From NCBI GenBank assembly GCA_003250835.1, contig QKJL01000018.1, forward strand, positions 1 through 42,350: a stretch of 42,350 nucleotides of DNA. The letters run 5' to 3'. Positions 1 through 42,350 of this stretch are shown here, piece by piece; positions within the stretch are counted from its first letter, which is position 1, and every line of letters begins with the position of its first letter. The position numbers and the translations under genes were made by a program. A model generated the notes under the pieces. That model had not been told where the DNA came from. It worked only from the letters and a program-made list of their open reading frames with translations, and ran no database searches. The DNA is from Alphaproteobacteria bacterium. Lineage in GTDB: Bacteria > Pseudomonadota > Alphaproteobacteria > Rs-D84 > SZUA-605.

Positions 1-22
1 TTTTTTTACTATTAATATATTC

Positions 23-49
23 AAAAAGATAGCCCCAGACAGGGGCTAT
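23..49 (-). terminator. Intrinsic terminator after ORF 53-391
   Basis: ATAGCCCC-agaca-GGGGCTAT hairpin (29-49) followed by a U-tract on the minus strand. Confidence 0.8.
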
Positions 50-52
50 TAC

Positions 53-391
53 TTAATATGCATATTGATATGATGAAGGTCTCCCTTCTTGTAACATTTG
101 ATTAATTAAAATCAATACTCTCACCCACTTCGTTTTTTTACCATACAAAGGTGAGACGTTTGTAATAAAACGATCTATTTCACGACCGTTTTTAAATATT
201 ATTTTTAGATGCCCTGCTTGTGAATATCTAATATTCAAAGCATGTTTCCTTTCCTTTTTATCCAGACGATTTACTTGACCGCCCAGAAAAGAGAAAAAAT
301 ACTCTCCATTTGCCATTATCCCCAATATGCTTCCATCAGGGTATTCATGTTGTTCAATGAATGTGACTTCTTTTAATTTTAGATTACTCAT
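53..391 (-). CDS. Orphan protein, 'DGSI' paralog 1
   Basis: 112-aa ORF with its own promoter and terminator; shares DGSI...F..GG and PL.GKK.K..RV motifs with its neighbours. Confidence 0.75.
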   Translation of the reverse strand: MSNLKLKEVTFIEQHEYPDGSILGIMANGEYFFSFLGGQVNRLDKKERKHALNIRYSQAGHLKIIFKNGREIDRFITNVSPLYGKKTKWVRVLILINQMLQEGRPSSYQYAY

Positions 392-431
392 AAGGCTTAT
401 AATTTAGGTGTAACTTCTAGTTGGTTATTTT

Positions 432-460
432 TTTATATACCCCTTCTTTATTTTTGTCAA
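432..460 (-). promoter_or_regulatory. Sigma70-like promoter for 53-391
   Basis: TTGACA(460-455)-N17-TATAAA(437-432). Confidence 0.65.
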
Positions 461-465
461 ACATC

Positions 466-493
466 AAAAAAAGAAGGTCCCTTTCGGGACCTT
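466..493 (-). terminator. Intrinsic terminator after ORF 497-811
   Basis: AAGGTCCC-tttc-GGGACCTT hairpin (GAAA loop on minus strand) plus U-tract. Confidence 0.8.
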
Positions 494-496
494 TCA

Positions 497-811
497 TTAA
501 AAAGCTGCTACAAGTCTTCTTAAACGAACTCTTACTCTCATTCGCTTAATTTTTTTCCCTCTTAAAGGGAATAATTTTTTTTCCGCTAAAATTTGTTCTA
601 CAGAAGTTTCAAGGTTTTTATTTCCTTCCCTCCACTCCAATATATTCCGCACCCCATCATAACGATGCTGATCTGGAATATAATTTAAAGATTTAGCGTT
701 TTTCATATTTGGTGGAAGTATATCCTTTTTTCCACCTTGAAAAAAGAAACTAAATTCGTTTTTTTTGTTAACGGTCATGATACTGCCATCATAAAAATTC
801 GTTTTAGCCAT
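497..811 (-). CDS. Orphan protein, 'DGSI' paralog 2
   Basis: 104-aa ORF; DGSIMTVNKKNEFSFFFQGG and FPLRGKKIKRMRV align by eye with paralog 1. Confidence 0.75.
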   Translation of the reverse strand: MAKTNFYDGSIMTVNKKNEFSFFFQGGKKDILPPNMKNAKSLNYIPDQHRYDGVRNILEWREGNKNLETSVEQILAEKKLFPLRGKKIKRMRVRVRLRRLVAAF

Positions 812-831
812 AGTATAATTTTTATTTGATT

Positions 832-881
832 AATAATAGGTTTTTCATAATTTTTATATAAGAGAATTCTTTTTTTGTCAA
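832..881 (-). promoter_or_regulatory. Promoter plus AAACCTATTATT leader motif for 497-811
   Basis: TTGACA(881-876)-N17-TATAAA(858-853); AAACCTATTATT at 843-832. Confidence 0.65.
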
Positions 882-886
882 CGCAT

Positions 887-915
887 AAAAAAAAGAGCCT
901 GAAGGCTCTTTCTTT
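887..915. terminator. Intrinsic terminator after ORF 920-1288
   Basis: AAAGAGCCT-ga-AGGCTCTTT inverted repeat flanked by A/T tracts. Confidence 0.75.
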
Positions 916-919
916 TATA

Positions 920-1288
920 TTATGAGGCAAATGCCCACATCTTCTTTAAAAGGTTTTTCTTGAGAGGGATACAATCCACCTCCGGATCATATCTTTTCAA
1001 CTCATTTTTTTTATCCGTTATTTCCACCACTCTCGTTTTAGGATCATACTTCATTAAAGCATATTTAGGTGAACGAATAATTTTTTCAAGATTACCTTTA
1101 TAAATAAAAATTGATGACAAGTTTACACAAATGCCGATTATACTCCCATCTTCTGGAAAATAATCAATCTTTACAAATTTTTCATCCCTGTAAAGCTCTT
1201 CCCCATGCACAGTGAGAATGAAAGTAATTCCATCCTCACTCACGACCTTTGTTTGGTCACGGTACGTTAATTTCTCTTTATAATTCAT
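920..1288 (-). CDS. Orphan protein, 'DGSI' paralog 3 (start moved to MNYKEK)
   Basis: Contains EDGSIIGICVN; the longer track start (1354) lies inside a TTGACG(1364-1359)...TGcTAAGAT(1340-1335) promoter. Confidence 0.7.
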   Translation of the reverse strand: MNYKEKLTYRDQTKVVSEDGITFILTVHGEELYRDEKFVKIDYFPEDGSIIGICVNLSSIFIYKGNLEKIIRSPKYALMKYDPKTRVVEITDKKNELKRYDPEVDCIPLKKNLLKKMWAFAS

Positions 1289-1379
1289 TATTATATAGGT
1301 TTTATAGGTTGCATAATAAAAAATACTTGTATCCATCTTAGCAAATACAAGCATTTTTCGTCAATCACTAATTTAGGAT

Positions 1380-2396
1380 TTATTTCTTCTTATCAAAAAG
1401 AGTTGGTTCCCCCGGACTTAAATTATTTAGGAATGGATTTTCTCCCACCGTTTTTGTTTTTAGATTATTCATTAATTCTTCGTTACTGATTTGTTCAATA
1501 TTTTCAGCTTTTAATGGTAAAATTTTTTCTTCTATATTTGATGTATTTATAAAATCAGTTTCATCAATTCCTTCTTCTTTTATCACCACAGTTTCTTTTA
1601 TTTCTTCGGTATGTTCTATTTTTACTGTTGATTGAGATTGTTTAGCAGCCGCCTGCGCTTTTATTTTATCTGCCAATGTTTCTTCTTTTACTTCTTGTTC
1701 ATGTGCTTCATTAAATGCTTTCATCAAGATATCGTATACACGTCCCAATGATCCTTCTTCCATAAATTGAATAATGAATTGATCACGGTCATAACTTTGT
1801 AATGCTTTTAGGAAACGATCAAAACGTATTGTAAACAAACTCATTTCTTGAGATAACGTTTGATTCTTTTTAAAGTTACGGCGGATTTCTTCATAAATTG
1901 ATGGATTTTTTTCAATTGCACGTAAAAAACTGCGGCACAACACCCATAGATCTTGTGTTTCTGGACGCGAGTCGATTGATGGCAATTCTGGTAAAATTGC
2001 TGCTCTGCGGATTATGCGACGGAGCGTTTCATAAAAATCTTGGTAAATAATTGGTAAGTGATTGAAAAACTGAGATGTATATCCCATATGACGCAATTCA
2101 ATTAGATTCTTTGTAATTGCTTCTAGTCCTTCAAGTGCGATTCGATTTTCAGTGAACAATTTTTTGAATTTTTGATCATCTTCAGTTTCTTTTAATTGTG
2201 TAAAGAAAAAATTTAACCCTAAAAGGATAACCAAGATTGGAAAAAAGAATAAAAATGTACGCGTTGCAAATAATCCATTAATTCCATTTCCGACTCCTTG
2301 AATTTCTGCGGTCGAATCAGGTGCACTAGCAATGATTAAGGCCCAAATAGCCCCTGTTATAACTAATATAGATGTACTGATAAGTAATTTACGCAT
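1380..2396 (-). CDS. Hypothetical membrane-anchored protein
   Basis: 338 aa; two N-terminal hydrophobic segments, helical core, acidic tail; AGGAA SD. Confidence 0.75.
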   Translation of the reverse strand: MRKLLISTSILVITGAIWALIIASAPDSTAEIQGVGNGINGLFATRTFLFFFPILVILLGLNFFFTQLKETEDDQKFKKLFTENRIALEGLEAITKNLIELRHMGYTSQFFNHLPIIYQDFYETLRRIIRRAAILPELPSIDSRPETQDLWVLCRSFLRAIEKNPSIYEEIRRNFKKNQTLSQEMSLFTIRFDRFLKALQSYDRDQFIIQFMEEGSLGRVYDILMKAFNEAHEQEVKEETLADKIKAQAAAKQSQSTVKIEHTEEIKETVVIKEEGIDETDFINTSNIEEKILPLKAENIEQISNEELMNNLKTKTVGENPFLNNLSPGEPTLFDKKK

Positions 2397-2520
2397 GTTA
2401 TTGATTCCTCTTGATTTTTTTATTTTATTTCTCTTTTTATGCCTTTATTTTACCTCAAAATGGTACAGAATCATAGCCTTTCTTTATTTTTTTTTGAGTC
2501 AAGTGGAAAATTTGCAAAAA

Positions 2521-2604
2521 CCACTATATTTTCGGTTGCATTGCATTCTTATAATACTATATATTGTATCTACAAGGGAAAGGAAAAACACTAAATCGTT
2601 GTGT
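2521..2604 (+). promoter_or_regulatory. Putative NrdR boxes upstream of nrdD
   Basis: atactatatattgtat (2554-2569) fits the acaCwAtATaTwGtg consensus; weaker copies begin at 2521 and 2588, about 33-34 bp apart. Confidence 0.6.
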
Positions 2605-2683
2605 TTCTCTCACATTGAATTAAGAAATTCTTTTTAATTCAATAATATATGAAAAAATATCTAAAGGGAAGGGAGATAGGGAA

Positions 2684-4747
2684 ATGCCAAAATCAGAGGC
2701 ACCTACACAATTTAAGACTACTTTAAAAAGCGTTATTACACGCAAAGGCGAAAAAGTTGATTTTACCGCAGATCGTATTTTCGAAGCGATTTGTGCTGCT
2801 GCTCTGGAAACAGGTGAATTTAAAGCCGATCAAGCAGCTGTTATTACTAAAAAAGTCGTTCGCATCTTAGAAAAAAAATATAAATCCCCTGATTCTTGCC
2901 CATCTATTGAAGAAATCCAAGATACTGTTGAATTAACCCTTGCAAATAATGATCATTTTGAAACTGCAAGGGCTTATATTATGTACCGTCAAAAACGTGA
3001 CTTAGCTCGTGAAGATGATCGCGTAATGATTGACGTTCAAGAATCTATGGAAGATTACTTGAAACAACTTGATTGGCGTGTAAATGAAAATGCTAATCAA
3101 GGTTATTCTCTTGGTGGAATGATCCTTAATAATGCTGGTAAAATTACAGCTAATTATTGGTTATCACACGTTTATCCAAAAGAAATTGGTGAAGCGCACC
3201 GTAATGGTGATTATCACATCCATGACCTTTCAATGCTTGCAGGTTACTGTGCTGGATGGTCATTGCGTACTTTATTAGAAGAAGGTTTCAATGGCGTACC
3301 TGGATTTATCGAATCAGGGGCTCCTAAACATTTATCAGCTGCTGTTGGTCAAATGGTTAACTTTATGGGAACTCTTCAAAACGAATTTGCTGGGGCACAA
3401 GCGTTTAGTTCTGTTGATACTTATCTTGCTCCATATATTAAATTAGATAACTTGCCATATGAACGTGTTAAACAATGCATGCAAGAATTAATCTTTAATT
3501 TAAATGTTCCATCACGTTGGGGAACTCAAACACCATTTACAAACTTCACTTTTGATTGGGTTTGTCCTGAAGATTTACGTTCTGTGAAACCTTTGATTGG
3601 TGGTAAACCAGTAGATTTCACTTATGCAGATCTACAAGAAGAAATGGATATGATTAACCGTTCTTATATCGAAGTGATGACAGAAGGTGATATCAAAGGT
3701 CGTCCATTTACATTCCCTATTCCAACATACAACATCACAAATGATTTTCCTTGGGAATCACCTGCGATGGAACCATTGTTTGAAATGACTGCAAAATATG
3801 GATTACCTTATTTCCAAAATTTTGTGAACTCAGATTTAAAACCAACTGATGTGCGTTCAATGTGCTGTCGTTTACGTTTAGATGTTAAAGAGCTTTTAAA
3901 GCGTGGTAATGGGCTTTTTGGTTCTGCTGAACAAACTGGTTCAATTGGTGTGGTTACAATTAACTGTGCACGTTTAGGATACCTTTTCAAAGGTAATAAG
4001 GAAGCTTTGCTTGCTCGTCTTGATCAATTATTGAACATGGCAAAGAAAAGTTTGGAAATTAAACGTAAAACAATCAAACGTTTATTAGATGGTGGACTTT
4101 ATCCATTTACAAAACGTTATCTTGGTACATTTAATAACCATTTCTCTACTATCGGTGTTAACGCGATGAATGAAATGATCCGTAATTTCACACGCGATCA
4201 AGAAGATATCACAACAGAAGCAGGTCAACGATTGGCAAATGAAGTATTAGATCATATTCGCGATCGCATGGTTCAATTCCAAGAAGAAACAGGTAACTTA
4301 TATAACCTAGAAGCAACACCTGCTGAAGGTGCGATGTACCGTTTTGCTCGTGAAGATAAAAAACGTTTTGATGATATTATACAAGCTGGTACACCTGAAG
4401 CACCGTTTTATACAAACTCATCTCAAATACCAGTAGGTTATACAGATGATCCGTTTAAAGCATTAGATTTACAAGAAACACTTCAAAGCAAATATACAGG
4501 TGGAACAGTGCTTCACATGTATATGGGAGAACGTTTATCTTCTGCTGATGCTGCGAAGAAATTTATCAAAAAGGTATTTGAAAATTATACATTGCCTTAT
4601 TTGACAATCACACCGACATTTTCAATTTGTCCAAAACATGGTTACTTACCAGGCGAACATGAATTCTGTCCAAAATGTGATGCAGAAATTGAACAAGAAA
4701 AAACAAGTTGCCCAGCTTGTGAGATATCAGAAACTGGCACAGAATAA
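2684..4747 (+). CDS. nrdD: Class III anaerobic ribonucleoside-triphosphate reductase, large part (ATP-cone plus catalytic barrel; lacks the Gly-radical loop)
   Basis: N-terminal ATP-cone, HIHDL, RSMCCRL finger loop, EATPAEG, YTGGTVLH, Zn-site CPKH...CPKC. Confidence 0.95.
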   Translation: MPKSEAPTQFKTTLKSVITRKGEKVDFTADRIFEAICAAALETGEFKADQAAVITKKVVRILEKKYKSPDSCPSIEEIQDTVELTLANNDHFETARAYIMYRQKRDLAREDDRVMIDVQESMEDYLKQLDWRVNENANQGYSLGGMILNNAGKITANYWLSHVYPKEIGEAHRNGDYHIHDLSMLAGYCAGWSLRTLLEEGFNGVPGFIESGAPKHLSAAVGQMVNFMGTLQNEFAGAQAFSSVDTYLAPYIKLDNLPYERVKQCMQELIFNLNVPSRWGTQTPFTNFTFDWVCPEDLRSVKPLIGGKPVDFTYADLQEEMDMINRSYIEVMTEGDIKGRPFTFPIPTYNITNDFPWESPAMEPLFEMTAKYGLPYFQNFVNSDLKPTDVRSMCCRLRLDVKELLKRGNGLFGSAEQTGSIGVVTINCARLGYLFKGNKEALLARLDQLLNMAKKSLEIKRKTIKRLLDGGLYPFTKRYLGTFNNHFSTIGVNAMNEMIRNFTRDQEDITTEAGQRLANEVLDHIRDRMVQFQEETGNLYNLEATPAEGAMYRFAREDKKRFDDIIQAGTPEAPFYTNSSQIPVGYTDDPFKALDLQETLQSKYTGGTVLHMYMGERLSSADAAKKFIKKVFENYTLPYLTITPTFSICPKHGYLPGEHEFCPKCDAEIEQEKTSCPACEISETGTE

Positions 4748-4839
4748 GAAATTATTCATTTTCAAGTTAAAAGACTTAAAACTTGGAAATGGACATTATT
4801 ACTAAAATTGACTAAACTAAAGGAAAAAGGGAGGAGCTT

Positions 4840-5031
4840 ATGTCAAAACCTGTAAATACACAAAGAACACGTTGTGAAACTTGGACTCGCGCGATGGGAT
4901 ACATCCGTCCGACGGCTAATTTCAATGTTGGAAAAAAATCTGAATATAATGACCGTGTTTACTTTACAGAACAAAAAGCTTTTGCTCAACCTTCACATTG
5001 TGAATTTATGAAAGATAATATTGCAGCTTAG
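4840..5031 (+). CDS. Stand-alone NrdD C-terminal glycyl-radical domain
   Basis: RTRCETWTRAMGYIRP...FNVGKKSEY matches the RxxGY radical loop missing from the upstream ORF; strong GGAGGAG SD. Confidence 0.9.
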   Translation: MSKPVNTQRTRCETWTRAMGYIRPTANFNVGKKSEYNDRVYFTEQKAFAQPSHCEFMKDNIAA

Positions 5032-5084
5032 TTCCATATGGAATTAAGCTCTTTTATCCTTTTTAAACGATTGGAGTAAAATTG

Positions 5085-5768
5085 ATGATTAATGTTGGAG
5101 GGATTGTTCCCTTAACGACTATTGATTTTCCAGGGCGGCTTTCAGCCGTCATTTTTTGCCAGGGATGTCCTCTGCGCTGTGTGTATTGTTCAAATACAGA
5201 ATTATTGGAATGTCGTGAAACTGATTATGATTGGAATAAGATTGTTGCGTTTTTAGAAAAACGTTCAAAGGTATTAGATGGCGTTGTGTTTAGTGGTGGA
5301 GAAGCACTTATGCAACCTGATATTATTCCAGCAATGAAACAAGTTAAAGACATGGGATATGAAGTTGCTGTACACACCAATGGTTTTTACATTGACCGTT
5401 TAAAACAGGCTTTACCATTACTTGATTGGATTGGACTTGATATTAAAACCCTTCCTTCACTTTATCGTCCAATGACAGGTATTCCGAAAAGTGGTGATTA
5501 TGCCATTGAAAGTTTGGATCTTATCTTACAATCAAACGTTCCTTTTGAAGTTCGTACCACTTGCGACCCTCGTTTTTTAACCAAAGAAATTATTCTTGAA
5601 CTTGCACAACTTTTATCTAAAAAAGGTGTGAAACACTATGCTTTACAGGAATATAAACCTTACAATGAAGACAAAACTACTGATGATGAGCGTCAACAAT
5701 TCTTCGTAGATGAAGAGTTTAAGAAAAAAGTTACCTCATTGTTTGACACGGTTGATTTTCGTCGCTAG
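5085..5768 (+). CDS. nrdG: Class III RNR activating enzyme (radical SAM)
   Basis: CQGCPLRCVYC CxxxCxxC motif, VVFSGGE, located directly after nrdD. Confidence 0.92.
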   Translation: MINVGGIVPLTTIDFPGRLSAVIFCQGCPLRCVYCSNTELLECRETDYDWNKIVAFLEKRSKVLDGVVFSGGEALMQPDIIPAMKQVKDMGYEVAVHTNGFYIDRLKQALPLLDWIGLDIKTLPSLYRPMTGIPKSGDYAIESLDLILQSNVPFEVRTTCDPRFLTKEIILELAQLLSKKGVKHYALQEYKPYNEDKTTDDERQQFFVDEEFKKKVTSLFDTVDFRR

Positions 5769-5798
5769 TATACCCATATCAAATAAAAAGGAAAAAAA

Positions 5799-6725
5799 AT
5801 GCGTAGAAAAGTAGTTATTATTGGTGCTGGATGTGCGGGATATACCGCAGCGATTTATGCTGCACGTGCTGGGTTAGAACCAGTTGTTATCACAGGTGAA
5901 AATGTGGGTGGACAATTGACACTTACTCATGAAATTGAAAATTACCCTGGTTTTATTCATCCATTATCTGGAATTGAATTAACTGATAATATGTATGAAC
6001 AAGCTAAACGTTTAGGTGCTGAATTTATTATTGATAATGTGGAAAAAATTTCATCACATTCTCATCCATTTGTTATTCATACATCACAAGATCGCCACAT
6101 TGAAACAGATTCAATTATTCTTGCAACAGGAGCAAGCGCACGTTGGTTACACGTACCTGGTGAAGAACAGTTTCGTGGAAAAGGTGTATCAGCCTGTGCC
6201 ACATGTGATGGATTCTTTTATCGTGGGAAAACAGTCATAGTTATTGGCGGCGGGAACACAGCAGTGTATGAATCTATTTACTTATCAGATATTGCTGAGA
6301 AAGTTTATCATGTACACCGTGGTGATTTTTTCCGATGTGAAAAGGTATTAGAAGAACAATTATTACAAAAAGAAAATGTTGAAATCATCTGGAATTCTGA
6401 AGTAACAGAAATTATGGGTGATCAAGGTGTTGAACGCGCACGTGTTGTTAATCGTCAAACAAATGAAGATCAAATTCTTGAAATTGATGGGATCTTTGTG
6501 GCGATTGGACAAGAACCAAGTACAAAGTTTTTGAAAGGTTCTGTTGACCTTGATGACCGTGGCTTTATTTTAACAAAACCAGATTCAACACAAACAACAA
6601 TTGAAGGTATTTTTGCAGCGGGTGATGCGATGAATCCTACATTCCAACAAGCAATTATTGCAGCGGGAACAGGATGTCAGGCAGCATTAGAAGTTGAAAA
6701 ATATTTAATTAAAAGACAGAAATAG
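5799..6725 (+). CDS. trxB: Thioredoxin-disulfide reductase
   Basis: GAGCAGYTAA FAD motif, CATCDG active site, GGGNTA NADPH motif. Confidence 0.95.
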   Translation: MRRKVVIIGAGCAGYTAAIYAARAGLEPVVITGENVGGQLTLTHEIENYPGFIHPLSGIELTDNMYEQAKRLGAEFIIDNVEKISSHSHPFVIHTSQDRHIETDSIILATGASARWLHVPGEEQFRGKGVSACATCDGFFYRGKTVIVIGGGNTAVYESIYLSDIAEKVYHVHRGDFFRCEKVLEEQLLQKENVEIIWNSEVTEIMGDQGVERARVVNRQTNEDQILEIDGIFVAIGQEPSTKFLKGSVDLDDRGFILTKPDSTQTTIEGIFAAGDAMNPTFQQAIIAAGTGCQAALEVEKYLIKRQK

Positions 6726-6770
6726 ACCGTTTTTATACCGTCTTTATCATACAAATAATAGAGGTACAAT

Positions 6771-8201
6771 TTGACGAACGAAATTGCTGATAAATTAAAA
6801 AATATTCCTGAACGTAATGTTCCAATCTTGGAAACAGAAGCATTTCCGAAAGGCTTATCTGAGGATATTATTCTTAAAATCTCTGCTTTGAAAAATGAAC
6901 CAGAATGGATGCTGGATATTCGTTTAAAAGCTTATCGCGCCTGGCTAACTATGACAGAGCCTCATTGGGCTGAATTTGATTATCCACCGATTGATTATCA
7001 AGCGTATTCATATTACGCGACCCCAAAAGATCAAAAGAATGCACCTAAAAATTTAGATGAAGTTGATCCAAAGATTAAAGAAGTTTATGACCGTTTAGGT
7101 ATTCCACTGGAAGAACAAAAACAATTAGCTGGGATTGCCGTTGATGCCGTGATTGATAGCCAATCTGTTGCGACAACTTATCGTAAAGATCTTGCTGATC
7201 TTGGTATTATCTTCTGTTCATTCTCAGAAGCTGTTCAAGAGTATCCTGAGCTTGTAAAGGAATACTTTATGTCTGTTGTTCCGATGAAAGATAATTACTT
7301 TGCTGCACTCAATACAGCGGTATTTTCAGATGGAACATTTGTATACATTCCCAAAGGTGTTAAATGCCCTATTGAACTTTCAACTTACTTCCGTTTAAAT
7401 ACACAAGCTGTTGGACAGTTTGAACGCACGCTTATTATTGCCGAAGAAGGTTCTGAAGTTTCTTACTTAGAAGGTTGTTCTGCGCCGCAATATGATGATA
7501 ATCAATTGCATGCTGCTGTTGTTGAAGTAATCTGTAAAGAAAAATCTAAAGTATTCTATTCCACTGTTCAGAACTGGTACGCTGGGGATGAAAATGGTAA
7601 AGGTGGAATTTATAATTTCGTGACCAAACGTGCAACAACAGAAGCAGATGCATTTATGCGTTGGACTCAGTTAGAAGTTGGTGCGCGTTATACTTGGAAA
7701 TATCCAAGCTGTATTTTAAAGGGAGATCGATCACGTGGTGAATTTTTCAGTATTGCACTGACAAATAAATCTCAAGAAGCTGATACGGGGACAAAAATTA
7801 TTCACCTTGGTAAAAATACGACATCAAATATCGTATCGAAAGGTGTGTCACTTGGTAAATCAACTCAGACTTATCGTGGGTTAGTTCACATTTCTCCGAA
7901 TGCTGATGGTGCCAAAAATGCAACTAAATGTGACAGTTTAATTATTGGGGATAAAGCCTCTGGCCACACTCTTCCTATTAACAAAAATATGAATCCAACT
8001 GCGATCATAGAACATGAAGCGACTACATCTAAGATTAGTGATGAAAAGCTATTCTATTTGCGCGCACGTGGATTAGATGAAGATACTGCAACCGGTTTGA
8101 TTGTGAATGGTTTTTGTAAAGACGTTCTCTCATACCTGCCTATGGAATTTGCGATGGAAGCAAAACAATTAATTGCCCTTCACTTAGAAGGTAAACTTTA
8201 G
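6771..8201 (+). CDS. sufB: Fe-S cluster assembly protein SufB
   Basis: [32 protein letters not shown]; TTG start with GAGG SD. Confidence 0.95.
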
Positions 8202-8209
8202 GAGTTATT

Positions 8210-8947
8210 ATGTTAAACGTTGAAAATTTATATGTACAAATTGAAGACAATAAAATCGTAAAAGGTATTTCTTTGGCGATTGAATCAGGGGATGTGCATT
8301 TATTGCTTGGCCCGAATGGATCTGGTAAATCCACTTTTTGTAAAGCACTTGCTGGTGCACCTGAAACCGAAATTATAGGTGGAACAGTTACTTTTAATGG
8401 TGAGGATTTAGCTGATATGCCCGTTGAAAAACGTGCGCAAAAAGGACTTATTCTTTCGTTCCAAAATCCACCTGAAATTGCAGGACTTTCTGTTGCTAAT
8501 TTCTTAAAATATGCGATTAATGAAAATCGTCGTGCGAATGGAGAAACTCCATTAACTGCTCCTGAATTCTTCCAAGAAGTATATGGCGCTTGTGAATATC
8601 TTGGGATTGATCGTGCGTTATTAACCCGTGGATTAAATGAAAACTTTTCTGGTGGAGAAAAGAAAAAATGTGAAATGCTTCAACTTTTACTTTTGAAACC
8701 AAAAGTTGCTTTATTGGATGAACCTGATAGTGGTGTGGATATTGATGCTCAAAAAATTATTTTGAAAACAATTAATACATTGCGTGAACAATTTGGTACA
8801 AAGTTTTTAATCATTACTCATACAATGGATTTTGCTTTGGCTCTTCCAACGACACATGTTCATATTTTCAAAGATGGGAATATTGCCGAATCAGGTGGTC
8901 ATGAATTACTTGAACGATTACAACGTGAAGGATATTCAGAATTCTAA
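8210..8947 (+). CDS. sufC: Fe-S cluster assembly ATPase SufC
   Basis: GPNGSGKST Walker A, FSGGEKKKCE, LDEPDSGVD; follows sufB. Confidence 0.93.
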   Translation: MLNVENLYVQIEDNKIVKGISLAIESGDVHLLLGPNGSGKSTFCKALAGAPETEIIGGTVTFNGEDLADMPVEKRAQKGLILSFQNPPEIAGLSVANFLKYAINENRRANGETPLTAPEFFQEVYGACEYLGIDRALLTRGLNENFSGGEKKKCEMLQLLLLKPKVALLDEPDSGVDIDAQKIILKTINTLREQFGTKFLIITHTMDFALALPTTHVHIFKDGNIAESGGHELLERLQREGYSEF

Positions 8948-8955
8948 ATATTTTT

Positions 8956-8990
8956 AAAAGCAATGATCTATTCATTGCTTTTTTCTTTTT
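8956..8990 (+). terminator. Terminator of nrd-trxB-sufBC cluster
   Basis: AAAAGCAATGA-tctat-TCATTGCTTTT plus T-tract. Confidence 0.75.
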
Positions 8991-9037
8991 CAATTGTTAG
9001 AATTGTTTTTATTACAAAGAGATAGAGGAGTTTTATT

Positions 9038-10081
9038 ATGGCTGGACCAGTTAATTTTTTTGCGATACTTGGATCGTTTGTGCTTTCAGGTTATTTAATG
9101 GTAATTGGAAAAACAATTCTTATTCCATTTATTCTTGCCCTCTTCTTTTGGTATCTTATTCATGCAGTTGCTTCATTTTATAAACGCGCATTACCCGATC
9201 ATTATGCAGATACATTTTTACCCAAGCTCGCTTTACCTTTTTCACTGTTAGCCGTTATTGGTATGATTGTTGCAATTGTTTATGGCATTCGTACTAACTT
9301 GACTGAAGTGATTGCAATGGCACCTATTTATCAAGAAAAACTTCGTATTCTTGCTGAAAAAGGATTGAATGCTATTCCTTTTGACCATGATTTCACAGTG
9401 AGTCAAATTACTGAAAAAATCAGTTTACCAAAGATTATTGGTATGTTTGTAGGCAGTTTAACAATGATTATCAAAACCACAGGTTTGATCTTGTTATATG
9501 TTGTTTTCTTATTAGCAGAAGCAGGATTATTCCAAGAAAAATTAAATCATCTTTCATCAAATGTATTTAAATTTAAAAAGAAAAATGTTTTGCAAAATAT
9601 TGATGAAAAAATCAAACTTTATTTAACTGTGAAAACAATGGTTAGTATTTCAACAGCGTTAATCAGTTATGTAATTATGAAATCAGTTGGATTGGACTTT
9701 GCTTCATTCTGGGCTGTTGTCATCTTTTTACTTAATTACGTTCCAACATTTGGATCAATCATTGGTACCTTATTCCCAGTTACTATTGCACTTGTTCAAT
9801 TTGACAGCCTCACACCATTTTTAATTGTTGCGATTGGAATTTCTTTAGCTCAAATTATTATTGGTAACATTATTGAACCACGTATTATGGGAAATTCACT
9901 CAATTTATCTCCGTTAATGATCATGCTCTCACTTGTGATTTTTGGCATGCTATGGGGTGTACTTGGCATGTTTGTTTGTGTTCCATTGACAGTGATCCTT
10001 ATGATCGTTCTTTCTGAATTTAAGTCAACTCGTTGGGTAGCTGTTATGATGTCCCAAAATGGAAAATTAGAAATTGAATAA
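9038..10081 (+). CDS. AI-2E (PerM/TqsA) family transporter
   Basis: Multiple TM segments, NYVPTFGS, GNIIEPRIMG, SLNLSPL, LWGVLGM motifs. Confidence 0.88.
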   Translation: MAGPVNFFAILGSFVLSGYLMVIGKTILIPFILALFFWYLIHAVASFYKRALPDHYADTFLPKLALPFSLLAVIGMIVAIVYGIRTNLTEVIAMAPIYQEKLRILAEKGLNAIPFDHDFTVSQITEKISLPKIIGMFVGSLTMIIKTTGLILLYVVFLLAEAGLFQEKLNHLSSNVFKFKKKNVLQNIDEKIKLYLTVKTMVSISTALISYVIMKSVGLDFASFWAVVIFLLNYVPTFGSIIGTLFPVTIALVQFDSLTPFLIVAIGISLAQIIIGNIIEPRIMGNSLNLSPLMIMLSLVIFGMLWGVLGMFVCVPLTVILMIVLSEFKSTRWVAVMMSQNGKLEIE

Positions 10082-10588
10082 TTAAACTTTTGCGAGAAAA
10101 CGCCAGTGTTTATCAACGCCCTGCTTTAAACCTATGCGGGGCGTTGTTTCATAGTCATACTCAATCTCAGTTTGTTCAACAAAAAATTTATTATCTGTAA
10201 ACAGATCTACGCCATTTTGATCTTTTGTAATTCCAAAGTATCGTGTCAATTTTCCAGGACCATTGTAATGCACACCATCATCCCCGATTACCCCTCGAAT
10301 CAGCACTGCAGCTGGGATCCCATGATCTTCTGCGATAAAGTTCATACAATGATACATCCCATAAATCAAATACACATAAACTAAACCTGGGTGATCAAAC
10401 ATGATTGCATTACGTGGTGTTTTACCTTTGTGTGCGTGAGACCCTTCATCTGGTTCTGCAGCACCTCCATATGCTTCGGTTTCGGTAATCACACCTGTTT
10501 TTCCATTAAAGTGAATACGGGCACCCAGTAATTCTTTTGCCACTGTTAATGTTGGTTGATTAAAAAATTCTTTTATCAGTTTTTTCAT
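10082..10588 (-). CDS. DNA-3-methyladenine glycosylase (MPG/AAG family)
   Basis: ITETEAY, YVYLIYGMYHCMN, AAVLIRG, GPGKL, TPRIG; start moved to MKKLIKEFF. Confidence 0.92.
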   Translation of the reverse strand: MKKLIKEFFNQPTLTVAKELLGARIHFNGKTGVITETEAYGGAAEPDEGSHAHKGKTPRNAIMFDHPGLVYVYLIYGMYHCMNFIAEDHGIPAAVLIRGVIGDDGVHYNGPGKLTRYFGITKDQNGVDLFTDNKFFVEQTEIEYDYETTPRIGLKQGVDKHWRFLAKV

Positions 10589-10700
10589 CCCTTTATTATG
10601 ATGATTATCCTTTGTATTTTCAAGTCTGATTTTTCTTGCAATTTTTAAAGTGTTGTGGCATTGTTGGGACATTCAAAATTTTAACAAAGGAAGTGTTTTT

Positions 10701-11267
10701 ATGAAAGTAGATGCAAGTCAAATTCGTATGGGATCAATTATTTTGCACAAAGGTAAAAAATGTGTTGTGTTGAAACGCGATACTGTAAAGCCTGGAAAAG
10801 GTCCTGCTTATGCTCAACTCGAACTCCGCGATATCGAAAGTGGATCAAAAATGAACGATCGTTTTAATACTTCTGATAAAGTGGAAAAATTGGAAACATC
10901 TGATTTGAAATGCCAATTCCTTTATGCAGATGCTGATGGACTTAATTTCATGAATACTGAAACATATGACCAATTTACTTTACCAGCAGATATTATGGGT
11001 GAACAACTCCCATTTTTAACAGATGGAATGGAAGTTAATCTTAAACTTGTTGATGGAGAACCATTTTCAGTTGGCTTACCACAAAGCGTTATCTGTACAG
11101 TTGCTGATACAGAAGCTGTGGTAAAAGGTCAAACAGCTGCTTCATCAAATAAACCTGCTACACTTGATAATGGATTGCGTATTATGGTACCTCCATTCAT
11201 TACAGTTGGCGAAGAAGTGGTTGTGAACACTCAAGATATTGCTTATATGGAACGTGCTAAAAAATAA
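10701..11267 (+). CDS. efp: Elongation factor P
   Basis: VKPGKGPAY tip motif, KPATLDNGLRIMVPPFI; start at MKVDAS. Confidence 0.96.
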   Translation: MKVDASQIRMGSIILHKGKKCVVLKRDTVKPGKGPAYAQLELRDIESGSKMNDRFNTSDKVEKLETSDLKCQFLYADADGLNFMNTETYDQFTLPADIMGEQLPFLTDGMEVNLKLVDGEPFSVGLPQSVICTVADTEAVVKGQTAASSNKPATLDNGLRIMVPPFITVGEEVVVNTQDIAYMERAKK

Positions 11268-11836
11268 TGAACTTACTTAATCGTGATTACGATAAATATT
11301 TGTCAGGGAAAGAAACTTTACAACTGGCGGCTCATAAATCGCCAGTGTATACCTTTTTAAATTTTTGGTTTAAGTTTTTCTTTGGTTTTATTTTCTTTGG
11401 AATCATTTTTGTGATGAAACATAAAATTAATTTATTTATTTTAAATTCATTTGCTGATTTATCACCTTCGATTATTTCGATTTTTAACACAGCTTTGATT
11501 TGGACAGCTGTTTTATACCTTATTATGATTTCAACATCGTATTTACGTTTACGTGCTTTCACTTATTTATTAACTGATCAATCTTTGTATATTGTGTCTG
11601 GACTTTTAAGTAAAAAATCTATTCACATTCCATATGATCAAGTAACTGACACTGAAGTTGATCAAAGCTTTTTTGATAAACTGATTTATAACGCAGGTAC
11701 ACTTAAAGTGAATACTTCTGGTAACCCTGCATTTATTAACTCTGGCACTCATGAATTAGATATGGCATATGAAGGTATGCTTACTAAGATTGAACATCCA
11801 GTTAAATTCAAAAACATTATTTCAAAGCATCTTTAG
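11267..11836 (+). CDS. Membrane protein with bacterial PH domain
   Basis: Two TM helices then YLLTDQ...SGLLS...IPY..V....V.QS...G pattern; TAATG overlap with efp. Confidence 0.75.
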   Translation: MNLLNRDYDKYLSGKETLQLAAHKSPVYTFLNFWFKFFFGFIFFGIIFVMKHKINLFILNSFADLSPSIISIFNTALIWTAVLYLIMISTSYLRLRAFTYLLTDQSLYIVSGLLSKKSIHIPYDQVTDTEVDQSFFDKLIYNAGTLKVNTSGNPAFINSGTHELDMAYEGMLTKIEHPVKFKNIISKHL

Positions 11837-11837
11837 A

Positions 11838-13124
11838 ATGACTCATACAACTGACACTCAACTTATTGAATTAACGATAGATTCCATTGGTCACGAAGCT
11901 GATGGTATTGCCACACTTGATGATGAAAAAGTTTTCATCCCTTATACTTTGCCTGGTGAAACTGTTTTAGTTGAACGCCCACAATCTCGTCGTCACAAAC
12001 AAAGCAAACAACTCTTTTTACGTGAAGTAAAAAAAGAATCAGAAGATCGTCAAAAACCTTTCTGTCCTCTTTTCACACAATGCGGTGGATGTTCTGCTCA
12101 ACATATGACACCTGAATATTATTCGACTTGGAAACGTAATGCTTTAGCAAAAACTTTATCTCAACATGGTGTTGAAACACCTCTTGCCGATACTGTTTCT
12201 GTACCTCATAAATCTCGACGTCGCGTCTCTATGTCATATAAACATATGAAAGAAGGCAATTTCATTCTTGGATTCCGTCGCGCGATGTCTAACTTTACAA
12301 TCGATATTGATACCTGTCCCTTGATTGTAGACGAGTTAAATGCACTCATTGCACCAACAAAAGAATTACTACATAAAATTACCCTTCCGGGTTCAACAGG
12401 TTTTGTGAACATCACAGCCGTTGAAAATGGATTTGATTTTGTATGGTCTCCACACCGTAAAATCCCAATTGATTTATCAATTATTGATCCATGTACAGAA
12501 TTTGCTCAACAGCATCGAATCGTTCAAATGACTCGTGCTGGAAAAGAAATTATCTTTAAATCAAATGATGCTGTGATCAATTTTAATGGTGTCAAAATTG
12601 CGATGCCACCATCCGCTTTCCTTCAACCAAGTATCGAAGGTGAACATGCATTGGTTAATCTTGCTGTTGATGCGATTGATGAATATGCACCAAATGCCAC
12701 ACGCTTTGCTGACCTCTTTTCAGGTCTTGGAACGTTTACTATTCCTTTGGCGCAACGCCCAAATTCAAAAGTTGTGGCGGCTGATATTTTCTCACCTTCT
12801 GTTGAAAAACTAACCGATAAAGGTTTTCAAAATATTAAAGTTGAAGATCGTAATTTATTTGAAGAACCATTGGATGCAGATGAATTAAACAAGTTGGATG
12901 TTGTTGTACTCGATCCTCCACGTGCGGGATGTTTTGAACAAGCCAAAAAACTTGCAGACTCTGATGTGAAGTTAGTTGTTTACGTTTCATGTGGTCCAGC
13001 GACGTTTGCTCGTGATGCAGCTATTTTAATGGATGGTGGATATGAATTAGAAAAACTGACCCCAGTGGATCAGTTTCCATATACTCCGCATTTAGAACTT
13101 GTTGGCGTGTTTATTAAGCGTTAA
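11838..13124 (+). CDS. RNA m5U methyltransferase (RlmD/TrmA family)
   Basis: TRAM-like N-terminus, CPLFTQCGGC, AFLQ, DLFSGLGTF, LDPPRAG, YVSC, DQFPYTPHLE. Confidence 0.92.
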   Translation: MTHTTDTQLIELTIDSIGHEADGIATLDDEKVFIPYTLPGETVLVERPQSRRHKQSKQLFLREVKKESEDRQKPFCPLFTQCGGCSAQHMTPEYYSTWKRNALAKTLSQHGVETPLADTVSVPHKSRRRVSMSYKHMKEGNFILGFRRAMSNFTIDIDTCPLIVDELNALIAPTKELLHKITLPGSTGFVNITAVENGFDFVWSPHRKIPIDLSIIDPCTEFAQQHRIVQMTRAGKEIIFKSNDAVINFNGVKIAMPPSAFLQPSIEGEHALVNLAVDAIDEYAPNATRFADLFSGLGTFTIPLAQRPNSKVVAADIFSPSVEKLTDKGFQNIKVEDRNLFEEPLDADELNKLDVVVLDPPRAGCFEQAKKLADSDVKLVVYVSCGPATFARDAAILMDGGYELEKLTPVDQFPYTPHLELVGVFIKR

Positions 13125-13905
13125 GTTCTTCGATTTTTTCTTTCAGTTTCAAGAGGTCTTCCCAGGCCTCTTTTTTCTTAGATGGATCTTTGATCAAGAA
13201 TGTTGGGTGGTAAATTGCCATTGCTGGAATCCCATTGTAATCCAACCATTTTCCGTGGATACGTGTGATTCCTAATTTTTCACCAGTTAATGTTTGTGCC
13301 GCTGATCCCCCAAAGAAAACAATTACTTTTGGTTTAATCAATTCAATATGTTTTTTAATGAATGGGAGGCAGATTGCCACCTCTTCTGATGTTGGTGCAC
13401 GATTTCCTGGTGGACGCCAATTAATCATATTTGTTACATATGTATTTTCTTTGCGTGATAGTCCAATTGCCCCGAGCATTTTATCCAACAACTCTCCTGC
13501 ATTTCCAGCGAATGGTAAACCAGCACGATCTTCGTCAGCATTCGGTGCTTCGCCAATACACATCACAGTTGGTTCATTTTCAAATCCGTCCCCAATGATT
13601 GTGCTCATCGCAAACTTCTTTAAACTGCAGCCATCAAACTTTTTAATTTCAGTTTTGAATTCATCCAAATTAGCGATGCCTTCACATAGTTTTTGACTTT
13701 CGATTGCGCCTTGGATTGGTTTATCTGCCACCACAACGCTTTCTTTTTTGAACATTTCTCGAGTCGCGGATTGTAATCCTGATACGTTAGGACTCTTTTC
13801 AACTTTGAAATGAAAATAATCCTGCGGAATATCTGTTAGGAATTCATCGACCCCCGAATCATAGAAAAATTTAAGTAAATTTATGCTGTTATCTGTGTTT
13901 TTCAT
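13114..13905 (-). CDS. Uracil-DNA glycosylase, family 4
   Basis: GEAP..DED..G.PF.G, NWRPPGNRAP, YHPTF. Confidence 0.92.
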   Translation of the reverse strand: MKNTDNSINLLKFFYDSGVDEFLTDIPQDYFHFKVEKSPNVSGLQSATREMFKKESVVVADKPIQGAIESQKLCEGIANLDEFKTEIKKFDGCSLKKFAMSTIIGDGFENEPTVMCIGEAPNADEDRAGLPFAGNAGELLDKMLGAIGLSRKENTYVTNMINWRPPGNRAPTSEEVAICLPFIKKHIELIKPKVIVFFGGSAAQTLTGEKLGITRIHGKWLDYNGIPAMAIYHPTFLIKDPSKKKEAWEDLLKLKEKIEELNA

Positions 13906-13991
13906 GTCTTTGCTGTTGCAATTCGTTTTTTTCTTCTTATAATTGGAATTTAGCTTAACGTTAAACTACAACTTTATCAAGGAGAAATATC

Positions 13992-14450
13992 ATGAATAAG
14001 TTTTTTAAATTTGCTGGTGTTGCTGCGACGGCTGTAATGCTTTCAGCATGTTCACAAGAATTGTCATTGGGCGATCCAATTGACGGTATCGAACCAGGTA
14101 CTGCAGAAGATTTTGCTGCACGTGCTGGTGACAAAGTATACTTCGATTATGATCAATACAATGTACGTGCAGATGCTGAACAAACATTAACATTACAAGC
14201 ATTGTGGATGAACACATATGCTGATACGAATGTTCAAGTTCAAGGTCACTGTGACGAACGTGGAACTCGTGTTTATAACCAAGGATTGGGCGAACGTCGT
14301 GCTGATGCTGTTAAAGACTTCTTAGTTGCTAACGGTGTTGATGCTACTCGTTTGAGCACAATTTCTTACGGTGAAGAACGTCCAGAAGTTGATGGACATG
14401 ACGAAGCTGCTTGGGCGAAAAACCGCCGTGGCGTTTCTGTTGTGAAATAA
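13992..14450 (+). CDS. pal: Peptidoglycan-associated lipoprotein
   Basis: LSAC lipobox, VYFDYD, GHCDERGT..YN..LGERRA, WAKNRR. Confidence 0.93.
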   Translation: MNKFFKFAGVAATAVMLSACSQELSLGDPIDGIEPGTAEDFAARAGDKVYFDYDQYNVRADAEQTLTLQALWMNTYADTNVQVQGHCDERGTRVYNQGLGERRADAVKDFLVANGVDATRLSTISYGEERPEVDGHDEAAWAKNRRGVSVVK

Positions 14451-14470
14451 TCAACATATCAGTTGAAAAG

Positions 14471-14498
14471 ATCCCCTCCAATTGGCGGGGATTTTTTT
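14471..14498 (+). terminator. pal terminator
   Basis: ATCCCC...GGGGAT hairpin plus T7 tract. Confidence 0.75.
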
Positions 14499-14534
14499 AT
14501 GGCAGAATTTTAGTGTATTTGATACAATCATTTT

Positions 14535-15080
14535 ATGAAGAAAATTATTTATCTTGATATGGATGGTGTGCTTGCTGATTTTGAAACGCGTATTCAAACA
14601 GTTAAATGTGATAACGGGTGGGAACATCTTTGCTTTCGCTATCCTTATACACCTGAAGCGAAACAATTGTTACCTGAATTTTGGCATGCCGTTAAATCGC
14701 ATCCTGATTTTTTTATTTCACTTCCATTAATGCCACATGCTCAGCTGCTTTGGGATTATTGTAAACAACATGCTGATGACTTATTTGTTCTTACCTCTAT
14801 TCCACGCGGGTATGATACAGAAGAAAAAAATAGAATTGCGGCACAGAAATTACTTTGGATCCAACAAAATCTTGATCCATTATTTCAGGAAGATCATTTT
14901 ATTGGTTTGTTTGAACATCATGAAAAGAAGGCTGATTATGTTGTTCCCTCTTCTCCCGATCAACAAATTTTAATTGATGATTTGCCTCGCTATCTTGATC
15001 CATGGATAAAGGCTGGTGGCACTGGGATTTTATACAATGATCACCACACTGCAATGGAAGAGCTCAAAAAAATCTTCTGA
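14535..15080 (+). CDS. HAD-family 5'(3')-deoxyribonucleotidase-like protein
   Basis: IYLDMDGVLADF, LTS, K..W, ILIDD, W..AGG.GIL motifs. Confidence 0.8.
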   Translation: MKKIIYLDMDGVLADFETRIQTVKCDNGWEHLCFRYPYTPEAKQLLPEFWHAVKSHPDFFISLPLMPHAQLLWDYCKQHADDLFVLTSIPRGYDTEEKNRIAAQKLLWIQQNLDPLFQEDHFIGLFEHHEKKADYVVPSSPDQQILIDDLPRYLDPWIKAGGTGILYNDHHTAMEELKKIF

Positions 15081-16415
15081 TTATTTTTTCTTTAAGCTGT
15101 TTAATAAATCAGATAATTTGAGATATTCGATTGAATCTTTTTTCAATTTATCTTTGGCACGTTTAATTTGTTTTAAGGCCTCTTTTTTATCACCGATGGC
15201 TGCATAATATTCTGCAAGTGCATAGAATGCCTTTCCTTCATCTTCACTGCGTCCATATCCAATTGAAAGTAATTTCCACCCATAGGCGATTGATTTATCA
15301 ATACCAAGCGCTTTGTTCAAATCTTTGATTGCTGATTTTTCCTGTCCTGGTGTTTGTAATTTTGCTTCCGCTAATTGCACCAAGATTAATGGATGTTCAT
15401 CTGAATATTTTGATGCCAATTCAAATTCTTTTTGCGCCTCTTTTACATCGCCTCTTTCAAATAAAATTTGTCCTTTGATTTCGCGATAGTATGGGTCATT
15501 TGGTGATTGCTTTAACAATACATTAATTTCTTTTTCTGCACGGTCATAATGATTATGTTTTAAGTATGACAATGTACGTGCATAACGATCTGCTTCACTA
15601 TTACCTTTATATGTTGTTGCTATTTCATATTCAGTCCATAAGTATCCAGCAAACTTTGCTTTCACACGTTGAAATTCTTCTTCATCTTTATTAGATTTTT
15701 TTTGAGCCAAGATCGAATCTATTTTTATCTTTTCTTCGATATGTGTTTTACGATCTTCTGTTAATGGGTGAGATTGCCAATATGGAGATGATTTAGGTGA
15801 CAACATTTGTTCTTGTTCAATGATCTCCATAAATTCCAATAACCCTTTTCCAGATTGATTGGTATCCGCCAATAAATTCAACCCAAATTCATCCGCCATT
15901 TCTTCTTCTTTTCGTGTATATGATAGTACTGAACTTTGAGCCATTGACGTTGATCCTAGTAAGATGGCTGTTCCTAATTCTCCGCCGCCGTTTCCAGAAC
16001 CTGCGGCCATCGCGGCAGCCCCCAATGCCATTCCGATCATTGCCTTTATTTGAGCGGCTTTGATTTCTTTATTTAAACGTACCAAATGCCCACCCATCAT
16101 ATGACCAGTTTCATGGGCAATTACCCCAGATATTTGATTTGCATGTGTTGCAGCTGTAATTAATCCCGCATAAATAAACAGATTTTGTCCCCCTGCCACA
16201 AATGCATTTACATTTTCATCTGGGATTAAATAAATGTTTACTCGTTTTGGATTCAGATCCGCACTTTCGAAAATTGGGATTGATAATTCGCGTATGAATT
16301 TTTCGATTTCAGCATCACGCACCAGTGATAATGCATTCGCTGAATTTGAATAAGAAAAAACCAGCCATGCACATAGCATTAGTATGCGTATAATGAAGGC
16401 TGGTTTCTTTTTCAT
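15081..16415 (-). CDS. M48 family metalloprotease with TPR repeats (BepA-like)
   Basis: Signal peptide, VNAFVAGG, HETGH, E..AD, SHP; TPR-like C-terminus. Confidence 0.9.
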   Translation of the reverse strand: MKKKPAFIIRILMLCAWLVFSYSNSANALSLVRDAEIEKFIRELSIPIFESADLNPKRVNIYLIPDENVNAFVAGGQNLFIYAGLITAATHANQISGVIAHETGHMMGGHLVRLNKEIKAAQIKAMIGMALGAAAMAAGSGNGGGELGTAILLGSTSMAQSSVLSYTRKEEEMADEFGLNLLADTNQSGKGLLEFMEIIEQEQMLSPKSSPYWQSHPLTEDRKTHIEEKIKIDSILAQKKSNKDEEEFQRVKAKFAGYLWTEYEIATTYKGNSEADRYARTLSYLKHNHYDRAEKEINVLLKQSPNDPYYREIKGQILFERGDVKEAQKEFELASKYSDEHPLILVQLAEAKLQTPGQEKSAIKDLNKALGIDKSIAYGWKLLSIGYGRSEDEGKAFYALAEYYAAIGDKKEALKQIKRAKDKLKKDSIEYLKLSDLLNSLKKK

Positions 16416-16418
16416 TTA

Positions 16419-18401
16419 TTATCCTTTTTTATTATTAGGATTTTGTTTTTTGTTTCCGTTGTTTCCATTGTTTCCGTTATTGCGGTTACGATTTTGGTTA
16501 TTACGATTTTGATTATTACGGTTACGATTACGGTTACGATTGCGGTTACGGTTTTTATTATTTCCACCGCTGCGATTTTGGTTTGAACGACTTGATGTTG
16601 TTTCTACTTCAAACTTATCTCCGAACAAACGTTCCCATAATGTTTTCTTTTCAGGATTACGACGTGTCATCTCTGCTACTTGCATACGGTCACGATTAGC
16701 CTTTTGCAAGTTTGAACTTTGATGGTCAGTATTTACAGCTTTCTTTTCTTTCAAATACGCGCCTGTTTTTTCATCTTTTTTCAAACGTGTAATTTGATAA
16801 TCAAAGAATGATACCAATGTTTCATCACCGTTAATTACAATATTTGTTTTGTAATTCTTTTCTAAAGATAAAATATCTTCACGTTTTTGGTTTAAGATAT
16901 ACAATGCTACGTCAGATGGTAAGTTTACATAGAAACGTTCACTTGGACGGTGAATTACTTCTTCTTCTAATTGACGAATTAATAATACTGCTGATGTTTC
17001 TACTGATGGTAAAATTCCACGGCCATGACAATGTGGACATGGTAAGTATGATGATTCAGTGAAACTTGCACGTAGACGTTGACGTGATAATTCCATTAAT
17101 CCAAATCCAGAAATTTTACGCATTTGAACTTTTGCACGGTCATCACGTAGGGCTTCACGCATACGTTGTTCAACTGCACGGTTATTCTTTTCTTCTTCCA
17201 TATCGATAAAGTCGATTACAACCAATCCTGCCAAATCACGTAAACGTAATTGACGTGCAACTTCTTCGGCTGCTTCTAAATTTGTATTTAGTGCAGTTTC
17301 TTCGATTGAACGTTCACGAGTTGAACGGCCAGAGTTCACGTCGATTGCCACCAAAGCTTCTGTTTGGTTCAATACAATTGTTCCACCACTTTTTAATTTT
17401 ACTTCTGGTGAGTGAATTGTTTGCAATTGTTTTTCGATATTATAGTGAATAAACAATGGCACTTGTTCTTTGTAATGTTTGATCAAACGTGTGCTTGGTT
17501 TTCCACATAATTCTTTATAAAATGTACGTGCTTCTTTTATTGTTTCTTCACCTTGGATGATAATTTCTTTTACATCGCTTGATGCCATGTCACGTAATAC
17601 TTTTTTAATCAAGCTTCCTTCTTCGTAAATTTTTGAAGGTGCTGATGCTTCCAATGTTTTTTCGCGAATTGAATTCCATAGGTTAATTAAGTAATCAAAA
17701 TCTTGTTTGATTTCTTCTTTTGTACGATCTACCCCTGCTGTACGCACGATTGATGTCATGCCTTCGGGAATTTTAAATCCTTTTAAAACATCACGTAATT
17801 TTTTACGATCTTCACCTTTGAAAATTTTACGTGAAATTCCATATGAACAACGACGGTTGCTGTTTGGCATTAACACAGAATAACGACCTGCCAATGATAG
17901 GTAAGTTGTTAATGCAGCACCTTTGTTTCCGCGTTCTTCTTTTACACCTTGTACTAAGATTACTTGGCGAGGTTTAATTACTTCTTGAATTTTGTATTTG
18001 CTTTGCAAATCTTTCCAAGAGCCTTCTTTTCCATCGTCATCATTTGAAAATGTTTCAATTGTTTCTTCGTTTTCGTCTGGCACAATATCAGCTTCTTCTT
18101 CTGATGCAGGTGCACAGCCTTTTTGACTTTCAATTAATTTTTGTTTGTCTTCATTTGGGATTTGGTAATAATCTGGATGAATTTCAGAAAATGGCAAGAA
18201 CCCATGACGGTCCATTCCATAGTCCACGAACGCAGCCTGAAGCGATGGTTCAACACGCACCACTTTTGCTAAATAAATATCACCTTTAATTTGATTTTTT
18301 GTTGTTGTCTCTAGATCAAAATCTTCGATATAGTTTCCATCTAGGACCACTGCTCGAATATCTTCCTGGTGGAGAGCATCGATCAATATTTTTTTGCTCA
18401 T
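16419..18401 (-). CDS. rne: Ribonuclease E/G family protein
   Basis: VEPSLQAAFVDYG, KEERGNKGAALTT, AIDVNSGR, DLAGLVVIDFIDM, CPHC Zn link; Asn/Arg-rich tail. Confidence 0.95.
   Translation of the reverse strand: MSKKILIDALHQEDIRAVVLDGNYIEDFDLETTTKNQIKGDIYLAKVVRVEPSLQAAFVDYGMDRHGFLPFSEIHPDYYQIPNEDKQKLIESQKGCAPASEEEADIVPDENEETIETFSNDDDGKEGSWKDLQSKYKIQEVIKPRQVILVQGVKEERGNKGAALTTYLSLAGRYSVLMPNSNRRCSYGISRKIFKGEDRKKLRDVLKGFKIPEGMTSIVRTAGVDRTKEEIKQDFDYLINLWNSIREKTLEASAPSKIYEEGSLIKKVLRDMASSDVKEIIIQGEETIKEARTFYKELCGKPSTRLIKHYKEQVPLFIHYNIEKQLQTIHSPEVKLKSGGTIVLNQTEALVAIDVNSGRSTRERSIEETALNTNLEAAEEVARQLRLRDLAGLVVIDFIDMEEEKNNRAVEQRMREALRDDRAKVQMRKISGFGLMELSRQRLRASFTESSYLPCPHCHGRGILPSVETSAVLLIRQLEEEVIHRPSERFYVNLPSDVALYILNQKREDILSLEKNYKTNIVINGDETLVSFFDYQITRLKKDEKTGAYLKEKKAVNTDHQSSNLQKANRDRMQVAEMTRRNPEKKTLWERLFGDKFEVETTSSRSNQNRSGGNNKNRNRNRNRNRNRNNQNRNNQNRNRNNGNNGNNGNKKQNPNNKKG
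16430..16590 (-). repeat. Low-complexity (AAYCGT)n / Asn-Arg-Gly coding repeats in rne tail
   Basis: Encodes NRNRNRNRNRNRNNQNRNNQNRNRNNGNNGNNG. Confidence 0.85.
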
Positions 18402-18440
18402 GTATAAAACTCCTTTGTATATACTTTTCTTTTTTTAGCA

Positions 18441-18603
18441 TTTCTTGCCCAAAAGATCGTCCACAATCCTGATTACATACGTTGGCGACGCAATACATTG
18501 CCGTCGCATTGTCGGATTTCATAATTTCATAGTGGTAAACTGATTGCCCGATTTGTTGGCAAGAAAATACAACCCGATTAATCCATTGTTGTAATCGAGG
18601 TTG
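18441..18603 (-). promoter_or_regulatory. Structured rne 5' leader
   Basis: TTTCTTGCC(18441-49)/GGCAAGAAA(18558-66) outer stem, inner GCGACGCAAT/ATTGCCGTCGC hairpin, and CAACCCGATTA/TAATCGAGGTTG hairpin. Confidence 0.6.
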
Positions 18604-18805
18604 CAGAACCGTTGAAAATTTTTGTGTTATTTTTTTTAACATTTTTTGTTTTCGTGCTTTTATGGGCCTCATGCCCAAATTTTTAAGCTGTCTTAAATAT
18701 GGCTTAAAACACATTAAAAGACAAGGAAAAAATTTTAACCTTGTACTTTTTCTCTGTTTTTCATATAATAAGCAAGAACATTCTTTATACATGAGGAGAA
18801 GTATA

Positions 18806-19369
18806 ATGACGGTAATTTTTTCTTATATTTTATTTATCATTGTTTTTGGGGCTGTGTTTTCTCTTTTACGCGTTACGCACAGTGAACGTTTATCTGTGAA
18901 TAAAACGATTATTATTGGTGGGATGAGCTTTTTCTTTTTTATCCTTCAACTTCTTTCATTATTTACTGGTATGCTTGGGGTTATATTGGCTTGTATCGGC
19001 ATTTTACATAGCAAAACAGCACCTAAAAAAGAACGTCTCTTTCAATTTGAATTTCAATTAGCGCTTGCTTTCTTTTTAACATTGATTGGTTATCACCTGG
19101 GATACCAAGTGTTGTTTATTTTACTTTTACCTGAACTTATTGATTTGCTAATGTTCATCATTAAACGTTTTACACATACAGGACGCAGTAAAGCAAAGTT
19201 ATTTTATTTAAACTTAACAACACCTGTTCAATTTAAACATTTTAATATTTTAACTGGGATCCTTGCATTTTTAAGTGCAGGTGTGATTGGTTTTTCATCA
19301 AACAATACTGCTGTTTTTGTATTGGCATTAATTGTGACCATGTTATCCCATGAATCCCAACAAAACTAA
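18806..19369 (+). CDS. Hypothetical multi-pass membrane protein (possibly degenerate MraY/WecA-like)
   Basis: GAGGAG SD before ATG 18806; about 6 TM segments; LLPELIDLL..IIKR resembles the WecA C-terminal half. Confidence 0.7.
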   Translation: MTVIFSYILFIIVFGAVFSLLRVTHSERLSVNKTIIIGGMSFFFFILQLLSLFTGMLGVILACIGILHSKTAPKKERLFQFEFQLALAFFLTLIGYHLGYQVLFILLLPELIDLLMFIIKRFTHTGRSKAKLFYLNLTTPVQFKHFNILTGILAFLSAGVIGFSSNNTAVFVLALIVTMLSHESQQN

Positions 19370-19376
19370 TTTCAAT

Positions 19377-19408
19377 AAAAAAGCGGCTGAGTTAGCCGCT
19401 TTCTTTTT
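19377..19408. terminator. Bidirectional terminator
   Basis: AAGCGGCT-gagtt-AGCCGCTT between convergent genes, A/T tracts on both sides. Confidence 0.8.
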
Positions 19409-21806
19409 ATCTGTTAATATCATTTGGTTTATCACAGTATTTATCTTTACCGTAATATTCTTTTTCCAAATCAAATCCGGCTGGTAGAGGCACCATCTTT
19501 TGTGTTAATGCATGTTCCAATACTTCATCTGCTGTTTTCACTGAGATTATTTCCAAGCCTTCTTTTACACTTGCTGGAATTTCTTCCAAGTCTTTTTCAT
19601 TATCTGCTGGAATCAATACTGTTTTAATTCCCCCACGTAATGCTGCAAGAAGCTTTTCTTTTAACCCACCAATTGGTAAGACGCGTCCTTGCAATGTAAT
19701 TTCACCAGTCATCGCAATATCTTTACGCACAGGAATTCCCGTTAAGTTTGATACAATAGCCGTACACATTCCAATTCCTGCTGATGGACCGTCTTTTGGC
19801 ACTGCACCTTCTGGCATGTGGATGTGCAAATCTTTACGATCAAAATCTTTTGGATGAATTCCAAATGGAATTGCACGTGAACGTACAAATGATTTTGCAG
19901 TTTCAATTGATTCTTTCATCACATCACCCAGTTTACCAGTGATCATAAATTTTCCTTTACCTGGCATTGTAACCGTTTCAATTGATAGCAATTCACCACC
20001 AACACTTGTCCAAGCCAATCCAGTTACCACACCCACTGTATCTTTTTCATGCGCACGTCCAAAATCAAATCTTTTCACACCTGCATATTCTTTTAGATTT
20101 TCTGATGTAATTTCAATACTTTCTTTGTCTGTTGTTTCCAATTCTTGCAATGATTTACGGATAAGTTTTGCAATCATTTGATTGAGTTTACGTACCCCTG
20201 CTTCACGTGTATAGTAACGAATTGTATCACGAATAGCTTCATCATTGATTGACCATTCATTTTCTTTTATTCCATGATCTTTCATTGCATTTGGAATCAA
20301 ATGTCGTTTTGCAATTTCCATTTTTTCATCTTCTGTATATCCAGAAAGATTAATGATTTCCATACGATCTAATAATGGATATGGAATACGTAATGAGTTT
20401 GCAGTTGTAATAAACATCACATCTGATAAGTCATAATCTGCTTCGATATAATGATCATTAAATGTTTTATTTTGTGATGGATCCAATACTTCCAATAATG
20501 CTGATGTTGGATCACCATGCCAATCAGAACCCATTTTATCAATTTCATCCAATAAGATAAGTGGATTTGTTGTTCCTGCTTTTTTCATTGCATTGATGAT
20601 ACGTCCTGGTTGAGATCCTATGTATGTACGACGGTGTCCGCGAATGTCTGCTTCGTCACGTACGCCACCCAATGAGATACGCACAAATTCACGTCCCACT
20701 GATTTCGCAATTGATTGTCCCAATGATGTTTTACCTACCCCTGGAGGACCTACTAAACACAGTACTGTTCCACCTGTTTTTCCTGTACGTTTTTGTACTG
20801 ACAAATGTTCAAGGATACGTTCTTTTACTTTTTCTAAACCATAGTGATCAGCATCCAAAATTTCATTTGCTTCTTTGATATTATTTTTTAATTGTGATTT
20901 TTTATTCCATGGTAAGTCAAAGATCCAATCTAAGTAATTTCTTACCACTGTTCCTTCTGCTGACATTGTTGGAATTTTTTTCAATTTCTTAATTTCTTCA
21001 CGTACTTTATCAGCAATTGTTTTTGGCAAATTTGTTTCTTTGATTTTACTTTCATATACTTGATCTTCTGCTTCATCTTCACCCAATTCTTTTTGGATCG
21101 CTTTCATTTTTTCATGTAAATAAAATTCACGTTGGTTTTTATCCATTTGGAATTTTACACGTGTTTGAATTTTTTCATCTAATTTTGATGAAGCGATTTT
21201 TTCTTCCACGATTTCAATAAATCTTGCCAAGCGTGCTTCAATTGATGGCAATTCTAAAATCTCTTGTTGTTCTTCCAATGGTACTTCGATGTAATTTAAG
21301 ATCATATCCACAATCCCACCAAAGTCTTTTACTTTACGAATTGCTTCTGGTGCATCCCCTGGAATACGACGTGATAATTTTGCATAGTATGAAAAAGCAT
21401 CAACCAACATTTTGATTGCTTCTTTTACAACTGGTTTATCTTTTAATGAATTAATTGTTTCCAAAATTTTAACATGTGAAAAAATTGTATTTTTTTCGAT
21501 TGTTGTATTTTCTAATTGGATTAATGATTTTGCTTCCGCCAAAATTTTTACCGTTCCATCTGGTAATTTTAAGAATTGCAAAATATCACACAACACACCT
21601 TTATTATAAATATCTTCGATCCCTACTTCTTCAATATCTGGATCCACTTGTGTTGCCAAGACAATGCCTGCGTTTTTGTTCATTGCTTCTTCTAATGCTT
21701 GGATTGATCCTTCACGTCCAATAAACAAAGGTACGATCATTCCTGGAAATACTACGATGTCACGTAATGGAAGAACTGCATATTTTTTTTCTGAAATTTT
21801 AGGCAT
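19407..21806 (-). CDS. lon: ATP-dependent Lon protease
   Basis: [42 protein letters not shown]. Confidence 0.97.
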
Positions 21807-21886
21807 TTTATTCCTTTATAATTTTATGTTTTTTGATGAGCTATATTTAATACGTTTTATCACTAAAACAAGTAGTCATGATGATT

Positions 21887-22312
21887 TTATTTTTCCAATT
21901 GGAACAGTATTGCGTCTTCGGTTGGGCTTTGATAATAATTAGGTCGTTCTCCTATTTTTTTAAACCCACATTTTTCGTATAGTTTTATTGCTGGCATATT
22001 TGTTTTTCTTACTTCTAAAAATATTTTGTGTCCAACCTCTATCGAATCAATATAGTGTTGTATCAATTTTTTTGCGATCCCTTTTTGACGCATTTCTTGA
22101 TCCACAGCAATGGATAAAATCTCACTTTCTATTGATACCACTTGTAATAAAATAAAACCAAGTATTTGATTATTTTCCCAGTATGCCCAGCCCATTACGC
22201 CAGCGTTTAAAGAATTTTCAATTTTATCAGATGACCATGAGGTTAGATTTGCTTGTTCTGCGATCAAGCCACATTGATGACAATCAGACAAAGTAATTGG
22301 TTTAATTAACAT
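21887..22312 (-). CDS. rimI: RimI-like GNAT acetyltransferase
   Basis: EILSIAV...RQKGIA, FLEVRKTN.PAI.LYEKCGF...GER.NYY; downstream of tsaB. Confidence 0.85.
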   Translation of the reverse strand: MLIKPITLSDCHQCGLIAEQANLTSWSSDKIENSLNAGVMGWAYWENNQILGFILLQVVSIESEILSIAVDQEMRQKGIAKKLIQHYIDSIEVGHKIFLEVRKTNMPAIKLYEKCGFKKIGERPNYYQSPTEDAILFQLEK

Positions 22313-22922
22313 TCTTTTTCTTTGCGTAGTGGCCTTTGATATAAAATGGCTTTGCATCATTTGCAGATATAACATCACCAGATCTCATTACCTGATCAAC
22401 TGTTATCCAATTTTCTAATGATGTTTGTCCTGTACATTCTTCGACCATATCACCTAAATACAGATCATATTCATTTGTTGCCCAGTTATTTTGCACTGTT
22501 TCTTTTGATAAGGGTTCTTGGCAGATTGTTAATTCTCCGTTGATATGTTTTGCAACATAGTATTCTTCTGCTCCACATTTTAAGACTGCCAACCAGTTTT
22601 TATCTGCATATGTTTCTTTCCATACCTCAAATACATTGATTCCTGTTATTGGTGCATTCAACCCAACAGATAATCCTTTTGCTGCTGCAATTCCTATACG
22701 AATACCCGTAAATGAGCCTGTCCCCGTAATTGTAAGGACTTTTGTGATTTCTTGGACCTTTATTCCTGCATCCATACAGACGCCAGCGATCATCCCCGTT
22801 AAATGTGTACTTAGGTCCTTTGTTTCCGTTGTTTCACGTTTATAGAGACCACCAGGTGTTTGCAGCCCTACGGTCGCAGGACAGCCACATGTATCAATAC
22901 TGATTATTACTTCTTTTTTCAT
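22302..22922 (-). CDS. tsaB: tRNA threonylcarbamoyladenosine biosynthesis protein TsaB
   Basis: ISIDT, GTGSFTGIRIGIAAAKGL, KPFYIK; start moved to MKKEVII. Confidence 0.88.
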   Translation of the reverse strand: MKKEVIISIDTCGCPATVGLQTPGGLYKRETTETKDLSTHLTGMIAGVCMDAGIKVQEITKVLTITGTGSFTGIRIGIAAAKGLSVGLNAPITGINVFEVWKETYADKNWLAVLKCGAEEYYVAKHINGELTICQEPLSKETVQNNWATNEYDLYLGDMVEECTGQTSLENWITVDQVMRSGDVISANDAKPFYIKGHYAKKKNVN

Positions 22923-23042
22923 AAGGATTACATTAGCACCCTTATTCTTTATACGCAATAAGAAAAGACTTGACAAAAATTAATTTCCATGGAAAATCAG
23001 AGGGGTTAAACATTGTTTTAGAAATTATTAAAAATTATAAAT

Positions 23043-23960
23043 ATGAAAAAATTAGTTATTTTATTGGCGGGAATCGCCTTGGTATTTGCTTCATGCGAAA
23101 AAATGGAGCCTATTTTTGAAGAAGCCCCTGAAGCTGAGACCCACGTATGGGGATTTGTCATTGAAGTACCTAATAGTACTTGTGACTATCCTTATACTTC
23201 ACAAGGTTTTAGTGATGAGTTAACAACAACTGGTTTTTATAGTTTTGAAGGCACTGAAGAAGAAGCTTTTCAAAATTATGAATTACTAGAGATGCAACTA
23301 CGTAATAATGTCACATCTTTTAGCGTCAATCTATATAGAGATCTTTTTTATTTTAATCCTGGACATGAATACCTTGTGAATTCGATGCCTCGGACTGAAA
23401 ATATGGAAATTAATATTTTGATTTTTCAAGATGAGACATTTATCACAAGTAAAGATCTAACCTTGTATGCGGATTACCATCCACATCGTGATGTCATTAC
23501 TTCTGAGGCTGGCGATACTCTTTATATTCAGGATAGTATTATGAATATAAACTATATTCCTGGCGATCCGATTGAAACTGTTACATATGATAGTAGTTCC
23601 ATTACACGGAGCCTTACATTTAACAACCTTGTTGATTCAACAAGTGTTGATGTAACAATTACCAGCACGTTTATCAATCAAATTGATAGTATTTGGTGGG
23701 TTCCTGATCCAATTGATACCGCTGGTGGGCAATGGGTAACAGTGACAGAAATTGATACTGCTTATCAATACAATGATACTACATTGTACTTTGTGTTCGA
23801 TAGCCTATCAGCTACTGTCAGCTGGACTGAATGGACTTACTTCAGTAATACGGATAGAACATATCCCCTTGTTGCTGATACAACCTGGACACCAATTGAT
23901 GAACTAATTTTCTTACCTCCTACTATTGAAAGATGCGATAGCATCCCGTATGTGAGGTAG
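23043..23960 (+). CDS. Orphan acidic Thr/Asp-rich lipoprotein
   Basis: MKKLVILLAGIALVFAS-C lipobox; TTGACA at 22970; A/T-rich leader without SD. Confidence 0.8.
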   Translation: MKKLVILLAGIALVFASCEKMEPIFEEAPEAETHVWGFVIEVPNSTCDYPYTSQGFSDELTTTGFYSFEGTEEEAFQNYELLEMQLRNNVTSFSVNLYRDLFYFNPGHEYLVNSMPRTENMEINILIFQDETFITSKDLTLYADYHPHRDVITSEAGDTLYIQDSIMNINYIPGDPIETVTYDSSSITRSLTFNNLVDSTSVDVTITSTFINQIDSIWWVPDPIDTAGGQWVTVTEIDTAYQYNDTTLYFVFDSLSATVSWTEWTYFSNTDRTYPLVADTTWTPIDELIFLPPTIERCDSIPYVR

Positions 23961-23983
23961 GCAGCTTTTTCATACTAATGTTC

Positions 23984-24015
23984 AAAGAGGTCGCTTTTTA
24001 GCGACCTCTTTTTTA
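23984..24015. terminator. Terminator between lipoprotein gene and pyrG
   Basis: AAAGAGGTCGCT-tttt-AGCGACCTCTTT. Confidence 0.85.
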
Positions 24016-24019
24016 TTTG

Positions 24020-25642
24020 TTATTTTTTCATTGCATCCACAAATGATACAAATAGTGGATGTGGTTCGAATGGACGTGATCTTAATTCCGGATGGAATTG
24101 CACCCCAATAAACCATTTATGATCTGGACGTTCCACAATTTCTGGTAATAATCCATCTGGTGATTTACCCACCACGATCATTCCATTTTCTTTTAATGCA
24201 TTTTCATATTTATTATTCACTTCATAACGATGACGATGACGTTCACAAATATCTGATTCACCATAGATTTCTTTTGTTTTACTTCCATCTTCGAGATGAC
24301 ATGGATATCCACCCAAACGCATTGTTCCACCCATATCTGAATTTTTTGTACGGGTTTCAATACGTCCGTCTTTTTCCCATTCAGTAATCAGAGATACAAC
24401 TGGTGTTCCTTCTTTTGATAATTCAGAAGATACAGCATCCCTTACACCAACAAGGTTACGCATTGTTTCAAGTACGGCCATTTGCATTCCGAAACAAATT
24501 CCAAAGAATGGGATATTGTTTTCACGTGCATATTGTACAGCGAGCATTTTTCCATCTGTTCCACGGCTTCCAAATCCACCAGGAACTAAGATACCATCTG
24601 CATTTTCAAATGCTTTTTTAGCTTCTTCCATTGTATTAATTTCTTCGGTGTTTACCCAATCAATTTCTACCTTTGTTCCATTTTCAACACCGGCGTGGAA
24701 TAATGCTTCTGATAATGATTTATAGGCATCTGGTAATACTACGTATTTCCCCGCAATTGCCACACGTACTTTCCCATTATTTTTCGCAAAATCTAATTTC
24801 TTTTCAAAGCCTTCCCAACTGCATAGATTAGGTTCTTGATTAATTGGTAATTTAAAATATTCACATACTTGTTGATCCATTCCTTGTCCATGATATACAC
24901 ATGGGATTTTATAAATATTATCTACATCAACTGCACTTATTACGCGTTCTGGTTTCACGTTACAGAACAAAGCAATTTTACGACGTTCATCTTCACCCAT
25001 ATAACGGTCTGCACGACAGAGCAACATGTCTGGTTGAATTCCATATGATAATAAGTTATGTACTGATTGTTGAGTTGGTTTTGTTTTTAATTCACCCGCT
25101 GTTGGAATATATGGTAACAATGTTAAATGCATGAACATTACATTTTCACGCCCTTTTTCATTTGCAAATTGGCGAATCGATTCTAAGTATGGAAGCCCTT
25201 CAATGTCCCCAACTGTTCCACCCAATTCACATAATACAAAATCTTCATCATCTACGCCTGCTGCAATAAAATCTTTGATTTCATTTGTTACGTGTGGAAT
25301 CACTTGTACTGTCCCGCCGAGATAATCTCCACGACGTTCTTTCGTCAATACACTCCAATATATTTGACCTGTTGTAATATTGTCTGATTTTTTTGATGAT
25401 ACGCCTGTGAAACGTTCATAGTGACCAAGATCAAGATCTGTTTCCGCCCCGTCATCTGTTACATAACATTCCCCATGTTGATAAGGTGACATTGTCCCTG
25501 GATCAACATTTAAATATGGATCCAATTTTTTATTACGAACTTTGTATCCACGTGCTTTTAGCAATGCTGCCAATGCTGCTGATGCGATACCTTTACCCAA
25601 TGATGATACCACCCCGCCGGTGATAAATATATAGCGTGCCAT
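24020..25642 (-). CDS. pyrG: CTP synthase
   Basis: [44 protein letters not shown]. Confidence 0.98.
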
Positions 25643-25696
25643 TTCAGATCTCCTTCCCTTTTTCCCTAAAAAATCTGGCGTAAAAAATCCCGTTGC

Positions 25697-26026
25697 TTAT
25701 TTTGCTAACGGGACAGTTGGTTTAGTTTCAGTTTTATCTGCTGATGCTGGTGCAGCTTCTTCAACATTGATCATGCCGTCTTTTGGAGCCCCACCATTTT
25801 GTTTATACACCATCAGTGATAAAATAAAACTGATTACGAAGAAAGCAATTGCCAACACATTTGTTGCTTTCGTTAAAAAATCACCTGCTGCTACGCCTGT
25901 CATCATTCCGCCGAATTTAGATCCGCCGCCAATTCCAAGCACGCCACCTTCTGATTTTTGCATTAAAATTACACCAACCAATGCGATGGCAACGATTACA
26001 AGTACTGTCATTAAAAATGGTATCAT
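25697..26026 (-). CDS. secG: Preprotein translocase subunit SecG
   Basis: VILMQKSEGG.LG.GGG, LTKAT; secG-pyrG adjacency. Confidence 0.9.
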   Translation of the reverse strand: MIPFLMTVLVIVAIALVGVILMQKSEGGVLGIGGGSKFGGMMTGVAAGDFLTKATNVLAIAFFVISFILSLMVYKQNGGAPKDGMINVEEAAPASADKTETKPTVPLAK

Positions 26027-26094
26027 TTCATTATTCCTTTCTTATTAATAAATTTGATTATAAACATATGCGACTTAGAGTCAAGATTTGTTCA

Positions 26095-27423
26095 TTAAAC
26101 ATTTTCAGATAATTGTTCTTTTATCTTTTTTACTTCTTGTTTTGATAACGGCTGGACTTCTTCTGATAAATAATCACCCAAATGTTTTAAGAAGCTTGTC
26201 TTTCCTTCTTTATTTACATTAATGGCCTGAATATTATTACGACGCCATGTTGATTTTACATCATCCACATTTGCTATTTGACCGTTTTCAATTAATACAA
26301 TTCCTTCGAATTCGATTTCTTTATCGAATTTCTTTTTTAATTCTTTGCGAGCTTCCACCAAATCATAGGCAGGTGATTGCATCGTTCCATTATCCGACAT
26401 CCATACAGGAGCATGTCCATCAATTTTTTCTTCGTCTGCCATCCATGATGCATTTTGATTAATTGTTTTTACCAATACAGCTTTTTCTTCACTGATTGCC
26501 AATAAATCAATATTATGCTTTTTCAATACTTCAGTTTCAAATAATACATATCCTTTTTCTTTGAAATTTTTTCCAAACTTCACTTCTTTTTCAGGAATAG
26601 GTTTCTGTTCTTTATTTTCAATATTATTTTTCTTAGGTTGATTTTGATTATTCTTTTTTTCACCTTGATTTTTATTCTGGTTATTTACTTCTTTTTTATT
26701 TTCTTTTGCTTTTGCAGCTTGGGCATGTTTTGATTTTTGTTCGTGCGATTGCAAACGTGATAAAATATCATCAATTGAACTTTCTTCTTCCAACGTAGGT
26801 TTACGCGGTATACCCGCTGCTGCTGGACGTTCTATTTCTACTGATGGTTTTGGAGTAGATACAGGTTGTGCACTGACAACTGGTTTATTTGCAGATTGTG
26901 TTTGTTTTTCTTCTTTTGTTTCACCAGAACTTTCTTTTTTAACACCTTCTTCCATTTCTTTTACCATTGCTTCTGGGAAATATGGTTTTGCTTCGGCTAT
27001 CTTTTTCTTTTCAAAAATTTCACGTGGCATTCCTGGTTCAATTTTCTTAGGCTCGTCATCCAATCCTAATAATTCTTCCACTTCTTCTTCGATTGGTTTA
27101 ATGATGTGCTTTTTAACAAATGCATAAACTGTTTTTAAATATTGCTCAACACTGCTTAATAAGTCTAATTGCACCCATAGTACCCATCCAGCTATGAAAA
27201 TTGGCACAAATGCTAATAGATATAAAATAAAGGCCCATTCACGCACTGTGTCGATATGCCATCCATGGTTCCAAATATATTGAAGATAACGCCAATGACG
27301 TGCTGAGGTCAGATCAAAGCCCCATTTAAGATACAAGAGGATATTTGAAAATGTCGTAAATATTGCAAACCAGATAACTCCGGTCAGTCCATTACGCAAT
27401 AATGTACGAAAATTTTTCAACAT
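26095..27423 (-). CDS. Hypothetical membrane protein with a possible C-terminal NERD/nuclease-like domain
   Basis: Two N-terminal TM helices, low-complexity linker, IDLLAIS...LVKT...W...SP pattern. Confidence 0.7.
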   Translation of the reverse strand: MLKNFRTLLRNGLTGVIWFAIFTTFSNILLYLKWGFDLTSARHWRYLQYIWNHGWHIDTVREWAFILYLLAFVPIFIAGWVLWVQLDLLSSVEQYLKTVYAFVKKHIIKPIEEEVEELLGLDDEPKKIEPGMPREIFEKKKIAEAKPYFPEAMVKEMEEGVKKESSGETKEEKQTQSANKPVVSAQPVSTPKPSVEIERPAAAGIPRKPTLEEESSIDDILSRLQSHEQKSKHAQAAKAKENKKEVNNQNKNQGEKKNNQNQPKKNNIENKEQKPIPEKEVKFGKNFKEKGYVLFETEVLKKHNIDLLAISEEKAVLVKTINQNASWMADEEKIDGHAPVWMSDNGTMQSPAYDLVEARKELKKKFDKEIEFEGIVLIENGQIANVDDVKSTWRRNNIQAINVNKEGKTSFLKHLGDYLSEEVQPLSKQEVKKIKEQLSENV

Positions 27424-27492
27424 TTTTATCCCTGTTTAATTAGTGGTATTATTTTGCTGAGGTTAGCAATTCTGAGTAATTTTGTCAATTAA

Positions 27493-28269
27493 TCAATTCA
27501 CAAGGATTACATCCGTACATTTTCCAGTTTTAGGGTCAATGTCAAATATTACACCACTGACTGTTCCCACCCCTTCGGCAGGTTCCAGACGGCGTGATTC
27601 AGCTGATTCCAATAAACGTGGTAATGCACTTTCTGTTTTCGCGCCGAGCATTGAGTTTTGATCTCCACACATTCCAAGATCTGTGATATATCCTGTTCCA
27701 CCTTCCAAGATTTTCAAATCAGATGTTTGTACGTGTGTATGTGATCCAAAGACAGCAGAAACCTCCCCTTTTAGGTAATGTCCCATTCCAACTTTTTCCG
27801 AGGTTGCTTCGGCATGAATTTCAACAATTTTAATTTTAATATCTTTATATTCATCCAAAATCTTACGTACTTCATGATATGGATTTGATGGTTCACGGCG
27901 TGGATCATCCATATACAGACGTCCCATTACACTTATAAACAAGATCTTTTCTTTGCCTGTATTTAACACCACATGTCCACGACCTTCTTTTACTTTCGGT
28001 AAATTCGCTGGACGTACAACGTTTGGATATTTATCAGCCACTTTTAATGTATCACGATCAGTATAATGATCACCTGTTGAGATAATATCTACCCCGCAAT
28101 CAAATAGTTCCCCCGCGATACGATCTGACATTCCGAATCCATGTGCAGCGTTATCTGCATTTACAATCACACAATCCAGATTATATTTTTCCTTTAATAG
28201 AGGAAGATCATTTTCAATTGCCAAACGGCCTGCTTTTCCCGCGATATCACCTAATGCTAGTACTTTCAT
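27493..28269 (-). CDS. YmdB-like (TIGR00282) metallophosphoesterase
   Basis: LGDIAG..GR, NADNAAHGFG, RPANLP, HAEATSEK, GSHTHVQT, TDLGMCG; start at MKVLAL. Confidence 0.92.
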   Translation of the reverse strand: MKVLALGDIAGKAGRLAIENDLPLLKEKYNLDCVIVNADNAAHGFGMSDRIAGELFDCGVDIISTGDHYTDRDTLKVADKYPNVVRPANLPKVKEGRGHVVLNTGKEKILFISVMGRLYMDDPRREPSNPYHEVRKILDEYKDIKIKIVEIHAEATSEKVGMGHYLKGEVSAVFGSHTHVQTSDLKILEGGTGYITDLGMCGDQNSMLGAKTESALPRLLESAESRRLEPAEGVGTVSGVIFDIDPKTGKCTDVILVN

Positions 28270-29210
28270 TATCCCACTTTCTTGTGATAGACGACTCTGT
28301 TGCCGCCTCGTTCTTTTGCTATTTTCGCACATTGTCGCGCTTTGTCAAATAGTTCTTTATGCCCATCACCTGATAATGGGTGAATTGCGGCCCCAATACT
28401 AAAGGAAATACTTGGTAATATATCCCCAATGATTTTATCTTTTTCCAATGCATCCATTACTTTTTCAATCGTATCGTGAATATCTTTTTGTGTAAACTTA
28501 TCCAAAACGATAAATGCAAATTCATCATCTTTGATACGGGCAATTGATGATTCCGCTGGTAAGTTTTGTTGTAATATTCGTGATAAACGACGTAAAATTG
28601 CATCCCCTGTTTCAAATCCAAAACGAGAATTTAATGTTTCAAAATTATCAATATCCATATAAAAGATTGAAGCCATAGATCCATTTTCTCTTACAATATA
28701 CATTGCATGTTCAAGACGATTTAAAAATGCCCCAGCTGAAATTAAACGTGTCATCATATCGTGATGAGCTGGATGTGGGAATTTTTCAGCATCACTTGCA
28801 GATGGCATTTCATACATTCCAATAATATGTTGAATTGGTCCATTAGGTTTATTAATTGCACTGAATTGAGCCGCCAGCGCCAATAGACGACCTTTTTTCG
28901 TACGGAGCCACAATGTTCCTTTCCAGCCTCCGTTATGAATAATCTCATTAAAGATTTGTTCGTATTCAATTTCTTTATTTTCGTATCCATCAAACAACAT
29001 TGATAATGGTGCATAACGCACTTCAAGATCATCATATCCTGTTAAATCTTTGAATGTATTATTAATTGATATAATACGCCCCACATTATCACATAAGATT
29101 GTTGGCGTAAAATTTAACTCAAACAATGCAGACAACACTGATGGTATTTCCATTTCTTCTAATGGTAAATTACATGGATAAACGTGTTTCTTAATTACGT
29201 GTTTTGGCAT
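28269..29210 (-). CDS. PAS plus degenerate GGDEF domain protein
   Basis: PAS (INNTFKDLTGY, WKGTLWLRTKKG); DIDNFETLNSRFGFETGD; signature reads IKDDEF; AKERGGNR. Confidence 0.85.
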   Translation of the reverse strand: MPKHVIKKHVYPCNLPLEEMEIPSVLSALFELNFTPTILCDNVGRIISINNTFKDLTGYDDLEVRYAPLSMLFDGYENKEIEYEQIFNEIIHNGGWKGTLWLRTKKGRLLALAAQFSAINKPNGPIQHIIGMYEMPSASDAEKFPHPAHHDMMTRLISAGAFLNRLEHAMYIVRENGSMASIFYMDIDNFETLNSRFGFETGDAILRRLSRILQQNLPAESSIARIKDDEFAFIVLDKFTQKDIHDTIEKVMDALEKDKIIGDILPSISFSIGAAIHPLSGDGHKELFDKARQCAKIAKERGGNRVVYHKKVG

Positions 29211-29260
29211 TGTTATTTTCCCTTCCTTTTTACACGAGATAATTATACCTGATTTTCAGT

Positions 29261-29296
29261 AAAAAGAAAAGCCCTGGTTCACGTTTGAACTCAGGA
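29261..29296 (-). terminator. Terminator after 40-aa ORF
   Basis: CCTG-GTTCA-cgtt-TGAAC-t-CAGG hairpin followed by a U-tract on the minus strand. Confidence 0.6.
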
Positions 29297-29327
29297 CTTA
29301 ACATCGCGTCTTGCTTGCTTGTACATT

Positions 29328-29450
29328 TTAGTATGCGCTAAGAATTCTTAGCTGGTTTTGTTCCCACAAGTAAATATCATCATTAAAAGAATAACTGATT
29401 TTACCTGTTTTTTTCTTTGGTTTTTTATTTTTTTCAGTTTTTTGATCCAT
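29328..29450 (-). CDS. Small orphan protein (40 aa), not in ORF track
   Basis: MDQKTEKNKKPKKKTGKISYSFNDDIYLWEQNQLRILSAY; TTGACT(29503-29498)-N16-TATAAT(29481-29476) upstream and terminator downstream. Confidence 0.55.
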   Translation of the reverse strand: MDQKTEKNKKPKKKTGKISYSFNDDIYLWEQNQLRILSAY

Positions 29451-29513
29451 AGGTAGAATAATTTAGTTTTTCTTCATTATAGTTATTAATTTACTGAAGT
29501 CAATTTTCTACAT

Positions 29514-29543
29514 AAAAAAGAGGCATACATTGCTGTACACCTC
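29514..29543 (-). terminator. Terminator of Cys-rich mini-operon
   Basis: Minus strand GAGGTGTACA-GCAA-TGTATGCCTC-TTTTTT; two G-U pairs form only on the minus strand. Confidence 0.75.
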
Positions 29544-29549
29544 ATTGGT

Positions 29550-29648
29550 TTATACTTTTCTACGACTACATCCGCCGCAGTCTAATTTTGCATTCATCGA
29601 CTTACATCGCCGATAATTTGCACATTTTACCACTGTAAACTTTTGCAT
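29550..29648 (-). CDS. Small 4-Cys peptide (32 aa), not in ORF track
   Basis: MQKFTVVKCANYRRCKSMNAKLDCGGCSRRKV; fills the gap between 29671 and the terminator. Confidence 0.55.
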   Translation of the reverse strand: MQKFTVVKCANYRRCKSMNAKLDCGGCSRRKV

Positions 29649-29670
29649 ATGATTAAATTTTAATAAATAA

Positions 29671-29937
29671 TTATTGTAGTAATGCTCTTGCCCGTATTGC
29701 AGGAGGATGAAGTAATCCATTCACAATATGTGATGGCATATCATCTTCTACTAGTAAATAGGCTTGGGGCCCATATTTACAAAATGAGGTATGGTTTGGG
29801 CATACTCTACCCGATTTACCATGCTCTTTACAATCTCCGCAACTTATAAACTTTGATTCTGCTACTGATTTACTCATATCTATAATAGTTTTCTTTTCTG
29901 AAAAAAGCCCTACACATGACTGTGAAGGACTTTTCAT
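29671..29937 (-). CDS. Cys/His-rich small protein, paralog B
   Basis: CGDCKEHGKSGRVCPNHTSFCKYGP. Confidence 0.7.
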   Translation of the reverse strand: MKSPSQSCVGLFSEKKTIIDMSKSVAESKFISCGDCKEHGKSGRVCPNHTSFCKYGPQAYLLVEDDMPSHIVNGLLHPPAIRARALLQ

Positions 29938-29963
29938 TATTAACCCAAAATTAACCTATGAAA

Positions 29964-30176
29964 TTAATTTAAATACTGTTGCTGTAAATAAGCAGGAGTA
30001 TTTTCATCCAATAACATAATTTTATCAGGTCCATATTCACAGACCGCACCATTATGTTCTGGACAGATATTTCCTGCTTGTCCTTTTTTAGGACAATTTT
30101 TTCCGCAGTTTGATTTTTGTTGAGTTAACACTACCGTTGGTCTATTACAGAGACCCGAATTTATTATTTTCTTCAT
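29964..30176 (-). CDS. Cys/His-rich small protein, paralog A
   Basis: CGKNCPKKGQAGNICPEHNGAVCEYGP. Confidence 0.7.
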   Translation of the reverse strand: MKKIINSGLCNRPTVVLTQQKSNCGKNCPKKGQAGNICPEHNGAVCEYGPDKIMLLDENTPAYLQQQYLN

Positions 30177-30194
30177 ATGTTTAATTATTTTTTT

Positions 30195-30242
30195 AATAAA
30201 TAGGTTTTTGCTCTATCTTAGCAGATGAACCTATTCTGTCAA
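30195..30242 (-). promoter_or_regulatory. Promoter and leader motif of Cys-rich operon
   Basis: TTGACA(30242-37)-N16-TAAGAT(30220-15) with extended TG; AAACCTATTTATT at 30207-30195. Confidence 0.65.
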
Positions 30243-30250
30243 GTCTCGAA

Positions 30251-30688
30251 TTATTTAAGTGATTGAGCTGCGTTATTTGCCAATTGATCAACACGCTCAT
30301 TTTCTGGATGGCCAGCATGACCTTTTACCCAATGCCATTCTATTTTATGTCTTTGCACCTGTTCATGCAGTGCTTGCCACAATTCTTTATTCTTTACTGG
30401 TTTACGCGCAGCTGTTTTCCAGCCATTTTTAATCCAGCCATGAATCCATGTCATCATGCCATTTTTTACATATTGTGAATCTGTATAGATTTCAACCTCG
30501 CATTCTGTCTTTAATGCTTTTAACCCTTCGATTACTGCGAGCAATTCCATTTTATTATTTGTTGTATTTTTTTCCGCCCCGGACATTTCTTTTTCTTTGT
30601 CCCCAGATATCAACAATGCCCCCCAGCCGCCTGGCCCCGGGTTTCCTAAACATGATCCATCTGTATATAATTTTACTTTTTTCATCAT
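30251..30688 (-). CDS. rnhA: Ribonuclease HI
   Basis: [46 protein letters not shown]. Confidence 0.97.
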
Positions 30689-30716
30689 GTCTCGCATTAT
30701 ATCATATTTATTTCAT

Positions 30717-30750
30717 AAAAAAAAGGAGTGACTGTCACATGTCACCCCCC
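30717..30750 (-). terminator. Terminator of putative ncRNA
   Basis: Minus strand GGGGTGAC-atgtgaca-GTCACTCC-TTTTTTTT. Confidence 0.8.
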
Positions 30751-31124
30751 TCACGACTTTTACTCTGCTACCAGAATAATAGGTTTGTAAAAACGAAGTG
30801 CTACCGGATCCGAACCAGTATCTTTGGCCAATGAGCCACTGCTCTCTCCACTACGGCTTTAGTTAACACCAATTTGTCATTCGACTTGTTGATATTGTTC
30901 ATTTCAAGATTTTTACACCTTACCTTCTCGGATATGATCCTTTTCGAAAGCACCATTTCTGGTTTTCATTACTTAATATTAACGTTAATTGGATCCAAGA
31001 CAATCTCATTGTCTTGATTTGCGTTCTTTATAACAGCTCATGTCTCCACGACTGAACAAAGCCTTCACACTTGAGCTAAGCATCTTCTATCGTAATAATA
31101 GGTTTAATAAGTATTCCTACTTAG
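30717..31124 (-). ncRNA. Putative novel structured ncRNA containing a split tRNA-like domain
   Basis: Own promoter and terminator, only ORFs of 33 aa or less, three GNRA-capped hairpins, a 9-bp hairpin, T-arm ACTGG-TTCGGAT-CCGGT, flanking AAACCTATTATT repeats. Confidence 0.55.
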
Positions 31125-31130
31125 TTCTTA

Positions 31131-31158
31131 ATACTATTCTAATATAAAAATCAGTCAA
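31131..31158 (-). promoter_or_regulatory. Promoter of putative ncRNA
   Basis: TTGACT(31158-53)-N16-TAGTAT(31136-31), divergent from the rplU promoter. Confidence 0.6.
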
Positions 31159-31244
31159 TTATTTTTTATTCTTTTTTTGGTTGACTTTAATAAAGGAATC
31201 AGTATATTGTACACATCTGAATTATGAACAAAAAGGAAATTAAG

Positions 31245-31541
31245 ATGTTTGCTGTATTTAAAACAGGCGGAAAACAGTATAAAGTTCAAAAAGGCGATGT
31301 ACTTTCAATTGAAAAGATTGACGCTGATAAAAAAGTTGAATTTGATGAAGTTTTAATGGTGAATGATACTATTGGAACTCCTGTTGTTAAAGGTGCGAAA
31401 GTTATTGCAGATGTTTTGGAACAAATGCGTGACGAAAAAGTGATTGTGTTTAAGAAAAAACGCCGTCAAAACTATCGTCGTAAAAACGGACATCGTCAAC
31501 ATTTAACAGTAATTAAAATCCAAGATATTAAAGTTGCTTAA
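31245..31541 (+). CDS. rplU: 50S ribosomal protein L21
   Basis: [30 protein letters not shown]. Confidence 0.97.
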
Positions 31542-31573
31542 GCAACCTTAAGGAAAAAGAATAGGAGCATAAA

Positions 31574-31831
31574 ATGGCACATAAGAAAGCCGCCAGTGGT
31601 TCAAAGAACGGTCGCGATTCAGCTGGTCGTCGTTTAGGTATTAAAAAATACGGTGGTCAACACGTACTTTCTGGTAACATCATTGTTCGTCAACGTGGAA
31701 CAAAATATCACGCTGGTTTGAATGTTGGAATTGGAAAAGATCATACTTTATTCGCAACTATTGAAGGTAAAGTAGAATTTAAACGCGGATCACAAAACCG
31801 TAGCTATGTATCGGTATTGCCTACTGAATAA
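31574..31831 (+). CDS. rpmA: 50S ribosomal protein L27
   Basis: MAHKKA...[30 protein letters not shown]. Confidence 0.97.
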
Positions 31832-32259
31832 TGAGTGACGATAACGATATATTCGAAAGATTAATGGAACACGTTCAGCCCTTAAAAAACGCTGAACGTG
31901 TTTCAACAAAAACTGCGCCGAAAATTTCTTCTGATCACAAGAATGAAAAGCAGTTTACCCTTAAAATTGAAAAACGCCCTTATGATCGTTCTCTTGACTT
32001 ACACGGAATGCATGAAGATGAAGCATTTTATGTTGTGGAACGTGTTTTTAAAGAAAATCCAGGAAAACAAATCCTTGTTATTACAGGAAAATCAGGCGTT
32101 CTGCGCCAAAACTTTCCACGTTGGTGTGAACTTGGCAAACTTAAACCATTTATTCAATTTTATAATGTAGCTCCAGATGAACATGGTGGAGATGGTGCGT
32201 TTATTGTCACGCTCAAAAAAGCTTCTCAACCAATCTTTGGTGATCAATACATTCGATAA
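31831..32259 (+). CDS. Smr/MutS2-domain protein
   Basis: LDLHGM, LVITGKSGVLR, HGGDGAF. Confidence 0.88.
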   Translation: MSDDNDIFERLMEHVQPLKNAERVSTKTAPKISSDHKNEKQFTLKIEKRPYDRSLDLHGMHEDEAFYVVERVFKENPGKQILVITGKSGVLRQNFPRWCELGKLKPFIQFYNVAPDEHGGDGAFIVTLKKASQPIFGDQYIR

Positions 32260-32273
32260 AATACATTCGATAA
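32246..32273 (+). repeat. 14-bp tandem duplication AATACATTCGATAA x2
   Basis: Exact copies at 32246-32259 and 32260-32273, including the smr stop codon. Confidence 0.9.
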
Positions 32274-32313
32274 AAAAACACCCCTTAATCATTTCTGACT
32301 AAGGGGATTTTTT
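32272..32313. terminator. Terminator between smr and orphan lipoprotein gene
   Basis: Minus strand CCCCTTAGTCA-GAAA-TGATTAAGGGG with T tracts on both sides. Confidence 0.8.
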
Positions 32314-32771
32314 TATTTTTCTGGCAACTGTAATTCAGGTGCCGTTGCAATCCATTTATTTTCTTCGTCCAAATAAGCAAAAGATAAACCTTCTGATACA
32401 GGTTGATCTTCCCCTCTTAGTTCAACTTCCCCAATATCATCGTAATCACGATGTGACGGTCTTTTTATATACCTTGGATCATTTTCCCATTCTACTAAGA
32501 GACCATTCCATGCACAGCGCTTTTCACCTGTTGTCCAATGCATATCGTGCAGCATAATTGTTCCCGCTGTAGTTTTCAAAGAATCACCCTCAACTTCATT
32601 AGGTAACAATCCAACAACTTCCAACACACGCGGTGGGGTACCGTATTTGTCCATTGTCACAAACAGTGTAATCTTTTTTCCTGTTTTTTTATCAATCGCA
32701 ATCACTTCTTCTGTGTTTGAACACGAAGCAAATACAATTGCAATTAAGACTAATAATAATAGATTTTTCAT
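32313..32771 (-). CDS. Orphan lipoprotein
   Basis: MKNLLLLVLIAIVFAS-C lipobox; TTGACA(32839-34)-N16-TAAACT promoter; AAACTTATTATTAAT leader. Confidence 0.8.
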   Translation of the reverse strand: MKNLLLLVLIAIVFASCSNTEEVIAIDKKTGKKITLFVTMDKYGTPPRVLEVVGLLPNEVEGDSLKTTAGTIMLHDMHWTTGEKRCAWNGLLVEWENDPRYIKRPSHRDYDDIGEVELRGEDQPVSEGLSFAYLDEENKWIATAPELQLPEK

Positions 32772-32846
32772 TTTAATAATGTTTAATTAATAATAAGTTT
32801 TATTAATTGCGAGTTTATCAGATATTTTAAATCTGTCAAATATTCT

Positions 32847-32869
32847 AAAAAAGCCCCATTTCTGAGGCT
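32847..32869 (-). terminator. topA terminator
   Basis: Minus strand AGCCTCA-GAAA-TGGGGCT-TTTTT. Confidence 0.7.
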
Positions 32870-32875
32870 AATTTA

Positions 32876-35335
32876 TTATTTTTTTGCTTTCTTTTCTTTT
32901 TCAATCAGAATTCCCATTGCAATATCGAGGGTAATTTCTTGATCTTGATATTCCTTTGGAATTGATGCAGATACGCGACCGTGTTTCACATATGGACCAT
33001 AACGACCTGTTTTAAACCACATGATTTCTTTTTTATCTTTTGGATGTACCCCTAAATTAATTCCTTCAGATCCTTTTTTAGGACTACTATCGATAATTTC
33101 TTTTGCTTCTTCCAATGTTAATGTTAACACATTTTTATCGGCTGGCATTTTATGATATACTCCACCTGATTTCACATATGGACCATAGCGACCAATACCA
33201 ATTTCCACATCTTCTTCTAATTTTTTCGGCAAAGCAATTAACGCCAAGGCTGTTTCAAATGTTACATCTGATGGTTCAATATCTTTTGGCAATGAAACAC
33301 GTTTTGGTTTCTTACCTTTTTCAGCTTCACCTTCTTGAATATAGTCCCCATATGGACCTTTCTTTAAATAAATATTTAATTTAGTTTCTGGATTTACACC
33401 CAATGAAGGCTGTGTTTCACCTTCTGGCATTTCCGGACGTTCTTGACCAGGGAATGGACGTGTATAACGACAATCTGGATATTTTTCACATCCGATAAAT
33501 CCACCAAAACGGCCAATTCTGATCCCAACTTTTGATCCACATTGTGGACACACACGTGGATTTGGCACTTCTTCCGTTGGGACAAAAAAGTATTCACCAA
33601 TTTCATCATCCAACGCTTTTTGGATATCTTCTAATTTTAAATCTGTTGATTCATTTACCGCATCAATAAATGGTGACCAGAAATTATTTAACACCTTTTT
33701 ATAATCTTCACGACCGTTTGCAATATCATCAAGTAAATCTTCTAATTGTGCGGTGTAATCATATTCCATATATTGTTTAAAGTAGTGCTTTAAAAAGGCT
33801 ACTACAATACGGCCACGATCCGTTGCATGGAATTTACGTTTTTCTAATGTCACATATTCACGATCCACAATACGTTTCAAGATTGTCGCGTATGTTGATG
33901 GACGACCAATTCCACGTTCTTCCAAATGCTTCACCAATGTCGCTTCGCTGAAACGTGCTGGTGGTTGGGTAAAATGTTGTTCTGGTTTAATTTCATTTAA
34001 CTTTACAACATCCCCTTCATTTAATGCTGGCAATAATTTTGAATCTTCATCTTCATCCTTATCATCATCTCTTCCTTCTTGATATAAATTCAAGAATCCA
34101 TCAAATGTCATTGTTGTTCCAACCGCACGGAAGGCAGATGTTTTATCTTCGCTTTCTAAATCAGCCCCTACTTGGTTAAATTCAGCTTTTGTCATTTGAC
34201 ATGCTAATGTACGTTTCCAAATTAATTCATATAATTTTGCTTGATCTGGGTTTAATGACGCAGCAGCCATAACAGGTGTCTTTGTAATGTCTGATGGACG
34301 CACCGCTTCGTGGGCTTCTTGTGCATTTTTAGATTTGTTTCCATATTTAACAGGGCTTTCTGGTAAATATTTTTCCCCAAAATCTTTTGCCAACATTGCA
34401 CGGATACTTTCAATCGCATCTTGAGCCAATGCTACAGAATCGGTACGCATATAAGTGATGTATCCATTTTCGTACAATGCTTGTGCTGTTTTCATTGTTT
34501 GATCGGCACTGAAACGTAATTTACGTGATGCTTCCTGTTGTAATGTTGATGTTGTAAATGGTGGGACAGGTGAACGTGTTGTCTGCTTACGTTCTACTTT
34601 TGCCACTTTATATGTTTTGGCATCTAATATTTCTTTTGCAGATTTTGCAGCTTCTTCTGTTTTGAATGAGAACTTTTGGACTTTATCGCCTGAGAACAAA
34701 GTTAATTTTGCTGCAAATTCTTTATCTTCGATATTTGCAAAGGATCCATCCAATGACCAATATTCTTTTGGTTTAAATACTTGGATTTCATTTTCACGTT
34801 CCGCCACTAAACGTAGAGCCACAGATTGCACACGTCCGGCTGATTTTGAACCTGGTAATTTACGCCATAAAACTGGAGATAAGTTAAATCCCACAAGATA
34901 ATCCAATGCTCGACGTGCTAAATATGCATTCACCATACGATCATCCATGCCACGAGGGTTCTTTAGAGCTTCCTGTACAGCACGTTTTGTGATTTCATGG
35001 AATACTACTCGTTTTACTGGTTTATCGCCTATCACCTTGCGTTCACGCAAGATATCAAGCAAATGCCATGAAATAGCTTCCCCTTCTCGATCAGGGTCGG
35101 TTGCAAGAATAAGTTCGTCTGCACTTTTCATTGCATTTGAAATATCACGGATATTTTTTTCTTTTGCTGGATCAATTTGCCAATCCATCTTCCAATCATC
35201 ATCTGTATGCACCGAACCATTTTCTGGCTTCAAGTCTCGCACGTGACCGACTGAGGCCATTACGCGAAAGTCTGATCCGAGGTACTTTGAAATAGTTTTA
35301 GTTTTGGCAGGCGACTCTACAATAAGTAATTTCAT
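32876..35335 (-). CDS. topA: DNA topoisomerase I
   Basis: LIVESPAK, ATDPDREGEAI, SAGRVQS, ITYMRTDS, GIGRPSTYA, Zn ribbon and G(R/P)YGxY repeats. Confidence 0.98.
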   Translation of the reverse strand: MKLLIVESPAKTKTISKYLGSDFRVMASVGHVRDLKPENGSVHTDDDWKMDWQIDPAKEKNIRDISNAMKSADELILATDPDREGEAISWHLLDILRERKVIGDKPVKRVVFHEITKRAVQEALKNPRGMDDRMVNAYLARRALDYLVGFNLSPVLWRKLPGSKSAGRVQSVALRLVAERENEIQVFKPKEYWSLDGSFANIEDKEFAAKLTLFSGDKVQKFSFKTEEAAKSAKEILDAKTYKVAKVERKQTTRSPVPPFTTSTLQQEASRKLRFSADQTMKTAQALYENGYITYMRTDSVALAQDAIESIRAMLAKDFGEKYLPESPVKYGNKSKNAQEAHEAVRPSDITKTPVMAAASLNPDQAKLYELIWKRTLACQMTKAEFNQVGADLESEDKTSAFRAVGTTMTFDGFLNLYQEGRDDDKDEDEDSKLLPALNEGDVVKLNEIKPEQHFTQPPARFSEATLVKHLEERGIGRPSTYATILKRIVDREYVTLEKRKFHATDRGRIVVAFLKHYFKQYMEYDYTAQLEDLLDDIANGREDYKKVLNNFWSPFIDAVNESTDLKLEDIQKALDDEIGEYFFVPTEEVPNPRVCPQCGSKVGIRIGRFGGFIGCEKYPDCRYTRPFPGQERPEMPEGETQPSLGVNPETKLNIYLKKGPYGDYIQEGEAEKGKKPKRVSLPKDIEPSDVTFETALALIALPKKLEEDVEIGIGRYGPYVKSGGVYHKMPADKNVLTLTLEEAKEIIDSSPKKGSEGINLGVHPKDKKEIMWFKTGRYGPYVKHGRVSASIPKEYQDQEITLDIAMGILIEKEKKAKK

Positions 35336-35424
35336 GGATTTTCTTCTTTCTCTCTTACTGGTTTTATGCTATACTATGATTCGTATTTTTAATCAAATTA
35401 ATCTAATTGGTATTTTTAAGGCTT

Positions 35425-35619
35425 ATGACAGAAAATTGCAAGAACCATTTTAAAAAATCTGTTTTTTCGCTCATTGAAGGCGGATTGTCGGACAGCCAAC
35501 CGGAAGTTCAAATACGCAAAGAACATATTCCACCATACCAACTTTATCAACAATCTCTTGAAATTCTTGCTAAAGATTTTTTACGTAGCACTCAACAAGC
35601 GACAGGCACCGAATCTTAA
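35425..35619 (+). CDS. Possible small hypothetical protein
   Basis: 64-aa ORF from ATG 35425 filling an intergenic gap; no recognisable motif. Confidence 0.35.
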   Translation: MTENCKNHFKKSVFSLIEGGLSDSQPEVQIRKEHIPPYQLYQQSLEILAKDFLRSTQQATGTES

Positions 35620-35626
35620 AACCTTA

Positions 35627-35675
35627 TTGACATATTTTAGTTCTTACTTATAATCTGCTTCAACCTATTATTAAT
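35627..35675 (+). promoter_or_regulatory. Promoter plus AACCTATTATTAAT leader motif
   Basis: TTGACA(35627-32)-N16-TATAAT(35649-54); motif at 35662-35675. Confidence 0.7.
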
Positions 35676-35691
35676 TTAAAAATATTGTTGT

Positions 35692-36093
35692 ATGCAAAAT
35701 GAAAATTCTATTAAGTCAGATGTATTCACCCTTAACCGCAAGTATTTAAAGAATATACTGGTTGCTAATATCGCTGCTATGTTATTTACAATTACTCAAT
35801 TTCCATTTGAGGAATTTAGACAACTCCATTTTTCAGCCGCTGCCAGTTTATTTATCATACTTCTTTTATACTTATTTGATGGATTTAGAAAATACATTAC
35901 ACGAAGGCGCGGGGTATGGACATCGATGATCACTCTTTTCTTACTAATTGGAGTGGATATGTTTTTACTCTTAAAACTGAACATCACCCATATACCTACT
36001 TGGGAATTCCTGACAATTATGACACACTTACTCGTATTTGGCGTTTATTCCAAGACAGAGGGAATTCGGGATGATTTAAGGGCACATAGTTAA
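35692..36093 (+). CDS. Orphan 4-TM membrane protein
   Basis: 133 aa, four hydrophobic segments, own promoter and terminator. Confidence 0.72.
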   Translation: MQNENSIKSDVFTLNRKYLKNILVANIAAMLFTITQFPFEEFRQLHFSAAASLFIILLLYLFDGFRKYITRRRGVWTSMITLFLLIGVDMFLLLKLNITHIPTWEFLTIMTHLLVFGVYSKTEGIRDDLRAHS

Positions 36094-36121
36094 AAAAAGC
36101 TGGCATATGCCAGCTTTTTTT
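36092..36121. terminator. Bidirectional terminator (perfect 30-bp palindrome)
   Basis: AAAAAAAGCTGGCAT|ATGCCAGCTTTTTTT. Confidence 0.85.
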
Positions 36122-36720
36122 TATTTTAAACTTAAAATTTCTAGACGGATTTCTTTCAATCCAATTCCCTTTTCAGAACTTGTTTTTAAGATTTCTGGAT
36201 ACATTGCTGGATGATCTTTTTGATATTCCATTCCAGCTTCGTATACTTTTTTTAATGCACTTTCTTTAATCTTATCTGCTTTTGTTAGCACGATTTGATA
36301 ATTCATCGCACATTCATCGAGCATTTTCATCATTTCAACATCATTATCTTTTATTCCATGACGTGAATCAATCAGCAAGAATACGCGACGCAATGATGCA
36401 CGCCCACGTAAATAATCTTTCATCATTCCTTGCCATGATTTTACTAAATCTCTTGGTGCTTTCGCATAACCGTATCCAGGTAAATCCACCACATACATAC
36501 GATCTGCCCAATTAAAAAAGTTAAGAGATTGTGTACGACCTGGTGTACTTGATGTTTTTGCCAATCCTTTTACACCTGTAATCGCATTAATCAATGATGA
36601 CTTTCCTACATTTGAACGTCCCACAAATGCCACTTCCGCAAATGCATCCCCTGGGATTTGAGAAAGTTTATTAAATGATCCTACAAATTTTGGAGCGCTG
36701 TCCATCCAATCTTTTGCCAT
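36121..36720 (-). CDS. engB: Ribosome biogenesis GTPase YihA/EngB
   Basis: GRSNVGKSS, TPGRT, DLPGYGY, TKADK. Confidence 0.95.
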   Translation of the reverse strand: MAKDWMDSAPKFVGSFNKLSQIPGDAFAEVAFVGRSNVGKSSLINAITGVKGLAKTSSTPGRTQSLNFFNWADRMYVVDLPGYGYAKAPRDLVKSWQGMMKDYLRGRASLRRVFLLIDSRHGIKDNDVEMMKMLDECAMNYQIVLTKADKIKESALKKVYEAGMEYQKDHPAMYPEILKTSSEKGIGLKEIRLEILSLK

Positions 36721-36724
36721 ATTT

Positions 36725-38338
36725 CTATCCTACTTGTTTTTTAATCAACCACATTTGAGCCACTGATAGAGCATTTGATACTGTCCAGTACAATACTAAT
36801 CCTGATGGTAAACCTGCAAACATGATTAAGAAAATCAATGGCAAGTATTTCAACACCGGCGTTGCAGCATTTTGCTCTGTTCCTTGAATATGTTGTTGCA
36901 CCCACATTGTTACAGCCATTAATACTGGTAATAATCCAATTACAGGCATCCATGCAGGCATTGAGAACGGCAACAACCCAAATAAGTTAAAAATTGATGT
37001 TGGATCTGCTACTGATAAATCAGAAAGATACAAGAAGCTTGCATGACGTAAATCAATTGAAATTAACAACGCCTTATATAATCCAAACAAAATTGGAATT
37101 TGTAAAACCATTGGTAAACATCCTGACATTGGTGACACTTTATGTTTTTGATAGAGTTTCATCAATTCTTGGTTTTGACGCATCTTATCTGTTTTATATA
37201 AGTTTTGGATACGTTTCATTTCTGGTTGCAATTTTTTCATTGCCATCATTGAGCGGAATGATTTTTTTGATAATGGGTACAACAGCAAGCGAATCACCAA
37301 TGTTAGTATGATAATTGCAATCCCCATATTGCCAGTCCATTTTGTTAACCCATTTAATGCATGCGCTAACGGCGCTGCGATAATATGAAATGTTCCATAG
37401 TTGATTGATAAATCTAAACGTTCAAACCCATATTTTTTCATATACGCTTGCACAACATCAGATTCCTTTGCTCCAACATATAAATGTGTTGTGTATTCAA
37501 TTTTTCCGTTTGTTGGGATTACTTTTTTCTCACCAATCATATCTGTTTGCGCGATTGCAAGTTTACCACCTTCTACCACTCCATTATAACGGATTGTATT
37601 ATCTTCTGATGGTACCATTACTAATGTTTGCCAGTATTGATCTGATAAACCAAACCAACCAGATCTTGAAGTATATTCGAACTTTTCATCTTTAAGATCG
37701 TTGTATTTAATTGAATCTAAACTTTCATCAAGATAATGTGTGATTTTTTCATATTGATCTGCTTTTTCATCTTTTTCAAACTTCTTTACCATTTTCACAT
37801 ATGGATACATTGTCAGTTCTTTTGCTGTTTTATTTGTTACAACTTCTTTTACTGTTAATAAATAATTTTCATCCATTGAATATGTACGCACAAATTCAAC
37901 ACCTTTATTATTTTTCCATAACAATACAATTTCATTTTCAGATGTTTTAATTGAACTCCATGATGATTGATCTGATGGTACTGTCATATTCTTATCATCA
38001 GATACCCATCCGATTTCCGCAAATTGATCTTTTGTTAAAACTTTTACATCACCAGAATCTTTTGCAGTTGTTTCTTTGTATTTATTTAAAACAGCACCAT
38101 CCAAACGAATCCCATTTGTATTTAATTCGATTGTCATATTGTCTGTTTTTAATTCAGTTATTTTACGTAGCAAAGGCTTTACTGCTTCTTTTGGTGCAAT
38201 TATTTCAGCCATTTTATCCATTACTACTTGCTGTTGCTTTGGGAAAAAGAAATGTACAATTCCCATTGATAATGCCATAAAAATTAGAAAGCGTGCGAAA
38301 AATTGTTTTGCGTCAGTTTGATTGTTTTGTTGTAACAT
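36725..38338 (-). CDS. yidC: Membrane protein insertase YidC
   Basis: GCLPMVLQIPI, DLSVADP, PSGLVLYW; conserved context. Confidence 0.95.
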   Translation of the reverse strand: MLQQNNQTDAKQFFARFLIFMALSMGIVHFFFPKQQQVVMDKMAEIIAPKEAVKPLLRKITELKTDNMTIELNTNGIRLDGAVLNKYKETTAKDSGDVKVLTKDQFAEIGWVSDDKNMTVPSDQSSWSSIKTSENEIVLLWKNNKGVEFVRTYSMDENYLLTVKEVVTNKTAKELTMYPYVKMVKKFEKDEKADQYEKITHYLDESLDSIKYNDLKDEKFEYTSRSGWFGLSDQYWQTLVMVPSEDNTIRYNGVVEGGKLAIAQTDMIGEKKVIPTNGKIEYTTHLYVGAKESDVVQAYMKKYGFERLDLSINYGTFHIIAAPLAHALNGLTKWTGNMGIAIIILTLVIRLLLYPLSKKSFRSMMAMKKLQPEMKRIQNLYKTDKMRQNQELMKLYQKHKVSPMSGCLPMVLQIPILFGLYKALLISIDLRHASFLYLSDLSVADPTSIFNLFGLLPFSMPAWMPVIGLLPVLMAVTMWVQQHIQGTEQNAATPVLKYLPLIFLIMFAGLPSGLVLYWTVSNALSVAQMWLIKKQVG

Positions 38339-38342
38339 GATA

Positions 38343-38576
38343 TTATTTATCCTCTTTCTTGTCTAAATCTGGTACGGGATCAAACCCGAATTTACCGCCT
38401 GGACGACAGCTGATAATACGCTTTATAGCAAGCTTTCCGCCTGTAATCAAGCCGTATCTTTTAATTGCTTCATAACTGTAGTGTGAACACGTTGGTTGAA
38501 ATCGGCATTGACGCCCAATAATTGGTGAAAGTAGATGTTGGTACAAACGAATTAAAAATAAAGCAATATACTTCAT
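38343..38576 (-). CDS. yidD: Membrane protein insertion efficiency factor
   Basis: YQ..LSP, CRFQPTCSHY, RIISCRP, GFDPVP. Confidence 0.95.
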   Translation of the reverse strand: MKYIALFLIRLYQHLLSPIIGRQCRFQPTCSHYSYEAIKRYGLITGGKLAIKRIISCRPGGKFGFDPVPDLDKKEDK

Positions 38577-38942
38577 TTATTCGATACCTTCATCCAATTG
38601 ACGATGGATATGTTTTAAACACCAGAGAAAATCTTGTTGCATTTTTTCAAAATCTTCTTCTAATGCATTTCTTTTGGCTACGATTACGTATCCAACCTGA
38701 GATCTTACTGCATGTTTTAATAATTTTGTTAATTCACGAATACGACGTTTAGCTCGATTACGATCCACAGCCAGCTTTGAAACAGCCTTTTTGGACACTG
38801 TAAATCCTACGATTGCCTCACCTTCATCTACATGACAGCAGTTCGATTGCGCGTAAATAGTAAAAGCAGGGGCCGACCAGCGTGTCCCCTGTTTTTGAAT
38901 TTCTTTAAAATCCTGTGATTTCTTTAATCTTTTAATTAGCAT
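38577..38942 (-). CDS. rnpA: Ribonuclease P protein component
   Basis: RLKKSQDF, GFTVSKK, AVDRNRAKRRIRE. Confidence 0.93.
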   Translation of the reverse strand: MLIKRLKKSQDFKEIQKQGTRWSAPAFTIYAQSNCCHVDEGEAIVGFTVSKKAVSKLAVDRNRAKRRIRELTKLLKHAVRSQVGYVIVAKRNALEEDFEKMQQDFLWCLKHIHRQLDEGIE

Positions 38943-38952
38943 ATCTTGCCAA

Positions 38953-39087
38953 TTACGCAGATAAAACTTTACGTCCTTTTGCGCGACGTGCGTTTAAAAC
39001 CTTGCGTCCATTTGCAGTTGCCATACGTGCACGGAATCCGTGACGTCGAGCGCGAACTAATTTTGACGGTTGAAATGTACGTTTCAT
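38953..39087 (-). CDS. rpmH: 50S ribosomal protein L34 (not in ORF track)
   Basis: Translates as [44 protein letters not shown]. Confidence 0.97.
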
Positions 39088-39167
39088 CTTTGTTACCTCA
39101 TCATTTTGTTTTTAAGTTGGTGTTTTATATCATCCCGTTACACTAAAGTCAAGGGTAAAACGTCTTT

Positions 39168-40181
39168 TTAATATTTTAATGTGAACCGCACACCGTATTT
39201 TTCATTCTTATTATACATAAAACGTGCATAATATGGTGTATATGTCGTTAAATATGTCCCATAATAGTCATCCCCAATCACACGTTCGTAAAATCCACTT
39301 ACCATTAATTTTTTTGGTAAAATTTCATAATTTACTTCTGTTTTAATTGTATGACCTTGATCATAACGATATTCATATGGGATTGATCCACTGTATTCAT
39401 ATTCTGTTGTACGATAATCTTTATATGTATAATCTAAGCCTACTGAGAATGTTTTACTGAAACGATACAATGCTTCTAATCCAGCATACTCTTGCTTCAA
39501 AACCTTTTGTTCCCATGTTTCACTCTGTTTATATTCTGATTGTTTAAATATCCCCCATTTAAACGCTACTGTCAGATGTGAGAATGTTTTACCAACCTTA
39601 ATTCCCCCACCAATTTTTTCAGCTTCTTCCATCATATCTGATGATGTTTTAGCTTTTGTATAATATCCTTCCAATTGTACTGTAAATGGCAGGTAATCTT
39701 CATCTACTACATTCCATTTAAATCCAAACAGAGGATCATAGCTGTCTGTTTTTAACTCACTCATTTGATATGAGTAATCATTTGATGCCAAACGTTCTAT
39801 ATGTGAATATTGTTCATAACGCCATGTTAAGTATAATGAGAAATTATTAAACACTCCAGTAACAGCAGCCGCATCATAGAACAAGCTGTCACGATGATAA
39901 TAACCATCGCGGTATGTTGTTTTATACTGATTATCATAATCAATATCTTGATCTGATCGCGTTGATCCTACGGCGAAATCCATTTCCCCTTGCTTTGGCA
40001 AATACAAAGGATCGGCCATTGATCGATTTTTATGCGGTTTGTTTTTTTCTAAACGCTCGGCTGTTACTTCAGCTTTCTGTTCTTTATTTTTTTCTGATGA
40101 TTCATTTGCAACTTGTGTAGCATTTGCCCCTGCACTCATCATGCAAACCATTATCCATGATAATAGAATTGCTTTTTTCAT
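39168..40181 (-). CDS. Putative outer-membrane beta-barrel protein
   Basis: Signal peptide, Tyr/Gly-rich alternating strands, C-terminal YGVRFTLKY. Confidence 0.75.
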   Translation of the reverse strand: MKKAILLSWIMVCMMSAGANATQVANESSEKNKEQKAEVTAERLEKNKPHKNRSMADPLYLPKQGEMDFAVGSTRSDQDIDYDNQYKTTYRDGYYHRDSLFYDAAAVTGVFNNFSLYLTWRYEQYSHIERLASNDYSYQMSELKTDSYDPLFGFKWNVVDEDYLPFTVQLEGYYTKAKTSSDMMEEAEKIGGGIKVGKTFSHLTVAFKWGIFKQSEYKQSETWEQKVLKQEYAGLEALYRFSKTFSVGLDYTYKDYRTTEYEYSGSIPYEYRYDQGHTIKTEVNYEILPKKLMVSGFYERVIGDDYYGTYLTTYTPYYARFMYNKNEKYGVRFTLKY

Positions 40182-40219
40182 TCAGTTTTTCCTTTCTTCA
40201 AAAAAATGCTTAATAATTA

Positions 40220-40822
40220 CTATGGTTTTTTACCTTGTGGCATTTCCACAGGTACTTCGTTTTTATTTTTAAGCTTATCAACAGCAACCCATGTTCCTAG
40301 CCCTGCTGCGATAACTCCTGCTCCTACAGCGACTCCCGTTGCTGTTTTCTTTTTCTTTTCCATTGATACAAGGTCGTCTTGACATTTATTTGTTGTCGCT
40401 TTCCATTCATCAATTGCGGATGTATATTCTGTGTTCATTCTGTCACATTCGATTTTAAAACTGCCATACACATTTTCAATGCGACTTGCAATTTGTTTAT
40501 ATGCTTCTGCTTGGCATGATGCTGATAACCCATTTAAATCGTATCCCGCAGACGCCAATGATTGTTCCATCATTGTAACAGACGTACAATAACTTGCTGC
40601 ACAGGTTTGATTTAACTGTGCTGTAATTTCATTTGTTGGACATGTTGTCGCCGCCGTTGATGATACTGATGAATCCGTTACTCCTGAACGTGCTAATTCT
40701 TCTGCTTGTTCAGCTTCTTCCTGTGCTGCTTTGATCCCATCACCTTTTTGCCAACGCGCTTCGGCTGCAAATGCACAGCATACACATAAGACCATAAAAG
40801 GTATCTTTTTGAATTTAAACAT
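40220..40822 (-). CDS. Secreted Cys-containing protein with C-terminal membrane anchor
   Basis: Signal peptide from MFKFKK (GAGGA SD), 6 Cys in the mature part, Gly/Ala/Val TM near the C-terminus. Confidence 0.7.
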   Translation of the reverse strand: MFKFKKIPFMVLCVCCAFAAEARWQKGDGIKAAQEEAEQAEELARSGVTDSSVSSTAATTCPTNEITAQLNQTCAASYCTSVTMMEQSLASAGYDLNGLSASCQAEAYKQIASRIENVYGSFKIECDRMNTEYTSAIDEWKATTNKCQDDLVSMEKKKKTATGVAVGAGVIAAGLGTWVAVDKLKNKNEVPVEMPQGKKP

Positions 40823-40904
40823 GTTTTTCCTCTTTACTTTTGAGCTCTTCCTCATTATACCATAAATCACGATTAAAGACAATTGCTTAAATTAGGATAA
40901 TGCG

Positions 40905-41588
40905 ATGGAAAATACAAAACATTTAAAACGCTTTTATGGACGCCGTCACGGTAAAGGATTAAGTGACATCAAACAAGATTTGATGGATCAAATGATGCCT
41001 AAACTCGCCCTTCCATTGGCAGATATTTCAGATATGCATTCCTTATTTGGCATGAATGTTGATCGTATTCACCTTGATATTGGTTTTGGTGGAGGTGAAA
41101 ATTTAATTCAACGTATTATTGATCATTCAGTAACAGGCTTTATTGGTGCTGAACCATTTATTGATGGTGTTGGTAGCTTTTTAGCTCATTTAGATAATCA
41201 AGCCGATAAATCATACCAAGAACGTATTCGTTTATTTGCCGATGATGTACGTGATATGATCCCACATTTTCCAGATGCCTCAATTGATAGTTTATCTATC
41301 CTGTATCCGGATCCATGGCCGAAAGCACGTCACCATAAACGTCGTATGATTGTGATGGATAACTTGGATATGTTTGCACGCATTTTGAAATCAGGATCAT
41401 TAATTGAACTTGCAAGTGATATTCCAGATTACATTGAAAATGCATTGGAAAACTTTACAGCACATGATGCATTTGAAATTATTTCTGTTTCAAGAGAACC
41501 ATTTGAAGGATGGACATCAACACGTTATGAACAAAAAGCTATCCGTGAAGGACGTACCCCACAATACGTTACTTTGAAACGTATTTAA
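40905..41588 (+). CDS. trmB: tRNA (guanine-N7)-methyltransferase
   Basis: LDIGFGGGE, FIGAEPF, YPDPWPKARHHKRR, TRYEQKA. Confidence 0.95.
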   Translation: MENTKHLKRFYGRRHGKGLSDIKQDLMDQMMPKLALPLADISDMHSLFGMNVDRIHLDIGFGGGENLIQRIIDHSVTGFIGAEPFIDGVGSFLAHLDNQADKSYQERIRLFADDVRDMIPHFPDASIDSLSILYPDPWPKARHHKRRMIVMDNLDMFARILKSGSLIELASDIPDYIENALENFTAHDAFEIISVSREPFEGWTSTRYEQKAIREGRTPQYVTLKRI

Positions 41589-41652
41589 GACATCTTTTTT
41601 AATGTATTTATTTATATACCCTGTTATACTAACAGGACTGAGGAGAATTATT

Positions 41653-42350
41653 ATGCCCCAAAACAATACGACACAACAACCTACATTACCGAATAGAATC
41701 ATTCCTTTTATGTGGCATTTTTTTCGTAAACATAAATGGAAATTTTTTGGTGTACTTACAACCGTCCTTATCACTTTTTTAGTTGGACGTGTTTCGACGA
41801 AACTCTTATTTCGTGAAATCATTGCTGAGATTGAACATTTTTCAGGTGATAAATCAGCTATTATTGAACATATTGGCATTTTACTTTTTGCCATGATTGC
41901 TGCGGAGGTTATTGCTGAGGTTTCAACAGTTTTACGCGATATATTGGATCGTCATATGACGCCAGTCCTTCGCAAAAACATTAACCTTGAATTACTTGAT
42001 TATACACATAAACATTCTTACACTTATTTTACAGACAATATGAGCGGTTCAGTTGCACGTAAAATCAGTGATATTCAATCAAGTTTATTAGATTATTTTT
42101 ATCCACTCATTACTTGGGAACTTATTCCAAGTATTGGGTTCTTAATCATAAATATTGTTATTTTTTCTTTAATCCACCCTCTTCTTGGAGGAGCATTGAT
42201 TGCTTGGACAATTATTCAATTCATTATCATGATGTTCTCCATCAAAAAATGGAATGTATATCAAAAAGAATCTGCTGAAGCTGATTCAATTGTATCTGGA
42301 AAATTAACCGACAGTTTGATTAATTTTATGAATGTAAAATTTTTCTCACG
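41653..42350 (+). CDS. ABC transporter permease/ATP-binding protein (partial, N-terminal TMD)
   Basis: Open frame from MPQNNT to the window end; HSYTYFTDNMSGSVARKI, SGKLTDSLINFMNVKFFS; GAGGAG SD. Confidence 0.85.
   Translation, partial: MPQNNTTQQPTLPNRIIPFMWHFFRKHKWKFFGVLTTVLITFLVGRVSTKLLFREIIAEIEHFSGDKSAIIEHIGILLFAMIAAEVIAEVSTVLRDILDRHMTPVLRKNINLELLDYTHKHSYTYFTDNMSGSVARKISDIQSSLLDYFYPLITWELIPSIGFLIINIVIFSLIHPLLGGALIAWTIIQFIIMMFSIKKWNVYQKESAEADSIVSGKLTDSLINFMNVKFFS

What the first reader, a model, noticed from the sequence alone, without database searches (positions are those of the whole stretch)
30795..31085. tRNA-like cloverleaf split in the D-loop by a 219-nt stem-closed insert
Seen on the minus strand: a 5' piece AGATGCT-TA-GCTC-AAGTG (31085-31068) and a 3' piece AGTGGAGA-GAGC-A-GTGGC-TCATTG-GCCAA-AGAT-ACTGG-TTCGGAT-CCGGT-AGCACTT-C (30852-30795). 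Joined at the shared AGTG they give 72 nt in tRNA register: a 6/7-bp acceptor stem (A3-C70 mismatch), a GCTC/GAGC D-stem with a TAGCTCAAGTGGAGAGAGCA D-arm, and a canonical-looking T-arm. The insert's ends pair with each other (GGCTTTGTT 31063-55 with AACTAAAGCC 30864-55). The anticodon arm is abnormal (6- or 8-nt loop around CAT) and CCA is not encoded. Known bacterial tRNA group I introns sit in the anticodon loop, and tmRNA carries its insert in place of the anticodon arm, so a D-loop insert does not match either. Inference: a tRNA-mimic ncRNA, a spliced or processed tRNA-like RNA, or an interrupted pseudo-tRNA.
Basis: partly seen in the sequence, partly recalled or inferred. Interest (0 to 1): 0.85.

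Follow-up and report, generated by a model that had tools for sequence, protein, structure and literature searches.

The report
Interrupted tRNA-like gene, orphan
A stand-alone, roughly 290-base gene in a small vent bacterium looks like a transfer RNA broken by about 200 extra bases; nothing like it turned up in relatives, and it is probably a decayed or re-used tRNA copy rather than a new kind of RNA.

Summary
The locus lies on the minus strand in a 526-nt spacer between rnhA and rplU. A promoter-like site lies upstream and a strong terminator downstream.

No Rfam family, plain ARAGORN tRNA or tmRNA matches it.

Joins of this kind also arise by chance in 1 of 685 random genome regions.

ARAGORN's intron mode reads the native DNA differently. 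This is the only intron call in the 671-kb genome. The null is 0.225 calls per shuffled genome.

The tRNA body is degenerate: A3·C70, G58 and no encoded CCA, whereas all 18 real tRNA genes encode CCA. The insert shows no group I signal.

RNase P RNA and tmRNA are excluded. No homolog was found in 328 genomes of the order or in the closest relative. No RNA data exist.

Verdict: most likely a tRNA-derived, interrupted gene found only in this lineage, probably not a working tRNA. Interest is moderate.

The parts
31131..31158 (-). Promoter-like site: TTGACT, 16 nt, TAGTAT
   Evidence: Consensus scan, 9 of 12 matches. Seven promoter-like sites were found in the 900-nt region against 3.1 +/- 1.8 in shuffles. 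This is inferred, not shown.
31094..31105 (-). Copy 1 of the 12-mer AAACCTATTATT, 6 nt upstream of the terminal helix
   Evidence: It is a genome-wide leader motif: 8 exact copies against about 0.5 expected.
31053..31085 (-). 5' tRNA-like part (exon 1 in the ARAGORN intron reading): acceptor 5' strand AGATGCT, TA, D-arm GCT-CAAGTGTGAA-GGC, anticodon-stem 5' strand TGTTC
Evidence: The thermodynamically best terminal helix starts 2 nt earlier, at 31087.
30851..31052 (-). 202-nt intervening sequence (ARAGORN reading).
Evidence: It holds a 9-bp hairpin, CAAGACAAT/ATTGTCTTG, at 31016-30996. No group I signal. Single copy in the genome.
30795..30850 (-). 3' tRNA-like part (exon 2): anticodon-loop remainder TGGAGA (GGA at 30849-30847), stem GAGCA, variable-arm hairpin 30839-30820, T-arm 30819-30803, acceptor 3' strand 30802-30796, discriminator C at 30795, no CCA
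Evidence: The Rfam tRNA model gives a weak local match at 30803-30845 (13 bits, E 7.4 across all families).
30775..30786 (-). Copy 2 of the 12-mer AAACCTATTATT, 9 nt downstream of the tRNA-like 3' end
30721..30752 (-). Intrinsic terminator-like hairpin (12 pairs, 5 G-C) followed by a T run
   Evidence: 2 found in the region against 0.5 expected.

Best explanation
The locus is a stand-alone gene derived from a tRNA and interrupted by about 200 nt. It is present, as far as could be searched, only in this lineage.

Proposed working:
- It is transcribed on the minus strand from a sigma-70-like promoter near 31158-31131 to the terminator at 30752-30721 (inferred).
- The two ends of a roughly 291-nt core (31085/31087 to 30795) pair into an acceptor-like helix stacked on a T-arm-like hairpin. 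This is shown by sequence and folding.
- The most conventional reading is a class II, tRNA-Ser(GGA)-like body whose anticodon loop carries a 202-nt insert.

The tRNA body has lost features that every working tRNA of this genome keeps, a canonical tRNA-Ser(GGA) exists elsewhere, and the insert has no self-splicing signature. I therefore think the insert is not removed.

The product would be a tRNA-like RNA or expressed pseudo-tRNA. Its end module could still be trimmed by RNase P and 3' exonucleases and could receive CCA from the genome's CCA-adding enzyme (inferred). It would not serve as a decoder.

Whether the RNA has a function of its own or is a decaying duplicate cannot be told from one sequence.
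For: tRNA-likeness:
- ARAGORN in intron mode calls the native DNA tRNA-Ser(GGA), c[30795,31085], with a 202-nt insert.
- It is the only intron-bearing call in 671 kb. The null is 0.225 calls per dinucleotide-shuffled genome (8 of 40 shuffled genomes had at least one).
- Both in-silico products are called at default settings, against 0 of 2000 shuffles each.
- 42 of 31,646 single deletions give a tRNA call here, against 1 of 685 random regions and 1 of 325 shuffles with any call.
- Of 53 tRNAs from this genome and G001, the closest to the class II product is this genome's own tRNA-Ser(GGA), at 54 of 89 identities.

Stand-alone unit:
- A promoter-like site and a terminator flank it.
- By reading, rnhA has its own extended -10 (TGATATAAT) 7 nt before its ATG.
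- G+C is 0.395 against 0.217 in the flanking spacer.
- The terminal helix has p 0.97-0.99.

Probably not a working tRNA:
- Plain ARAGORN and Rfam do not see it.
- It has an A3-C70 mismatch, G2-U71 and G at T-loop position 58.
- CCA is not encoded, whereas 18 of 18 tRNA genes here and 33 of 35 in G001 encode it.
- It is further from any real tRNA (at most 50 of 72, or 54 of 89, identities) than real tRNAs are from each other (median best match 60).
- A canonical tRNA-Ser(GGA) sits on contig C32.

No self-splicing signature: the Rfam group I model finds nothing.

CCA addition is possible: a CCA tRNA nucleotidyltransferase homolog lies on C28 (NF009814, E 1.3e-55, below the curated cut-off).
Against: - No homolog was found, so no covariation supports any helix: blastn over 328 genomes of the order, a covariance model over 61 genomes including G000, 28 rplU-upstream regions of relatives (a 29th, of 9 nt, was dropped), and the whole closest relative G001.
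- No RNA run holds the locus, so transcription, ends and splicing are unobserved.
- Chance cannot be dismissed. Intron-mode calls occur in 8 of 40 shuffled genomes, and 4 intron calls appear in 1.54 Mb of other loci. T-arm-like hairpins are common outside tRNAs (17 in the genome).
- Neither cloverleaf is the minimum-energy fold of its in-silico product. The class II stems have p about 0 in the unspliced RNA. The overall fold z-score is only -1.76.
- The 5' end has the look of an mRNA start: promoter, the 12-mer, then 10 nt to an ATG that opens a 25-codon frame.
- A dense 0.67-Mb genome would not be expected to keep a useless 400-nt unit. That argues for some function, which I cannot name.
Confidence: 0.5

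Rival explanations
1. One reading: a functional tRNA-mimic RNA. A class I tRNA frame carries a retained domain of about 215-219 nt emerging from the D-loop, so the scaffold is a chimeric one like tmRNA or a Y-like RNA, and the insert is the working part.
For: - The joined D-arm TAGCTCAAGTGGAGAGAGC differs by one base from a D-arm found in real tRNA-Arg genes of many bacteria.
- The GCTC/GAGC stem has p 0.18-0.42 in the unspliced RNA, higher than the class II stems.
- The joined 72-mer is called by ARAGORN, against 0 of 2000 shuffles.
- The unit keeps a promoter, a terminator and raised G+C in a dense genome.
Against: - This reading leaves a 6-nt anticodon loop and a 4-nt variable loop.
- Joins of this type arise by chance at about 0.15-0.3% per 431-nt region.
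- The insert-closing stem has p of only 0.14.
- The insert's G+C equals the genome mean, and the fold z-score is -1.76.
- No relative carries it.
Confidence: 0.15
2. A working intron-containing tRNA-Ser(GGA). The 202-nt insert is removed, either by a very divergent self-splicing intron or by a protein route, CCA is added, and the tRNA decodes UCC/UCU.
For: - ARAGORN's intron mode gives a 7-nt anticodon loop with U33, a purine at 37 and anticodon GGA, plus a class II D-arm ending GAAGGC as in this genome's own tRNA-Ser(GGA).
- From recall, the anticodon loop is where known bacterial tRNA introns sit.
- The insert ends in G.
- A CCA-adding enzyme homolog is present.
Against: - The Rfam group I model finds nothing, in the 311-nt scan or genome-wide at E up to 10.
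- The 5' exon ends in A, not in the U that group I splicing needs (the rule is from recall).
- G2-U71, A3-C70 and C73 do not fit bacterial SerRS identity (recall).
- T-loop position 58 is G.
- A canonical tRNA-Ser(GGA) already exists.
- The insert sits at 32/33, not at a known intron position (recall).
Confidence: 0.1
3. Chance resemblance. The spacer holds an unrelated small RNA, a leader or short-ORF mRNA, or decaying DNA, and the acceptor/T-arm look is coincidental.
For: - Chance calls do occur: 8 of 40 shuffled genomes in intron mode, 1 of 685 random regions in the deletion scan, and 17 T-arm-like hairpins outside tRNAs.
- The 5' end looks like an mRNA start, with the 12-mer 10 nt before an ATG, as in 3 other exact copies.
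- There is no conservation.
Against: - By my scaling, the chance rate for one particular 431-nt unit is about 1e-4 in intron mode and about 0.3% in the deletion scan.
- The candidate gives 42 positive joins, against 4 in the one random hit.
- The open frames are short: 25 and 51 codons, with several stops in every frame. The 51-aa frame has no relative in 40 other genomes.
- U8-A9-G10, a D-arm and a T-arm all lie in tRNA register.
Confidence: 0.2
4. A very divergent housekeeping RNA: RNase P RNA, which is undetected in this assembly and is about 290 nt long in relatives, or tmRNA.
For: - No RF00010 match in this genome, while 35 of the 40 other genomes searched have one of 286-351 nt.
- The candidate is 291 nt long with paired ends.
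Against: - A profile HMM built from 12 relatives' RNase P RNAs and a covariance model run with filters off find nothing across the element.
- The blocks invariant in those 12 RNase P RNAs (GAGGAAAGTC, ACAGAATCC) are absent from the element.
- The relative's RNase P neighbours are also missing from this 84%-complete assembly, so the true gene probably lies in the unassembled part.
- The genome's two-piece tmRNA is on contig C5 (182 bits).
Confidence: 0.01

Closest known systems
Bacterial tRNA genes with a group I intron in the anticodon loop (tRNA-Leu UAA of cyanobacteria, tRNA-Ile of Azoarcus, tRNA-Arg of Agrobacterium; named from recall)
   Same: In the ARAGORN intron reading, a tRNA frame is interrupted by roughly 200 nt inside the anticodon loop. 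It is a stand-alone gene, and the insert ends in G.
   Different: - No group I core is detectable.
- The 5' exon ends in A.
- The insert sits at 32/33.
- The tRNA body is class II and degenerate.
- CCA is not encoded, although all other tRNA genes here encode it.
tRNA pseudogenes and non-decoding tRNA-like RNAs (for example tRNA-Other of Bacillus cereus; recalled)
   Same: It has a cloverleaf-like frame with broken invariant positions, is redundant with a canonical isoacceptor, and has its own transcription signals.
   Different: It carries a large internal insert and is present in one lineage only. No function or expression is known.
tmRNA (tRNA-like domain plus a large internal domain)
   Same: The 5' and 3' ends form an acceptor helix and a T-arm around a large internal domain.
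   Different: - The tmRNA models do not match it. The genome's own two-piece tmRNA is elsewhere, and ARAGORN's tmRNA mode is negative even when relaxed.
- A D-stem and an extra hairpin are kept.
- I identified no tag reading frame by eye.
Archaeal and nucleomorph tRNA introns at non-canonical positions, including the D-loop (recalled; abstract of PMC4090602 seen in a search listing)
   Different: Those introns are short and are flanked by a bulge-helix-bulge motif cut by a protein endonuclease that bacteria are not known to have. By eye I saw no such motif at these junctions; I ran no formal test.

Membership tests
Canonical bacterial tRNA gene | A contiguous cloverleaf found by standard tRNA finders | tested here: not met
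   Plain ARAGORN finds 0 genes in the window. Rfam at gathering thresholds finds 0. The genome-wide RF00005 search lists only the 18 ordinary tRNAs. The Rfam tRNA model gives only a 13-bit local match.
Canonical bacterial tRNA gene | A 7-bp acceptor stem and a T-loop with A at position 58 | tested here: not met
   A3-C70 mismatch and G2-U71. The T-loop TTCGGAT has G at position 58. The A58 rule is from recall.
Canonical bacterial tRNA gene | A 7-nt anticodon loop with U33 and a purine at 37 | tested here: inconclusive
   Met in the class II/intron reading, where the loop is A-T-G-G-A-G-A. Not met in the D-loop reading, where the loop has 6 nt.
Canonical bacterial tRNA gene | An encoded 3' CCA, the habit of this genome | tested here: not met
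   18 of 18 tRNA genes of this genome end in CCA. The candidate is followed by GTTTTT.
Group I intron in a bacterial tRNA | A group I catalytic core (Rfam RF00028) | tested here: not met
   There is no RF00028 match in the 311-nt permissive scan or genome-wide at E up to 10. The control rang in 8 of 14 named genomes.
Group I intron in a bacterial tRNA | The insert lies in the anticodon loop, with U before the 5' splice site and G as the last intron base | tested here: inconclusive
   ARAGORN places the insert in the anticodon loop and the insert ends in G, but the 5' exon ends in A. The U/G rule is from recall.
tmRNA | A match to the tmRNA models, or an ARAGORN tmRNA call | tested here: not met
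   RF00023 and RF01849 hits lie on other contigs; alpha_tmRNA scores 182 bits on C5. ARAGORN's tmRNA mode finds none, even when relaxed.
Bacterial RNase P RNA (type A) | The conserved core and its secondary structure | tested here: not met
   RF00010 finds none. nhmmer with a 12-sequence clade profile gives no hit in the element better than E 44. The clade covariance model with filters off gives only hairpin-sized local matches.
Miniature transposable element inserted in a tRNA gene | Multiple copies, terminal inverted repeats and a target-site duplication | tested here: not met
   It is single copy in the genome. The end pairing is only 9-10 nt. The 10-nt junction repeat is no better than in 285 of 300 shuffles. 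The flanking 12-mer is a genome-wide motif, not a duplication.
Archaeal-type (bulge-helix-bulge) tRNA intron | A bulge-helix-bulge motif at both junctions and a splicing endonuclease in the genome | not tested
   I only inspected the junctions by eye. I did not search for an endonuclease or a ligase.

The most novel reading that the evidence does not exclude
A bacterial tRNA frame that carries an internal domain of about 200 nt which is not a group I intron. Either the domain is removed by a splicing route not yet known in bacteria, or it is kept, giving a new tmRNA-like chimeric RNA built on a tRNA scaffold with its own promoter.
Probability: 0.12. Interest if true: 0.8.

Novelty: new variant of a known kind. 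Interest (0 to 1): 0.4.

Why it matters
If the RNA is made and its insert is either spliced or functional, it would add a new way of interrupting or extending a tRNA frame in bacteria. All known bacterial tRNA introns are group I introns in the anticodon loop (recall).

If it is a decaying duplicate, it is an ordinary by-product of genome evolution. Its main use is then as a caution: plain tRNA finders miss such loci, and a manual "join" can be drawn in more than one way.

The case also shows how much look-elsewhere correction such manual joins need. About one random 431-nt region in 700 can be turned into an ARAGORN-positive tRNA by a single deletion.

Tried and rejected
**Known families**
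- RNase P RNA. It looked promising because this genome has no RF00010 hit and relatives' RNase P RNAs are about 290 nt. I rejected it using a clade profile HMM, a clade covariance model with filters off, and the absence of the invariant core blocks. Motif likenesses I saw by eye came from recall and did not survive these tests.
- tmRNA. Rejected.
- 6S RNA. RF00013 has no hit in the genome, and the element does not fold as a rod.
- Group I intron. No signal.

**Other origins**
- Pseudogene of a protein. Every frame has several stops. The 51-aa frame has no relative in 40 other genomes.
- Transposon-type insertion. It is single copy and the junction repeat is not significant.
- The 23-nt flanking "direct repeat". 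This is two copies of a genome-wide 12-mer, not a target duplication. By my null, a 12-nt exact repeat arises in 4.2% of random 701-nt sequences.

**Homolog hunts that found nothing**
- blastn in 40 relatives and then in 328 genomes of the order, which gave only 17-59-nt chance hits.
- A single-sequence covariance model (R1) in 61 genomes including G000. Outside G000 the best hit was 14.6 bits and partial.
- 28 rplU-upstream regions of relatives (a 29th, of 9 nt, was dropped). None has rnhA there. One has tRNA-Gly in the same position and orientation, and another has tRNA-Leu further upstream.
- 80 metagenome loci found with RnhA. The best is 67% identical, so none is a near relative. I scanned them only with ARAGORN.
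- Exact-pattern scans of viral contigs: 2 chance hits in G+C-rich coding DNA, and 0 hits.
- A genome contigs pattern scan, which returned ordinary tRNA-Arg genes.
- Phage and plasmid collections: no match.
- The whole closest relative, G001: ARAGORN intron mode found 0 intron calls and nhmmer found nothing at E up to 10.

**Expression.** No RNA holder is listed for this DNA. Contigs from DNA runs only confirm the sequence.

**Literature.** Two full-text searches. I saw only the listings and the starts of abstracts, and none describes such a locus. I opened no paper and saw no supplements. These two searches do not show that nothing is in print.

**Not possible here.** Infernal or tRNAscan-SE scoring of the in-silico joined or spliced sequences, because those programs are not in the script box and the tools take only stored sequence.

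**A wrong guess.** My regex for a CCA-enzyme motif, typed from recall, found nothing. The family search then found the enzyme.
Full report
**Setting**

The window is contig C23 of a 671-kb, 39-contig assembly that is 84% complete. The organism carries a two-piece alpha-type tmRNA on another contig (182 bits), so it is an alphaproteobacterium with a small genome. Public runs that hold this DNA are labelled hydrothermal vent metagenome.

The element lies on the minus strand in a 526-nt spacer between rnhA (30251-30697, minus) and rplU (31224-31541, plus). The window is otherwise densely coded.

**Check of the observation**

The join gives 72 nt. The acceptor has 6 of 7 pairs with an A-C mismatch, and CCA is not encoded.

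Plain ARAGORN finds no tRNA or tmRNA in the window. Rfam finds nothing at gathering thresholds. Two permissive scans, of 1101 nt and then 311 nt, give only a 13-bit local tRNA match at 30803-30845.

ARAGORN calls the joined 72-mer a tRNA with a 6-nt anticodon loop. It calls none of 2000 dinucleotide shuffles.

The join was chosen by eye, so I measured how often any single deletion of 100-330 nt turns a 431-nt region into an ARAGORN tRNA:

| Sequence tested | Result |
|---|---|
| Candidate region | 42 of 31,646 joins positive |
| Random regions of the same genome | 1 of 685 regions with any positive join |
| Shuffles of the candidate region | 1 of 325 with any positive join |

The one random hit lies inside an rpoC-like gene. 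By my arithmetic this means about 0.3-0.6 chance cases per 42-kb window. The join alone is suggestive, not decisive.

**Transcription-unit features**

- A promoter-like site (TTGACT, 16 nt, TAGTAT) lies at 31158-31131. A 12-pair terminator with a T run lies at 30752-30721, both on the minus strand.
- By reading, rnhA has its own extended -10 (TGATATAAT) 7 nt before its ATG. The element is therefore a separate unit.
- G+C is 0.395 for the element and 0.534 for its 3' piece. It is 0.217 in the spacer towards rplU and 0.354 genome-wide. The insert alone is 0.353.
- Folding 31087-30794 gives a terminal helix, GAAG-A-UGC with GCACUUC, at p 0.97-0.99.
- The whole fold is only mildly better than shuffles (z = -1.76).
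- An independent assembly contig from one public run covers 30400-31500 without a difference. It may be the source sample.

**A second reading of the same bases**

With introns allowed, ARAGORN calls the native DNA a tRNA-Ser(GGA), c[30795,31085]:
- exon 1 is 31085-31053;
- a 202-nt insert (31052-30851) lies in the anticodon loop;
- exon 2 is 30850-30795.

In this reading the body is class II:
- a 3-bp D-stem, GCT/GGC;
- a D-loop ending GAAGGC, as in this genome's own tRNA-Ser(GGA);
- an anticodon stem TGTTC/GAGCA;
- a 7-nt loop A-T-G-G-A-G-A with U33 and a purine at 37.

How specific this call is:
- It is the only intron-bearing call in the genome.
- Forty dinucleotide-preserving shuffles of the genome gave 0.225 such calls per genome; 8 of the 40 had at least one. 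Scaled to the window, that is about 0.014.
- In 1.54 Mb of other fetched loci there were 4 intron calls, with inserts of 97 to 1446 nt.
- The whole closest relative had none.
- The spliced 89-mer is called tRNA-Ser at default settings, against 0 of 2000 shuffles.

Of 53 tRNAs from this genome and G001, the nearest to the spliced form is this genome's tRNA-Ser(GGA), at 54 of 89 identities. That is still far below the likeness between ordinary tRNAs (median best match 60 of about 76).

Neither reading is favoured by thermodynamics. The class II stems have p about 0 in the unspliced RNA, and neither in-silico product folds to a cloverleaf as its minimum-energy structure. I therefore treat the position of the insert as ambiguous, with the anticodon-loop reading better supported statistically.

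**Is it a working tRNA?**

Probably not.
- It has an A3-C70 mismatch, G2-U71, G at T-loop position 58 and discriminator C. In the class II reading there are also two bases between the D and anticodon stems.
- All 18 tRNA genes of this genome encode CCA, as do 33 of 35 in G001. This locus does not.
- A canonical tRNA-Ser(GGA) exists on contig C32.
- A CCA-adding enzyme homolog is present on C28 (NF009814, E 1.3e-55, below the curated cut-off). CCA could therefore be added in principle.
- The insert has no group I signal.

**Known families excluded**

- RNase P RNA was the main rival. It is undetected in this assembly, while 35 of the 40 other genomes searched have one of 286-351 nt.
  - A clade profile HMM and a clade covariance model run without filters find nothing in the element.
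  - The genes next to RNase P RNA in the relative are also absent from this incomplete assembly.
- tmRNA is elsewhere.
- 6S RNA has no hit.
- SRP RNA is elsewhere.

**Relatives**

No homolog turned up:
- by blastn in 328 genomes of the order;
- by a covariance model in 61 genomes including G000;
- in 28 rplU-upstream regions of relatives (a 29th, of 9 nt, was dropped);
- in the full 931-kb closest relative;
- in phage, plasmid or viral collections.

Covariation therefore cannot be tested. No RNA run holds the locus.

**Flanking repeat**

The 23-nt direct repeat around the element consists of two copies of AAACCTATTATT.
- This 12-mer occurs 8 times in the genome, against about 0.5 expected.
- Counting copies with up to one mismatch, 18 of 32 lie within 30 nt upstream of an open frame of at least 60 codons, against 22% of random positions.
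- It usually sits just downstream of a promoter-like site.

It is a genome-wide leader motif, not a target-site duplication. The 10-nt repeat at the insert junctions is no better than the best repeat in 285 of 300 shuffles.

**Conclusion**

The best-supported reading is a tRNA-derived, interrupted, stand-alone gene found only in this lineage. It probably yields a tRNA-like RNA or is a decaying duplicate, not a decoder (confidence 0.5).

Rivals:
- a functional tRNA-scaffold RNA with a retained domain (0.15);
- a working intron-bearing tRNA-Ser (0.1);
- chance (0.2).

It remains of moderate interest because the insert is not a group I intron and the unit keeps its transcription signals in a very compact genome.

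Noticed in passing
window 832-843, 30775-30786, 31094-31105 (all minus strand); also G000 contigs C1:2063, C4:2835, C13:9226, C19:33609, C22:7554: The 12-mer AAACCTATTATT occurs 8 times exactly in the 671-kb genome, against about 0.5 expected. Counting copies with up to one mismatch, 18 of 32 lie within 30 nt upstream of an open frame of at least 60 codons (22% for random positions), usually just downstream of a promoter-like site. It looks like a leader or ribosome-loading motif in a genome that seems to lack Shine-Dalgarno sites. The closest relative, G001, has only 1 exact copy.
   Followed up: partly
L172 682-852 (minus strand) = G001:C2:66626-66796: The same-family relative has two adjacent odd tRNA genes without encoded CCA, whereas its other 33 distinct tRNAs encode it. 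One has anticodon CTA (amber-reading; ARAGORN labels it Pyl). One is a 72-nt tRNA with a 6-nt anticodon loop. They score 54.7 and 44.5 bits with the Rfam tRNA model. They lie downstream of a winged-helix regulator-like frame.
   Followed up: partly
whole genome G000: Only 18 tRNA genes and no RNase P RNA or 6S RNA are detectable in this 84%-complete assembly, while the relative G001 has 37 tRNA matches. RNA genes seem under-assembled, so absences in this genome should not be read as losses.
   Followed up: partly
window 29964-30176 and 29671-29937 (minus strand): Two small cysteine-rich frames (70 and 88 aa) lie downstream of rnhA and look alike by eye (not aligned). Neither has an NCBIfam match.
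   Followed up: partly
window 30697-30715 (minus strand): rnhA appears to be leaderless: an extended -10 (TGATATAAT) ends 7 nt before its ATG. rplU also has a very short leader after TTGACT, 16 nt, TATATT.
   Followed up: no
window 31831-32259 (plus strand): A 142-aa Smr-domain protein (weak SmrA/SmrB/MutS2 C-terminal matches, all below the curated cut-offs) lies directly after rpmA.
   Followed up: no
L110 921-996 (G010) and L117 896-980 (G031): In 2 of 28 relatives scanned (a 29th region, of 9 nt, was dropped), an ordinary tRNA gene sits upstream of rplU on the opposite strand, the same orientation as the element here. They are Gly-GCC about 120 nt upstream and Leu-TAG about 520 nt upstream.
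   Followed up: no
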